A stretch of 63,551 nucleotides of DNA, counting the filler, from Choristocarpus tenellus KU-1152 (lineage: Eukaryota; Protista; Phaeophyceae): assembly GCA_964200185.2 (NCBI GenBank). It is 11 parts of 11 records of this genome, joined end to end, with 100 filler letters (N's around TTAATTAATTAA, not from the genome) between each part and the next. Parts side by side here need not be neighbours in the genome. Positions count along the whole stretch, not along the records: positions 35,863 to 45,899 come from CAXNAD020003190.1; 10 more parts are not named here. One strand, 5' to 3'. The notes below the pieces were generated by a model. That model worked only from the letters and a program-made list of their open reading frames with translations, was not told the DNA's origin and did no database searches. The position numbers and the translations under genes are program-made. Below, in pieces: positions 1 through 63,551 of this stretch (the stretch's first letter is position 1; every line of letters begins with the position of its first letter).

Positions 1-606
1 TTTTTTTTTTTTTTGTAAAGCACAAAAAAAAAATTTCCTGGTTCGGGCAAAAAAAATTTACTAAAAAAATTGTCCCCCCCCCCCCCCCCAAGGATGCACG
101 ACCAGCAGCTTTTCACACCCCCAAATGAGTGTATATTATCTGCAGCACATGGGAGGAGGGCTGTGAAAAGCTGCTGGAAACACAAATAGTTTTACGACCC
201 AATCACTGCACAGGGAACCATTCAAATCTATTACCTCTGACCAATCGCAAGGCAGTGGCTAACGTAATCTCTATTTTGGTTTTTCTTGTGAGTAGAAGGG
301 GATTTTAACCAATCTTCCTGCTGTATGCCCAATCAAAGAACACTTCGTTCACAAGTCCCCCCTTCAAAACAACAAAACAATTGCCATACACACTACAGGA
401 AACCATATCACCTAAACTTGTGAGGCGTTCTTTCCTCCATCCCCCTGATCTCAGAGACAGTCTATGGCAGAGTAACATGCAAGACAGGAGATTTTGTGCC
501 TGATATAGTTTCTGTTGTGTGATACAAAAAACGCCTGGCGTCACACTAGTAGGACCATCTGTCCATTCCTGGTGTATTTATGGTACAAATAAGGTATATC
601 TCTCAC

Positions 607-3600
607 CTTAGCGCTGATATGGCTGCATCCTTGCAACCTGAACCAAGCATGATGACATGGCCCCCTTTGAGACCATTCTCCTTGTATAACCTACCCATCA
701 CCAACACACACACATACAAACACACACAAAGGCGGTTGGGCACAGACAATGAATCTCTGCAGTTTACACACAGGCTTTTTTCTTTAACTCTTATTCTGTA
801 TTATGAGTTAATATAATAAAATACTGTTCCTTGTCCTACTGTTTTAGTTCTTAAAATTTTCATCTAGCACAATCTTTTCTTCTTCAATGTATCTACATAC
901 TTCTATGTAGATAGATTATCCTGGCCATTCACTCTCTGTGTACATAAACCCTATAAAAATAATCCTACTAAACCTACTACTATTACTGAAATACAACATT
1001 AACAAAAAAATCTAAAATGCCCCTGTATATTACTTGATATCCCTTTATACTAGACACAATCTCCTAAATGAACAATTCTCACAAGCTGAAGAAGAATCTT
1101 AAAAAAAAAAGGTGGAGATGCAATTTTGTGAACAAATATTGTTCTCACCTGCTATACCTCAAACTAATTGAAAAAAAAAGCTAACGAGTAGAGCTCTGCA
1201 ACCCTCATATTACTACGAGTACTATTGTTCATATTTTGAAGGAAGGCGCTTCTTCAACAACAAAACGACAGCTTGGCAATAACAATTGTGATACCATAAA
1301 AATAGAGCCAGCCAGCCATTCATCCATCCATCCATCCATCCATCCATCCATAAAGTAACATGCCCATGCAAGCCACAACAATAGGGTCAGCTGAGCTTAC
1401 TGCCACATCACACGACTCGAGTTCCTTCACCACCTACATCACACGTACCAAGCATTTATTATATTATTGTCCTGATTTTATACATCGCCTCCTTGTGCAA
1501 ACTCTCCATATGTGTGACTAAAATACGCACACATGAAGACAAAAAATCACCGATGGTTTTAAAACTCTACTTTGAAGGGGGGGGTTTTGCAGGTATTTTC
1601 ACCTGTGCACCAACACCTCTTTGTGATCAGCTCTTTTTGTTCAGTAGTGCATGTGAGGCTTGAACGCAGGAGCACACTTGCATCTCCTACATTACAACAA
1701 CAATGACACAGCGCGCAGTGGTACTACACCAGTAGAGTGCAGAGTACTAGACCCTTGAAAAGAACCATATCAGTGCAGTACAGAGCAGTAGACCCCGCAG
1801 CAGGTCCACGCTGGTAGACTACAGAACAATGCACCCCAGAACAGTAGTACACCTGCACTGTACAAAACAGATACGGACTCTGGAAAAGTACCATACTTGT
1901 ACAGTATAGAATAAAATACACCCCAGAACAGTAGCATACCTGCACTGTACAAAACAGATACAGACGCTGGAAAAGTACCATACTTGTACAGTATAGAATA
2001 AAATAGACCCTGGAATGGTAGCACAACGGTGCGCTACAGAACAATAGACTTAGAACAGAACCTCGCTGGTCCAGTACAGAACAATAGACCTTAGAACAGA
2101 ACCTCGCTGGTCCAGTACAGAACAATAGACCTTAGAACAGAACCTCGCTGGTCCAGTACAGAACAATAGACCTTAGAACAGAACCTCGCTGGTCCAGTAC
2201 AGAACAAAATACTCGGGAACAGCACCACAACTGTACAACACAGAGAACAAAGAGACCCCGGAATAGTACTGCACTTGTACAGTACTGAGCACTACCACAG
2301 ATTACAGGGCCAAACAATACACTAATATGCAGTCTGAAATAGTGCATTTACTGTATGACTGTAATCCAATTCTCAACCATGTGAGTGAAGCAATTCATAC
2401 TTCCAACTACGCTTCAAAAAGTATGCACCATCTCTACGGACACACTACTCTCGCATGGTCACGTTATTTACTCATCAAAATTGTAAATAACAAGAACGCA
2501 AAAAAAGTACGCATTCTTCGACATTCGTCACTGGGGATTGAACTTCGAAAAGCACCTTCCCGCGATACTTTGTGAAACCGCTTTGAAGGGGTTGGTTGTG
2601 TTCCCCTTTTGAATCTTACGCAGTACACACCATGACAATACAACTAAAATGCACTTAACACTTAACCCAACTCAGGAGGTGTAGTCACAGAAGACAAGAC
2701 TAAGACTAAGTCTGACGGCATCGTTAAACTGAGGGCACCCTCCGCAGTGCTCAAAACGTATGTGCCACAAGGAAGTCATAGTGCTCTCTCTTTATCATTT
2801 TTTTTTAGCTTCAAGCACGAGTTCTGGTGCATGTTCACCTGCAGACTAGACTACAAGTGATAGTTCACCTTGGCGCGTTTTGAAGTAGGACTTTATGCAC
2901 GGGTTCTGGTGTGTGTGCTGTCATGAACTGGACTACAGTTGTGGTATTTGCCTAACTGCGCATATGATCCACAACAAGGAGTACTCTTGTTGCCATACAC
3001 ACACACAGACACATATACATATATATATGTATCACGGTACAAGATAATTGGGAGTGCCGCAAATCCAGTTCGAATCATCCACAGGCAATATCCCCGACAA
3101 TGTTTGCCTTGATTTGCTTCGAAATTTCCATTTCCAGGAGAACGTTTGGAAGTCAGTTACTGTATAACACCTGTTCTCCTTACTACGTTCAAGTATATTT
3201 GATTTGTATCATCCCTAGTGTCTATCACCACACTTTGTGCTTCTCACCACCTTCCATTTGTCCTGTAAGTTCATTGTCCATATAATACCCCAAGCACATT
3301 TGCACTACATTTTGCCATTGTCCAGACCAAAACCCATGGGAGTTCCCTCAAACTCGTTCCGTTCTGAGAAGCGGTCCAATCGTTTCGCAATTTTTTTTTA
3401 ATCAATTTAAATAAAGCAGATAAAATGACAAACGGAATAAAATTTGTAAGCAAAGAAAGAAGGAAAAAAATAAACATACACACATTCAGTGTACTCGCTC
3501 ATGACATTAGCCCATATGGTATGCCCAGCAAACACTCTAGTCCAACTGTAATGTCCATTGTCCAGAAAGTCATTCAGGCCATTTTGTTCCATAGTGCCCA

Positions 3601-3993
3601 TGCCCTGGAAAGTATAGACAATGATATGCTCTCTAAAGGTTTGCTGCCCATGACAACACCTTGTGTAGTACAAAGCCTTGCCGTGAAGCACAATGCAAAA
3701 ATATGTCAAGTTGTGTCATTCAAGCATGATGCTTTCCGAGGGATGAAGACTAATACGATACTATCACTATATATATATATAAATAAACCAGAAGGCATGA
3801 GAGTACAGAGTACATGTATTTGAGGTAGCGTACATTCAGATACATAAACACTACATAGTACTACTAACTGTGTGCACTTTCTACCATTAGTACGAAAGGC
3901 GTATCATAATGTCTAGGACTTTGTGTTTATTGTCAAAAGTGGGGTTAGCAGTAGGATTAGGTTAGGGTTAGGGTCAGGTTAGGGTTAGGTTTA

Positions 3994-4038
<45 letters not shown>

Positions 4039-5599
4039 TAGTACACAGACAAGACCTGGCAAATTCGGCAGAACTTTTCGATGTTTCAAAATTCGTTTCC
4101 AGCTCCGATGTGCTCTCCCCTGTGACACTGAGAGTCGAGCCTACGATCTGCTTCACCTGCAGGAACGGGCGGTGTCAATGGATGATGGTGACATCAAGAA
4201 GCAGATAATTGCAGGGTTGCTTTGTCTCTCTCACTTAGAGGGTGGGGGAGGGATTGGGGATTGAGGTGTATTGTGATTGAGCTATGTATAGCTGCTTATT
4301 ATGGGCTCCTTTAACCACAGAGCGTTTTGTATCTCTCCAAACTAACGTGCATGCCACAAGCTGGAATTCCAATTTTGAATGCTTTGGAAGAAATTAACCT
4401 TGTGATTCGAGACCTTGAGCCTGAATCAACAGAAATGATGAAACCACCCAAGTAAACAAAAGAAAGAAATGAAAAGGAAAGATCACACAGACACAGGAAT
4501 GCTCGTGTAGAGACCACATGCTGAACGGATTTGACATAATGATTGATCCACCTCACTTCTTCTGAGTCTATACTTATCGTTGGCAGCTGGGTTGCAAAAT
4601 AAAAAAAGACAAACACGTCTATCTGGAAAGAGGCAGTCCAAAACAGAATAACATTAACTACCCACAGGAATTTACCCCCCCCCCCTCCCCTTTCGCCTCC
4701 CAACAAGCAAATTTAGAGCATGTCGTCTATCTGTTGGTAGCTGTAACCAAAATGAGACGTGATAATTCACTTTCCGTGATATGCAGCAGTGTATCTAGGT
4801 ACATTAACATCAGGGCAGGAAGCCAAACAGTGATAACCATCAACAAATAAATAACTGCAAGCACACCTTCTCATTCACACTATCCACAACCTATGGACGC
4901 AATGCTCCACCCCATCAATTGTCATGTTGGGCAAACAACTCAAGAGATTTAAAGCAGTATATGCAAACGGATGTGGTCTCGCTTCTACGAGACAGAAGAG
5001 AATTTACCGGTTCCCCACTTTGCTTCTTCCTGAGATCTTGTTTATCCCAAAAGGAATTACCCATATCGACACTGTGGACTTGTATCAACTACAGTGGACT
5101 TGTATCAACTACAGGGTCTTAGGGTATTCGAACATCTTACAGTGGAATGAACTATCAAGTGGTGATGAGACCCGCTTCACGAACGCATCATCCCATAACA
5201 ATCAAATACAACCCTTCATTTACACGGTGTCCTAAGCCTCGATTTGACATTGGTACACGCACATCCCATACCAAACACCAACAATCACCAACCTTCAAAA
5301 TGCACACGACATTCAACCACTTCTAAGAATCGTAAAGATGCCACATTACTCGTGGATCCATCTAGCGGTGTTCTGTTCCAAAATGGCCAACTGGCCAACG
5401 AACCATAGTGTAGGACTCTTCAACCTTGCCAGGAATGGGCAAACGCAGAAACTGGGTGTGGTTGAAGTAGTACTCATCGTATTTCATGCTTTCTCACCTT
5501 ACCCTCGTGCAGGTCAATACACGGACGGAAACGCATCGTCCGTGTGGAAGGCGAAATTTGAACTTCGCACTGGTTAGCTCCATCGAGTCCTCCGTCCAT
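607..5599 (-). CDS. HIS6: Phosphoribosylformimino-5-aminoimidazole carboxamide ribotide isomerase (eukaryotic HisA/His6), 5' three exons; gene continues left of the window
   Basis: Exons 5599-5498 (MDGGLDG...MRFRPCIDLHEGK), 4156-4056 (VKQIVGSTL...TNFETSKSSAEFA) and 690-607 (RLYKENGLKGGHVIMLGSGCKDAAISAL) have GT-AG borders and compatible phases. FRPCIDxHxGKVKQIVG, TNF and GGHVIMLG are His6 family motifs. Confidence 0.93.
1319..1351. repeat. (CATC)n microsatellite
   Basis: Direct reading of the sequence. Confidence 0.9.
1738..2300. repeat. 41-44 bp minisatellite in HIS6 intron 2
   Basis: Four near-identical 41-bp units (agtacagaacaatagaccttagaacagaacctcgctggtcc) at ~2036-2206, preceded by an ~88-bp dimeric unit present twice, with diverged monomers at both edges. 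Confidence 0.9.
3942..4035. repeat. Degenerate (TTAGGG)n followed by a (CA)n microsatellite
   Basis: ggttagggttagggtcaggttagggttagg, then a long CA run. Confidence 0.85.
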
Positions 5600-5944
5600 C
5601 GCTTCGCGCTCACAGCTTTCGTCAGGGTTCTCAGGTCAAAAACTGTTGAACCAAACGCAGGTCGTATTCACTAAAAAGGAGCCAGAGTCAAGGCAATCAG
5701 ACTAGATCGTGTTGCGAATAGTCACAGCAAAGTCACTAGATTAGCTGTAACCTTCAAGAGGAGAGGAGTGGGAGAGGAGGTTCAGGGGAATCTCGAATTG
5801 AACTCCTTTCCAATACAAAAAACCCTAGTTTAGGATGTGAGGTTCTTGTATGTGTAGGTGGTACGTTGTGTTGTACTATGTTACGTTATGCTATTTCCCC
5901 TTCATCTACCATCAACATACAAATTTACTTTCCAATAATAATAT

Positions 5945-6003
5945 ATTATATTATTGCCTTTGACATTTTGTAGACGTGTTATAGGGGGAAAACTAATGAA
6001 AAC
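5945..6003 (-). mobile_element. 3' tip of a CRE-like non-LTR element
   Basis: Reverse complement resembles the CCCCTGACACATCTGCAAAATGTCAGAGGGCATAATAAT terminus at 21575-21615 and 27430-27470. Confidence 0.55.
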
Positions 6004-6350
6004 TATCATGTCAGAAAAATCCCTAAAAAAGTAACATCTGTCATAAATGTGAAAAACATTGATCTATTGACTACTTTACTACTGGCTATACTGTACCACT
6101 GCCTTCGTGTGACTCCAACCTAGGTTAGTCCAGCAATCTAATTCCCCCAACCTCAATATCGTCGACCTGTGCTTCTTCAGGTCTTTGAAATGCTGGGTGA
6201 TGGGGGAGCAGTTTGGGTCCGCTGAGGAGATGGTGAAGGTCAATAAGAAACAGTATGAGGAGCATGATGAAACCACACTTAAGAAGGCTTGGCAGCTCCC
6301 TTTTGTGGTGTACAATCAAGTACTTAGATACAAAGGGGAGAATGACTTCT

Positions 6351-6534
6351 GACTCAATGTATCTGGGGAGGGGGGGGAGGGGGGTCTACACTGGGGTGTT
6401 CATTCGGGCCCTGACCAGGAGAAATGACCTTATATTATCCATCTGACGCATGCAACCAAATCAACCAAAAATCGCGACATGGAAAAATGGACCCTGAATG
6501 GACAATGGTCACCCCCTCCCAGATACTTCGAGTC
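6351..6534. mobile_element. MITE family A copy
   Basis: TIRs GACTCAATGTATCTGGG...CCCAGATACTTCGAGTC. Absent from the homologous mariner sequence near 24260. Confidence 0.9.
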
Positions 6535-6650
6535 TTCAGTGTGGAGGACATAGGGGTAAGGAAGTGGCAATTGTCTGGTGAGATTGAAAAAACAAGCTGA
6601 AGGTAGACATGAAGGCTTTTTCTGTGACTGATAAAATTGTGATGGATGGG

Positions 6651-6972
6651 TGTCGTGAGGCAGGGTCCAATCAGTCGTGGGAGGTGTTCAGAATCACCAG
6701 TTGTGACATGATAGGGTGCTTCCAGCAAACCCGAAGCTCTCTCGGACATCAAATTTTAGCAAAAGGTTTGATGGGGTCTCAGATCCGACGGGTGATATCA
6801 CATCTTTGTGAATGTTCAACCGCCAGTGGTCTGAGGGTCCTCAAACTTTTCTGTGTTTGATGTTGGTGGGAAAGTCAACAATGACAAAGAATTGTGCGCG
6901 CAATGCACTTGTGTGTGCGTGCAGATGTGTATCTGGACTGAGCTCAGCTCCCAAAGGGATCTGTCGGTCGCA
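6651..6972. mobile_element. 322-bp insertion with TG...CA ends, possible solo LTR
   Basis: Interrupts GATGGGGAGTA, which is intact in the homologous copies (~14206 and ~24375). Flanked by GGG on both sides, with no clear 4-6 bp TSD. Confidence 0.45.
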
Positions 6973-7439
6973 GGGAGTAATAATAATAAAAAGAGCTGAC
7001 CCCAACTATGAATTCGCCAAGGATTCCAAATCTTCTTTCAGAAATTAATTTCATCAACATCCTCAAAAGATATGGACAACGCAGCACAGACCTATGGCAT
7101 GGATTTAGTATGTAAAAAAGGTTGTTGTCATCCAAGGTCTTACATATGTGGGCGAATGGGGATAGGAACTTCCTCTCTCTTTACTGAAATTGTTGGACCT
7201 TCCTCCTATGCATAATTCGGCGAATATTCAAGATGGGAGGTGCAGAAGAAGGATCCACACTCATATCAATGCAATCAGATGAAGGACCGTGGCAAGAGTT
7301 TGGTCTATACTAGGTTTACGTTGCTAATGTGCTCATATCTATCTGTGCCTCAGACATGCACACATGTCATCTTGTATATGACCAGGATGTGCCTCATTGA
7401 TTGTTTCTCTCCCACACAGGAGTGTATTCCAACAATGAT

Positions 7440-7618
7440 GGCCAAGTTATCTGGGAGGGGGGGGGGGGGTCTACACGAGAGTGTCCATTTGCCCCAAAAC
7501 CAGGAAAAGTGCACTTTCATTATCCATCCGACGTATGGAACCAAATCACCCAAAAATCGCGACATGAAAATATTGACCCCAAATGGACAGCCGCCACCCC
7601 CCTCAGATACATTGAGCT
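7440..7618. mobile_element. MITE family A copy
   Basis: TIRs plus 3-bp TSD GAT. Confidence 0.9.
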
Positions 7619-7902
7619 GATGTCATCTTATTTTGTGTTTCATTGCTGTATCTGCTCACTCACCCACTTTTCGATCATGTCACTTTGCCAACAAGATTCC
7701 AACTGTCCACTGCTTCACTCTAGAATTAGTCGCAACAATTACAAACATTTCCCCTCAATTCTGTTGAGATACCCTATTCAGTACTCCCTCCCATCTCTCA
7801 CTTGCAACAAAAATGATACTATACTACTTCTGCTGCTGACCTTCCACAACTAGGAGGATAGGTAATCAAGGTTTGGGTACTCTCGTAGTATTGCAACCCT
7901 CT

Positions 7903-8079
7903 GGCTCAAAGTATCTGGAGGGGGATGGCAGCTGCCAATTTGGGGGCAACTTTTTCATATCGCGATTTTGGGGTGATTTGGTTGCATGCGTCGGATGGAT
8001 AATGCAAATGCACTTTTCCTGATTTTGACCCAAATGGATACCCTGGTGTAGATCCCCCCCCCTCTAGATACTTTTGGAC
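7903..8079. mobile_element. MITE family A copy (opposite orientation)
   Basis: GGCTCAAAGTATCT...AGATACTTTTGGAC, TSD TCT. Confidence 0.9.
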
Positions 8080-9021
8080 TCTCACGGGTTCAGAGGTGAT
8101 ATGGGTATTAGAGGGGTAAGATATCTATGCGACGAATTTCGTCATTTATTATTGTCACTATAGTAGTGTTGTTGGAAGGGTGAAGTACAAATATTTGTAC
8201 TACTAGTAGTAGTATAAATGTCGTACTCCCGTCCTCCTTGCCTGGTGACGATTCTCACACAATTCAACTGATAAACAGATCGTGAAGGGGAGAAGAATTT
8301 CAGTTTCATTAATTACCATCCTCAGTACATTCATTTTGTTCTGCATCTACAAATTGATCATCGAAACTGTCAGTAAAAAAGGAAAGTCCAGATCTTGGAA
8401 TTAGTATAATATTACTTTTTGCTTTGGCAGTGTCTTTTTGCTTTTTTTCAAGTTTCTATTGTACTTTCATTGTCTGGTCTGGTCCCCCTACCATTGTCTG
8501 CTTCATTGAAATTAATAGATGTGCAGTGGTAGATGTGAAACAAAATAATTGATTCTTTGTATGATTTACTGTGATTGAATAATAAAAAAAACAGGTTGTA
8601 CACTTGCCTTTGGAATCAGAGAAAAATGCGTTAACAATTGTACCAAGTAGTATGTGGGATATTTTTCAAGTTAGTATTTTTCCGATTTCTTTTTACAAGT
8701 ATAGACCAAGGTCTTTTTTTGTGTTCGTGTATTCTATTTCTACTTTGTCTTATTTCGTCTCTACGATGAAGGTGTCTTCACAAACTCTTTTCTTTTCAAA
8801 TGATTCGTTTTTCGAATGCCTTTTTTGTCATCCAGGTTACTTTAAAAAAAATCTTGATTGTCTTTGCTGTTTGTGAGTTGGGGATGGATCAACCTTAGCT
8901 TGAAGAATAAAAACTAAAATACGACAGCTATTTGATTGTAATAGCGTTTTGAAGTTGTTCAATCAAGCGATGTTTTGTTTTGCTCACGAATTCTGGATTG
9001 TTATTATTTTATTCTATGTTT

Positions 9022-9281
9022 GACCCAATGTATCTTAGAGTGTAGAGCCGTGTCCATTTGGGGACTAAAACCCAATGTTGCGGTTTTGATGATAATTTCG
9101 ACTATCGTGTTTGATAGGAAGTGTCGACATCCATTTTCCGGACACACCTTTTCATATCCTATACATTTTACCTACTCCTAAACATTTTGGGGTAGGTAAA
9201 TGTCATTAAAAAAAACATGGGAAGCTAAGTTCCTAATGGACAACCAGGGAAAAACTCGTACCCTCTAAGATACTTTCACTC
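9022..9281. mobile_element. MITE family B copy
   Basis: GACCCAATGTATCTTAGAG...CTCTAAGATACTTTCACTC, TSD TTT. Confidence 0.9.
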
Positions 9282-9402
9282 TTTGCATTCCACCCATTCC
9301 CCTCCTTCCCATCGTACCATCACTTGCAGCCAACCAGTGCGAACCCCTTCGCCACTGATTTCCCGCCACCTCCCCCCCCTGCGATGACCAACCAATGCGA
9401 AC

Positions 9403-9502
9403 NNNNNNNNNNNNNNNNNNNNNNNNNNNNNNNNNNNNNNNNNNNNTTAATTAATTAANNNNNNNNNNNNNNNNNNNNNNNNNNNNNNNNNNNNNNNNNN
9501 NN
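9403..9502. other. Artificial contig spacer N44-TTAATTAATTAA-N44
   Basis: The identical 100-nt spacer also occurs at 16750, 21325, 24079, 28765, 35763, 45900, 50730, 53677 and 60238. Confidence 0.97.
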
Positions 9503-9536
9503 GGATCTTGGTAGTTTTCCACTCACGTTGATTATT

Positions 9537-9711
9537 GACCAAAGGTATCTGGGGGGGGGGGGGTCTACACCAGGATGTCCATTTGACCCAAAATAAGGAA
9601 AAGTGCATTTATATTACCCATTAGACGTATGCAACCAAATCACCCAAAATCGTGATATGAAAAAATTGACCCCAAATGGATAGCCACCACCCTCCCCAGA
9701 TACTTTGAGCC
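9537..9711. mobile_element. MITE family A copy
   Basis: TIRs plus TSD ATT. Confidence 0.9.
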
Positions 9712-9962
9712 ATTTGATTTCCAGTGGCAACAGTTAAAACTGGGTTCCATTCCTTCGTGAAAAAGGGTTTACTCTGTTCAGTGATACCAAATCGAGATTG
9801 GTGAGGGACTTTGCAGGATGAATGCATGCATCCTAGTTGACAATCAATCAAAGTGTTTTTATTACCTTTCCTACGTGGTTTCCACCACTCAACCTCTTAA
9901 TTTTGGCTTTTCTTGCTACATGCTCTTAAACTGGTTGATGTGTGCATTGCGGAGGGTTTCAG

Positions 9963-12900
9963 GTGCCCAAGCTGGCGACGATGATCATTGTTTCTGTGTT
10001 GGCTGGGTTGCTGTGTCGCCACTTCTGCCCTGTGGATAAGGATGGATACATTATCACCTCCAAGAACTCCTGGTTCAAGGTGAACTGTAATGATATATTG
10101 AGTGAATAGGACATATTTGTTGATAATTGCATCATCTATTGTTGTAGTGTTTTGTAGTTGAGTGATCAAGTGGGGTTTTTGTTTCTTTAATACGATTTAC
10201 TTACAGCCTGATGAAAACCCATGAATCAAATATGCCTGGACAAATTGCATGGTGCCTGACAGGATTGATATCTAGGGTCATGGTCACTACATGTTTCACT
10301 AGTATTGTGAATTAGTGCAATTGAATCACCATGGTTTTACTAGATAATAATAATATGATTGTAAATGGAATCAAGGTGACTATCCAAGGAGCTGATTGTT
10401 TGGTTATTTCTTATTTCACTGCTTTGGAGTGTGTGGACCGATCAATTAGTCGTTTATTAAACTCTTCCATTAATGCTGACGCATGAGTGTACCCAGGTGG
10501 GTTTGCTAAAGCTAGAATCGAAGCTAGAGTCAGGTAGTGTTTCACAACGCAAAACAAGAGCAAGAGACTGTTTCTGTTAAACTAGGATCAAAGAAATGAA
10601 AAAAGTAACCCCATGAAACTCCTCTACTTCCACAATATTTTGCTTCCATCCAACCGTAGTATATATGAGTCAGAGCATTGGAAATTGGTGGGCTAGCCCT
10701 CCCTTGTTATGAAGGGAAGATGTATAGAGTTTGGGGGTTAGAGGGAGATGGGAACTCACCTACTAACCTGAGACTCAAAGTATCTGGGGAGGGGGGGCGG
10801 TCTACACCAGGGTGTCCATTTGGACTAAAGCCAGGAAAAGTGCATTTACATTATCCATTCGATGTATGCAACCAAATCACCCAAAGACATGAAAAGATTG
10901 AACCCAAATGAGCAGCTGCCACCCCCCCCCCCCAGATACTTTGAACCACCTGAAGATTTTGTGGGTGGGCATATCATGAGTATGATATTAGCCTGTCTGC
11001 TGGATGTTTCATGTTGAACTTTGTAGTGTGATGGCAAGGAAGGCTAAGGGTATGATGAAAGCGATCAAGAGCCTGATGTTTGCGAGGCTAAGCATATGAT
11101 TGAATAGCAGAAGAACATAAATGGTATGCGAAGGAGTGGGTCATAGTAATGATCACTGGGTCAAGGGCTGACATACCTGCACTTGTTTAGCCTGCATACA
11201 AAGGGGAGAATGACTGCCCAATATAGGTGCATGTTGATCTGTCTGCGTATGGAAAGTGGGTAATTTCTAAGTGGGTTACCAAAACAGGTGATTCAGAGTC
11301 AGTGACTCATCCATGAAATTGCCATCTACAAGCCGAGGCTCGGGAATTCTCCTCATGAGGTGGAGGAGGGTGGCAAGAAGGGCGAATGATCACGAGTTGG
11401 GTGGTCTACAGCAGATGGACTCATTTTCGAGGCTAATGCACCAGAGTGGCCCATGCGTTCTCCCCTTGTTACTTTTTATGTGATTTTTCATACGGATAGA
11501 ATCCTCTCTTGCTGTGGTATCTGTTAGTGGGAAAAGAGCATGTGAATGCCAGTACCTCCTACTTTTTGCCTTGGGTAGGGCCCCTTACCAGGTGGTGGAG
11601 TGCTTTGTTGGGTTGTGGCGCTCCCCCTCGCTTCTCAAGCTTTTCCAATTACAATCAAATACCCCAGATTGTGTAAAGGAATGTAAGTCAACGATGTTTA
11701 TTCTCAAAATTGCTCTAATTCACAAATCTACATTCCATTGCGTGTGTTATGTATGTTTCTTACATCCTTGTTGTTTGGGATGAAAGGTGAACTACACGAG
11801 GAAGATCCAGCATTTTGCAGCCTATCTAGTGCCGTTAGTGTTCACCACACCGGCTCAGTGTGACTGTGGTGGAACCCTTGAGGTAACAGTAGGGCTCTGT
11901 AGTGCTCCGTAGCGATTTGTAGTGTTCCATAAATGTGAAGATATAGCTAGCGCTCCTTTGAAAGTCTTGGGGTTTTGAGTACAGTCATGACTCTCTTTCC
12001 ACATTGGATGGTGTTTTGCGTGCCACTCAAATGACTTTTTGACCTTTAGATCACTACTCTAATATTAACTCTGTGTCAACCTGTTGGTGGGCATGTAACA
12101 ATGTGCTTCCCTGCAACCTATTGTAGGCTTCGATTTTTGCAAAAAAGTCATCGTGTTATGTATACCAAACTGCATCCAATGTAACACTGGCGGAAAAGGA
12201 AAGGAGCATGCCTTAGTTCCTCACTGCCCCCCCCTAGCATCCCTCTCACCCCCCCCCCCCCCCATCCTCCTCTCCCCATCACACCCCACACACCAACGAA
12301 ANNNNNNNNNNAACCTGGGGGAAAAGGAAAGGACCATGCCTTAGTCCCCCCCTGCCCCCCCCTAGCACCCCCCTCCCCCCCCCCCCCCCACGATCTTGCT
12401 CTCCTAATCATAATGCAACCAGCCAATAATATGTTGCTTGCTTTCTATATGAGGGTTTAAACTCGCATGTATGAGTCCTTCTCAAATATGTATTTATCAC
12501 CTGACCCCTCCTCTCCATCTGTTCGATTGAGAGATCAGTCTACGTTGTCGTTGCCATTACACCTTCCATCAAGTTTGCTTTGAGGTGGACCCGGAACGCT
12601 TCCCAGTCTGGGCTTGAAATGATATCTCCTTTTATCAGATTTTGTTAGAAATTGTTGTGACACCCTCTGATCTCTCTCAATATTGTTATAATTGTTTCTC
12701 ATGATCATCGACCAAACTCTACTGAGAAGATAATGCACACATGGGTACACACAGCTGCACTCACACATGCCCCCCCCCTCCCCCACCGTTTCCCTTCTCC
12801 CCTTGGTACACTCTTGTTTGTCAATGGCTGCAGCTTTGCTGGGGTGTATGGGTAACACTGATCGGATTCCTGGTCATGATTAAGCCCATCCGGGAGACCA

Positions 12901-13838
12901 CCCTGATATTCATGCTGCAGTTCAACGGGCTTGATAGACCTGAGGTAAGGCACTATAGTGGTGGAGGATATGGGGACCCAGAGCTGGATAGATGCGTGTG
13001 GAGGTCGTAGGGGTTGAGAGTTTTTGGATGGAGTTGGAAGTTGATAGATGTGTGCCTGGCATGGTTGGAGCTAGATTCTAAGTGAAGGTTGGGGTTCGAC
13101 TTAACATGGAGATCCCTGACTTGATATCGACAATACGTTTGAGAAGGGAGTTTGTTGAGGTGGCAGGCATATAGTCTTTTTTTCAACTGTGTCATTGTTT
13201 TTGTTCGAGAGATTAGTAACCATATGCAATCACACGCTTGCAGATGGTGAGAGGTGAAGAGGTGGTACATACATCAACTTTATGTGGGTCCTTCTCCAGC
13301 ATTGTACCAAAATATATGTGGTTCCATTTGGTCCTCTAATGTATTGAAGTATGAGAAACAAAGGGTTTTGACAGAGGTGTACTGTGTCCAGCCAGCCCTA
13401 TTACAATATATGATCTTGTTGGAGGAAATGGTCTTTAGCGCAGTGACTGAGAATACCCAGGCAAGACTTTTTAGATCGGGCAATGGTTAGGGATTGCAGG
13501 CTGGATTTGGGGGTGAGAAGATGGTTTGGGTTATGTCCAAGGGATAGGTTTAGCATTAGGTAATACGGTTCGGGGTAATACTCACCTTAGGTTGTATCAC
13601 TAGCTACCTGTACTAGAACAAGTTGTCCAATTGCATCCCCTGATTTACCCACACTCAAACTGTTCCTTGTCCACCTCAGGACCGACCTCACACCCTTGAG
13701 TGGATAATCCAGTACAACATCTGGCCGGGAGAGGTGTTGATAATTTTCTTCACCCACCTTTTCATGATGGCAGGGCAAAGGGACCTTGTGTACATCTTAG
13801 TGTTTGTTACTGGAGTTGGAGACGGACTGGCAGAACCG
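9963..13838 (+). CDS. Multi-pass membrane protein of the CTP_transf_1 / dolichol-phytol kinase-like superfamily; internal exons only
   Basis: Four phase-0 GT-AG exons: 9963-10079 (VPKLATMIIVS...SWFK), 11787-11882 (VNYTRKIQHFAAYLVPL...), 12834-12944 (LCWGVWVTLIGF...GLDRPE) and 13680-13838 (DRPHTLEW...TGVGDGLAEP). RKxxH and GxGDGLA are family motifs. Confidence 0.85.
10772..10947. mobile_element. MITE family A copy (intronic)
   Basis: TIRs GACTCAAAGTATCT/AGATACTTTGAACC, flanked by ACCTGA on both sides. Confidence 0.9.
12190..12390. repeat. C-rich tandem duplication around a 10-N gap
   Basis: ggaaaaggaaagga(g/c)catgccttagt...ccccctagca occurs twice. May be an assembly artefact. Confidence 0.6.
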
Positions 13839-14129
13839 GTGAGTGAACAGAAACATAACAGGAAAAGCATAGCAGTTAATACATAACATGTAAAATATGA
13901 CAAGTAAAACATAACAAGTAAATAATAACAATTGAAACATAACAATGAAACACAGCAATCAAAACACAAGAAGTAAAACATAACAAGTAACATAACAGCT
14001 AAAACACAAGTAAATCATGACTAGGTGGTAATATTATTTGTTGTATGCTTCAAGACAATCTTGGAGTGGCTTTTTGGTGTTTTGAGTTTTTTTTTCTAGA
14101 ACTGTGGATTGCCCTGGAGTGCTATGTTG

Positions 14130-15781
14130 ATCAAATTCAATTCTGAAAGAAGATTTGGAACCCTTAACGAAATTATGATTAGGGTCAGCTCTTGTTAATA
14201 TTAGTACTCCCCATCCATCACAATTTTATCAGCCACAGAAAAATCCTCCATGTATACCTTAGGCGTGTTTACAAGCTCACCAGACAATTGCCTCTTCCTT
14301 ACCCCTGTGTGCTCCACACTAAAGTCACCCCCTATAATATCAAGTACTTGATTGTATACCACAAAAAGGAGTCTGCCAAGACCTTTCAAGTGTGGTTTCA
14401 TCATACTCCTCATACTGTTTCTTAATGACCTTCACCATCACCTTAACGGACCCAAACCGCCCCCATCACCTGGCATTTCAAAGACCTGAAGAAGCACAGG
14501 TCCATGGTATTGAGGTCAGGGGAGTTAGATGGTTGCGTCACAAGCCTAATCGACCACCCCTCAGTCTTCCCTACTCCTGACAATATTTCTGAGTTGGCCT
14601 TGCCCGTGTGGGGGATGGCACCGTCTTGCTGAACGACAACATGCTTCCCCTGCAACCAAGGCATCTTGGTCTTGATTGCAGGCAGTAACTCCTCTGTGTA
14701 CCACTTCCTGTACACAAATGGTCTAAAGTACAGTCCTGCTCATACACATCCCCCTTTTTATGGTTCTTGCTTGTCCTGTCTGCCGTTTTTGGCTCACACA
14801 CACGCCAAACACCAAGCTTTCCATCAAAGCTTTGAGCAAAATCTGGGCAAGCGTTGGCTGCAATAATTATGGTTTTAGGGATATAACTCTTGTGCTGCAC
14901 AGTAGGGGACCCTGAAAGGTCACCATTATCTTCATGTGGAAATACCCTAACCCTTTCCCCACCAGTCATCACTAAAAATCAGGTTTCAGCCATATGGATC
15001 GTGTTCGCCATGAGGGCATACACAACATGTTTCCGGTTCACTTGATCGCAAATAATATCCATTCTCCATACCCTTTGCCACGATTTAAGCTTGGATTTGA
15101 TCCAGCGGTGATTCGGCATGGCCCCCATATCATCCAACCGCCTGTTTATGGTGCCCGCGCTATAATTCAGCCCCTTGGCGGCCATCTTCATTGCCACCCG
15201 ATGCACTGTGGATGACTGATTATCGGAGTTGATACTATCTATGTATTGGAGCCATCTTGGTCAGTGTGAGCTCCGAAGGCAGCTCTCACTATGTGCCACC
15301 ACCTCTAGGTCAAGTGTGTTGCCATGGGTGAGCTGATCGGCGACGTCCTCCCAGAGCTCTCGCTGTAACACTCGGACACTCCAAACTCCGCTGTGAGGGC
15401 CAGGCCAATGTGTTGCGGCAGTTTATGCTCACCAGGGACCATCATGAGGGCGTGCTGCACTGCAAGCACAACCCTGGTATTCAGGGGCACTTGGGCCCCC
15501 TACGCGGGGGGGTCGACGGGGGGGTTGCCATGCCGACGTTCTGACCCTTGACGTGCTCAGTTCTGGCTTCAAAATCACCCCAATAGACCCCTACTTTGAC
15601 GGCTTTAAGCACCTTGAGTTTGTACCTAATGATCCTCGACCCGCACCTTTTCTGAAAGCTGAGATTGTGAATCCGATTTCATTCTGTGGGGTTAGGGTTA
15701 GGGTTATCGTCCGATTCGGCGCCGTTCTCGCTCGGTGAGTCCAGATGTTTCGCGGCACAAACTTATGGCACAGAGGTAGTA
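14130..15781 (-). mobile_element. Decayed mariner-like (plant/oomycete DD39D-type) DNA transposon with a frameshifted transposase
   Basis: Fragments QHKSYIPK, FDGKLGVW, LLPAIKTKMPW, QQDGAIPH...QPSNSPDLNTMDLCFF. TIR CTACCTCTGTGCCATAAG at 15751-15779 followed by TA. Confidence 0.9.
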
Positions 15782-16509
15782 TGAGAATACTTAATATTAA
15801 TTGTTATTTGTCTTCACTTTAGTATGGGGACTATCCTGAACTGTGGTTAGAGGCACCACAAACTGCAAGCTATTCATACTGTTGTATTTGTACTAACGAC
15901 ATTATTGTAGAAGTAATTGTACTCCCTCTGTACATTCCTTGCTTCTTGCTAGCTGGGGTCAGCTATCCATCGCACTGCTCATCACTCGACCTCCTCCCTT
16001 GATTCCTGTGCTGTGCCTGCCTTGGTGTCGAGTTGCATTGAAGTCTTATCACCTGTTTTGGGCTTCCAGTGCTTTTCTGTTACAGTTTCGCATAGGAGTG
16101 TACAGGCGCACTGTCTGAATTAATGGCCACCTGGACTTGGGATATTCAAAAATCGTTTTCCTCTGAAAATAAATCTCATGTTGAGGAGGCTTGAACCCGC
16201 TAAGTCATTGAAGGGAACACTTCTGGTTGTTAACTATATGCTGTTCTTGCCTTTAGTGGTGGACTGAACTGGACTGGACTTCTCCAATACCCCCACCCCA
16301 CCAAGCCCCCTTCACTTGTGATCAGATGGCAGTGTACACACACACTGCACTACTATTTCTAACCCTAACCCTATCAAGTACCAGTTGCACTATTGATAGT
16401 ACTTACTTGTACTGCGGCTTGGTTTTTTTTTCGTAGAGTTTGGGTTTGACCGACCCACCTTTGACCAACCCACAACTTGTTGCTCCGCTTCCTCCCTCGA
16501 ATCTTGTGT

Positions 16510-16678
16510 CTTTTTTTTTTTGACTTACGACGACCGAATCGAATCTTCTCCTCCGCATTTTTTTTTTTTTTTGACTTACGACGACCGAATCGAATCTTCT
16601 CCTCCGCTTTTTTTTTTTTTTTGACTTACGACGACCGAATCGAATCTTCTCCACCGCATTTTTTTTTTTTTTTTTTTT
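16510..16678. repeat. Tandem repeat of a 35-bp core separated by poly-T tracts (3 copies)
   Basis: gacttacgacgaccgaatcgaatcttctcc(t/a)ccgc followed by a T run, three times. Confidence 0.9.
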
Positions 16679-16849
16679 CTACAACCTAATCTAACCTTTT
16701 CCTCCTTTTTTTTTTTTTTTTTTTTTTTTAAACATTTAGTTTCATTTTTNNNNNNNNNNNNNNNNNNNNNNNNNNNNNNNNNNNNNNNNNNNNTTAATTA
16801 ATTAANNNNNNNNNNNNNNNNNNNNNNNNNNNNNNNNNNNNNNNNNNNN

Positions 16850-16879
16850 ACCCCCCCCCCCTCCCAGATACTTTGAGCC
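16850..16879. mobile_element. MITE family A terminus at contig edge
   Basis: CCCAGATACTTTGAGCC. Confidence 0.75.
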
Positions 16880-18719
16880 AGAAGCCGCGTTTAAGTGGCA
16901 CTACGACTGCTTTCCCCACTACTGCAATCTTAATAATACTTCAATATATGTAACTACTATTACTGCTGTTACTACTGTTGTACTAGTAACTAGTTTTAGT
17001 TGTATTACTATCGTGCTGCCTTCGTTTGCGCCTTGGTTCTCACATGTTGTATCCAGCCAGGGATAGATATTGGAATGCTGCTCGTCGCTCCAACTCCTCC
17101 CTCGAAACTTGTGCTGGACCCACCTGAGCACCACTTGGCAGTGGAGCTTTGCCGCTTTCTTCTTTGTCCAGCATTTGGTGGTGTGGTATAGCAACAGACA
17201 GAGGTTAGGATAGGACGGACAGGTGTACAATCTGCATTAACCATGCTTGTTGCATGGACTTGGGAAAACCGAAACCAGATTCCCCTGGAAATATGTCTGG
17301 TGTGGAGGAGGTGCGAACCAGCAAAATTCACGAGGAAGTAGTCTCCTTCCTCAACTACTAAGGAGTCTCAATGATGCCGTAGGTGGCTGACTGGGTAGCG
17401 CCTTTGTCGTGCACTACATGGTCCAATAGCAAGCTGCATAATCTCTTGCCTATTTACTATTCTTTCGGAATGATCTACTTACACAGAGAGAGACGTTTAG
17501 GGGTACTTGTTGCCCCTGCTTCAACCCAGATGTCACACACGGGACAGACAAGTATCCCTCAGGGTTAATTGGCTAGGTTTGCGCTCAGTACCTCGGCAAC
17601 CCATGTCCATTGGCAGCCTGTCACTGTTTGTCCCACGGTTCACACTCACAAGGTCAGAAGGACTTCTTGGCACGGTCTTTTTACTTTAAAATGGAAGGAT
17701 GGGTATATTCCTCAGCCTTTCAGCAAAGCTTTGGTAATTCTGCTATGCTCATGTATATTACAGGTGTATTAGTAAAATAGTAGTAAGATAATATACATGC
17801 AAGCAAGGTGCTAACATCTACCACCAGCAAAATGATGCGGAATAGAAGTAAATACTATGTGTGATGGAAAACATTATGCAGTACACAGTATCCACCCTCT
17901 CACCATTCATCATGCTTTATCTTAGAACAACATGAAAAATAGACATTGTAACCTTTACGCATGCCAGGAGCATGAAGAGGAGGACTCTTAATCGTTTGTG
18001 CGCAACAGTTTCCCAAGTTGCTTTCTTGGTGACCGCTGTTAACTTTGTCTCACCTTTACTTGCTGATCATCAAGAGACGAGAGTTAGTGGCCAGTCACCC
18101 ATCCTTTCACTCAATGTCTTGACTACCCTTGCGTTGCAAGAATGAACATAATCATTGCCACTACTACTGTCGCTATATATATCAAAAGTACTGATAATGA
18201 CTGTTAACCCCCAGTATTAGACAGCTAGTCATCACGCTAGTACTAGCTATCTGAATCAAATAAAATACACAGCATGGATAGAAGAGCAAGTCAAGCACAA
18301 ACATAGTCCCCAACTCTCTTTGGGCGCCATATACTATGTTGTATACTCTGGAGCAGTAAAAGCAAAATTAATCAGTGGTAACCTCAGCTCTAATCCCTAC
18401 CCATACTCTTTTGGCATGTAAAGAGCCATTCCAATGCAAGCTATATTACAAATCCTATTGCCCTGGAGATGATTTTTTGTTCCTGGTAATGATTCTTTTG
18501 CATCCTCACAGTGATTAGTCATTTCTATAGATGCACCCCCCCGAGGATAATTCCACACCAGATAATGAACTATGTCATACTTCTTCCGTTCAGAATTAAA
18601 TGTAACGTAACTTTTGCAGTCCTGATGAGGGAAGATTTTTCTTCACATGTTCATATTCATGGGTGTATTGTGGAGATACTAAAAAGGTTACCCACCAAAA
18701 TCTCAACCAAAATGGGGTA

Positions 18720-20040
18720 GCCTACACATACTGATGATTCCGACCCAAAAGCCCTCCAAAACTCCATTCCAGAATGGTATTTCATTGAATCCCCTGCGAC
18801 ATTTGGGGGGAGCTTGCCTACCTCAGCCTTTTCCTTGCTAAAGTGGGGGAATTTGTAGACATTGTCACCCTTTAACCCCACCACTTCGCTGTAGACTGCA
18901 AAGAAGCTCTGCAAGACGCTCTCTGGTGTCTCCAGGGGGCACATATCTGATGCCTCCATTGTGGTCTCCACCACCTCCTATATTGGTCACCCCCACGTCT
19001 TCCTTCAGTTGTAGGATGGAATGAAAGAATCCCAGGTCGTTGACATTAAGGCCAGCTTACTTGGCTGGCTGGGTCCCTATGGCAATGTCGTCCCCTACCG
19101 CCTCCTCAATTGCCTCCATGATCTCCCCTTGGTGCATGACTTTGCCCTGTCCTGCTATGAAGGTGGTGTGTCCTTCCGGCCTAGGCATGTGGATCTTGAT
19201 TGCTGGGATGACACCCTCGATCATGAGCTTCTTGTAACTCTCCCCGTCCACCGTGGCTGGCACAAGCACCTTGGTGCCCTTGGGGAGGTGTTTGCTGGAG
19301 CGCTGAGCGATCTTAGTATCCACAATTGGGCATATCCCAATTTTCCCATTGAACAACACCCTGTTGGAGAACTTCCTTGGACGGGCCACAACTGCAAGGA
19401 ACATCAACTTCGTAATGTAACGCTTATTCTTTACCTGTAAGGTCCTCAGTAGGGTGCACGTACACCCCTTGGCCATCTCTGAGGATGTAGAACCACTTCT
19501 TGTCCACATGCACCCACTCATACGGATCTTCCACTAATACCCCACTTCTCCCCCCTCTTGTGCTTGTGACAGATGAAGAAACCCACCCTGTGGACTTTCT
19601 GCTGGTCTGAGAGGACTGGCTTAATCCACCGCTTGACCTTCACCTTCTCGCACTTGCACATATCCCACAACGAGGCAAGGGAGACCCCGCTTTGGCTGCC
19701 CATCTGCGGCAGGATGTGTGTTATACAGACGGGATATCCCAAACATCGAGGATACTTATATGGTGACCACATGGCCCCTTGCAACCTTGTACAAGGTTCA
19801 TACATTCACCACATATGATCTGGCTGTCATACTCCTTCAGATGACAGAACACAGGGATTCGGGAAATTCTGAAGTCCTCTGCAATGGATGCTGCCGTCTC
19901 CTGAGGCATCCGAGTCTCATGCCCCCTTGCCTCCAGGCATAGCACCACCAACCTGTTCCTCATCGGGGAGTTTGAGTCCGAACCCTGGACAGACTTCTGG
20001 GCAGAAGAATTAGGACTGACGGGTGACAATGGGGGTACTT
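18720..20040 (-). pseudogene. Second mariner-like transposase pseudogene (different subfamily)
   Basis: RWIKPVLSDQQK, VHVDKKWFYI, ITKLMFLAVVARPR, FNGKIGICP, VIPAIKIHMP and GDNVYKFPH motifs spread across frameshifts. Confidence 0.9.
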
Positions 20041-21250
20041 TGTCCTAAGCACCCCAATAAACACCCGCTTTGACAGTTTCAGGAGGTTGAACCTAATCAA
20101 ACGTGACTTGGTCGACTTGGCACTGGTGATCCTCCGCAATCATGACATCCCACTATGTCAAACTTTGCACGCCTCCCAATCTACATGAGACCTAAGCCTC
20201 GTCCAGAGGGTTTATCCCATGGGTCGTTCCCAGGCGAGAATGATCTTGCAAATTCATGATGCACTTAATTCCATCCCAGGGGAACTATTGTGTATGGAAA
20301 GCTCGCAATCCTGATTCATGTCCCTACACTGTAGAAAAGTAAATAAGTGGCACAGGCTTCTAAGAAATAAACAAACACCATGCACAAAGATGCACCCTCC
20401 AGCTGTACACATGGACAACCAAGGCACCTTACATGGTTAAGCATTGGAAACAGAGGGGATCTGCTGCATGAAGGCACCTTACACTAAAGGAAGTTACCCT
20501 CAGCACACCATCCGGTCTGGTAACATACAGCATCATGATTCTGAAGCAATTGGAACTTCAAGCAATATTAATAACAAGTGGTGTGACACCTCTTGGTACT
20601 GTCCTTGAAACCCCTTCAGGCTTGTCCACTATAGTCCTACCACTTCACTCTCACAAGCACTACTGGTACCTGTGAACAGTAATGGCCTGCTTCTCTTGCC
20701 AGCAGGACCAGCAACCTCTTCTTAACTTGAACTGACACAAATTTATTCTCCCATCATAGGAAACAACAGGCACAGACCAAATCAATCGATTCATTATTGG
20801 AAATCCCGATAATGTCTGTTATGGCATGCTCCACTGCAACATGCTGTACTGTACATAAAACTAAAATCATGGTGTGGGACATAGCAAATGCTGCCCCACA
20901 CAGATGGGCAACAAACTCCAAGTACCCTCCAGCCTTAACTTCCATGCAGTCAACCACCAGACAGTAATAACTGAACATACACTCTCAATCAATATTGTGG
21001 TAAACGTGAACACAACCAAGACCTCTGAGAACCCCAATATGAAAATCAGGCGCCACAAAATTTCCCAAGCCGAAATTCCACTTAACATTCCACCACAAGA
21101 GTCCTCCGCTCACACAATATACTCTCAGGTTGACTACAGTACGGCATGATACTGACGGTGAATAGCACGTGCCCCCCCCCCTCCCACTCTCCTCTATAGA
21201 AGGAAGATGCAATGAAGCTTCATCCTTCATCCTCTCTCCCCTCCTTCTGT

Positions 21251-21286
<36 letters not shown>

Positions 21287-21291
21287 TCTCC

Positions 21292-21323
<32 letters not shown>

Positions 21324-21424
21324 TNNNNNNNNNNNNNNNNNNNNNNNNNNNNNNNNNNNNNNNNNNNNTTAATTAATTAANNNNNNNNNNNNNNNNNNNN
21401 NNNNNNNNNNNNNNNNNNNNNNNN

Positions 21425-21710
21425 GAAGACAGTAGTACAATATTTGATAGCGGTGAAGTAACTGATAGTGGTTTCCACACTTACAATGTTTTATAGTGTT
21501 CTTATGTTTAGGATATTTTATTTCTTTCGGTCTAATAACGACATGTATACATATATATAGTTTAGATTGGTTTCCCCCCTGACACATCTGCAAAATGTCA
21601 GAGGGCATAATAATATAAAATAGAGAGAGGAAGAGCGTTTTATTACGTTGAATTGACTTTTCCCCTGACACATCTGTAAAATGTCAGAGGAAATAATAAT
21701 ATATATTACG
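21425..21710 (+). mobile_element. 3' UTR/terminus of a CRE-like non-LTR element, with the terminus duplicated in tandem
   Basis: Matches the reverse complement of 23811-23990. The CCCTGACACATCTG(C/T)AAAATGTCAGAGG + (TAA)n end occurs twice. Confidence 0.75.
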
Positions 21711-22812
21711 GTAGATGAAGAAGCGAAACACCATAAACCATGATGTCATATGTGTATGTATACCCCTAACACACCTATAATATATGTACAAGGGCATAAT
21801 AATATATTCCATATACATACCAACCATTCCTGCATTGGGGACCGTTGTTATCGTGTTCGGTAGTGGCACCACTTGATAAGCTAAACTACCCAACAAGTGT
21901 ATTGTTTTGTCAGCATGTCATTCACTACTCATCACCAAAAAGTCTTGGACACACATATGGTCAGGCAACTCGGTAGTGTATGCAGGTTGATGGACATCCC
22001 TTGCGACCTGTAGGATTAGAGTCCCTTCACTATCGAGTGAGTCCCTTCGTAGGGTCCAATGGGACAGCTATGTACAATAATACTCCTCATAGAACAGTGG
22101 TGTGTGTCAGTGTTGCTGTAATGGAGTCCCGCAAGCGCAGAATCTTGCCCCTTGAAGTTTTAACCTCAGCACTTCCTTCACTAAGGAGAGGTTTGGGCGA
22201 CTTGGCAAACATGCAGAGCAATTCCTAGATGACCTGACGACTTGTGCCATTTGTGGTAGGGGGGCTGGTAGTTTCAACAGAAAGGGAGCGGTGAATGCAC
22301 GTCTGCAATTAATTGTGTCTGTCACAGGACAAGTGGTGGTTTCAACGGACGCCATGCACTTCAAGCTGGAGACACTGGACCAGTGGTGAATGCGGGACTT
22401 GATAAACCCAGGCAACTCTTTCCCTTCTTTGTAGACTGACTCCATAGTGGCAGTCTAGGAATGGTTTCAGTTATATCTGTCAGCACAAATTGGTTGGTTG
22501 TGTTAACATAAAATGCAATTATATATCAGCACATAGATTCCTATTTTGGACGAAGTTGGTTTAATGTTTTCAAATATGCAGCTCCTCATTCTATTGTAGT
22601 GTATCAGAAGGCCTTCCAGCCATGTTATCGTAGAGGGGGGTCGATTCAAACCCTTTTGATTATAGTAAGGGGCATACAAAATCTTCTACCAGATACCTCC
22701 GTTCCCATGTCTGAAAATATGCAGCTAACTGCTGTCATGAAGCAGGATGTCTGTGGATGTAAGAGAGGAGATGGTTGTTGGCCCATGCAAGCACGACATC
22801 ACCACCAAGAGT

Positions 22813-22950
22813 GAGCCAAACCAATACAGAGGTAGGCAGGGTTGCATTTGAAGGATCTTGAGAATGGGCAAAAATACGCGATTTTATGCAATTCCAGAAA
22901 GAGCCTTTTCTTAATTGCGGCGTTATTTTGTGTGTGGAAAGGGGGAAAAC
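22813..22950. mobile_element. Truncated copy of TIR element family D
   Basis: Aligns with 23161-23300 and starts GAGCCAAACC. Confidence 0.65.
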
Positions 22951-23009
22951 CAAGGCATAATGGACGGAGTCGGTATAATTACTCGTAGTTTAACAGTTTG
23001 TTACATACA

Positions 23010-23023
23010 ATAGTAGCAGCAGT

Positions 23024-23054
<31 letters not shown>

Positions 23055-23087
23055 GCAAGTAGTACTAGTAGTAGTGGTGGTAGTAGT
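23010..23087. repeat. (CAG/TAG)n trinucleotide microsatellite
   Basis: Direct reading of the sequence. Confidence 0.85.
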
Positions 23088-23160
23088 ACCTTGGATCGCT
23101 GGCTGAGATAGTCCCCAGACCAAATGAAGTGAACATCACTATATACTAGTACATATATAT

Positions 23161-23419
23161 GAACCAAACCTACTGAGAGGTAAGCAGGGTTACATTTTAA
23201 GAATCCCGAGAAAGGGCAAAAAGACGTCGTATTGTACAATTGCAGAAAGATTCCTTGCTTGATTGTGGCGTCGCCTTGTGCGTGGAAAGGAGGAACATTC
23301 ATTTTGCGTACACCATTGCGTACATAACGCAGTGAAATAGAATGTACGGCACAGAGTAAGAAATATGAAATAGAATGCACAAGGGTCCAAGCCTGCCTAC
23401 CTCTCAGTTGGTTTGGCTA
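23161..23419. mobile_element. MITE-like element, family D
   Basis: ~30-bp imperfect TIR GAACCAAACCTACTGAGAGGTAAGCAGG / CCTGCCTACCTCTCAGTTGGTTTGGCT. TSD not evident. Confidence 0.7.
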
Positions 23420-23810
23420 CGTAGTGTATTATTAGGGCGTTTAACAATAACCAGTACTGATGGCGCTTGTGTGGATAGTGCAATTGTCGCACTCAAAATC
23501 GCATGACTGCGACCTGCGCTATATTTCCAAAAAATTAAACGTGGTAGAAAAACCATTTTTGCGTTTCTAATCTCCTCAACTACTTCTACTGAGTAGTTAC
23601 AGAAGATAGAAGGGAAATGGGGTGATGTGGCATACAAATACACTACCCCTACTCAATAAAAAATAATATACTATTCCAAAATGTAGAAAGGGTGTGATAC
23701 GACAATACATACACTAGATACAGATAGATTGAAAAGGGGTCATTATTTTAACTATATATCATAGTTTGTTTGCAGATTCGCATCTGCCTATTGATAGATA
23801 AGTACTTATA

Positions 23811-24078
23811 TTTATTATTATGCCCTCTGACATTTTGCAGATGTGTCAGGGGGGAAACCAATCTAAACTATATATATGTCGTTGTTAGCCCTAAAGAAAT
23901 AAAACGTCCTAAACATAAGAACACTATAAAACATTGTGTGGAAACCACTAATCAGTTACTTCACCTGTATCTAATATTGTACTGTCTTCCTTATCTTCCC
24001 ATCTACCTACTCCTGTGCCCCTGGGGGGGAAGCTAAGGAAGCATCCCAAGAATCCAACAGAACCCTCCGTGCCCATCT
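23811..24078 (-). mobile_element. 3' end of a CRE-like non-LTR element
   Basis: Reverse complement aligns with 27215-27290 (TCTTGGGATGCTTCC) and with the terminal stem-loop/TAA tail. Confidence 0.75.
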
Positions 24079-24230
24079 NNNNNNNNNNNNNNNNNNNNNN
24101 NNNNNNNNNNNNNNNNNNNNNNTTAATTAATTAANNNNNNNNNNNNNNNNNNNNNNNNNNNNNNNNNNNNNNNNNNNNCTCTTCCTTCGTAGTCTATGTA
24201 TCATATACAATTCATTCGATTCAGGTTTCA

Positions 24231-24512
24231 ACAACCAAGTACTTAGATACAAAGGGGGGAATGACTTCAGTGTGGAGCACACAGGGGGAAGGAAGAGGCA
24301 GTTGTCTGGTGAGCTTGAAAACACATTGGAGGTAGACATGGAGACTTTTTCTGTGTCTGATAAATATTGATAGATGGGGAGTAAATAATAATAAAAAGAG
24401 CTGACCCTAACCAGAAATTTGTGACGGATTCAAAATCTTCTTTCAGAAATGAATTTCATCATCCTTAAAAGTTATGGACAACGCGGCACAGACTTATGGC
24501 ACGGAGGTAGTA
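24231..24512 (+). mobile_element. 3' end of a mariner-like element with intact TIR
   Basis: Homologous to 6310-7108 without the inserts. Ends GCACAGACTTATGGCACGGAGGTAG followed by TA. Confidence 0.85.
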
Positions 24513-24820
24513 TATTTCAAAGAGAAGAAATTGAACTATATACAAGGTTCCCTCTGAATAAATATTTATACTGCTATGGGTACAGCCTACTCCAATGGAC
24601 AAGAAGCGAGGGAAGAATCCCAAGAGTCTGTAAGGTCCCTGGGTATTCGCTGGGTAGGTGTCTCTAGCTTGAACACAACATTCTCCTCAAAATATCGACC
24701 GGTGCTGGTACAGATATATTATTTGTCTCAAGCCAGGTCTTGACACCTCCTTTCCTGGGGTATCCCCCAGACCCTCTTCCCCTTACCACATGCGCATGCA
24801 ACGAATCCAGGAAGCTCTTT

Positions 24821-24955
24821 GAGTGAAAGTATCTTAGAGGGTACGAATTTTCCCCTGTTTATCCATTTGGGGCTTGGCTTCCCACGGATTTTTTATGACA
24901 TATTCCTACTCCGAAATGTTTCGGAGAAGGTAAAATGTGTACGTTATGAAAAAGG
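24821..24955. mobile_element. Truncated MITE family B copy
   Basis: Starts GAGTGAAAGTATCTTAGAGGGTAC; the other end is missing. Confidence 0.8.
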
Positions 24956-24959
24956 TAAA

Positions 24960-25850
24960 ATCTCAACATTGTTTTGATAGTTTTGTTTCAATGTGTGGGA
25001 GTTTGAGGTATAGTTGTAATGATGCCATATGGTAACGTTTGTCATAAATGGTGACAGATGTACGGCTGGGTATTGATTGTGAAATATCCGTAACTAGGAA
25101 ACTTGTGATCATGTTCGTCTTTGGTGATTTTGATGGTGGTTGGGAACATGGTACTGTCTTGCCTTGTAATAATATCTGGGTATATTTCACCATAGTGATT
25201 TGTTCGTGTGCATGATTTTGGATGCAGTTGGCAAAGTCTTTTAGTGTTCAGTAATCGATAGAAGTAGTTAATTCTTTGGTCCCATGCTTGATAACCAAAT
25301 ATACATTGCTAATTGAGTGGGTCATGTTTCATAGAAATTATATTGTTTCTAGATCTTCTGATCAATTGTCGGTACGGGTGAGATAGATGGAGTTGTGGAG
25401 GAACAGGCCTCCGCACCTCTCGTTTTCCAATATATCCTTCGGGGTATATTGTCTGGAGATGATTTATCAAGTATCATTGTTCTCGCACCTTTGTTGTAGA
25501 CTCTGTTGTTGTCGTATTTAATGTATTATTTTTCATTTGCCTAACAGCGGGGGTGCCCTTTCAAGGTATGCTTGAAGTACAGCATATAGGCAAACAACTA
25601 TGCTATTTTGCGTTGGCACATCAAACAAATATCCTTGTAGATTTCATTCCGAAATAGGGCATGCATTGTAAATATTGGGCAGCCTTCATTAGTAAAGTGG
25701 GCAGATATGCCATGTTGAGGGTGGTTAGAACCAAGCCTGGTCACGGTAGTGATTTCACACTCTGGTACTGTCCCTGGAATTTTGGAAAAATCATTGTACT
25801 GTATGATAACTTCTACCATTGTATGGTACTCTAGTAACGGAAACTTTTGA
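24960..25850 (-). pseudogene. Possible decayed Penelope-like reverse transcriptase fragment
   Basis: VTIYDKRYHMASLQLYLKLPHIETKLSKQC resembles the YDKR...PH thumb region of Penelope-like RTs. Heavily disrupted. Confidence 0.35.
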
Positions 25851-25858
25851 AAAAATAC

Positions 25859-27470
25859 GATGCACGCTCCACCATGGAGCAAGCAGACAACACCTCACTT
25901 TCGACCCTGGAGAAGATAATGGAGGTAGGAGATTCAGCGGGAGCCAGTGACTTCTTTGAAGGGGTGTGTGAAAAGGGCACTCTTCGCCTGGAGACATACC
26001 AACAAGTACAGGCTCAGTTAACTACAGGTTTGGGGGGTTGGGCCTATCCTCTATGTAGCATTGCCAACACCCAGCCTTCGTAGGATCACTGGTGGCTACT
26101 CTCCCCACCCTCCGAGCAAGGCAGCAAGGGCCTCATGGGGAGTCTTTCTCACAAGGTATCTATATGACCCCCACAGTTTGGGTCCTGGGATCATCCATCC
26201 ACACCCTCCCCTTGACAGAAGCCCCTTCAGAAGACTTGGCGGGAACTATTAACCAAGGCTGGGTACCCTGGGGGGCAACAATAGCCCTCACACCTGCCCC
26301 AGAGGTCCACACTCTGGCAGCATATGATACCAGGATCACAAGGAGGGCACAGCATGAGATCACCCGCCTCCTGAACAGGATCTGTTTTGACTCTTTCCAG
26401 ACGCAATTAACCGACCTACCTGACGATGCAGAACAGGGGAGGGAAAGTCCTTCGCTAGCCCTGACCCGCTAATGGAGCCAGTGTGGACAAGGGGCAAATG
26501 TATGGGCCTCCACACAACCCCTGGAACCAGCACGCCAGATCCCTCCCATAGAGTTTAGACTCACCACCAACAGAACCCTAGGGAGGGAGGAGGTCCTGTC
26601 CAACGAGTGCCTAGTGGCTGGGTCAGGAGGAAAAATGTGGACACTAGACATGCTCGTACCTGCCCTAGGGAAGGGGGACAGGTCCACCAACGCACACCAA
26701 TGGTGAAGCGTCTAGGTCAACTCTGCAAAGGAATGGGCATCCTTTGCACTATGAAGGACGGTAGCCCATTGACAATGGACAGGAATTTCCGCATGGATCT
26801 AGTCTTCCTTGCTGGGGCACTTGCGGGAACTAGATCAGCTCCCTACCAGGAAAAAGGCCTCCTCCCGGATGTTATGTTTGCAGAAGTGCAAGCAGTCTCC
26901 CATCTACCATACCCATCCACCAGCAATGGTGTAAATCCTGCTGCAGCAGTTGAGGCGCGAAAGCGCACCCACTACGAGAGCTTTTGACCCTCGTAAATAT
27001 TACCTTAACACCTTCATGGTGGAAAGTTTGACCGCCTCGTTAAGCAAGCAGAATGTTTTCTGGATGCGTTGGAACACATGTGGTAGGGGGAGAATGGGGG
27101 GAGGCTACAGTACGAAATGAGCTGTCAAATCCCGTTTACGACAGATAGTGCCTTTTACAACACAAGTGGCTCTATCAAGGCGTGTCATGCGTTTTAAGCT
27201 GGAGACACCAGAGAGATGGGCAAGGAGGGGCCTGTCAGGTTCTTGGGATGCTTCCCTAGCTCCTCGCCCTGGGGTGTAGGGCTAAGCTAGGTTGGAGACA
27301 TAAAATGGAGTGGTGTAGTATAGTAGTAGTCAAAGAGTAATTAGATGATAGTAAAATGTCTTTCACATTACGACAACCGTTACTTTACCGGGGTTCGTAT
27401 AATATTGAATTAACTTTTCATTGGTTTTGCCCCTGACACATCTTCAAAATGTGAAGGGGCATAATAATAT
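25859..27470 (+). mobile_element. 5'-truncated CRE-like (restriction-like endonuclease) non-LTR retrotransposon, decayed
   Basis: RT-thumb GLGG/GGLGL region, zinc-knuckle-like C...RHARTC, RMDLVF...LLPDV...EARKRTHY PD-(D/E)xK-type motif, and a terminal stem-loop with (TAA)n. Confidence 0.8.
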
Positions 27471-27489
27471 TTACGATACAATACAGTAA

Positions 27490-28764
27490 GCTAACCTCCA
27501 TGAGGTAGGCATTGACCTAAATATGGACAAGACCTTGGCCGCACCTCCTCAGGGCCACTAACCCATACCCTCGGAACTGGAGCTTCTCTCTACAGCAGGA
27601 ATCAACCTAGCCCTAAACCCCAATGGTTTTGTCACTCTAGGGGCTCCGATGAGAACAGATGGTTTCATTCAAGATCACATGGCGGAGGTGATCGAGAGCT
27701 CTGGGACGCGGGCTTTGGCCACAAACCTCAGCGAGATGGAGGACAAGCAGGTGGCCTGGCTACTCAACTCCTGGTCCCTCTCCTCTCGTCTAGGCTATCT
27801 AGTGAGGGTCACTCCCCCCCTCCTGGCACGCTCCACCATGGAGCAAGCACATAACACCTCATTATGGACACTAGAGAGGATAATGGAGGTAGCTGACTCG
27901 ACAGAGGGACGGATTTCTTCGAGGGAGGGTGTAACAATGAGTCTCTTCGCCTAGAGACCCACCACAAGTATAGGCACAGATGCCCACAAGTGCGGGGGGT
28001 CTGGGCCTCTCCTCCATGAAACATCGCCAACACGCGGCTTTCGTAGGATCACTGGTGGCTACTCTCCCCACCCTCCGAGCAAGGCAGCAAGGGCCTCACG
28101 GCGAGTCCTTCTCACCAGCAGTTTGCATGAGCCCCACAGTACAGGCTTTAGGATTGTCCATCCACACCCTCCTTTCTACAGGTATCCCCTCAGAAGACCT
28201 TGCCGAAATCATTGGCCAAGACTGGGTAGCCTGGGGGGGAATAACATCCCCTACATCTGCCCCAGGGGTACATATTCTAGCGATTCCTGACGCCAGGATC
28301 ACAAGGAGGGCTCAACACGAGATCACACGCCTCCTCAACAAGATCCGTTTTGACTCCTTCTGGACAAAACTGGCCGGCCTTCCAAATGACGTACACGAAG
28401 GGAGGGAAAGCTCCTCATCGGAATCAAAGTATCACAGAGGGTAGAGCCGTGTCCATTTGGGGGCCAATATCCAATGTTGCAATTTTGATGTAATTTTGGC
28501 TACATTTTTGTCCGGAGATGTCAATATCCTTGTTCTGGACTCTCCTTTTCATTACGTATACATTTTACCTACCCCGAAACATTTTGGAGTAGGTAAAATG
28601 TATTTATAAACCCGTGGGAAGTCAAGCCCCAAATGGACAAACAAGGAAAAACTCATACCCTCTAAGATACTTTCACTCTCGGCCCTAGTGCACCACCGGA
28701 GCCAGTGTGGACAAGGGGCAAACGCGTGGGCCTCGACTCAACCTCTGGTACCAGTATGCCAGAT
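27490..28764 (+). mobile_element. Second CRE-like copy, directly downstream of the first
   Basis: FVTLGAP, SRLGYLVRVTPP and MPTSAGGLGL motifs. 27826-28764 aligns with 25863-26540. Confidence 0.8.
28421..28678. mobile_element. MITE family B copy inserted in the CRE-like element
   Basis: TSD TCG. Removing the MITE and one TCG restores codon alignment with 26443-26470. Confidence 0.92.
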
Positions 28765-29914
28765 NNNNNNNNNNNNNNNNNNNNNNNNNNNNNNNNNNNN
28801 NNNNNNNNTTAATTAATTAANNNNNNNNNNNNNNNNNNNNNNNNNNNNNNNNNNNNNNNNNNNNTCTCCGTCTTGCCCGGTGATTCTCTTCGCCACCCTT
28901 GCCTGAGTGAATCACGCCGCCACAGAATCACACGATTCACATATATGTAGAAACTAATCCACAATAAATTGTTATGGATCCCAAGTAGGCTATGCTTGGA
29001 TTATCGAAATCACATCTCGATGAACGGAATCGTCCGTATGTATGACGTATATTGCGTCTCAGCATCGATGGGGTTTCGAATAACCGAACTTCTTTCACAG
29101 GATTGCCTCCGTTTCACCAATGAATCATGAGGACTCTCAAAATAAGAGAAGAACATGGAGTATACGAGCATAGGACAAATATTTTTGATACGGTTCAAAA
29201 GTGGGAAGTTCATATGAAGAACAGCCTCCATTCTCTACGAGCCACGACAAGGAATCCTGTCTCGAGGTCTCACCTAAGCATGCTAAATTGCACGAGAGTG
29301 AGCAGCACAATGTCTTCAATTTTCAATTTTCAAAGATGAAACTGACAAGCACACTAAGATGTTCATTTTTCACATGCATGTAGGAACTACCGGGATCTAT
29401 GCTCCTTGGTTTATGTATGATCGATCGAGAACTATAGACATCCTCCTCTGATTCAAAATCAATACATTAATATCTCAACTTCAACCTTCACCTCCTTCAC
29501 CTTACACTCTACTTGATCGGATTTGTACTGGTGTCTTATTTTGAAACCCTTCCGAGATGACGTACCCAATTCCATATGGAAGGTGGACCAACCATTTCGA
29601 GATCCTCAAAGGGGCCTTTACAACCTTTTGAACCCCTCTCACAGTTTATAAATTCATGTAATTCCTGCCCAGCTATACATCTATCTGTTTGTTAACACTA
29701 CCAGGTTTGTCACATACATGCTGTAAGAAACCAAGTATACATTGCCAGTATCAGCTCTCTCATCAATGCACAGCATATTATAGTGAAAAGATTACTGTCT
29801 GTCCATCCGTTTGAGTGTACCTTACCGGTACTGGTGTGTAGAGAGTCAATCTGTGTCCTCTAACAAATTGTTAAAAAAAAAACTGAAAATTAGACAACCT
29901 TACCAGCACTGGCT

Positions 29915-30078
29915 GGATCGAAGTATCTGGGGGGGGTGGCGGCTGTCCAATTGGGGCCCATTTTTCCATGTCACGATTTTGGGTGATTTGGTTGCATTGG
30001 ATATTGTAAGTGCACTTTTTCCTGGTCAGTGCCCGAATGGACACCCTGGGGTAGACCCCCCCCCAGATCCTTTGAGCC
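29915..30078. mobile_element. MITE family A copy
   Basis: TIRs plus TSD GCT. Confidence 0.88.
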
Positions 30079-31067
30079 GCTTTTCTGTTCCTCTCACATA
30101 AACAGCCCACAGATACCTGCCCCCCTTATAAACCTACCGGAGCTGTTTTCCTCTTTCCGAGTAGTGTGAATGTCTGGTCGTATTATCCTCCGAAAGGGGC
30201 CTGAACAACCTTGGATTCCTCTCATGAAATTACAAAAAAGTAATTCCTTTCTGTTCATCTGCCTTCTGTCTCTATATGATACCAACTTGCCAGCATTGGC
30301 TCTTTGTGTACCTTTCATGTACATACTGTATCTAACCAATAGCTCCTGCCCTTAAAAACCTACAATAATAGAGCTACTTTTTTAGTCAAAGTTTGAATGA
30401 TTATTATAGTATAGTTCATGTGTAGGTCAGATTTTGATGCATTCAATGTAATAGGGTGTGCCTAGAGGTTGGTGTGCATGTGACCAAGCTCAAGTGAGGA
30501 ACAGGAAAAAGCATGGAAACTGTTGGCAAAGGGGAATCTTGTGAGGCTCATAACCTGTTAGAAGTCGAGGGTTGAATGAATTGTGCTCTCTTGTACAGTA
30601 ATAGGTTTGTAGTGAAGGAGTGTCATAGTTCCGTGAAGCGACGATGATTTCGTGCTGGTTAACCTTGGGACATGCTCTGCATAGCCAGATGTTATTTGGT
30701 ACAGTGATGTTGGGTTCCTTGGTACATTCAAAGGAAGAGATTCATCCTCTGTGTAGAGGCTTGTCATGTCGTGAAGAACAGCTTTATGGATATTTGAATT
30801 CTGAATATATAGCATCCAGTTGTGTAACAGCTACACTTCGTGCAAAGTGAGGGCAAGGCCAACAAAAGAAAAAGAAGAAACATTGTATGCGATACAACTG
30901 CTGGTTCTGCTGTGAAGATATAAAAGAAAGGGGCACGTACTATACTTGTATGTTTGAGAGATGTCGACTGTTTCATACTTACTATCAACCATGGAATTGC
31001 AACGGCAATCCATGATCCTATATTGTAGTGTCAATGATGGAAAAGGTGAGTAACAACCAGTAATGAT

Positions 31068-31325
31068 GAGCAAAGTATCTTAGAGGGTAGAGCCGCGTCC
31101 ATTTGGGGGTCAAAATCCAACGTTGCGATTTTGATGTAATTTTGGCTATTGTGATTGTTAGGAGATGTCAATATCCTTGTTCCGGACACATCTTTTCATA
31201 GCGTATACATTTTACCTACTCGGAAACATTTTGGAGGAGGTAGTATGCCATCAAAAACCCGTGGGAAGTCAAGCCCCAAATAGACAAATAGGGCAAAACT
31301 TGTACCCTCTAAGATACTTTCGCTT
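31068..31325. mobile_element. MITE family B copy
   Basis: GAGCAAAGTATCTTAGAGGGTAG...CTCTAAGATACTTTCGCTT, flanked by (T)GAT. Confidence 0.9.
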
Positions 31326-31419
31326 TGATGTGCGAATCAACATTCACTATGAACTGGTAATACTGCATAGTATCAATAACACAAAATATGAGTAGCCCTA
31401 TGTTTCAACAAAAACAACT

Positions 31420-33800
31420 ACGTGTGGACACCCAAAATGCCACTTTCAAGAAGCCGGCGTTGAAGAAAGGCTGAGAAACAGCTCAAGCGGGGGAGAGTGT
31501 TTGCCTTGGAGGAGTTTTTCCTGACATTTACACCAGAAAGATGGACAACATTATTCGTCATGAGGACCGAGCTTGTTTCTATGGACACCTGAGAGGCTTC
31601 AATGTTGTCAGAACAAGAGAGGGTGCCTCTCAGCACAACCATTCCGAGTCTAGACAGCTACTCAGGGAGCAAGCATCCATAATGAAACTATGGAGGAGAT
31701 ACTTCACAGTTAGACATTCCTTAATAACAAGTCAGTTGATCTCAACCTTTACAGTGCAAAGTCCTCGATCAACGACCCACATCCATGGCTCTCACTGCTC
31801 CACCAATGACGATGGAAGAAGCTGAATTACTCTGAGCAATGAGAAATTGGAAGACACTGGGTCCTGACAATCTTCCAGTGAGCTCCTAAAGCTCGGGTCT
31901 ACAGCAGGACATGGTTATTCTGGGGGTTTCCATAAGATTGCGTTTGTTGTGTTTATCCAGGAAGTTGTACCACAGCTCTGGAAAGATGCGACTATCACCT
32001 TGCCCTAGAAGAAGAAGGACTATACTGATGGTGCTAACTGCACAATGCCTCATTGGTGACACATGCTAGTAAAGTCCTCCTCAAAGTTGTTACACGGTGG
32101 TTGGCGGATTACCTGGGAAAGGAGAACATCCTTCACGAGGAAGAGTGTGGTTTCCCACCCTGACGCTCCACAGTCGACATGATATACACTGTGAGTCAAA
32201 GTAAGCGAGAGTTACTCATTGTTGCATTTTTAGGATGTGAAAAAATTGTCCTAATCTCGGCATTTTGTAAAAATAGGGAATTTTCTCAATCCTGTCGAAA
32301 TTTGTTTAACAATGGAGAAATCAACCCTTTCAAATCAAATCTGGTACTTCATCCATATAAACAATTGTGGATCGTAGAAGATAAAACAGAGTGTCTTAAA
32401 ATGCAAACGGTCAAAACCTGGGTACCTCTTGTTTACTTTAACTCTGTACGTATGTTTCAATAACTCTCCCACAGGTACCATGACAGGATTTGTAGCTCCA
32501 ATCCACAAGCCTGTAACCTGATGAGGTTTACAGATGGCGCTATAATGGACATATCATCAAATATGCTGGATCTCTCAAATTGATTGCTCATCTTATGATT
32601 TGATTGAGGCATAGAGAAAATTGAGACATGGGTAGTGAATGGCCTGACGATGACTAAAATGATAAACTAGTAGTCAAGATGCACAACGCATAAAATATAG
32701 GACTTCAACCTCATAATGGCGTCCATAGGAGGACCGCCATTAAGATCCATCGCCTGTGACATGTGCCCTCCAAGAGCTTTGCCGGGAAATACTCCTCTTC
32801 ATGTGTTTCATCAATCTACAGAAAGCATTTACGACCTCTGTTGATCGTGATCTCCTGTGGGTTGTACTGGGCAAATTTGGCATACCTCCTACTAAGATGA
32901 TTTCTGTCTGCCAATCCCACTATGGTATGAGGGCATGTATTTGCATGGATGATGGTGAATGCGCAGACTCGTTTGAGGTTGCCCAGGACCTTCAACAGGA
33001 GTATGTTCTTGCTCCAATCGTCTTCAACATCCCTCTCTTCACTGCAGTGCTAAGTGTGGCAATTAAGGAGTTCACCACTGACCCAGCCATCTCCAAGGAC
33101 TCTGTCATCATCAAGAGAGGGACCACAGACAACCCGATCGGAGGAGAAGCACCAGAGAGTGGGACACCACTTGAGTGGTTTTTGTGGGGTATGCTATATG
33201 CTGATGATAAGGAAATTTTCTCCAAGAGATCCAACGAGATTTGGTCAGGGCGATGACAATGCCCCTGTGAAGGTGGCCAGGTTTCTTGGTTTGACTGTAT
33301 CAGCATTATTAAGACAGAGAGTATGCGTCTTCACTCACCTAATCAGGATTTCAAAACCAGCAGGTCCAGGCACTGGACCACAGACCTACAGGCAGACCGA
33401 TAAGTTTGTTTAACTCGTTGTGACCATAAGATGTCGATATTACTGCTGAGATCAGCTTGATGATTCAGATATATTTATGTATTTTAAAATACAGCCCATC
33501 CATGTGGTTGATGACAGGACTTGCCACTAAGCTCATTTTCTGAAACTCCACTCTCACTGTCACAGATTCATCCTCCGCTGTGTAGGTTTCTTCAAACGGG
33601 AATGCACGTTCTTCAGGTTGAGCATTGCTTACCCCACCTGATATATTCCAACGAGAAAAAGGCATGGGGTGCACCAAGTTGGACAGGGTGTACAATACAT
33701 TTAAGCCTCACAGGAGACCTGAACCTTCATAATACCTCATTTGACTTGGCATGGATTGTCGGGTTTAGAGGCCTGGGCCCCCATGAGTGAGCTTTGGCCA
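31420..33800 (+). mobile_element. Decayed RTE-like LINE reverse transcriptase
   Basis: WKDATI, KVLLKVV, EEECGF.P.RSTVDMIY, LFMCFINLQKAF.SVDRDLLW, VLAPIVFNI and MLYADD motifs across stops and frameshifts. Confidence 0.85.
32193..32754. mobile_element. 562-bp non-autonomous insertion (family C) inside the LINE RT
   Basis: Starts GAGTCAAAGTA, TSD TGT. Removing it rejoins MIYTV-TCALQEL in frame. Confidence 0.75.
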
Positions 33801-34727
33801 GCAGGTGACAACATCGCATAAACGGAAAATAATGGAAAGAGAATGGAGAGGCAACAACGCCCATGTTCTCCGGGTGAAGATGACCTCTTCATGCGTCAAA
33901 ATCATCCCTAAATGAGCGGTTCGCGAGAGCCGCACGACACTCTCCATGCGAATGCGCTCGCGGAATACTTGATTTAAGTATGGTCCTGTATTTCTCACGA
34001 TTACTCCAAGTTGGCCAACCGAGAACCACCATATAAGGTTAGGCATGCTGATGCGATTACAACAAACTAATTTTCATGAAAAAAAATGTTATCAAAAGTA
34101 AAGTTACAAAGTTGATGCAGGAGGCGACTCCGAACACTGTAACAAGTTCAGGTCTGTTTGAATTTCACCATTGTTATTCAACACATCTTGTCCATATGCC
34201 TGCTGATGTGGCAATAACCCTCTCCTTCACCTCTGTTTCCAGTACAATAACTTACGTCTATCAGAATAAACACATCATCCATAATGCATCGTAGTATGGA
34301 ATTTCTCACAGAAATCTTGGCTCTAAGGTGTCTTTTGTTGTATATAGTTGAAGGTATTCTACTTCATGGGCGCCTTTTTGTAGGATTGATTCTTTCACTT
34401 CCAAAACCACACGACGTGAACCCTTTGGACGTTTAGGGGTACCTCACTTTGCTTGCACCTTATTGGGCAAATTAGTATCAGTGCGGGATGTTTTTGTCAC
34501 TAAACTAACCAACCATCACGTAGGAAAAAATTGTAATCCTCAAAAACCCTATCTTCTTAGAATTTATATATGATACAATTTAAATGGAACTATTACAACT
34601 CATCAGAGACGAATTCAGGAACCCTACCAAACTACAAGACTCCTTGCTCATGAAGCAAGTCGCCCATGGTATCCCTTGAAATACTTAAAACTCTGTGTCA
34701 ACACTACTAAGGACGTCGACATCATCG

Positions 34728-35762
34728 ATGTGGGGTCTCGACATGTCGGAAGGTGAACATCGACAGCTGAACGTTTTGAGACTTGTGGGGGAGTCGGGAT
34801 GGCTTCGTACGATGGATATCAAGGAACTACAGTTGACTGCCTTCGCCATGTGCTCAGAATGTCGTATGACAGTGGGATTCCACATCCAGATCTCAAACAA
34901 TCCAGGATCCCTCTTCCAAGAGGCCATTCACCAACAGAGGTATAAATCATCGCGTGTGCCATCTCTTCGCGTCCGAAAGATAACCTGGCAATGTGAGAAG
35001 CTATTCCTTACCGAGAATCCTAACCAGGATAAGGATGGTATTGTGGTGCCAACTGTCTTTAAGCAAAATACCACACTACCCAAAGTAGAGTTTACCTCAA
35101 TATTAACTCTTTTTGGAATCGAGCTGCATGGCTGGCTCAAGGATTTGACCTTTGGTGATGTCTTCAATGAGGCTGTGGACAAGGTGAAGTGGCCGGCCAC
35201 CCTCCGATGCCTGACCTTCGGTAGGCAATACAATCAGGCCGTGGTCAATGTGAAGTGGCCAGCAGGACTTCGTGAGCTGACCTTTGGCAAATGTTTCAAC
35301 CAGCCCTTGCAAGGGACGATATGGCCGGAACAGCTTCAACGACTCGCGTTTGGTTGGGAATTCGACCAGTCCTTAGAGGGAGTATTGTGGCCATCGACAC
35401 TCCAGGAGCTGACTCTCGGAGGAGTGTTCAACAGGTCTTTGGATGGATTGACGTTACCGAGGGGCCTCCGGCAACTCACATTCGGAAAGCTCTTCAACCA
35501 ACAGGTAGCGAGGGTAGTGTGGCCGCCAGGACTCCAGGAGCTGACGTTTGGGGCATTCTTCAACCAGGCAGTAGAAGGTGTGGTGTGGCCAGCAGGACTT
35601 GAGCGATTAACCTTTGGGCTGTACTTCAGGCAGAGTATAGAGAGGGTGGTGTGGCCGCCAGGGCTCCAGCAATTGACGTTCGGCTTTTTCTTCAACGGAC
35701 CACTGGAAGGGGTGGTGTGGCCGTCCGGGCTCCAGCAGTTGACATTTGGGAGGTGCTTCAAT
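34728..35762 (+). CDS. FNIP-like 22-aa leucine-rich repeat protein, intronless in the visible part, 3'-truncated by a gap
   Basis: Ten tandem repeats (last partial) of LxxLTFGxxFNQxVxxVxWPxx at 35136-35762. First ATG at 34728; the ORF track starts at GTG 34695. Confidence 0.9.
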
Positions 35763-36168
35763 NNNNNNNNNNNNNNNNNNNNNNNNNNNNNNNNNNNNNN
35801 NNNNNNTTAATTAATTAANNNNNNNNNNNNNNNNNNNNNNNNNNNNNNNNNNNNNNNNNNNNGTAACCAGGCGTGAGGTTTCACGAATGCGCTCGGGGAG
35901 CATGTGGTGAGAGGGAGGGTGCATATTTCGTCAGAATCGTGTCTGTTGAGTACAAGACCGGTACCCACAAAACATTTATCGGGGGTAATCTATGGTACAT
36001 TTTATTGTAACATGCGACGATCACTACACAGGAGAATGCAATATTTTTCAATATTGTTTTTGTAAAGGCTGTAAAGGCTGCCTCGTACAGAAGTTGCACC
36101 AGATTTTTTTGGCTGCCACCCAATACAAAAATTAGCTATCAACTCCCCTCACGAAAAAATCGACTTAC

Positions 36169-39100
36169 CCAGTGAGTACACAGCAGCGAGGTGCTCGTGC
36201 GACGCCTAGTACTGCTGCTCCACCTTCAGGATGACGTGTTCAGGAATGCTTTTGAGCTGGTAGGGTGGTGCATCTTGGATACGAGGCGGGTGGCCGATGA
36301 AGAGGTCGTGCGGAGGGGCGTTGAGGTCGATAGCAAGGTCTCCCCCTATCCCACTCCATTCGGTGCTGTGCATGTATTGCTTTACGCTAACCTTAACCCG
36401 CCCATCACCGCCTTTTTCAACGCGAAAAGTCCTGTAGGTCGTGATATTGGGGACACGGTTCACGCGACCACGAAGGAGTCCCTTGAAGTTGCCCTCGTTC
36501 CGTAGGGTCTTGCAGTAGACAGGAACCTCCGTGCAAGAGGCCTGCAGCTCATCACCCAGCTGTGTTCTCGTGAATATGTTCTTCCGTTTTATACCACGTG
36601 AGAACCTGAAGGTGAAATGTAAGCAAGTTAATTTTGAGGCGGGGGCGAAAGAAACGAAGTGGAGAAGCAAGATATATATGGAGGCACATGCTCCTCATCA
36701 TGTATATGGAAGTATAGATATAAAAAGGGGTGATGCGTACATTTTTGTTTTGTTTTGTTTCTACAGTAGTTTACAAAACAGTTTTGGCAGCTGCTCTTAT
36801 CGTTCAATTTTGTTGTGGGGAAATCAAAAGCCAATCAATCAATTGCAGTATATGACCATAAACCATACATGGATGCAACAAGCGTGAGCCGCAAGTCTCA
36901 AAGTAGTATCTGTCCGTATCAAAACACTATGTGGCTATCGAACTTGCATATCTTGCCTAATTACCTGGAGAAGATCTGATCGATTTTGATGTGCGTGTGC
37001 CCCACCATCATAAAATGTATCTCGACCACACGAATGATACTCGCCGCGACCAACACCCTCGCGTATCCGAGAAAGAAATTGTTCTTGTTCTCTGAGATGC
37101 AGTTGTCGACCTGGCCAGCTTGGGGAGTTGGGAGCGAGTGAAGAATAGGCGTGAGGCCGATATTTCAGCCCATTTCGCCGCGTTTCGTGGAGGAACAGGG
37201 TATGTTTCCAGTAATGCTAGAGCGCAACCTCTACATCACCGCTATCATACATGCAACAAGCAACACACAAACCAAAACTAAAGACCGTGCAGTTAGATTT
37301 TTGGTGATCGGTATTCGTCGAGTGTGTGTTGAGTAGGTCGTGTCAAGATGAAACTTTCTTACCTGCCAATGAGCGTGCTGGATGATGTGACTCCCCGCAT
37401 GATCGAGGCTGTTGTGGTACTTGTCGATAAGCCTTGTGAGGGCAAGGTGGGTGGCTGTGCAGACAAGGTTACAACCTACGCGAATGATGATGTCCGTCGT
37501 TAGTTGGCAAAAAGTACTCTGCTTACTTATGCATTGTTTATTTGGAGCTAAAAAGAGGGGTAATGGAGTTTGTTTTTACAAAGTAGAGCACATACACCCG
37601 AATGGCTGATATACATGTCTGTGGGTTTTCCTCCTCGTTGATTAGCTCTTACGCTCCTCTCGCCCTAACTCTAAGCTGAGGCGTAGGAGGGCAGGGGAGC
37701 ACAGCGCATAATCGACTGTTCACTAGGCCTGCGGTATCTGTAGGCACATCGTGTAGGGATGTACTCTTCCTTGGGTATCTAATCTTAGACAGGTCCACTC
37801 GCCACGACGGTAAATCAAGTGGTGTGTGCGCTGAAGCATCTATTCAGTCATGTTATTGTTTGCCACGACCAACATTACGTACCTCCTCCAAGATTGATAG
37901 GAGTGAAGAACACCTCTGCGAACTGGCCTTTGTCGTGTACGGCCATGATCTTTTGGCGCTCGGAGTAGCCCCAGATAAGAAGGACATGAACCAAAGAATC
38001 GTGTACAGAAAGGTTCTACGGTGTGTCGCCATGATGATGACCGGAATAGGTAGTGGAATTATGTGAGTCTGTTTTGGCGGTTATTTCTTTGGATTTTGCA
38101 CTCGTTCGTAAAATAAAACAGGGTCGTCTATTCTGTTCTGCGTGCGGCTGCAAACATGTTGTCAGATGGACTATGCGTGCGTGTGGTTACCTGTCACCGC
38201 CATGGGTAGGTGGGTAAAGTGTTGGGAGGGCGTGTGTTGTTTGGTTCGCGGCGTCTACGGACATGAACACGAAGCCGAGAGGTTTGCCATCGGCTTTTGC
38301 CCGCATGGCGCAGCTGGTGCTGTTGGCGATGACCAGCCAATCCACTTGGATAATCTGGCGAATTGGGGACAGCAACATCACGTCTGTAAATCAAATAAAT
38401 CTGCTCAGAGTTTTTAAAAAATGGCCACTTGTTAACACGTATCAGGTTAGTAACAAAAAGTAGTGTAGGTAACAATTAATGTTTGTCTTTGGATATGCTT
38501 TTTAATGCTGCATTCAATACAAACATAGTGTTATCGAGATTGTCGGAGCCCGTACGTACGGGGCCTGAGAAGCCGCCACAGGACCTGTCCCTCCTACATC
38601 CCGTTGTACATGACCAGGAAGCAGTATATCATACAACATGTGTGGGCAGGTAATAAGAACGTTTTTGCGGTGATTGAGGGTTAGGCTGCTGCCGTTAGCA
38701 CCTGCGTGGGAGTCTTCATTCGCAAAAGGAAACATATGTTCTTCAAAATGGAGGGCAATGACGGCGACATGTTGCCACTGTACACTTGTTGCAAAATTAA
38801 CGCTGGACACATACCTCTCGATGGTATGACAGCTCCTTATCGATGGAGTCGAGGATGGTGGAGTCGTTCGAGGGTTTTACACCAGGCGCACCGTGCCGCT
38901 TCTCTTTTAACGTGACACATATGTCACATTTCATAAACTCGCCTCCTACCCTCACTCTGATGTTGGGCCTGTCCTCTCTGAACAACCGGAGGAAGTGCGC
39001 CCTGCTTACCGGCTTGGAAGGGTTGTCAGGATACACCCGTATTGCCTCTTTGCAAAAATCCTTGAATAGCTCCTAATTAAAAATGTTGGTTGTGTGGGCA

Positions 39101-40628
39101 AGTGAGGAGTTATTGAGAAGGAACACTCGAAGAACACCCCTGGAAGATCTCTCGGAGGCGGACTGACCAATAACTTGACTGAGAACGCGGAAGACAGGAT
39201 CAAGCAAGCTTACATCGTGCGTTATGAAAGAGCAAACACAATGATCTTCGTAAATCTGCCATGAGCGTCATTCTTATCGGGCCTCGCTGCCGTTTGCAGA
39301 AGCGGCAAAGGAGGCGAATCTACCATCATCATCATCATCATCGCGAAGCGCTTTAGACACACAAAGTACACACTTTTCCTACCAATGTCAGACCAGGACC
39401 GGGGCCACAGAGTATGTGTACACAGCATCGAAATAACAGTTACTGTGCCTTCCTTCGTAAAATCGACGAAGAGTATCATCATGAATATTGTAATCTCGAC
39501 ATAGCAAACGAAAAAAATAGCTCTTGGTATGAATCTTGACATGTTCTTTGAACATTAATATCAGACCGGTCCAAGTAATGAACATCCTCCAACAAAGGGT
39601 GCGGCCAACCTCTCCACAACTAAGGGCAAAACTTACCAGTTTGTTCACGGCATAGATCACAATTGTGGACTTGTGAGGCATGAACTGCCCGTATGTATCA
39701 GCCCAGTAGTCTATCCAGGACATCACCAGGTCTCGCTTCGGAGCCATGTCCTTATCTTTGCTCATGCCGTTCCTGTTGTAGTAGCGCACGTATGTATATA
39801 AATGGATGGGAGATGTGTTAGAGGTGGATACGAAGGACGGGGGATGGAATCCTAGAAGGATCGTATGCCAACAGCGGATCTCTAATTCTGTAGATGTTTA
39901 CGCGTGGTAACAGCTGCAACAGCGTGGGGACGGCCGGATGAGATCATAAAAAAACATATCGCATGTGTACATACACACATAGGTAGGTAACACATTACTC
40001 CACGCTGGAGGGATCCCTAAATTTGTATATTAGACATCTAGGCATGGTAACTGCAAAGTGAATGTGGTGAGTACGGTCGGATGACATTATTCTCAGATAG
40101 GACGGAAAATATACCGGGTACAAGTAACACCGTGTACATACATCAAACCCACCTATCCACACCGATGGATGCTCTTGTGTTAGGTGTGCCTTTGCAAGCG
40201 TCGATGACATGATTGGATATCCCGAACGATGCCTTGAAAAACTGCGTACTGACGGGAATGCTGGCCGTGAGCATAGATCCACCTCCAGGTCCCAACTTAA
40301 TCACAGGTACACGGTCGCCAACGAAGTGCTTGTGATCGCGGCGGTTCTCACACACCCGGATGATGTCCTGCTCTTTGGCCAAGGTGCGTGCAAGGAAGGA
40401 CTCGCCATCTGCCGCGAACTTCTTCACACAGGCTAAGCGCTTACAGCAGTCACTCTGTTCCTTGACCGGGATGGGTTCAGCCCATCCTCGGCGAAGCTTG
40501 GCGCCGGTCACTGAAGCTTCATTGGTAGGAAGCTCCAGCGTATCATTGTTGGCGGGCTGGTGAGGGGGCAACACGGGGGGAGACGCAGGCGACAAAAGCC
40601 ACCCCCTTGCTGTGGAAGCAACTGTCAT
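36169..40628 (-). pseudogene. Intron-rich Sola/DUF7869-like DDE(D) transposase, slightly decayed
   Basis: Exons 40628-40153, ~39790-39637, 39072-38815, 38354-38191, 37971-37883, 37475-37363, 37110-36965 and 36605-36169; phases are compatible from the 39637 donor onward. Motifs FFKASFGIS, SWIDYW..YGQFMP, FMKCDIC, SVDAANQ..LP, QVDNCISENKN, MVGHTHIKIDQIFSR. In-frame TAG at 36206-36208 and two damaged acceptor sites. Confidence 0.8.
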
Positions 40629-40699
40629 AGTGTTTTCGGGCAATAGGCGGTCTTGGGCAGTGAGAAGGTCTAGGAGTGATTAGATTCGAAGCCATGCAT

Positions 40700-41220
40700 A
40701 CGAACTTCGTTTGAGCCCCGGGCGGACGATGGGGCCACCCTGAGATCCATATCTTGAAAATCCGTGCATTACGCATTTTGGAAATTGTAATTCAGATTCT
40801 AGTATGTGATTTGTATATTTTTAGATAAATAACATACTTCATTGACATTGTACGTTTCCAATGTTCCGAAACTAACTTTGTTTGATCCTTGGGCTATCGA
40901 TGGGACCACCCTGAGATCGATGATCCTGAAAATCCGTGCATTACTTTTTTTCGGAAATTGTAAATCCGATTATATCCGTGATTTCTGTATTATAAAATAC
41001 AAATCACATACTTAATTGGTCGTATACGTTTCCAATGTACTGAAACCAACTTTGTTTGTGGTCCGGGAGATTCATTGGACCCGTCCTGAGATCCATGACC
41101 CTCAAAATATTATAATTTTTTTTACGGAAGTTGTTAAAACGATTATACCCATACTTACAATTTTTTGAAATACAAAGCACACACTTCATTGATCTCGTAC
41201 GTTTCCAATATTCAGAAACC
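40700..41220. repeat. Tandem array, ~172-175 bp x3
   Basis: ccctgagatc...gaaaatccgtgcattac...gtttccaat recurs, with anchors at 40756, 40928 and ~41103. Confidence 0.85.
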
Positions 41221-41880
41221 CAGAGATTTAAAAAATAGTGCCACCATCTAATTTTTTTTAATACAAAATCTTAAGTTGTTGGACATATGCATTCTTAAAA
41301 CCTCTACAGACGACAAAAAGGGGTTATTTGAGTATTGAAGGGCCATTTAGTTCTTCGAAACTCAAGGACACCCAAAACAAGTGCATGAGGATTTTTGGAA
41401 ATAGTAAACCCAGTAATAACCGTTCTTACCCTTTTTGAAAATAACAAGCACGCACTTCATGGGTCTCAAATGTTTCCAATTTCCATAAGCTAAAAGGTCG
41501 CTTCCAACTGGTACCCACAATTTATTTAAATACTAAAACCGCTTTTTGGCGACCTTAGGATTTTTGAAAATACAAGAGACGACAAAAAAGCAGATCTATA
41601 GTTTTCAAGATCCATTTGAATGTTCTAAACCCAACAACAGCCAAACATGTGCGTTAGGGTTTTACGAAATAATAATGGTATTGTAATCTTTACATCAACA
41701 AATACAATTACAAACCACATCCTTCATTGATCCAATAAGTTTCAAACGTACGAAATGAAAAGTTCACAAAAATAGTTGCTCTCTGTCCCATTTCAATATG
41801 AAATCGTATGTTGTTTGATATTCGTATTTTTTATAACACAATTCTCAAGGGAAAGATAAATCTGAGTTTTGAAGACACAC
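41200..41880. repeat. Degenerate ~270-bp tandem repeats
   Basis: cttcat(t/g)g...gtttc(c/a)a anchors at ~41201, 41472 and 41739; gacgacaaaaa at ~41309 and ~41578. Confidence 0.6.
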
Positions 41881-42002
41881 TGACCAGATGAAATGAAGCA
41901 GCACCTCCCATCCCTCAGTCCTCATTTCAATTCATTCACTTTCGTACATACCACACGGACCTGTTATTTATCGATCTCCATCACACTCTCTCAATCTTCG
42001 TC

Positions 42003-45000
42003 ATGTCCAGCATTCCCTCAACAACAACCCACCCGCCCGCCGATGGCTCTGCCCAAGGATCGAGAACATGGGACAGCAATCTGAAGGGCATGTCATCGCT
42101 CCTACAAGATCACTACCTGGGCACGTACCGGATGAAACTGGGCAACATCAGATGCACGGAGATGGTGCGTCCACTGAGCGAGCGTGGTCTTGCATGTGTC
42201 AGCACGTCCATCCACGAGAAAGGCTGGCTGGAGCAGTTTGTTCCGCCTATCGCTATCCAGCGAGACTGTTTAGGTAATGTAGACCAGCTCACCGCCGAAA
42301 CTGCGCTTACCATTGAAGGACGTACACTGGACGGAAACCATAGAATAACGGTGCTGAAGAGAGAGTTTGATCCCGAACGTGCTTTCATCATGCGGGTCTA
42401 CATGGAGTTCAACCAAGCAGAAGAGAGACTAATTGCAAATGGTGGGTGATGGAGTGTTTTCGTTGTTTCATGATCACCTGGTGACTCTGATCAACCAAGC
42501 AACAAAGTAAGTTGAGTGTTTTCGTTGTTCCATGATCGCCTGATGACTCTTCTGATGTACAAATTGTTGCCGAGTTTCCTTACCTTGGTTCATCGTCAGT
42601 TAGTCCATTGAGGATCTTTTCGTTGTTGATCTTTTTTGTGGTATTTCTGTCCGCAGAAGCATGTTGCTCAGTACTGCATGCCGCGTGTGTCCCGCGACCG
42701 CTCCCCACCTACCCCTTGTCCGATTTGCCCACTGGACCGCCACGCTTATAGCATTCAACGACGCGACCGAGAGTGTGGTTGAGCGCACACCGTACAATAA
42801 GACATATTTTCAGCACGAGCTCCAAGAACCTATCAAGCGACAGACGAAGAAAAAAGAAGTGCCACTAGTAGAGACCCGCAACATGTACAAAAAGGTGAGG
42901 GAGTTGTCAACGTTAGTGGGATGTTGGCGCTCTACTCCTCCTCTAGTTGGGTTACAACTGTTGTGAAATCTCTCTGTGTCCTCCTATTCAACCTAAGTTG
43001 AGATAGTTATCCCGCGTTTAGGAACCCTGTCAACCAACTTATTGATTTACGGGTGACCATGTAGTATGTATGTGTGGTTAACCACGGACAAACAATAAAT
43101 ATATCCTTGTTTGTTTTATCATTAGGCCAGGCCGCTGAATAACACCCCCCCCCACTCATAATACCCCGTTGGCGCGGTAATAATGATGCCTCATCCTAGC
43201 TGACTGGGTGCATGATGTTGTTCTTTTCTGCCCATCACGAAGGTGGGCGTTACTCCCCGGCCAAAATCAACTGTACGAAACTGGCAGCAAGGCGTAAAGT
43301 CCCTTAAACCAGAGTCCTTCGAGGTACTGAAGGAAGTGTATGAGACCTCGGCACCACAGGTCGACCGCTACGCAGTCACAATGACCTATCTCAGTCGCGA
43401 GGAGTTTGCCGGCTTCACTTCTCTCAAGCAGGGGTTATGCACCCATCTGCTTGCTAGGCAAGTCAAAACGCCACTGTGTTTTATTATGTAGACAGCAGTA
43501 AGCGCAATGTATGCAGGTCGCAGCGCATTGCACAGGAACGTGAAATAAGTGTCTCCTACGATGAAGAATGTTGTCGGCCATTGTTGTGTCGAATGAAGAC
43601 CCTTCGTAGAATTGTGTAGATTCTACGAACAGTGTGTGTTTCCTGTGTATATGTGCTGTTGTCTTTAATGAACTACGACAATCAATCCATGAATATTTAA
43701 TGCATGGGCGACCCTTTCGTCATCATTACCTGCGCATCGTTCTCGTTGACGTCGTTCATGGCCATTCTCTTTTTGCAGATACAAGTCGTTCAACGGGAAG
43801 GTTCCTACGGTAAGGGACTACAAGGACATCGAATCGGACTTGCACATGTCTGAGATAGTTGTCTCGCGCACCATGCAGATTGTGCCCAAGGAGAAGTGGA
43901 CACCAGAGCTCCAAAGGTTGGTAAATGGTGGAAGTTACAGCGATTATCTTCCTTTTTTCCTTTTCCGTATCTCCTGTGCACCCATACGTGGCCATGCACC
44001 CCTCAATTGTAAAATGTACTGTCAGCATATTTTTCGGCACCGCACTTATTGACTATTGCAAAACTTTTTTTTGAACGTTACGTGGTCTAACTTCTGCAGA
44101 AGATTTCATCTGGCAACCAACAAGCGGGGCCCGTCCGGCAGCTGAGGGCAAACATCGCGACAGTAGTTGGAATGAAACCTCTGCAACGGGTCAGAGCCGT
44201 GAGTGTGCTTCCTGTGTTGGTAATTACAGCTGAAATGGCTTGTACAAAAACAATTAGTTGAAGCTTGGTAGGATTGATAGTAGGTTTTTGTCATCATCAT
44301 GAGCGACAGAGTTGCCTTCCGTACAACAAAGAGTGAAAGTATCTTTGAGGGTACAAGTTTTGCCCTGTTTGCCCATTTGGGGCTTGGCTTCCCTCGAGGT
44401 TTTTATGACATTTTCCTACTCCATAATATTTCGGAGTAGGAAAAATGGAGATGTTATGAAAAGGTGTGTTTGGAACAAGGATGTTGACACCTCCTAACAA
44501 CACGGTATCCAAAATTACATTAAAATTGCAACACTGGATTTTGGCCCCCAAACGGATGCAGCTCTGCCCTCTAAGATACTTTGGCTCAAACGATGCTGTT
44601 TTGTCAGTTCTAGTCTTTCGTTACTAATACCGGGAATAGCCAATCGTTTCCTTCTACTCTAGACAACAATCTTCGTCAATCTCCACCACGTGTCTGCCTC
44701 CAACACGTGTCACTGTCGTAACCTACAGACAGACTGGCGTCCTCGACATTGACTTCTTTCAAACTATTTCGCCCCGCAAGCCGCCTCCATTAAACACGTT
44801 CACCACGTAAACCGATAGGTTTGCTCCGTTCGGTTGACATGCTATCGTAATTCCATTACACTCTCCCATTTTTGACGTCACCATCGTCCCCTCCTCTCCT
44901 CAACAACGTCCTCCGCCGTGTCCACCACCAGATTCTCGAGAAGGACTCGACTCTACGCGCTTACCTCACCACTTGGGATGGGAAATACGATGATGTCCTC

Positions 45001-45899
45001 AACCAGGTCAACCTCCACCAGATTCACAGCGGGCGGGGCAGTGATGGCGGCGGCACGGACGTCGAGAGCAACAACGGATCGGCATCAGATGGCCGTGAGA
45101 AAGAAGACGATGGAGGGTGCAAACACCAAGGAGGGGATGGAAACGAGGGAGGGGACGAACACAAAGGAGGGGACGAAGACGAGGGAGGGAACGGACTGCC
45201 AGACAGGAAGGATATGGGCGAAGGGGGTTCTGTCGGCAGGGTTTCCGGTGCGGAAGAAGAACAAAACGGCCATGGAGGGTGGAACACGAGCATTTGCTGT
45301 ACTGAATGCAATCCTCCACCTACGTCTCGGTGAGTAATGTAGTTGTAACGGTGCACACGAGGATGGAGGGTAATTAATGGCTTAAGATTGTTTTCCTTCC
45401 AATCCCCCAAACAGCTAACTAGGTTGTCTCTTTTCAGTGGTGCACGCCATTAAACCGGTGAAACTTGTGGGGTCCCTCTGTGTGTGGCGCTGCGGTCCCT
45501 ACCCCCACGTCTCTTTATTTGCCACAGTCCGATTGTGTGTTAATGCATGTACATCACTGACTGTTGTATCTCACCTGTACTACGTCGTACTGTGTTGAGC
45601 CACCAATTTCGTGGTACTTCGTAAACATGGATCCCCGCGCTGCGTTGTTGCGCCCAATTAATGATTTGGAAAAATACTATCCTGTCTGTTTAACGCTCTC
45701 GTTCGATGACACGCGCGACAGGTATTCATGCCCAAAGTGCTCCATCACGCATATGGACGAATGTGCCTACGTGGAGATTGTAAGCGACGAGAGGCACAAG
45801 GATCGATTATGTATCAATTGCCCCATGGCACAGGAGGGCAGTGAAGGGTCTGGATCGGTGGGGAACGAAGCGGCGGGTCGGGTCAGGGGCAGGGGCAAG
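42003..45899 (+). CDS. ParB/sulfiredoxin-like N-terminal domain + HTH-like region + acidic Gly-rich linker + C4HC3 PHD-like finger; 3'-truncated by a gap
   Basis: Exons 42003-42441, 42752-42894, 43243-43457 (GC donor), 43779-43920, 44932-45329 and 45722-45899 join in frame. Motifs VRPLSERGL...SIHEKGWL...LDGNHR, KSTVRNW, and CTEC-x9-CPKC-x3-H-x3-C-x15-CINC. Confidence 0.75.
44331..44587. mobile_element. MITE family B copy in an intron of the ParB-like gene
   Basis: GAGTGAAAGTATCT...AGATACTTTGGCTC, TSD AAA. Confidence 0.92.
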
Positions 45900-45999
45900 N
45901 NNNNNNNNNNNNNNNNNNNNNNNNNNNNNNNNNNNNNNNNNNNTTAATTAATTAANNNNNNNNNNNNNNNNNNNNNNNNNNNNNNNNNNNNNNNNNNNN

Positions 46000-46126
46000 T
46001 AACTTACACATTTTACCTGCTCCAAAACATTTTGGAGTAGGTAAATGTAATACAAAACCCCAAGGGAAGTCAAGCCCCAAATGGACAAACAGGGCAAAAT
46101 TCATACCCTCTAAGATACTTTCACTC
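46000..46126. mobile_element. Partial MITE family B at contig edge
   Basis: Ends CCCTCTAAGATACTTTCACTC. Confidence 0.85.
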
Positions 46127-46406
46127 TGAGCAAGTAACACAGATTGAGCGACGAGTTATTAGTGATCCTGGATGAGTGAAAGGTTTCTCACCCCTAACCC
46201 TACGCTTCATTAGCGTTTTTCTTGCTGAAACTTTCTACCTACTACACCATACCTGAGAAGGAATTCGTCTACACCTTTCAATATCGAGACTTGGGATTCT
46301 ATACTTTTTTTTCCTTAGCAGAGGTTCTTTCTATCCCTACAATATATATATATATATCCTCTTCTTGAATGTTATCCCTTTTTATACTTCCTATTTTTGT
46401 TTTCAG

Positions 46407-48110
46407 AAGTACCGGTTCAAGAACGATCCTTCGAACAAGGGAAAGTTCTGCAATGTGGGGATTTGGTCTATATCACGTCATCCCAACTACCTCGGGGAGC
46501 TCACAGTGTGGTGGGGGATATTCGGCATGGCCTTTCCCCTCTTGAGGTTGGTTTCCCTCCATCATTTATTTGAAGCCTTCCTGACCTGAACTTGATATTC
46601 TTGATGAGCTAGGTATGGGTACAGTATGTGCACACACACGTATATTGTATGTTTTATGTGTATGTTCTCCCAACGCTCTGCCTCTAACCCTAACCCTAAA
46701 TATGTGTGTGTGTATGGGCTGTGTGTTGTACATGTAGGCGTTGGATTTATAGTGAAATGTGCGTGTTTGTGCTTGAAGATTGGATTGCTATCACTACCCT
46801 TGTGCAATAGGTGATCGAAACTTTGGCTTTGAGACAGCAAGCCAGAAACCTGTAGTACCCTACTCTTCTTGATTTGAAAATAGAAATCTTGTCCACAGCT
46901 CTTTGGTTATATGCTCATCTATTGGCTGGTGGGAGACCCTGCTCAAGGACATTCATAGGCGTAAAACTATTCTTAGAAGGAAAATCACCTATTCATGCTC
47001 GTGTTCATATATATATATTATATATATGACTGTTTGGAACAAATTTCGTGGAAGACAGATTCCTTTCTTGATGAAACATGGCATGCAAAAGAAACCAACA
47101 ACTCTACCCATCGCAAGCAAGCAAGCAAGCAACTCACCAGTCTGTGCGAATTTCTCATTGAACCAATGCAAAAAAATAATAAATGCCTTTGATACCCCTT
47201 CAGCGTTGGCATTGTCTCTATACACAAGTAATGGAGTACCATTGCCTCCGCCAGCCAGTGGTCTTACACCTGTGATAGGTCTTACACCTGTGATTCCACT
47301 CTCTGTTGAGATTAAAAAGCAATCGATTCTCGTTTTCTACTTTACTACTACTACACGTTGGACTTCACTGAAATGACAATCGCAGGTACACCTCAACGCG
47401 TTGAAATGCTCAGCAGTACTTAGGCCTAGGGACAGGGGTAGAAACTAATACTCTGACAATAAAGTATTACCTCAGCCCAACCCTAACCCTAAACCTAACC
47501 CTAACCCTTTGATTGATCACTCCCGCTCAAAAATCACACGCAGGCGACGTACACACTGCCAACAAGCAATTCAAACGAGCTAGTCAGAATGTGGTCATAT
47601 GAAATAAAAACATATAAAAACTTACAAAAAAAAAATAGAATCGAAAAATTGCTACACAAAGGGGGATCTAAACCCCCCCCCCCGATAAAAAAGTGTGTTC
47701 TAAAATAAAAAAAGGATTAAAATAGAATCACAAGGGATTGTGTTGATCGTGTTTGAATGACTCCTTCTGTACTATGACAACACCTGTACCAAAGTTCTGA
47801 CTTGGTGTACATTTAGTACCTGAACCACAGGTCCTAGTAGCTGAATTGCAGAACCCAGTAGCTGAACCGCAAGGCAGGGTGACTAGGCTGAGCGCATATT
47901 TGAATCTTACACTTGATACTAGCATGCTATTAGCTTAGACTTAGTCTGGCCTTTGTGTTGCGCTGGTCCCCCCTGCTCCCCTTCCAGGGGACCAAGTCAG
48001 CTTGCTCTGGGCCTAGCCAGTCCATTATTTTTGACCTCCCTGATTCTGTTTGTCAGTGGGGTGCCCCTTCTGGAGGAACAGCACGACCTCAAGTACGGGA
48101 AGGACCCAAG
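46407..48110 (+). CDS. DUF1295 / steroid 5-alpha-reductase-like membrane protein, two internal exons
   Basis: Exon 46407-46546 (KYRFKNDPSNKGKFCNVGIWSISRHPNYLGELTVWWGIF) splices in phase 2 to 47988-48110 (ASPLFLTSLILFVSGVPLLEEQHDLKYGKDPR). Confidence 0.9.
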
Positions 48111-48125
48111 GTTTGTGATGTGTTT

Positions 48126-48308
48126 GACTCAGAAGTACCTGGGGGGGGTGGCGGCTGTCCATTTGAGGCCAACCTTTTTTTTTCGATTTTTGGGTGACTT
48201 GATTCCATATGCCAGATGGATAATGAAAGTGCACTTTTCCTGGTTATGAACCAAATGGACACCCTGGTGTTGACCCACCCACCCACCCACCCCCAGATAC
48301 TTTGGGTC
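48126..48308. mobile_element. MITE family A copy, 15 nt into an intron
   Basis: GACTCAGAAGTACCT...AGATACTTTGGGTC; flanks TTT/ATT. Confidence 0.88.
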
Positions 48309-50829
48309 ATTGCTGTGATTGGTGTGTGACATTGTTTGGTGTTCACTGGTCCCTTTGCTGGTACTGTATTGATAACTAACCCTAACCCAAACCCTACCCA
48401 TTGAAGGCGTGTGTTCCTTTAATATTCTTGAACTTTGTGGTCAGAGCTGGTATAAAAAGGGGAAAATGGCTGTGAAATGAAAAATACACTCAAATTCAAC
48501 AAGAAAAGGCGTAACTGTGATTTTGAGGGAATGATGCTACTATTGCCTAGGTACAATTCCCAAAACGTGCAGTCCCAAGGGTTCATTGGTCTAGCAGGGT
48601 CTCCACCGACTCAAATACCCTTGCTAATGGTTGGAAGTGTGACAATGCAAAAAAAACAGTGGTGTGCAACAATTTGCTGTGTTTAGGGCCAATGTATCGA
48701 TCCTTACTATCACCAGCATCATGCCTTGTAGTGCTTCTATATGTGAGGTAAAGGTAGCCGTGTAACCCTAACCCTATACTTTACATTTGTAACAAATATT
48801 TTTTATCCCCCGGAGTTATTACATAGGTATTCATGGTGTCCTGACAGACAGGTTCTGTGCACCGCTGCAACCCTAACCCTAAGAATAAAATAAATATATG
48901 GTGTGAGGAAGGTAGGTACTGTTTAAGAGTGTCAAGTGCTGAATGGGATGGTGTGTTCTCAATACTAGAAATGAATGTAAGATTCTGGAGTGTTGAATAT
49001 TGCCCAGTTGGTAAGTACTAGTACAATACTTCAATGGCGGAGCGGCTGCATTCAAGCCAACGTTTCCTTTTTTGTGAACTGTATCTCTTGATACTCTAAA
49101 TACTGTGAATACTGCATCGAGAAGCAAAGTAGTGAAGTATCCCCACCTGATTGACCGTGCTCAATGTAATGCTACCAAGAACAGCAAAATATATGGGGAG
49201 GACAGTTTTATTTTTGTTATTTATCTACAGTGTAGTCTGGGACTAGGGATCTAGCTCGAAGCTATCTAGCCCCAACTCATGGTCCAAGGTATTGGAAGCT
49301 TTGCTCTTTCTCATTAACTCGGAACCAAGTGTTCCACTATTGTATTGTGTAGTTCCTTGGACTGTGGTTTGGGCTATTGCCCTATCTAAAGTTCAGATAA
49401 TCATTACGAAGTTCTTAAGACTAACAACACTGCAATCAGAGAGACCCAAAGACAAAACCCAGATCCGTTCCTTTGGGAACCCAGGTATCTGTATGCCCTG
49501 TATGTAATCATGTACTCATATACATTAGAAGCCGGTACAACTACAATCTGTATGTAAATATGACTATGTTGTGGCTGACCTTGGTGGCTTTTCATTTCTA
49601 AACCTCCTAGATACCCCTTCTTGCAGTGTTCCGGAGGTCACTCAGGTTTCGAACAAGGATGTCTGACCTTGCCTGCCATGTTGCTGAAGTGATGGTTCAC
49701 GATGACTAGTTTGTCTTGATTTGCTTCCTCTGCAGTCAACACCTTCTCACTATCGATCAACTCCCTTCTGAAGTATCGCAACCAGGCAAAAGCACTGGCA
49801 TCCTTCTTTGGGCACTGTCTGAGCACTAGGGGGCTCAATAAGGAAATCTCACTCACCCAGACCAGTCAGTTACTACAAGACCATCCCGTGTGCTGTGTTC
49901 TATGTCTCGTAAACGATGTTGACATAGGTTAATGTCGAGAATACAATGTTGGAGAAGTTGGTACTGCAAGAAAGACATGTCTATTTCACCTCAAATCTGG
50001 CTGTACATACCAAGGTACTGTAACCGAATAGATGCGTCTCTTAAAACCATCGCCTAGCTATCAACAGGGGTTTTGAACACGGCAAGTTGGGGGACAGCCT
50101 GGGGGACAGCCTGGCTTATGTTTTGGCTCAAGAGGGATGAGGGACAGATCCTTGTTCATAGGATGTGTGAGGATGAAAGAATAGGTGGTGGGGAACAAAT
50201 GTGAGGGAAGTTAGACTAGGGTCTGGATAGTCATGATACTCACCTGTTGAGATACATAGAGTTTCATCTCAATCGCAACTAATAATGCTCCAGTCCTTCT
50301 TGTGGGACTCATGTTGACTAAATTATCGGAGAAGACTGTAAAAAGTGGATGGGAAATTGATCCTAGTCTTGTGTTGTATAATTTGCCCGAAAGGTTCATT
50401 TGGTACAGCTGAAGTTCCATCGAGGTTTCATGGCAACCGAACCTGATGTGGATGACTTTGCAAAAGCGTTTTGTAGGCAGGGGTCTTAACCGAACCATAC
50501 ATCAAGGATCAATTGCGCAGCCAATTGTAGTGTCATGATTGAAGCAATGTAAGTACTAAGTACCTGATTGACCACTTTACCGTAAGTGCAGCATTAGAAG
50601 GAAATCCGCCCACTCACCTCCAGGGTGATCTGCTGAGCATTATTATTTTAGGATTCAATTTAGTAGTTTTTATGAATACATTCATTTGAGAGAATATTAG
50701 TAGGGGGGGGGGGGTTGAGCTAGTGTTGCNNNNNNNNNNNNNNNNNNNNNNNNNNNNNNNNNNNNNNNNNNNNTTAATTAATTAANNNNNNNNNNNNNNN
50801 NNNNNNNNNNNNNNNNNNNNNNNNNNNNN

Positions 50830-50870
50830 CACCCTGGTGTTGACCCCCCCCCCCCCAGATACTTTGGGTC
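50830..50870. mobile_element. MITE family A terminus at contig edge
   Basis: CACCCTGGTGTTGACCC...AGATACTTTGGGTC. Confidence 0.8.
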
Positions 50871-52879
50871 AACTATTGTTGCAAAGAACCAGTAATCTAT
50901 TCTAGGCTACAGCAGATCATTTTATTTTTGTCATGTCTGTGTGGGTAGCCCTTATGAGACTCACCATACACCTATCCCCATAATTAGTTGCCTCCTACGT
51001 ACCACAACCTTGCGCTCAATACAAAACCCTCACTTTTTGCTCAACTTCTGTCTCCCTCGAACAACATGGTACCCAGACTAAAGATGCATGTGATTACCTC
51101 ACCAAAATGGACTGCTTGGCTCAGAAGGCCATGAAAGAGGATAGTGAGATGCGAACGGAAAATACAAAACTCAAGGTATGTACAAAGTTTAGCCAATGGG
51201 GAGATTGAAAGTTGGAGAGGGAAAAGGGGGAAGGGGGGATGGGCAGCAGTCAGCAGTGGGAAGAGGAGAAGGGGGAAGGGAATTGATTACATTTTTGGAT
51301 AAGGCAGTAGTGCGTCGAAAACTTCCCCAAGAATTTTGCATTGACAGAAATGCAACCTACCTTTTTCCCAAAACAATTTCGATGTTTTTTGTTGCTGTGG
51401 ATCACACGCTCGGCTCCTTTTTTACTCACATCACATCCAAAATAGGTAGAACTTGCCGATGTGCAGCATGCACTGTCGATTGTCATGCGCAAATGTGTGG
51501 AAGACAGCGACATTACTTTCTATGATGTCAGCGATACTGATGACCCCGGGCCACAAGGAATACAGCAGGAAAAACTGGCAGACACATTGCAGAAACTTGT
51601 GAGGGCGTTGCAGAATCAGGTGAAGACCAGGTTTTAAGGCTCTCAGATCAGTGAAGAGACTGCTTTGAGGCCGCAACCCTGAGGATCCCCTTCTGGAAGT
51701 GACGAAAGGACTGAGCTGCAAACTTGACATGAATACAGGTACGGAGAGAGGTCTCAGGTGCTGGCATCGAGAAGAACAAAGTAAGAGACAAACTTGTGGC
51801 AGTCATACCGGGGGTTGTTCACCATTATACATGTCATCACCTCCAGGCTGAGGTAAGGGTAAGGGAGGTAGGGAAGAAGATTGACTACCGGCTACTCAGT
51901 GGCGTTCTTTAGGAAGGGAAATGTATTGGTGGACTGTGTGAAGTTGGAGAGGAGGGGGGGTGCCCTTCCAAGTAATATGCGAAGTCTGAGAGGGCAGGGG
52001 AGGATCATGGGTAAGCACTACACACACCCTATGCTGGTTTGGTACGGCTTTTGCAGGCTTTTCTGTTGATGTAGGTGTGGGTTTCTGTGCATTGCCCAAT
52101 TGCTCCTTACTGCTCTGTACTTTTCATATATTGGCAAAACTCTTCTGTCTGCGAGGCAGATCATGTTTTACTTCATGTCCCCTTTTGTGGTCTAAAAGGA
52201 GAGAGGGGGGTACAAGAATGATGGGTACAAGAATGGTTGGTGCACTTAGTATTTTGTTCAAGCGTAGGTAAATAGTTTGCGTGGATGAAGAAAAAAATGT
52301 TCAAACTAGTCCTATGCAGAGCAAGAATTTCTTTATAGAACTTTTCCTCGACTAACATTGGTGCAAGGTGCAAGATACCCCACAGTAAATCAATCGCAAT
52401 AAAAAACCGAGCGTGTTATTAAGATGCCATCAAGATAGTAGTATAAGGTTCCAAAATACTTATTCACACATCTTTGGCCTACCTGTAGGGAAAACTATGT
52501 TCAAATATTCCATCCTAGAACCAAAGCTGGTGGCAAACAAAAAAACATCGGTTGGTGAGCTCAGCGTGTACTGTAGATGCAATCATTAAGTTCTGCATTG
52601 GGATGAAAGGGGGAGGGGGTGGTGAAAGGTGAGGAGGTGGAAGAGATGGCATGTCATACCTTTTTCTACCACTGAGGCGGGTCTTTAGACAGAGGGGTTG
52701 AAATGTCTCCACGGTGTAGCGCCTATTATAGAGAGATTTTTCTGCTTGGGTTGAAGACACGTTGAATGAGAGTTCTAAAATATAGTGTTTTCTGGTCGTT
52801 TCACATGCCCCGTGGTCACAGGTTCCCAAGCATTTGTAGTTGAACGACTACGGATTTTAGAGCTAACCTGGAAGAGGAG

Positions 52880-53185
52880 GATAGTGTGGGGTGAGAGCAA
52901 GGGTTAGGTCTAGGGTATAGTTATGAGAGTAGGAGGGATATTTGGGGTTTAGAGGGAAGGACAGGGTATAGTCATGAGAGTAGAAGGGATAATGGCATGT
53001 AGAGGAAGGAAAAGGGTTAGGCTTTTATCCATGGGAGTAGAAAGGATAACCATAGTTGGAGCAAGGGCGAGGGTTAGAGTATAGCTGTGAGAGCAGAAGA
53101 GATACTTGGAGTTGGAGGCAAGGGTTAGGATTAGGGCCTAGTTGTGAGAGTAGAAAGGACAATTAGGGTGTAGTGAGAGCTAGAG
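52880..53185. repeat. Degenerate 50-60 bp purine-rich minisatellite containing TTAGGG-like hexamers
   Basis: Recurring gagagtagaa(a/g)ggata...agggttag units, about five copies. Confidence 0.7.
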
Positions 53186-53599
53186 TATTGTTTTCAAATC
53201 TCGCAGCAGAAGGTAGCAGCATCAGACGGACGACCCATCCCACACTACAAGTCACCAATTTGCCTTCCTATTAGGAAGTTTATCTACCAAGATGTCACTC
53301 ATTGCACCATTATTTTGTGAATACTACAGAAGTGTTTTCCTGCATTTTAGTTGAGGAAAGGGGCACAATCCTTCTGGTGGCAGGATCCAAGAAAAAAATT
53401 ATATCATTTTCCGTGCCCACAGACCGGAAGTGGTATGATCTTAAAGTTTGCACTTGTTATCTTGCCAACACCTTCGAACCACATACACATCTCCCCCCCC
53501 CTCCCCCCCTTCTCCTGCTAAAACAGTCTTGAGACCTGAGTACCTACATACTTGATCACATTATGTCCCTTATTATGCAAATTCTTTGTACACCTGTGA

Positions 53600-53676
53600 G
53601 AGTGAAAGTATCTTAGAGGGTACGGGTTTTCCCCTCTTTGTCCATTTGGGGCTTGGCTTCCCACAGGTTTTAATGA
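53600..53676. mobile_element. Partial MITE family B at contig edge
   Basis: Starts GAGTGAAAGTATCTTAGAGGGTAC. Confidence 0.85.
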
Positions 53677-54023
53677 NNNNNNNNNNNNNNNNNNNNNNNN
53701 NNNNNNNNNNNNNNNNNNNNTTAATTAATTAANNNNNNNNNNNNNNNNNNNNNNNNNNNNNNNNNNNNNNNNNNNNTTATCTTTATCCGCCCTAACCCAA
53801 AAAACCACACCAAAAACCAAAAAACAAAAAAATAAAACCAAAACCCCCCAGCCCCCCCCCCCCCCCCCCCCCCCCCGATATTTTGAGCCTAGGTCAAGGA
53901 TCTTGAATAATCCACTATTTTCTCACCACTACCTTGTGGCGCTACTTAATCCACGTCCTGTTTGGTGAATACAAAATTCAACGCATGACCCTTGTGCCCC
54001 TCTTTCCTCCACACTACAAACAG

Positions 54024-55913
54024 GAAGAAGAATACCTCCAGCAACTGATGGAAAGACGAGCTTGGGAACGACAGATTCAAAAGGAACGAAATGAGCTTCA
54101 AAAGCAACTCAAGGTGGGTAGAGCTCCTGTGCAGAGTCCAACTTTTATCTTGGCAAGAGAAAAGAGATATGTTTATTTCATCTTATAACTTCTAGGTTTC
54201 CTACAGAGTCCACTAAGGAAAAAAAAAATCAAATGTAACTTGACTCCAACATGTTACATCCATGTATGCAAATGCATGTCCGTTGCGGAACCTTCCTTCT
54301 TCATTCTTGGGCCAATGATTAAACAATGGGAAATAGATGGAGAACGTGGATCGCATCCACCGTATCCAGGTGAGGCATATATTCTTGGAACATCATAATC
54401 AATTTCAATTCCATGACTGCCTGTAGTCGTTTATGGACAGCGAAAAATGTGACTCAAGGGCTACCCATACCTGTCTCATAAGCTTCACACCTCTGTACAC
54501 AATACAGTAGCATGTACTCCAGAGCTTGTTCTTCGAACAAGGAGGAACTATTGCTAGGAAATGGATTCCCAACTGAGAATCAATTTCTTGTCTCTACAGC
54601 AGGTTTTTAGAACAAAGACTGACAACGATGATATTAACATCTCTCTCCCACTCGCTCTCTCTAACAAAGGAGTACAAGCGTCTGGAGACACTGCGACAGA
54701 TCCATGAGGCAGACAAGAGAACAGAGGATATGGTGAGAAGGAAGGAGAACATTATTCAACAGAGGCGAAAGGCTGCTCTCGAGGTGATTGATTACAGTGT
54801 CTATGGCAAACAACTCCTTCCCTCCACAATTTAAGGATTAGGGATAGGATTAAGATTTGAGGTTAGGTTAGAGCTGGGATTAGGGAGTGAGGAGATGGAG
54901 GTGGGAGAAAGATGTGTACATCGCTGAGAATAGTGCTTGAGTGATATCTGTAGGGTTCATCAGGGATGGCAAAAGATATACATTGATGGAGGTGAAGTAT
55001 GAACAGCAGGAAGGGGAAGAGATTGAGAGCTCTCACGGAGTTAGAGAACAGGACAGGTCAAGAGTCTCAAGTGTGATAACAAAAATGCTGGATATCAACA
55101 ACGAATGTTTTGGTAGTGGATGGATAGATCGACCTGTTTCTCTTGAAACACGTTTCAAATTGCCCTTCTATTCTTGGCTAAATTTGAGATTTTTTTCAGC
55201 ATGCGTCAAAATTGATAGTGTAATTTTCTTAAAACAAATATTTGAGCCTCTTAATCAAACACCTGCGCACTTTCTCATGTACTCTGTTCCAAGTCTACTT
55301 CACCAAAATTTTAGGGTTAGAATATTGGCGGAAGGGGATGGTTTGATGTTCAATGAGGGTGAGGAGAACCGATGACAGAATATAGTCAGAAGTTATTCTT
55401 CCCATGATAATGTGATATGGTTGAGCAGATCATCGTTTTTCCACCATAGCAACTGCTGACTTCGGTCAATTTTTCTGTGGCATTCAGCAAGAAGCCCCCT
55501 TCAACAAGTTTAATACCAATCAAGAGCACTCAACCTCAATGCTTTCCTCCATATTCGTTATTCAATTGCCAACTTTACCTTACCATGGTTGCGAGTCATT
55601 CTAGACTGCTCTAGTCTAACTCAAAGTGTATCACATGATACATCTCCTCCAGGTGAAGATGCAGAAGGAGACAATAGCACGCATCATGGAAGAAGCTAAG
55701 CGAAACAAGGCAGCAGCAGCACGCATGATGAAGGAAGCAGTTGGGGGAGGGTTCAAGGGACTATCTTCATCCACCTCTGCAGGGGAAATGGGGTGTGTCA
55801 CGGCAGGGGGAGAGAGGAGGCGGCGAAGACGAAAAGATGGTGGCAAAGGAGGGGATAGGAAGCAGGGGCGATCCAGAACTACAGAGCAAACTATGTCGAA
55901 CTCAGGCACTGAG
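54024..55913 (+). CDS. Coiled-coil protein of unknown function, internal exons
   Basis: Phase-0 GT-AG exons 54024-54113, 54337-54369, 54670-54783 and 55653-55913 give continuous E/K/R/Q-rich helical sequence (EEEYLQQLMERR...MENVDRIHRIQ-EYKRLETLRQI...VKMQKETIAR). Confidence 0.8.
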
Positions 55914-56172
55914 GTAGGCTAAGAAGGGGGAGAGGATGAGATGGGAGATTGATTTAAGTGATATGATGAAGAAAAAATAGATCAAAAATATGTTTCGCTA
56001 TTTTTTTCCTACTTTGAAACCCTTCATGTTGGCACTAACATGGGATGTGGTGTATACATATCAGGTGCATCCTATGAGGGTGAGCTGTCAAATACAGAGA
56101 TACGTTTTTTAACAATATAGATAGATGATGAGACAGTTTATTATTTTTTAAACATGAAACACTTGAAACATT

Positions 56173-56353
56173 GGCTCAAAGTATCTGGGAGGGGTGGCGG
56201 CTGTCCATTTGGGGTCAATTTTTTCATATCACGATTTTTGAGTGATTTGGCTGCCATACGTCGGATGGATAATGCAAATGCACTTTTCTCGATTTTGGTC
56301 CAAAATGGACACCCTCGGGTAGACCCCCCCCACACCCCCAGATAGTTTGGGTC
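56173..56353. mobile_element. MITE family A copy
   Basis: TIRs plus TSD ATT. Confidence 0.92.
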
Positions 56354-57738
56354 ATTCCTCAACAATCTCGTGGGAACTGAATATGCTGTCCTTGGTTGTG
56401 TGTATGTCCCTCCAGTGACACATATGAGTTAGTCTATTCTAACTGATTGCTGCACATTCATCTCTGGAATAGTTTACTTCACCAATTTCACAGGTGACTA
56501 TTGTTCATACCATGATCAGGACTGCTCACGGAAATTCTGACACCCTTTGTCTCCATGGATCACTTGGTCAGCAACTCAGACCACATTCTTATCCTGTCTC
56601 GAAGTACAACCGTAAGCATCTTTTCACCCTAACCCTAACCATAATTTCATGTTACTGCCATTTTACTACCTCAGAGCCTAGACAGCTATTATCTAACCCT
56701 AGCCCTAGGTGGTCCCATATTGGGATATTCCTAAATCTAAACACCAGTGACTTTGTATCACCTGCTTCACATCAATCCCTATCCACTTGTGTAATATGGA
56801 CTTATCACAGACTTGTGGGAAACGATTAGATTCGGTTGAATATTCTAATCACTCTTCCACAACAGACCTACACAGGTAAGCCTTTGCAAAAAAATCCCAT
56901 GAGTTGATACATATAGAGCTAGCTCCGCATACTAAGGCAATGCTGATATCTAACTCTTCGCTAGCAATAATTTCATGTCCGAAGGGGTAACAGACAAAAA
57001 AATAACAAAATTTTTTCACAATTTGGAATGGCCAAATTAGTTGCAACAAGCTAGTCGGAGGTATTTGCCCTGCAACATCCTCTACCCCCTCACTTTATAT
57101 ATTTCATTTCAGGTTGGTTGCGGATAGTTCTTCTGTCTGACATCAGGACACAATAATTATATATCAAATCTATGACTACTTGTTAGGTTGGATACCAAAC
57201 TCTGATATGGTCGATGGTTTGTGAGATTGTTAAATTCAGGTCATAAGTGCAATCCTGGTATTTTATGGGATGTTTGCACTGGACAGGTAGACTGAGGTAC
57301 ACTCCAGCACTTTTCTTCTGTACAGGAGCAATCGGGTGGACATTTGCATGACACAGATGGGGTCTACTTTGCATCTTATCCTTATACTGACCCCTGCACT
57401 TTCACCACACATATATTTCCTTCCCATTACATAGGGTTTTTCTTCGAAGTATTGGATCTATAATTCACTGAGTGTATGCATTTTGAAGGACCTAGAAATT
57501 ATGCAACAAAAACCCGGTTGTGGCTTTTTCTCCTGCACTGACTGCAAGAACAGCATCAGAATGAAGCGATGGGTTAGCAACGTGCTGTTAAAGTTATAAT
57601 CTTGGACTTACAAGAACTGTCAAACGTTCAGCTGGTCCCTCATAAACTGTTCTCTAAAAGCATCCTTGGAAGATACAGGATGTGGTCTGTAGGATTACCT
57701 GCACGATATATTAAGAGGAAAGCATCAGATACATGTCT

Positions 57739-57995
57739 GAGTGAAAGTATCTTAGAGGGTACGAGCTTTGCCCTGTTTGTCCATTTGGGACTTGGCTTCC
57801 CATGTTTTGTTTTTTACATTTTCCAACTCCGAAATATTTCAGAGTAGGTAAAATGTATACGTTATGAAAAGCTGTGTTCAGAAAATGGATACTGACATCT
57901 CCTAACAAACATAATAGCCAAAATTACATCAAAATTGCAACATTGGATTTTGCTCCCAAATGGACACGGCTCTACCCTCTAAGATACTTTGACTC
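57739..57995. mobile_element. MITE family B copy
   Basis: GAGTGAAAGTATCTTAGAGGGTA...TACCCTCTAAGATACTTTGACTC, TSD TCT. Confidence 0.93.
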
Positions 57996-60171
57996 TCTAT
58001 GGGATTGGAAAATATATCTAGAATTTTTTCATTCAAATGATCAGTAAAAGGTATTTTCAACATACAGCTCACCTCGACCCCTATTCAGAGTTTACCAATT
58101 GGAGGTGGACACCGAACAAAGAGTGCTGAGTTTAGTAAAAGTCAAGGGATAATGCCAAGGACAGAAGGTGAAGAGGTTGTAAACCTTGGTCCCCCACCAG
58201 AGGCACCAACACTTGAGGCACGACTACGTGGCACAACACGGGAAGATGTGATACCCCAGGTTTGGAGAGAGTTTTTACTACTCCCTCTCCTGGTCTACAA
58301 CTGAGTTCTCTTACCTTGTCTGCGCAATCACAAAGCCCCATATCCTTATGTACATGGAGTCATCTATGTGGATGTGTATGATTCAAAGTCTTGATTGGAC
58401 TCTGATAATATTGCTTAGACGGAAAGGGTCTAGGGTCAAGGTGTCTTGAAAACATATTTTAATTGTGCCCTCCTTGTTGTGCCATTCAAAAATCCTAAAA
58501 ATTATTTCAGCAAAACCACAGATCTATTTGTTGTAATGAGGTATTTCAGTATCATGATGTTCAACAGTAGTCATGACAGTCCAAAATGAGAGCAAATGGC
58601 ACAATTGTTACTGCCCAAGGTTCTTTGGTCGTACTTTGCAACACCAGGTATTTGTAGGCTTTTAGAGTCTGAGGGATGATCAACAATAGGATCAAACAAA
58701 AATGGTTAGAAAAATATGGATCACTTCTGTAGGCTGTTCACAGTTTTCTATGCATTTCTACCTTTTTTTGTCTTAGTTGGCTATTTCATACCTAAGATGT
58801 CACTGACAAATCGACATGGATAGATATTCAAATGTGTTTGCAGTGTGAATGCACTCCTGATAAATATCACACACAGTCCTTTCTCGAGCATGAAACACAT
58901 ATAAATATATTAGTCTGTAGGCACTTGCTTCCACCTAAGCCATAACCCCCCCCATTCATTTTTTTTTTCCTCTAAAGAAATCAATTAGACCATCTTGGTA
59001 CAGCAGCCTAGATTGATTAATGTCCTATGTCCACAAGATCACTCTGTCTTTGATTTGGAGCCCCTCACATCGCTTTGTTCTTCCTCCACCCCAATTCCGA
59101 TTCTATTTTCTCTTTGCCCTGGGCACCTCTGTGGACATCCCTCAAAGCCCTACATTTCTCCATACGAGAGAGGTGTCGTGCCAGGGTCTTCCACACCTAC
59201 CTTGACCTTCTGAGGGACAAAGAAGCCAACGTATCCAACTATTTCGATTTTGTTTAGAGCAACTATGAGCTAAAGTTGTTGTTGGAAACAGATTGAGAAG
59301 AGCAAGGTCACACAGTATTGGGGATATTTTCTTCTGCAGTAGTAGAAGATGAGCACTTGCCGGGTTCCACCCTGATTTCTTGATGTATGGGTCTGATTTA
59401 GAAAGGAATGGATGATTCAGACATTCCAAAAATGGATTCTATCAAACATGCCTTTAAAATGGCACATATTGGATACCTTCACCTTCAGTTTGCCTCCTCT
59501 TGAATGCTTGTGGAAGCTGTAGAAAATATGAGAGGAATAAGTATACTTCGACTCTGTTTGCATGATTGGATTTCATAGATGTATAGCCTGCCACCTACAG
59601 GATGACAAGCGTGGCATGGACCCATCCAAGGAGTGCCCTGGCACGAAAAGAATCAAGACAATCCCACCTAAGATATCATAATGCATTGTGTTGGTCAAAT
59701 GTGACATCAGGCGGAAGGGTGAATGTATGACTCATGATTTTTAAAGTGTGTCAATTAGGCTGTTTTATTTTGGCTGAGGAAAACCTTTTGTCCTGCATCC
59801 ACTGCCCCTCAAAGAATACTATTACATCTAGGCATGACTCAGGTGTTGGGGGACAGGCCCACAATGTCCAGATTGAAGACACACGACAACATTGTTGCAG
59901 ATAGAAAAAATAAGACTGCAAATTGAACAAGATTGCTAGATGAAAGACAAAATGTAGGTGCCCAATTTAAGCCTATGGAAGTGTTAGGGAAGTTTTCTAA
60001 GTACCACACAAGAGGGTATGGGAGTCATGCTATGATTGGCTCAGAGAGTATGATTAGCGCCTTTGATTGCAGTGCCTGCATGAAGAGGGACAGGGGCAAG
60101 AGTGAAACCGGTCTCTATGCCCTAAACATTTCGGATCACCTCCCTCTGCGAATGTAAGGAAATAGGTTATG

Positions 60172-60237
60172 GACCCAAAGTATCTGGGGGGGGGGGAGGG
60201 GGTCTGCACCAGGGTGTCCATCTGGATCATAAGCAGG
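60172..60237. mobile_element. Partial MITE family A at contig edge
   Basis: GACCCAAAGTATCTGGGG...GGTCTGCACCAGGGTGTCC. Confidence 0.85.
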
Positions 60238-60429
60238 NNNNNNNNNNNNNNNNNNNNNNNNNNNNNNNNNNNNNNNNNNNNTTAATTAATTAANNNNNNN
60301 NNNNNNNNNNNNNNNNNNNNNNNNNNNNNNNNNNNNNCTGTGGAAGCAACTGGCATGACCTTTTCGAGCAACAGGCGGTCTTGGGCAGTGAGAAGGTGTA
60401 GGAGTTACTAGATTCGAAGACGAGCGTAT

Positions 60430-61055
60430 GAACTTTGTTTTATCCTTTTCAGGATCGGTGGGACCACCTTTTCGATCCCACTGATCCTGAAAATCCGTGC
60501 GTTACATTTTTCAGAAGTTGTAAATCAGATTATATCCGTGATTTCTTTTTTTTTTATACCTATTATATCAGTGATTAGAATTTTTAAGATACCAATCACA
60601 TAATTAATTGTTATTGTACATTTCCAATGTTCCGAAATCAACTTTGTTTGATCCTCGGGCTATCGGTGGGATCACCCTTTCGATCCCACTGATCTTGAAA
60701 ATCCGTGCGTCACATTTTTCAGAAATTGTGCATCAGATTATATCCGTGATTTCTATTTTAAAAAAATCCAATTATATCAGTGATTTGATTTTTTAAGATA
60801 CCAAGCACGTAATTAATTCTTATGGTACATTTCCAATGTTCCTAAATCAACTTTGTGTCATCCTCGGGTGATCGGTGGGACCACCCTGAGATCTCACCAA
60901 TCCTGAAAATCCGTGCGTTACATTTTCCCTAAATTGCAAATCAGATTATATCCGTGATTTATATTTCTACAAAATATAATTATATCAGTAGTGATTTGTA
61001 TTTTTCAAGATATCAATCTCATACTTAATTTATCATGTATGTTTCCAATTTACAG
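60430..61055. repeat. Tandem array, 208 bp x3
   Basis: gaaaatccgtgcg anchors at 60489, 60697 and 60905; homologous to the 172-bp array. Confidence 0.9.
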
Positions 61056-61130
61056 TAACCAGGGTTAGTAAAAAAATAACCCCAACCCTCTATGTATTAG
61101 AAGTACAAAACTTACCGAATCGGACATGAT

Positions 61131-61666
61131 GAGTGCAAGTATCTTAGAGGGTACGTTTTTTGCCCTGTTTGTCCGTTTGGGGCTTGGCTTCCCACGTTTT
61201 TTTTAAAGTCATTTTCCTACTCCGAAATATTTTAGAGTAGGTGAAATATTTATGTTATGAAAAGGTGTGTATGGAACAAGGATATTGACACTCCCTAACA
61301 TACGCAACAGCCAAAATTTAATCAAAATTGCAATATTGGATTTTGCCCCCAACAGACAATAAACAGAGAGCCAAAGTATCTAAGAGGAGGGTAGAGTCGC
61401 GTTCATTTGGGGGCCAAAATCCAACATTGTGATTTGGACATAATTTTGGTCATCTTGTTTGTTAGGAAGTATCAATGTCCATCTTCTGGACACACCTTTT
61501 CATAACATTTACATTTTACCTACTACTCCAAAACATTTTGGAGTAGGAGAGTGTCACAAAAAAAAACACTGGAAGCCAAACCTCAAATGGAGAAACAGTG
61601 CAAAACGCGTACCCTCTAAGATACTTTCACTCAGACTCGACCCTAACTTCTAAGATACTTTGAATC
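61131..61666. mobile_element. MITE family B copy interrupted by another family B copy
   Basis: Left TIR at 61131; the right TIR remnant CTAAGATACTTTGAATC follows the inner copy. Confidence 0.8.
61368..61632. mobile_element. Nested MITE family B copy, opposite orientation
   Basis: GAGCCAAAGTATC...GATACTTTCACTC, TSD AGA. Confidence 0.9.
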
Positions 61667-62334
61667 ACATAGCGATTGTCATAAACGTGCAAGTCGATAA
61701 TAAGTGACTCTTAGAGAGAGGTTGTACACCACAAACCACTCTTTCTCTAAGAGTCACTTTACACGTGCGTTAGGGTTTTTAAGTACTAAATCCACTGAAA
61801 ACCGTGCGTAGGGTTTTTGAAATACCAAGAATGCACTTTAGGGGTCTCACACGTTTCCAATTTCAGAAAACCTAAGAAGTCATTCCAACTGGTATCCATT
61901 ACTTAAATAAACCTTAAATCCACTTCTTGGCGTCTTTAGGGTTTAAATAAACACTAGATAACATAAAAAAAAGCGGATCTATCGTATTCCTGGTTACCAT
62001 AACCAGGAATACCGTTGAACACTCAGAACACGTGCGTTAGGGTTTTTCTAAAATTAGAATCTCATACGTTCAAAACGTGATAGGCCGAAAAGATCACGAA
62101 AATACAGACACCCTCTGTCCCAGTTCAATATGAAATCCTATGCTGTTTGATATTCGTATTTTTGTAACGCAATTCTCATAAAAAATGTGCAATCTGAGTT
62201 TTGAGGATCGAAAGGTCAGACCACATAAAACAGCACCTCCCATCCCTCAGTCCTCATTTCAATTCATTCCCTTCCATGGATACCAAGCAGACCTCATACT
62301 TACCCATCCCCATCACACTTACCCAATCTTTGCC

Positions 62335-63235
62335 ATGTCGAACATTCCAAGAACAACAACCCACCCGCCTGCCGATGGGAAAAGTTTGGAATCCAGAATG
62401 CAGGACCTACCCCCTACTGGCATGTCCCAGCTACTGGATAAGCAATATCTGGGGTCATACAAGATGAAACTAGGACACGTCACATGCACAGATATGGTGC
62501 ATCCTCTAAGCGAGCGTGGCCTTGCACACGTTTATAAGTCCATAAAGGAGAAAGGCTGGCTGGATCAGTTTTCTCCAATTGTTGTCATCCAGCGAGAAAG
62601 TTGAGGTAATATGGATGAGCTAAACGCCGAAACTGCGCTTGCCATTGAAGGGCGTGTATTGGACGGAAACCATAGAGTAACTGTGCTGAAGAGAGTGTAT
62701 GGTCCAGAGCACGCTTTCACCATGCGGATCTACATGGAGTTCGAGCATTCGGAAGAGAGGCTAATTACCAACGGTGGGTGATGGACTGTTTTCGTTGTTC
62801 CACAATCACCTGACCGTTCTGATCAACCAGGCACCGAAGTAATGTAGTGTTTTCGTTGTTCCATGATCGCCTGATGACTATTCTGATATACGAAGTTGTT
62901 GTCGAGTTTCCCTTGCTATGTTCATTGTCAGTCAGCCCATTGTGGATCTTTTCGTTGCTCATCTTTTTTATACCTCATGGTATTCCTGTCCACAGCAACG
63001 TGTTTCTTGGTGCCGCAGGCCGCGTCTGTCCCGCGATCACTCCCCACCTAACCCTTGTCCCGTTCGCCCACCGCACCGCTATGCTTATAGTATTCAACGA
63101 CGCGACAGAGAGTATGGTTGAGCGCACGTTATACGATAAGATATATTTTCAGCACGAGCACCAAGAAGATATCAAGCGACGGAAGAAGAAGAAAGAGAAG
63201 TGTCACTAGGAGATATCCACAAAATGTACCATAAG
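62335..63235 (+). pseudogene. ParB/Srx-like gene, copy 2, inactivated
   Basis: Exons 62335-62773 and 63091-63235 match copy 1. TTA>TGA stop at 62602-62604 and a frameshift near 63195; LDGNHR is retained. Confidence 0.85.
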
Positions 63236-63471
63236 GTGAGAGAGTTGTCGACATTGGTGGAATGGTCGCGCTCTACTCCTCTTCTAGTTGGGTTACAGAT
63301 GTTGCGAGATATCCCTGTGTCGAACTATTCAACCTAAGTTGAGATAGTTATCCCGCGTTTAGATACCCTGTCAACCAACTTATTGATCTTCGGGTGACCA
63401 GGTAGTATGTATGTGTGGTTAACCACAGACGTGCAATAAAAATTATTTTTTGATTGTTTCATCGACGGTGT

Positions 63472-63551
63472 GAGTCAAATTATCTTAGAGGGTAGAGCCA
63501 CGTCCATTTGGGGGTCAAAATACAATGTTGCGATTTTGGTGAAATGTTGGC
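63472..63551. mobile_element. Partial MITE family B at window edge
   Basis: GAGTCAAATTATCTTAGAGGGTAGAGCC start. Confidence 0.85.

Follow-up and report, generated by a model that had tools for sequence, protein, structure and literature searches.

Two spliced genes lie head to head in a 10 kb piece of the genome of the brown alga Choristocarpus tenellus KU-1152, one with the D..D..D triad of a transposase and the other with a short motif of the ParB/Srx fold. What kind of unit do they form, is it copied as a whole, and does it belong to a known group of transposons? The piece occupies positions 35863-45899 (CAXNAD020003190.1) of the window, by which we mean the entire 63,551-nucleotide stretch of DNA. 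An earlier, sequence-only reading had described the pair as a new composite transposon. We consider it very probable that the piece comes from inside a giant Sola1 cut-and-paste transposon with a ParB-like partner gene, being the inner 10 kb of a copy that is old and no longer active. The term “composite” does not apply, as nothing in the piece shows two insertion sequences flanking a cargo.

The transposase gene

The minus-strand gene, here called T, was delimited by a Pfam match, by tblastx comparison with other loci and by comparison by eye with a curated transposase:

36206-40628, minus strand: T gene, multi-exon, predicted Sola1-superfamily DDD transposase
40628-40182, 39735-39652, 39006-38812 and 38357-38191, minus strand: conserved coding blocks (tblastx against loci L007 and L004)
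37970-37881, 37476-37423, 37113-36967 and 36694-36209, minus strand: conserved coding blocks, continued
38253-38255, minus strand: D1, the first catalytic Asp, in VDAANQ, within FMSVDAANQ
37105-37107, minus strand: D2, the second Asp, in VDNC, within QVDNC..ENKNN
36979-36981, minus strand: D3, the third Asp, in IDQIFS, within MVGHTHIKIDQIFS

The start codon is an ATG at 40628 on the minus strand, and nine coding blocks are conserved with L007. Pfam DUF7869 matches T at 36964-37164 (E 1.1e-20) and at 36209-36694 (E 1.1e-5). A spliced minus-strand transposase gene with this triad and this start had been read from the bare sequence, and the ATG, the domain and all three Asp residues bear that reading out.

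The closest curated counterpart is Sola1-1_Ec32, a 21.5 kb giant Sola1 DNA transposon of Ectocarpus (Genome Biol 2025;26:320, PMC12477816), whose own transposase has Repbase Sola1-1_PPa as its best blastp match (PMC12477816). By eye, its transposase shows the same three Asp motifs as T, and the motifs of the two proteins match over their whole length, from the N- to the C-terminus; in the core roughly 29 of 49 residues are identical, a count made by eye and not from a computed alignment. The DUF7869 match and this comparison together identify T as a predicted Sola1 transposase. On this evidence DUF7869, to which Pfam assigns no function, represents the core of the Sola1 transposase. Pfam gives the core under that name only, and no paper in our literature search names it, both of which could be taken to favor the view that the pair defines a new, undescribed two-gene superfamily. 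This is highly improbable, as T matches the curated Sola1-1_Ec32 transposase and the pairing of T with a ParB-like gene was already reported for Ectocarpus in 2025 (PMC12477816). The pair is therefore not a new superfamily, as had been supposed, but part of Sola1.

The partner gene

The plus-strand gene, here called P, is cut by the edge of the piece. Its model draws on exon joints, splice sites, annotated relatives and exon homology:

42003-45899, plus strand: P, accessory gene, running off the piece
42003-42441, plus strand: exon e1
42752-42894, plus strand: exon e2
43243-43457, plus strand: exon e3, followed by a GC-AG intron
43779-43916, plus strand: exon e4
44100-44198, plus strand: remnant of exon e5
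44932-45329, plus strand: exon e6
45722 to beyond 45899, plus strand: exon e7
42090-42441, plus strand: predicted ParB/Srx-fold domain, roughly residues 30-146, in exon 1 (predicted structure, fold matches)
42330-42344, plus strand: DGNHR motif
45103-45193, plus strand: 18/36-bp tandem repeat coding for the Gly/Asp/Glu-rich, low-complexity part of e6
45298-45821, plus strand: Cys/His pattern C-x2-C-x9-C-x2-C-x3-H-x3-C-x15-C-x2-C, across the e6/e7 junction (read from the sequence)

The ATG at 42003, the DGNHR motif and the exon joints agree with the spliced plus-strand gene that had first been proposed. The exon junctions appear as GT..AG or GC..AG joints in contigs of one run (X1), which is not proof of transcription because the kind of run is not on record. 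The e1-e2-e3 model agrees with two independently annotated spliced relatives (P0003 and P0006) and the e6-e7 junction with a third (P0107); further annotated spliced relatives exist (P0024, P0108 and P0110), and the P exons have homologous exons in other loci. The full protein probably has about 1,000 residues, roughly the first 540 of which are visible in the piece. Its order is a ParB/Srx domain, a helical region, an acidic low-complexity linker, a Cys/His finger-like motif and more conserved blocks past the edge. P was searched exon by exon or through database gene models rather than as a joined protein; neither Pfam, run on all exon pieces, nor NCBIfam gave a match, and an exact look-up of the exon-1 product returned no contig with an identical product.

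The evidence on the N-terminal domain comes from structure prediction and one motif. All of the top 50 Foldseek matches were ParB/Srx proteins, as were 12 of the 14 matches in an exhaustive fold search. The phosphate-binding motif that follows the central strand of the ParB/Srx fold (GxxR, DGxHR or GCHR) is present as LDGNHR; across an alignment of 54 sequences its D and G never vary, and its H and R are kept in 90% or more. Sequence profiles do not register this domain: ParBc and related Pfam profiles did not match the window P protein, and a PDB sequence-profile search with the ParB-domain alignment returned only spurious phycocyanin matches. A few relatives of P gave weak matches (E 0.02-0.12) to DUF6551, DndB, GmrSD_N and DUF3723, the last of which no paper in our literature search treats together with ParB. 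The predicted structure and the short motif together indicate that the N-terminus of P has the ParB/Srx fold, with Pfam, NCBIfam and PDB sequence searches adding no support, and the motif puts this domain in the DGxHR branch, together with Srx, ParB-nuclease and DndB.

This placement bears on what the domain might do. Clamp-forming, CTP-dependent ParBs (ParB, Noc and KorB) have a GERRxR arginine box, a helix-turn-helix (HTH) for reading parS, and nearby a palindrome of the parS type. The P domain lacks the GERR box and has DGNHR there instead, so that “CTP-dependent clamp” describes it by analogy only. Set beside bacterial ParB, Noc, KorB and PadC, with their CTP-binding ParB N-domains, and sulfiredoxin, P has no Pfam ParBc match, no HTH was recognised after its domain, and the gene is eukaryotic, has introns and sits within a transposon. 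An HTH had been claimed in the first reading. However, the region after the ParB domain, modelled in the homologue P0024, is predicted to be all-helical (pLDDT 73), and Foldseek matched it only to unrelated helical proteins (best E-value 0.26), none of them an HTH.

The domain might instead be an enzyme and not a DNA tether: a nuclease (Osa, ParB-type), an NTPase (GmrS/DUF262) or a kinase (SerK, SbnI), which might process DNA ends or attack competing DNA. The DGxHR type is common to Srx, Osa, DndB, GmrSD and SerK, as opposed to the GERR box of clamp ParBs, and SerK, SbnI, Srx, Osa, SspE and BrxU are among the fold matches. However, the best fold matches are of the DNA-segregation type (PadC, KorB and the ParB-N domain of pNOB8), and fold alone cannot separate these activities. 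We regard an enzymatic role as rather doubtful and favor a domain that would act on DNA as a tether.

Further along P, acidic low-complexity sequence stands at the equivalent place in L002, L018 and P0108. The Cys/His motif has eight ligands and is finger-like, but the spacing around its His is off for a PHD finger (C4HC3). A relative covering this region (P0107) has no Pfam or PDB match, and we did not see the motif in L002, a copy from Sphacelaria. The PHD assignment that had been made for P is not confirmed.

The spacer between the genes

T and P start 1.37 kb apart, head to head, and have one spacer in common:

40629-42002, no strand: spacer, 1374 bp, 36% GC
40727-41220, no strand: 173-174 bp direct tandem array, followed by degenerate copies to about 41750 (with these, 40700 to about 41750)

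The AT-rich tandem arrays of about 1.4 kb that had been noted between the genes are thereby confirmed. No perfect palindromes of at least 7 nt occur in the spacer, and the array was not found in other lineages, being specific to the family of the window copy. Since the array is neither conserved between lineages nor palindromic, it gives no support for a parS-like site, and we rejected such sites as candidates. The reading of P as a CTP-dependent clamp is unsupported on the same point, as on DGNHR in place of GERRxR and the missing HTH match.

The pair as a repeated unit

Contig pieces from three runs (2,006, 13,218 and 10,106 pieces) leave none of the 30 bins of 40000-45899 uncovered. They are short, mostly 90-95% alike, and span genes, introns and spacer. 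Because thousands of such contigs cover the genes together with their non-coding sequence, the T/P unit is a high-copy dispersed repeat. A sister copy, L018, is 87-92% identical to the window through exons and introns. The contig coverage and L018 strongly support the proposal that the unit has been copied as a whole.

The first exons of T and P also stand head to head in L001, L004, L007 (with the whole T gene), L008/L009 and L015/L016. Counting the window, six diverged lineages share this layout, at protein identities as low as about 30%; this upholds the idea of a family of two-gene DNA transposons of large size, and the pair is not a segmental duplication. Identities of P and T at the head-to-head loci fall together (66/56, 42/33, 41/33, 34/28 and 32/32%), and the intron position at the end of P exon 1 is likewise kept in lineages down to about 30% identity. 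Relatives of P occur in Choristocarpus, Sphacelaria, Ascophyllum, Pylaiella, where the gene spans two adjoining gene models (454 + 527 aa), and Ectocarpus sp. 12, which has a family member with VLDGNHR. Outside the window, the T/P pair itself is attributed to one named species only, Sphacelaria rigidula. Throughout the brown-algal Sola1 lineages the two genes are passed on together, and from copy number and synteny we infer that they are also mobile as one unit.

Is P perhaps a passenger, a gene of host or foreign origin that an ancestral Sola1 captured once and that has no role in the life cycle of the element, as in Pack-MULEs or the cargo of other giant transposons? Giant algal transposons do hold many accessory genes of unknown function (PMC12477816), the biochemical function of P is only predicted, and some loci have P without T: at L005, L006 and L019 a P fragment has no transposase within 10 kb upstream. 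Against this, the same head-to-head layout and exon 1 intron position persist down to about 30% identity, and DG(N)HR stays invariant, which speaks for purifying selection over a long time in lineages of active elements. Plavaka elements, independently, have ParB-like accessory genes too (10.1101/2025.02.11.637652). We hold the passenger reading to be quite unlikely and regard P as probably a working part of the Sola1 element.

Decay of the window copy

Several lesions mark the copy in the window:

37972-37973, minus strand: lost 3' splice site before the exon coding GYSERQKIMAVH (CTG/G in the window, CAG/G in L007)
36206-36208, minus strand: TAG stop that looks premature, as similarity to L007 runs on in frame past it
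44084-44089, plus strand: site where about 108 bp on the 5' side of P exon 5 are missing, by comparison with L018
44331-44587, no strand: nested 257 bp MITE-like insertion with 21-nt terminal inverted repeats, in intron 5

The exon 5 deletion removed the acceptor and the 5' part of e5 and shifted the reading frame. The MITE-like insertion is absent from L018, and word depth over it is about 100-fold higher. Relative to L018, exons (90.4% identical) and introns (91.2%) have diverged alike, and 17 changed codons are synonymous versus 69 nonsynonymous. With its lost acceptor, premature stop, exon deletion and nested MITE the copy is dead; it is old and has decayed neutrally.

The same evidence bears on the view that both genes are immobile host genes, either a domesticated transposase beside a chromatin protein or a segmental duplication. 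The piece shows a single copy without termini; it holds no long inverted repeat, the element ends lying outside it. Set against this are the hundreds of diverged copies that include introns and spacer, the neutral decay of the window copy with its inactivating lesions, and the presence of the family on many unrelated contigs in several species. Host genes are a barely conceivable explanation, and a decayed transposon copy accounts for these observations.

Relation to known systems

Bao, Jurka and Kapitonov reportedly described the Sola superfamily in 2009, with a group Sola1 of eukaryotic cut-and-paste elements whose conserved motifs hold the DDD triad. Classic Sola1 elements, as described, have a single gene and a length of a few kb. 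The window clade shares the triad in its conserved motifs, but differs in being giant and in having a conserved second gene. Two-gene DNA transposons such as PIF/Harbinger (with a Myb-like ORF) and CACTA (with TnpA) offer an analogy, as the window too combines a transposase with a second co-inherited, presumably DNA-binding protein, although their second proteins are unrelated to P.

The pairing had been thought undescribed, but Sola1-1_Ec32 carries a ParB-like accessory gene on the strand opposite its transposase (PMC12477816), and PAG3 occurs in Plavaka elements. Like Sola1-1_Ec32, the window has a gene with a ParB-like N-terminus opposite a Sola1 transposase, and both are high-copy brown-algal elements. 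The Ectocarpus element ends in AACCG..CGGTT, with a 282 bp imperfect TIR and a 4 bp TSD, and its accessory protein has 1,104 aa and a DNA N4C/N6A methyltransferase domain (PMC12477816); the Pylaiella P is close to it in size. The two accessory proteins were compared by description only. Searches of the visible P exons (Pfam, NCBIfam, PDB) detected neither a methyltransferase nor another enzymatic domain, and the downstream blocks of L018, L002 and L019, searched separately, had no match in Pfam, NCBIfam or PDB. The motif [DNS]PP[YFWH] does not occur on the plus strand between 42003 and 45899, where P is cut. Two features, the 173 bp spacer array and the Cys/His finger, may be peculiar to the window lineage.

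By eye, “SVADPPM ... LHPKGTMVFFVP” in L002 recalls motif IV of beta-class N6/N4 methyltransferases, and “GDTV..S....(R/K)VE(V/I)F” in L018 and L019 recalls motif I; profiles from Pfam, NCBIfam, ESM Atlas and PDB lend these likenesses no support, and we mention them as a lead only.

Giant red-algal Plavaka (CACTA/EnSpm-like) transposons carry PAG3, which joins a ParB-like domain to a 2OG-oxygenase and adjoins a tandem array, such arrays consisting of inverted repeats (Bostrychia moritziana preprint, 10.1101/2025.02.11.637652). P resembles PAG3 in its N-terminal ParB-like domain, its setting in a giant algal DNA transposon and the array beside the gene. However, its transposase is Sola1 and not Plavaka, the 2OG-oxygenase domain is a feature of PAG3, and the window array is direct, free of palindromes and not conserved between lineages.

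A proposed role for the partner protein

We hypothesize that the transposase would excise and integrate the element, while the ParB/Srx domain would bind nucleotide and DNA and so tether the rest of P to the element's own DNA or chromatin. Once tethered, P might either assist transposition or mark the element epigenetically. A like role has been proposed for the ParB-like methyltransferase gene of Sola1-1_Ec32 (PMC12477816) and for the ParB-like 2OG-oxygenase gene PAG3 (10.1101/2025.02.11.637652). An action of P on the element's own DNA or chromatin is speculation by analogy, in line with what has been published.

A bolder proposal, which we offer tentatively as possible, is that P is an ancient, obligatory partner of the whole brown-algal Sola1 clade, head to head with T since before Choristocarpus, Sphacelaria, Fucales and Ectocarpales split. 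The clade would then be a true two-component lineage: a ParB-like module gated by nucleotide would load onto the element a C-terminus that modifies chromatin or DNA and may be a degenerate methyltransferase.

At present these results amount to a refinement of annotation rather than a discovery. The Sola1/ParB pair is a fixed head-to-head unit and no oddity of Ectocarpus, and ParB-like domains fused to DNA- or chromatin-modifying modules recur as accessory genes of giant algal transposons, in Sola1 of Ectocarpus and in Plavaka and Mutator of red algae. Should P indeed mark or tether the element that encodes it, eukaryotes would have a counterpart to plasmid-style ParB systems, and with it a tractable model for how transposons regulate themselves.

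A head-to-head gene pair in a giant Sola1 transposon

The piece at 35863-45899 comes from inside a decayed copy of a giant Sola1 transposon and carries the element's conserved ParB/Srx accessory gene. Overall GC is about 47%, and the numerous short ORFs and clear GT-AG introns indicate a eukaryotic locus. The sequence-only reading had described a minus-strand transposase gene (T) divergently paired with a plus-strand ParB/Srx-like gene (P) across an AT-rich tandem-array spacer, and this anatomy is confirmed in the sequence: T carries the transposase triad and starts at ATG 40628, as had been proposed, and exon 1 of P runs for 146 codons from ATG 42003 (+), with LDGNHR at 42330-42344. The start codons are 1374 bp apart (36% GC), and the tandem array between them has a unit of 173-174 bp, with degenerate units reaching about 41750. 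Because this array contains no palindromes that we could find and was not found in the T/P spacers of other lineages, we do not use it as evidence of binding sites.

Nine T coding blocks, from 40628 to 36209, are common to the piece and a metagenome scaffold, L007 (tblastx). The Pfam family DUF7869 matches two minus-strand stop-to-stop pieces, 36964-37164 (E 1.1e-20, profile 57-113) and 36209-36694 (E 1.1e-5, profile 113-191). Each residue of the triad lies inside a conserved motif:

38253-38255, minus strand: D1, inside FMSVDAANQ
37105-37107, minus strand: D2, inside QVDNCISENKNN
36979-36981, minus strand: D3, inside MVGHTHIKIDQIFS

The transposase of the Ectocarpus giant transposon Sola1-1_Ec32, a curated sequence given in supplementary material to the Ectocarpus TE paper, belongs to a family classed through its best blastp match, Repbase Sola1-1_PPa (PMC12477816). 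Compared by eye, T agrees with it from the N-terminal CC.RL.C to the C-terminal PPY.LK, passing through PKRD...MP, FM.C.IC, the D1 motif, GY(S/G)ER.K, VDN..ENKNN, FMMVGHTHI.IDQIFS and PNIT, and about 29 of 49 residues around D2 and D3 are identical. Since T matches both DUF7869 and this transposase, DUF7869 is, judged from sequence, the core of Sola1 transposases. The CCKRLAC motif in exon 1 of T (40428-40448), with counterparts CCNKLKC in L007 and CCRLNC in Sola1-1_Ec32, could belong to a zinc-binding or DNA-binding region near the N-terminus of Sola1 transposases.

The suggestion that the pair represents an unrecognised superfamily fails: T is a Sola1 transposase, and the pairing of a transposase with a ParB-like protein is already in the literature. 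The Ectocarpus authors suggest that accessory proteins of this sort attach to the transposon that encodes them and alter it epigenetically (PMC12477816). In the red alga Bostrychia, the Plavaka accessory protein PAG3 combines an N-terminal ParB-like domain with a 2OG oxygenase, and tandem arrays adjoin its gene (10.1101/2025.02.11.637652).

Structure of the accessory gene

Seven P exons, about 540 codons in total, are visible before the gene leaves the piece at 45899. Four junctions occur in joined form, with canonical ends, in contigs of public run X1, whose kind is unrecorded, such that cDNA and intron-less DNA are both possible sources:

42441/42752, plus strand: P junction, X1 contig with one mismatch
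43457/43779, plus strand: P junction, X1 contig, GC-AG intron
44198/44932, plus strand: P junction, X1 contig
45329/45722, plus strand: P junction, X1 contig

Exons 1 and 2 (and 3) are joined exactly as predicted in the annotated spliced models P0003 (Choristocarpus tenellus) and P0006 (Sphacelaria rigidula), and the exon 6-7 junction appears in the C. tenellus model P0107, with CCTECNPPPTSR before it and YSCPKC after it. Intron 3 (43458-43778), joined in an X1 contig, uses a GC-AG splice pair with donor GCAAGT. Intron 1 holds a 37-nt direct repeat (42452-42488 and 42514-42550, 92% identical, 62 nt apart); back-joints in contigs of run X2 at this repeat suggest that its unit number varies among copies.

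Searches and folds of P used single exons or database gene models as queries. Pfam gave no match on any visible exon. A phmmer search of 1.84 billion representatives returned 97 relatives of exon 1, nearly all of them short ORF calls stopping at the same exon boundary; a few have weak Pfam matches to DUF6551, DndB, GmrSD_N or DUF3723. In an alignment of 54 relatives D110 and G111 are invariant, and H113, R114, R56, G62, G74 and P81 nearly so. The AlphaFold2 model built from this alignment has a mean pLDDT of 86, and all of its 50 best Foldseek matches in the PDB belong to the ParB/Srx superfamily, including ParB-CDP, PadC, the pNOB8 ParB-N domain, Noc, KorB, Atu1540, sulfiredoxin, SbnI and serine kinase. 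Because two fold searches agree, the predicted ParB/Srx fold of the N-terminal domain is solid. Whereas CTP-clamp ParBs carry a GERRxR box, P has a motif of the DGxHR kind, like Srx, ParB-type nucleases, DndB and GmrSD. The fold alone is compatible with an enzymatic role for this domain, as a nuclease, NTPase or kinase, which we consider less likely than DNA tethering.

The region that follows was modelled on the Sphacelaria homologue P0024 (residues 136-301), with exon pieces from several loci as alignment rows. The model is all-helical (pLDDT 73) and has no meaningful Foldseek match (best E 0.26), so the HTH label previously attached to P is unsupported. Exon 6 contains a Gly/Asp/Glu-rich low-complexity stretch derived from an 18-bp repeat, and exons 6 and 7 encode the pattern C-x2-C-x9-C-x2-C-x3-H-x3-C-x15-C-x2-C, which has eight ligands, as do PHD and RING fingers, but differs from a PHD finger in its spacing at the His. 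P0107 matched nothing in Pfam or the PDB. Beyond the edge of the piece, P continues in the sister copy L018, with further conserved blocks:

L018:2999-4340, L002:7757-8092 and L019:13850-15215: P C-terminal blocks conserved in Choristocarpus, Sphacelaria and Pylaiella

Together with the Pylaiella gene, annotated as two adjacent models of 454 and 527 aa, these blocks indicate a full protein of about 1,000 residues. Two of them recall, by eye and as a lead only, degenerate motifs IV and I of beta-class N6/N4 DNA methyltransferases; the blocks have no profile match, and a PDB search gave no support either.

Copy number and linkage

Contigs from four public runs were placed on 40000-45899 in 30 bins. 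Three runs of one organism contributed 2,006, 13,218 and 10,106 pieces; the placed pieces are mostly 90-95% alike and cover 30/30 bins, introns and spacer included. L018 (C. tenellus, GCA_964200185.2) aligns to 43166-45899 at 87-92% identity across exons and introns. At all loci reached through exon-1 homologues with enough upstream DNA, exon 1 of T is minus-strand and exon 1 of P plus-strand, 0.7-0.95 kb apart.

Identity of linked P and T to the genes of the piece
L001: P 66%, T 56%
L008/L009: P 42%, T 33%
L015/L016: P 41%, T 33%
L004 (Sphacelaria rigidula): P 34%, T 28%
L007 (metagenome scaffold, whole T gene): P 32%, T 32-59%

The two genes diverge in parallel, as expected for one co-inherited unit. 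The claim that the unit was copied as a whole is strongly supported by high-copy contigs spanning genes, introns and spacer and by the head-to-head pair in six diverged lineages. L001 and L015, whose P exon 1 is 66% and 41% identical to that of the piece, come from the same Logan run (SRR25569785); a single sample therefore seems to contain several old Sola1/ParB lineages side by side.

At three loci (L005, L006 and L019), fragments of P occur without any T inside 10 kb; genes of retrotransposon or Helitron-like type are nested there, and these copies appear broken or non-autonomous. In Pylaiella littoralis, Helitron-like genes (PIF1 helicase, DUF6570; L019:851-6225) lie within the 10 kb upstream of P, where the Sola1 transposase would be expected. 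In L006, an LTR-retrotransposon fragment (RVT_2, RT_RNaseH; 11264-14088 and 19763-20221) separates exon 1 from exons 4-5 of a decayed P copy. The P family has named members in Choristocarpus tenellus, Ascophyllum nodosum, Sphacelaria rigidula, Pylaiella littoralis and Ectocarpus sp. 12, the last (P0110) with VLDGNHR and blocks like exons 2-5.

Decay of this copy

The piece and L018 are 90.4% identical in exons and 91.2% in introns, and their changed codons are 17 synonymous and 69 nonsynonymous; by this comparison the copy in the piece is in neutral decay. It carries the following changes:

37973, minus strand: T 3' splice-site lesion, CTG before the GYSERQK exon vs CAG in L007
36206-36208, minus strand: apparently premature TAG in T, L007 similarity continuing in the same frame beyond
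44084-44089, plus strand: P deletion of ~108 bp, removing the acceptor and 5' part of exon 5 and shifting the frame
44331-44587, intron 5 of P: 257-bp MITE-like insertion with 21-nt TIRs (GAGTGAAAGTATCTTTGAGGG and complement), not in L018

Word depth over the MITE-like insertion is ~100x that of its surroundings, which marks it as one copy of a very abundant small element in this genome; the sequence on either side points to an A-rich target duplication of 2-3 bp. The Sphacelaria copy L002 is also a pseudogene, with an in-frame stop in P exon 3 (L002:5006-5008, VRN*TIV).

Proposed mechanism and significance

With the protein identities of T and P, their linkage and their copy number established, we propose that the Sola1 transposase would act by cut-and-paste to move the element, and that P, through its ParB/Srx module, would bind nucleotide and DNA and so bring its C-terminal part to its own element, where P may help build the transposition complex or set an epigenetic mark.

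This kind of Sola1/ParB-like pair was already described in 2025, and the piece adds a further member. What is new is that six diverged lineages share the head-to-head arrangement, relatives of P being named from five brown-algal genera, that the ParB domain of P is of the DGxHR type, and that DUF7869 can be tied, by sequence, to Sola1.
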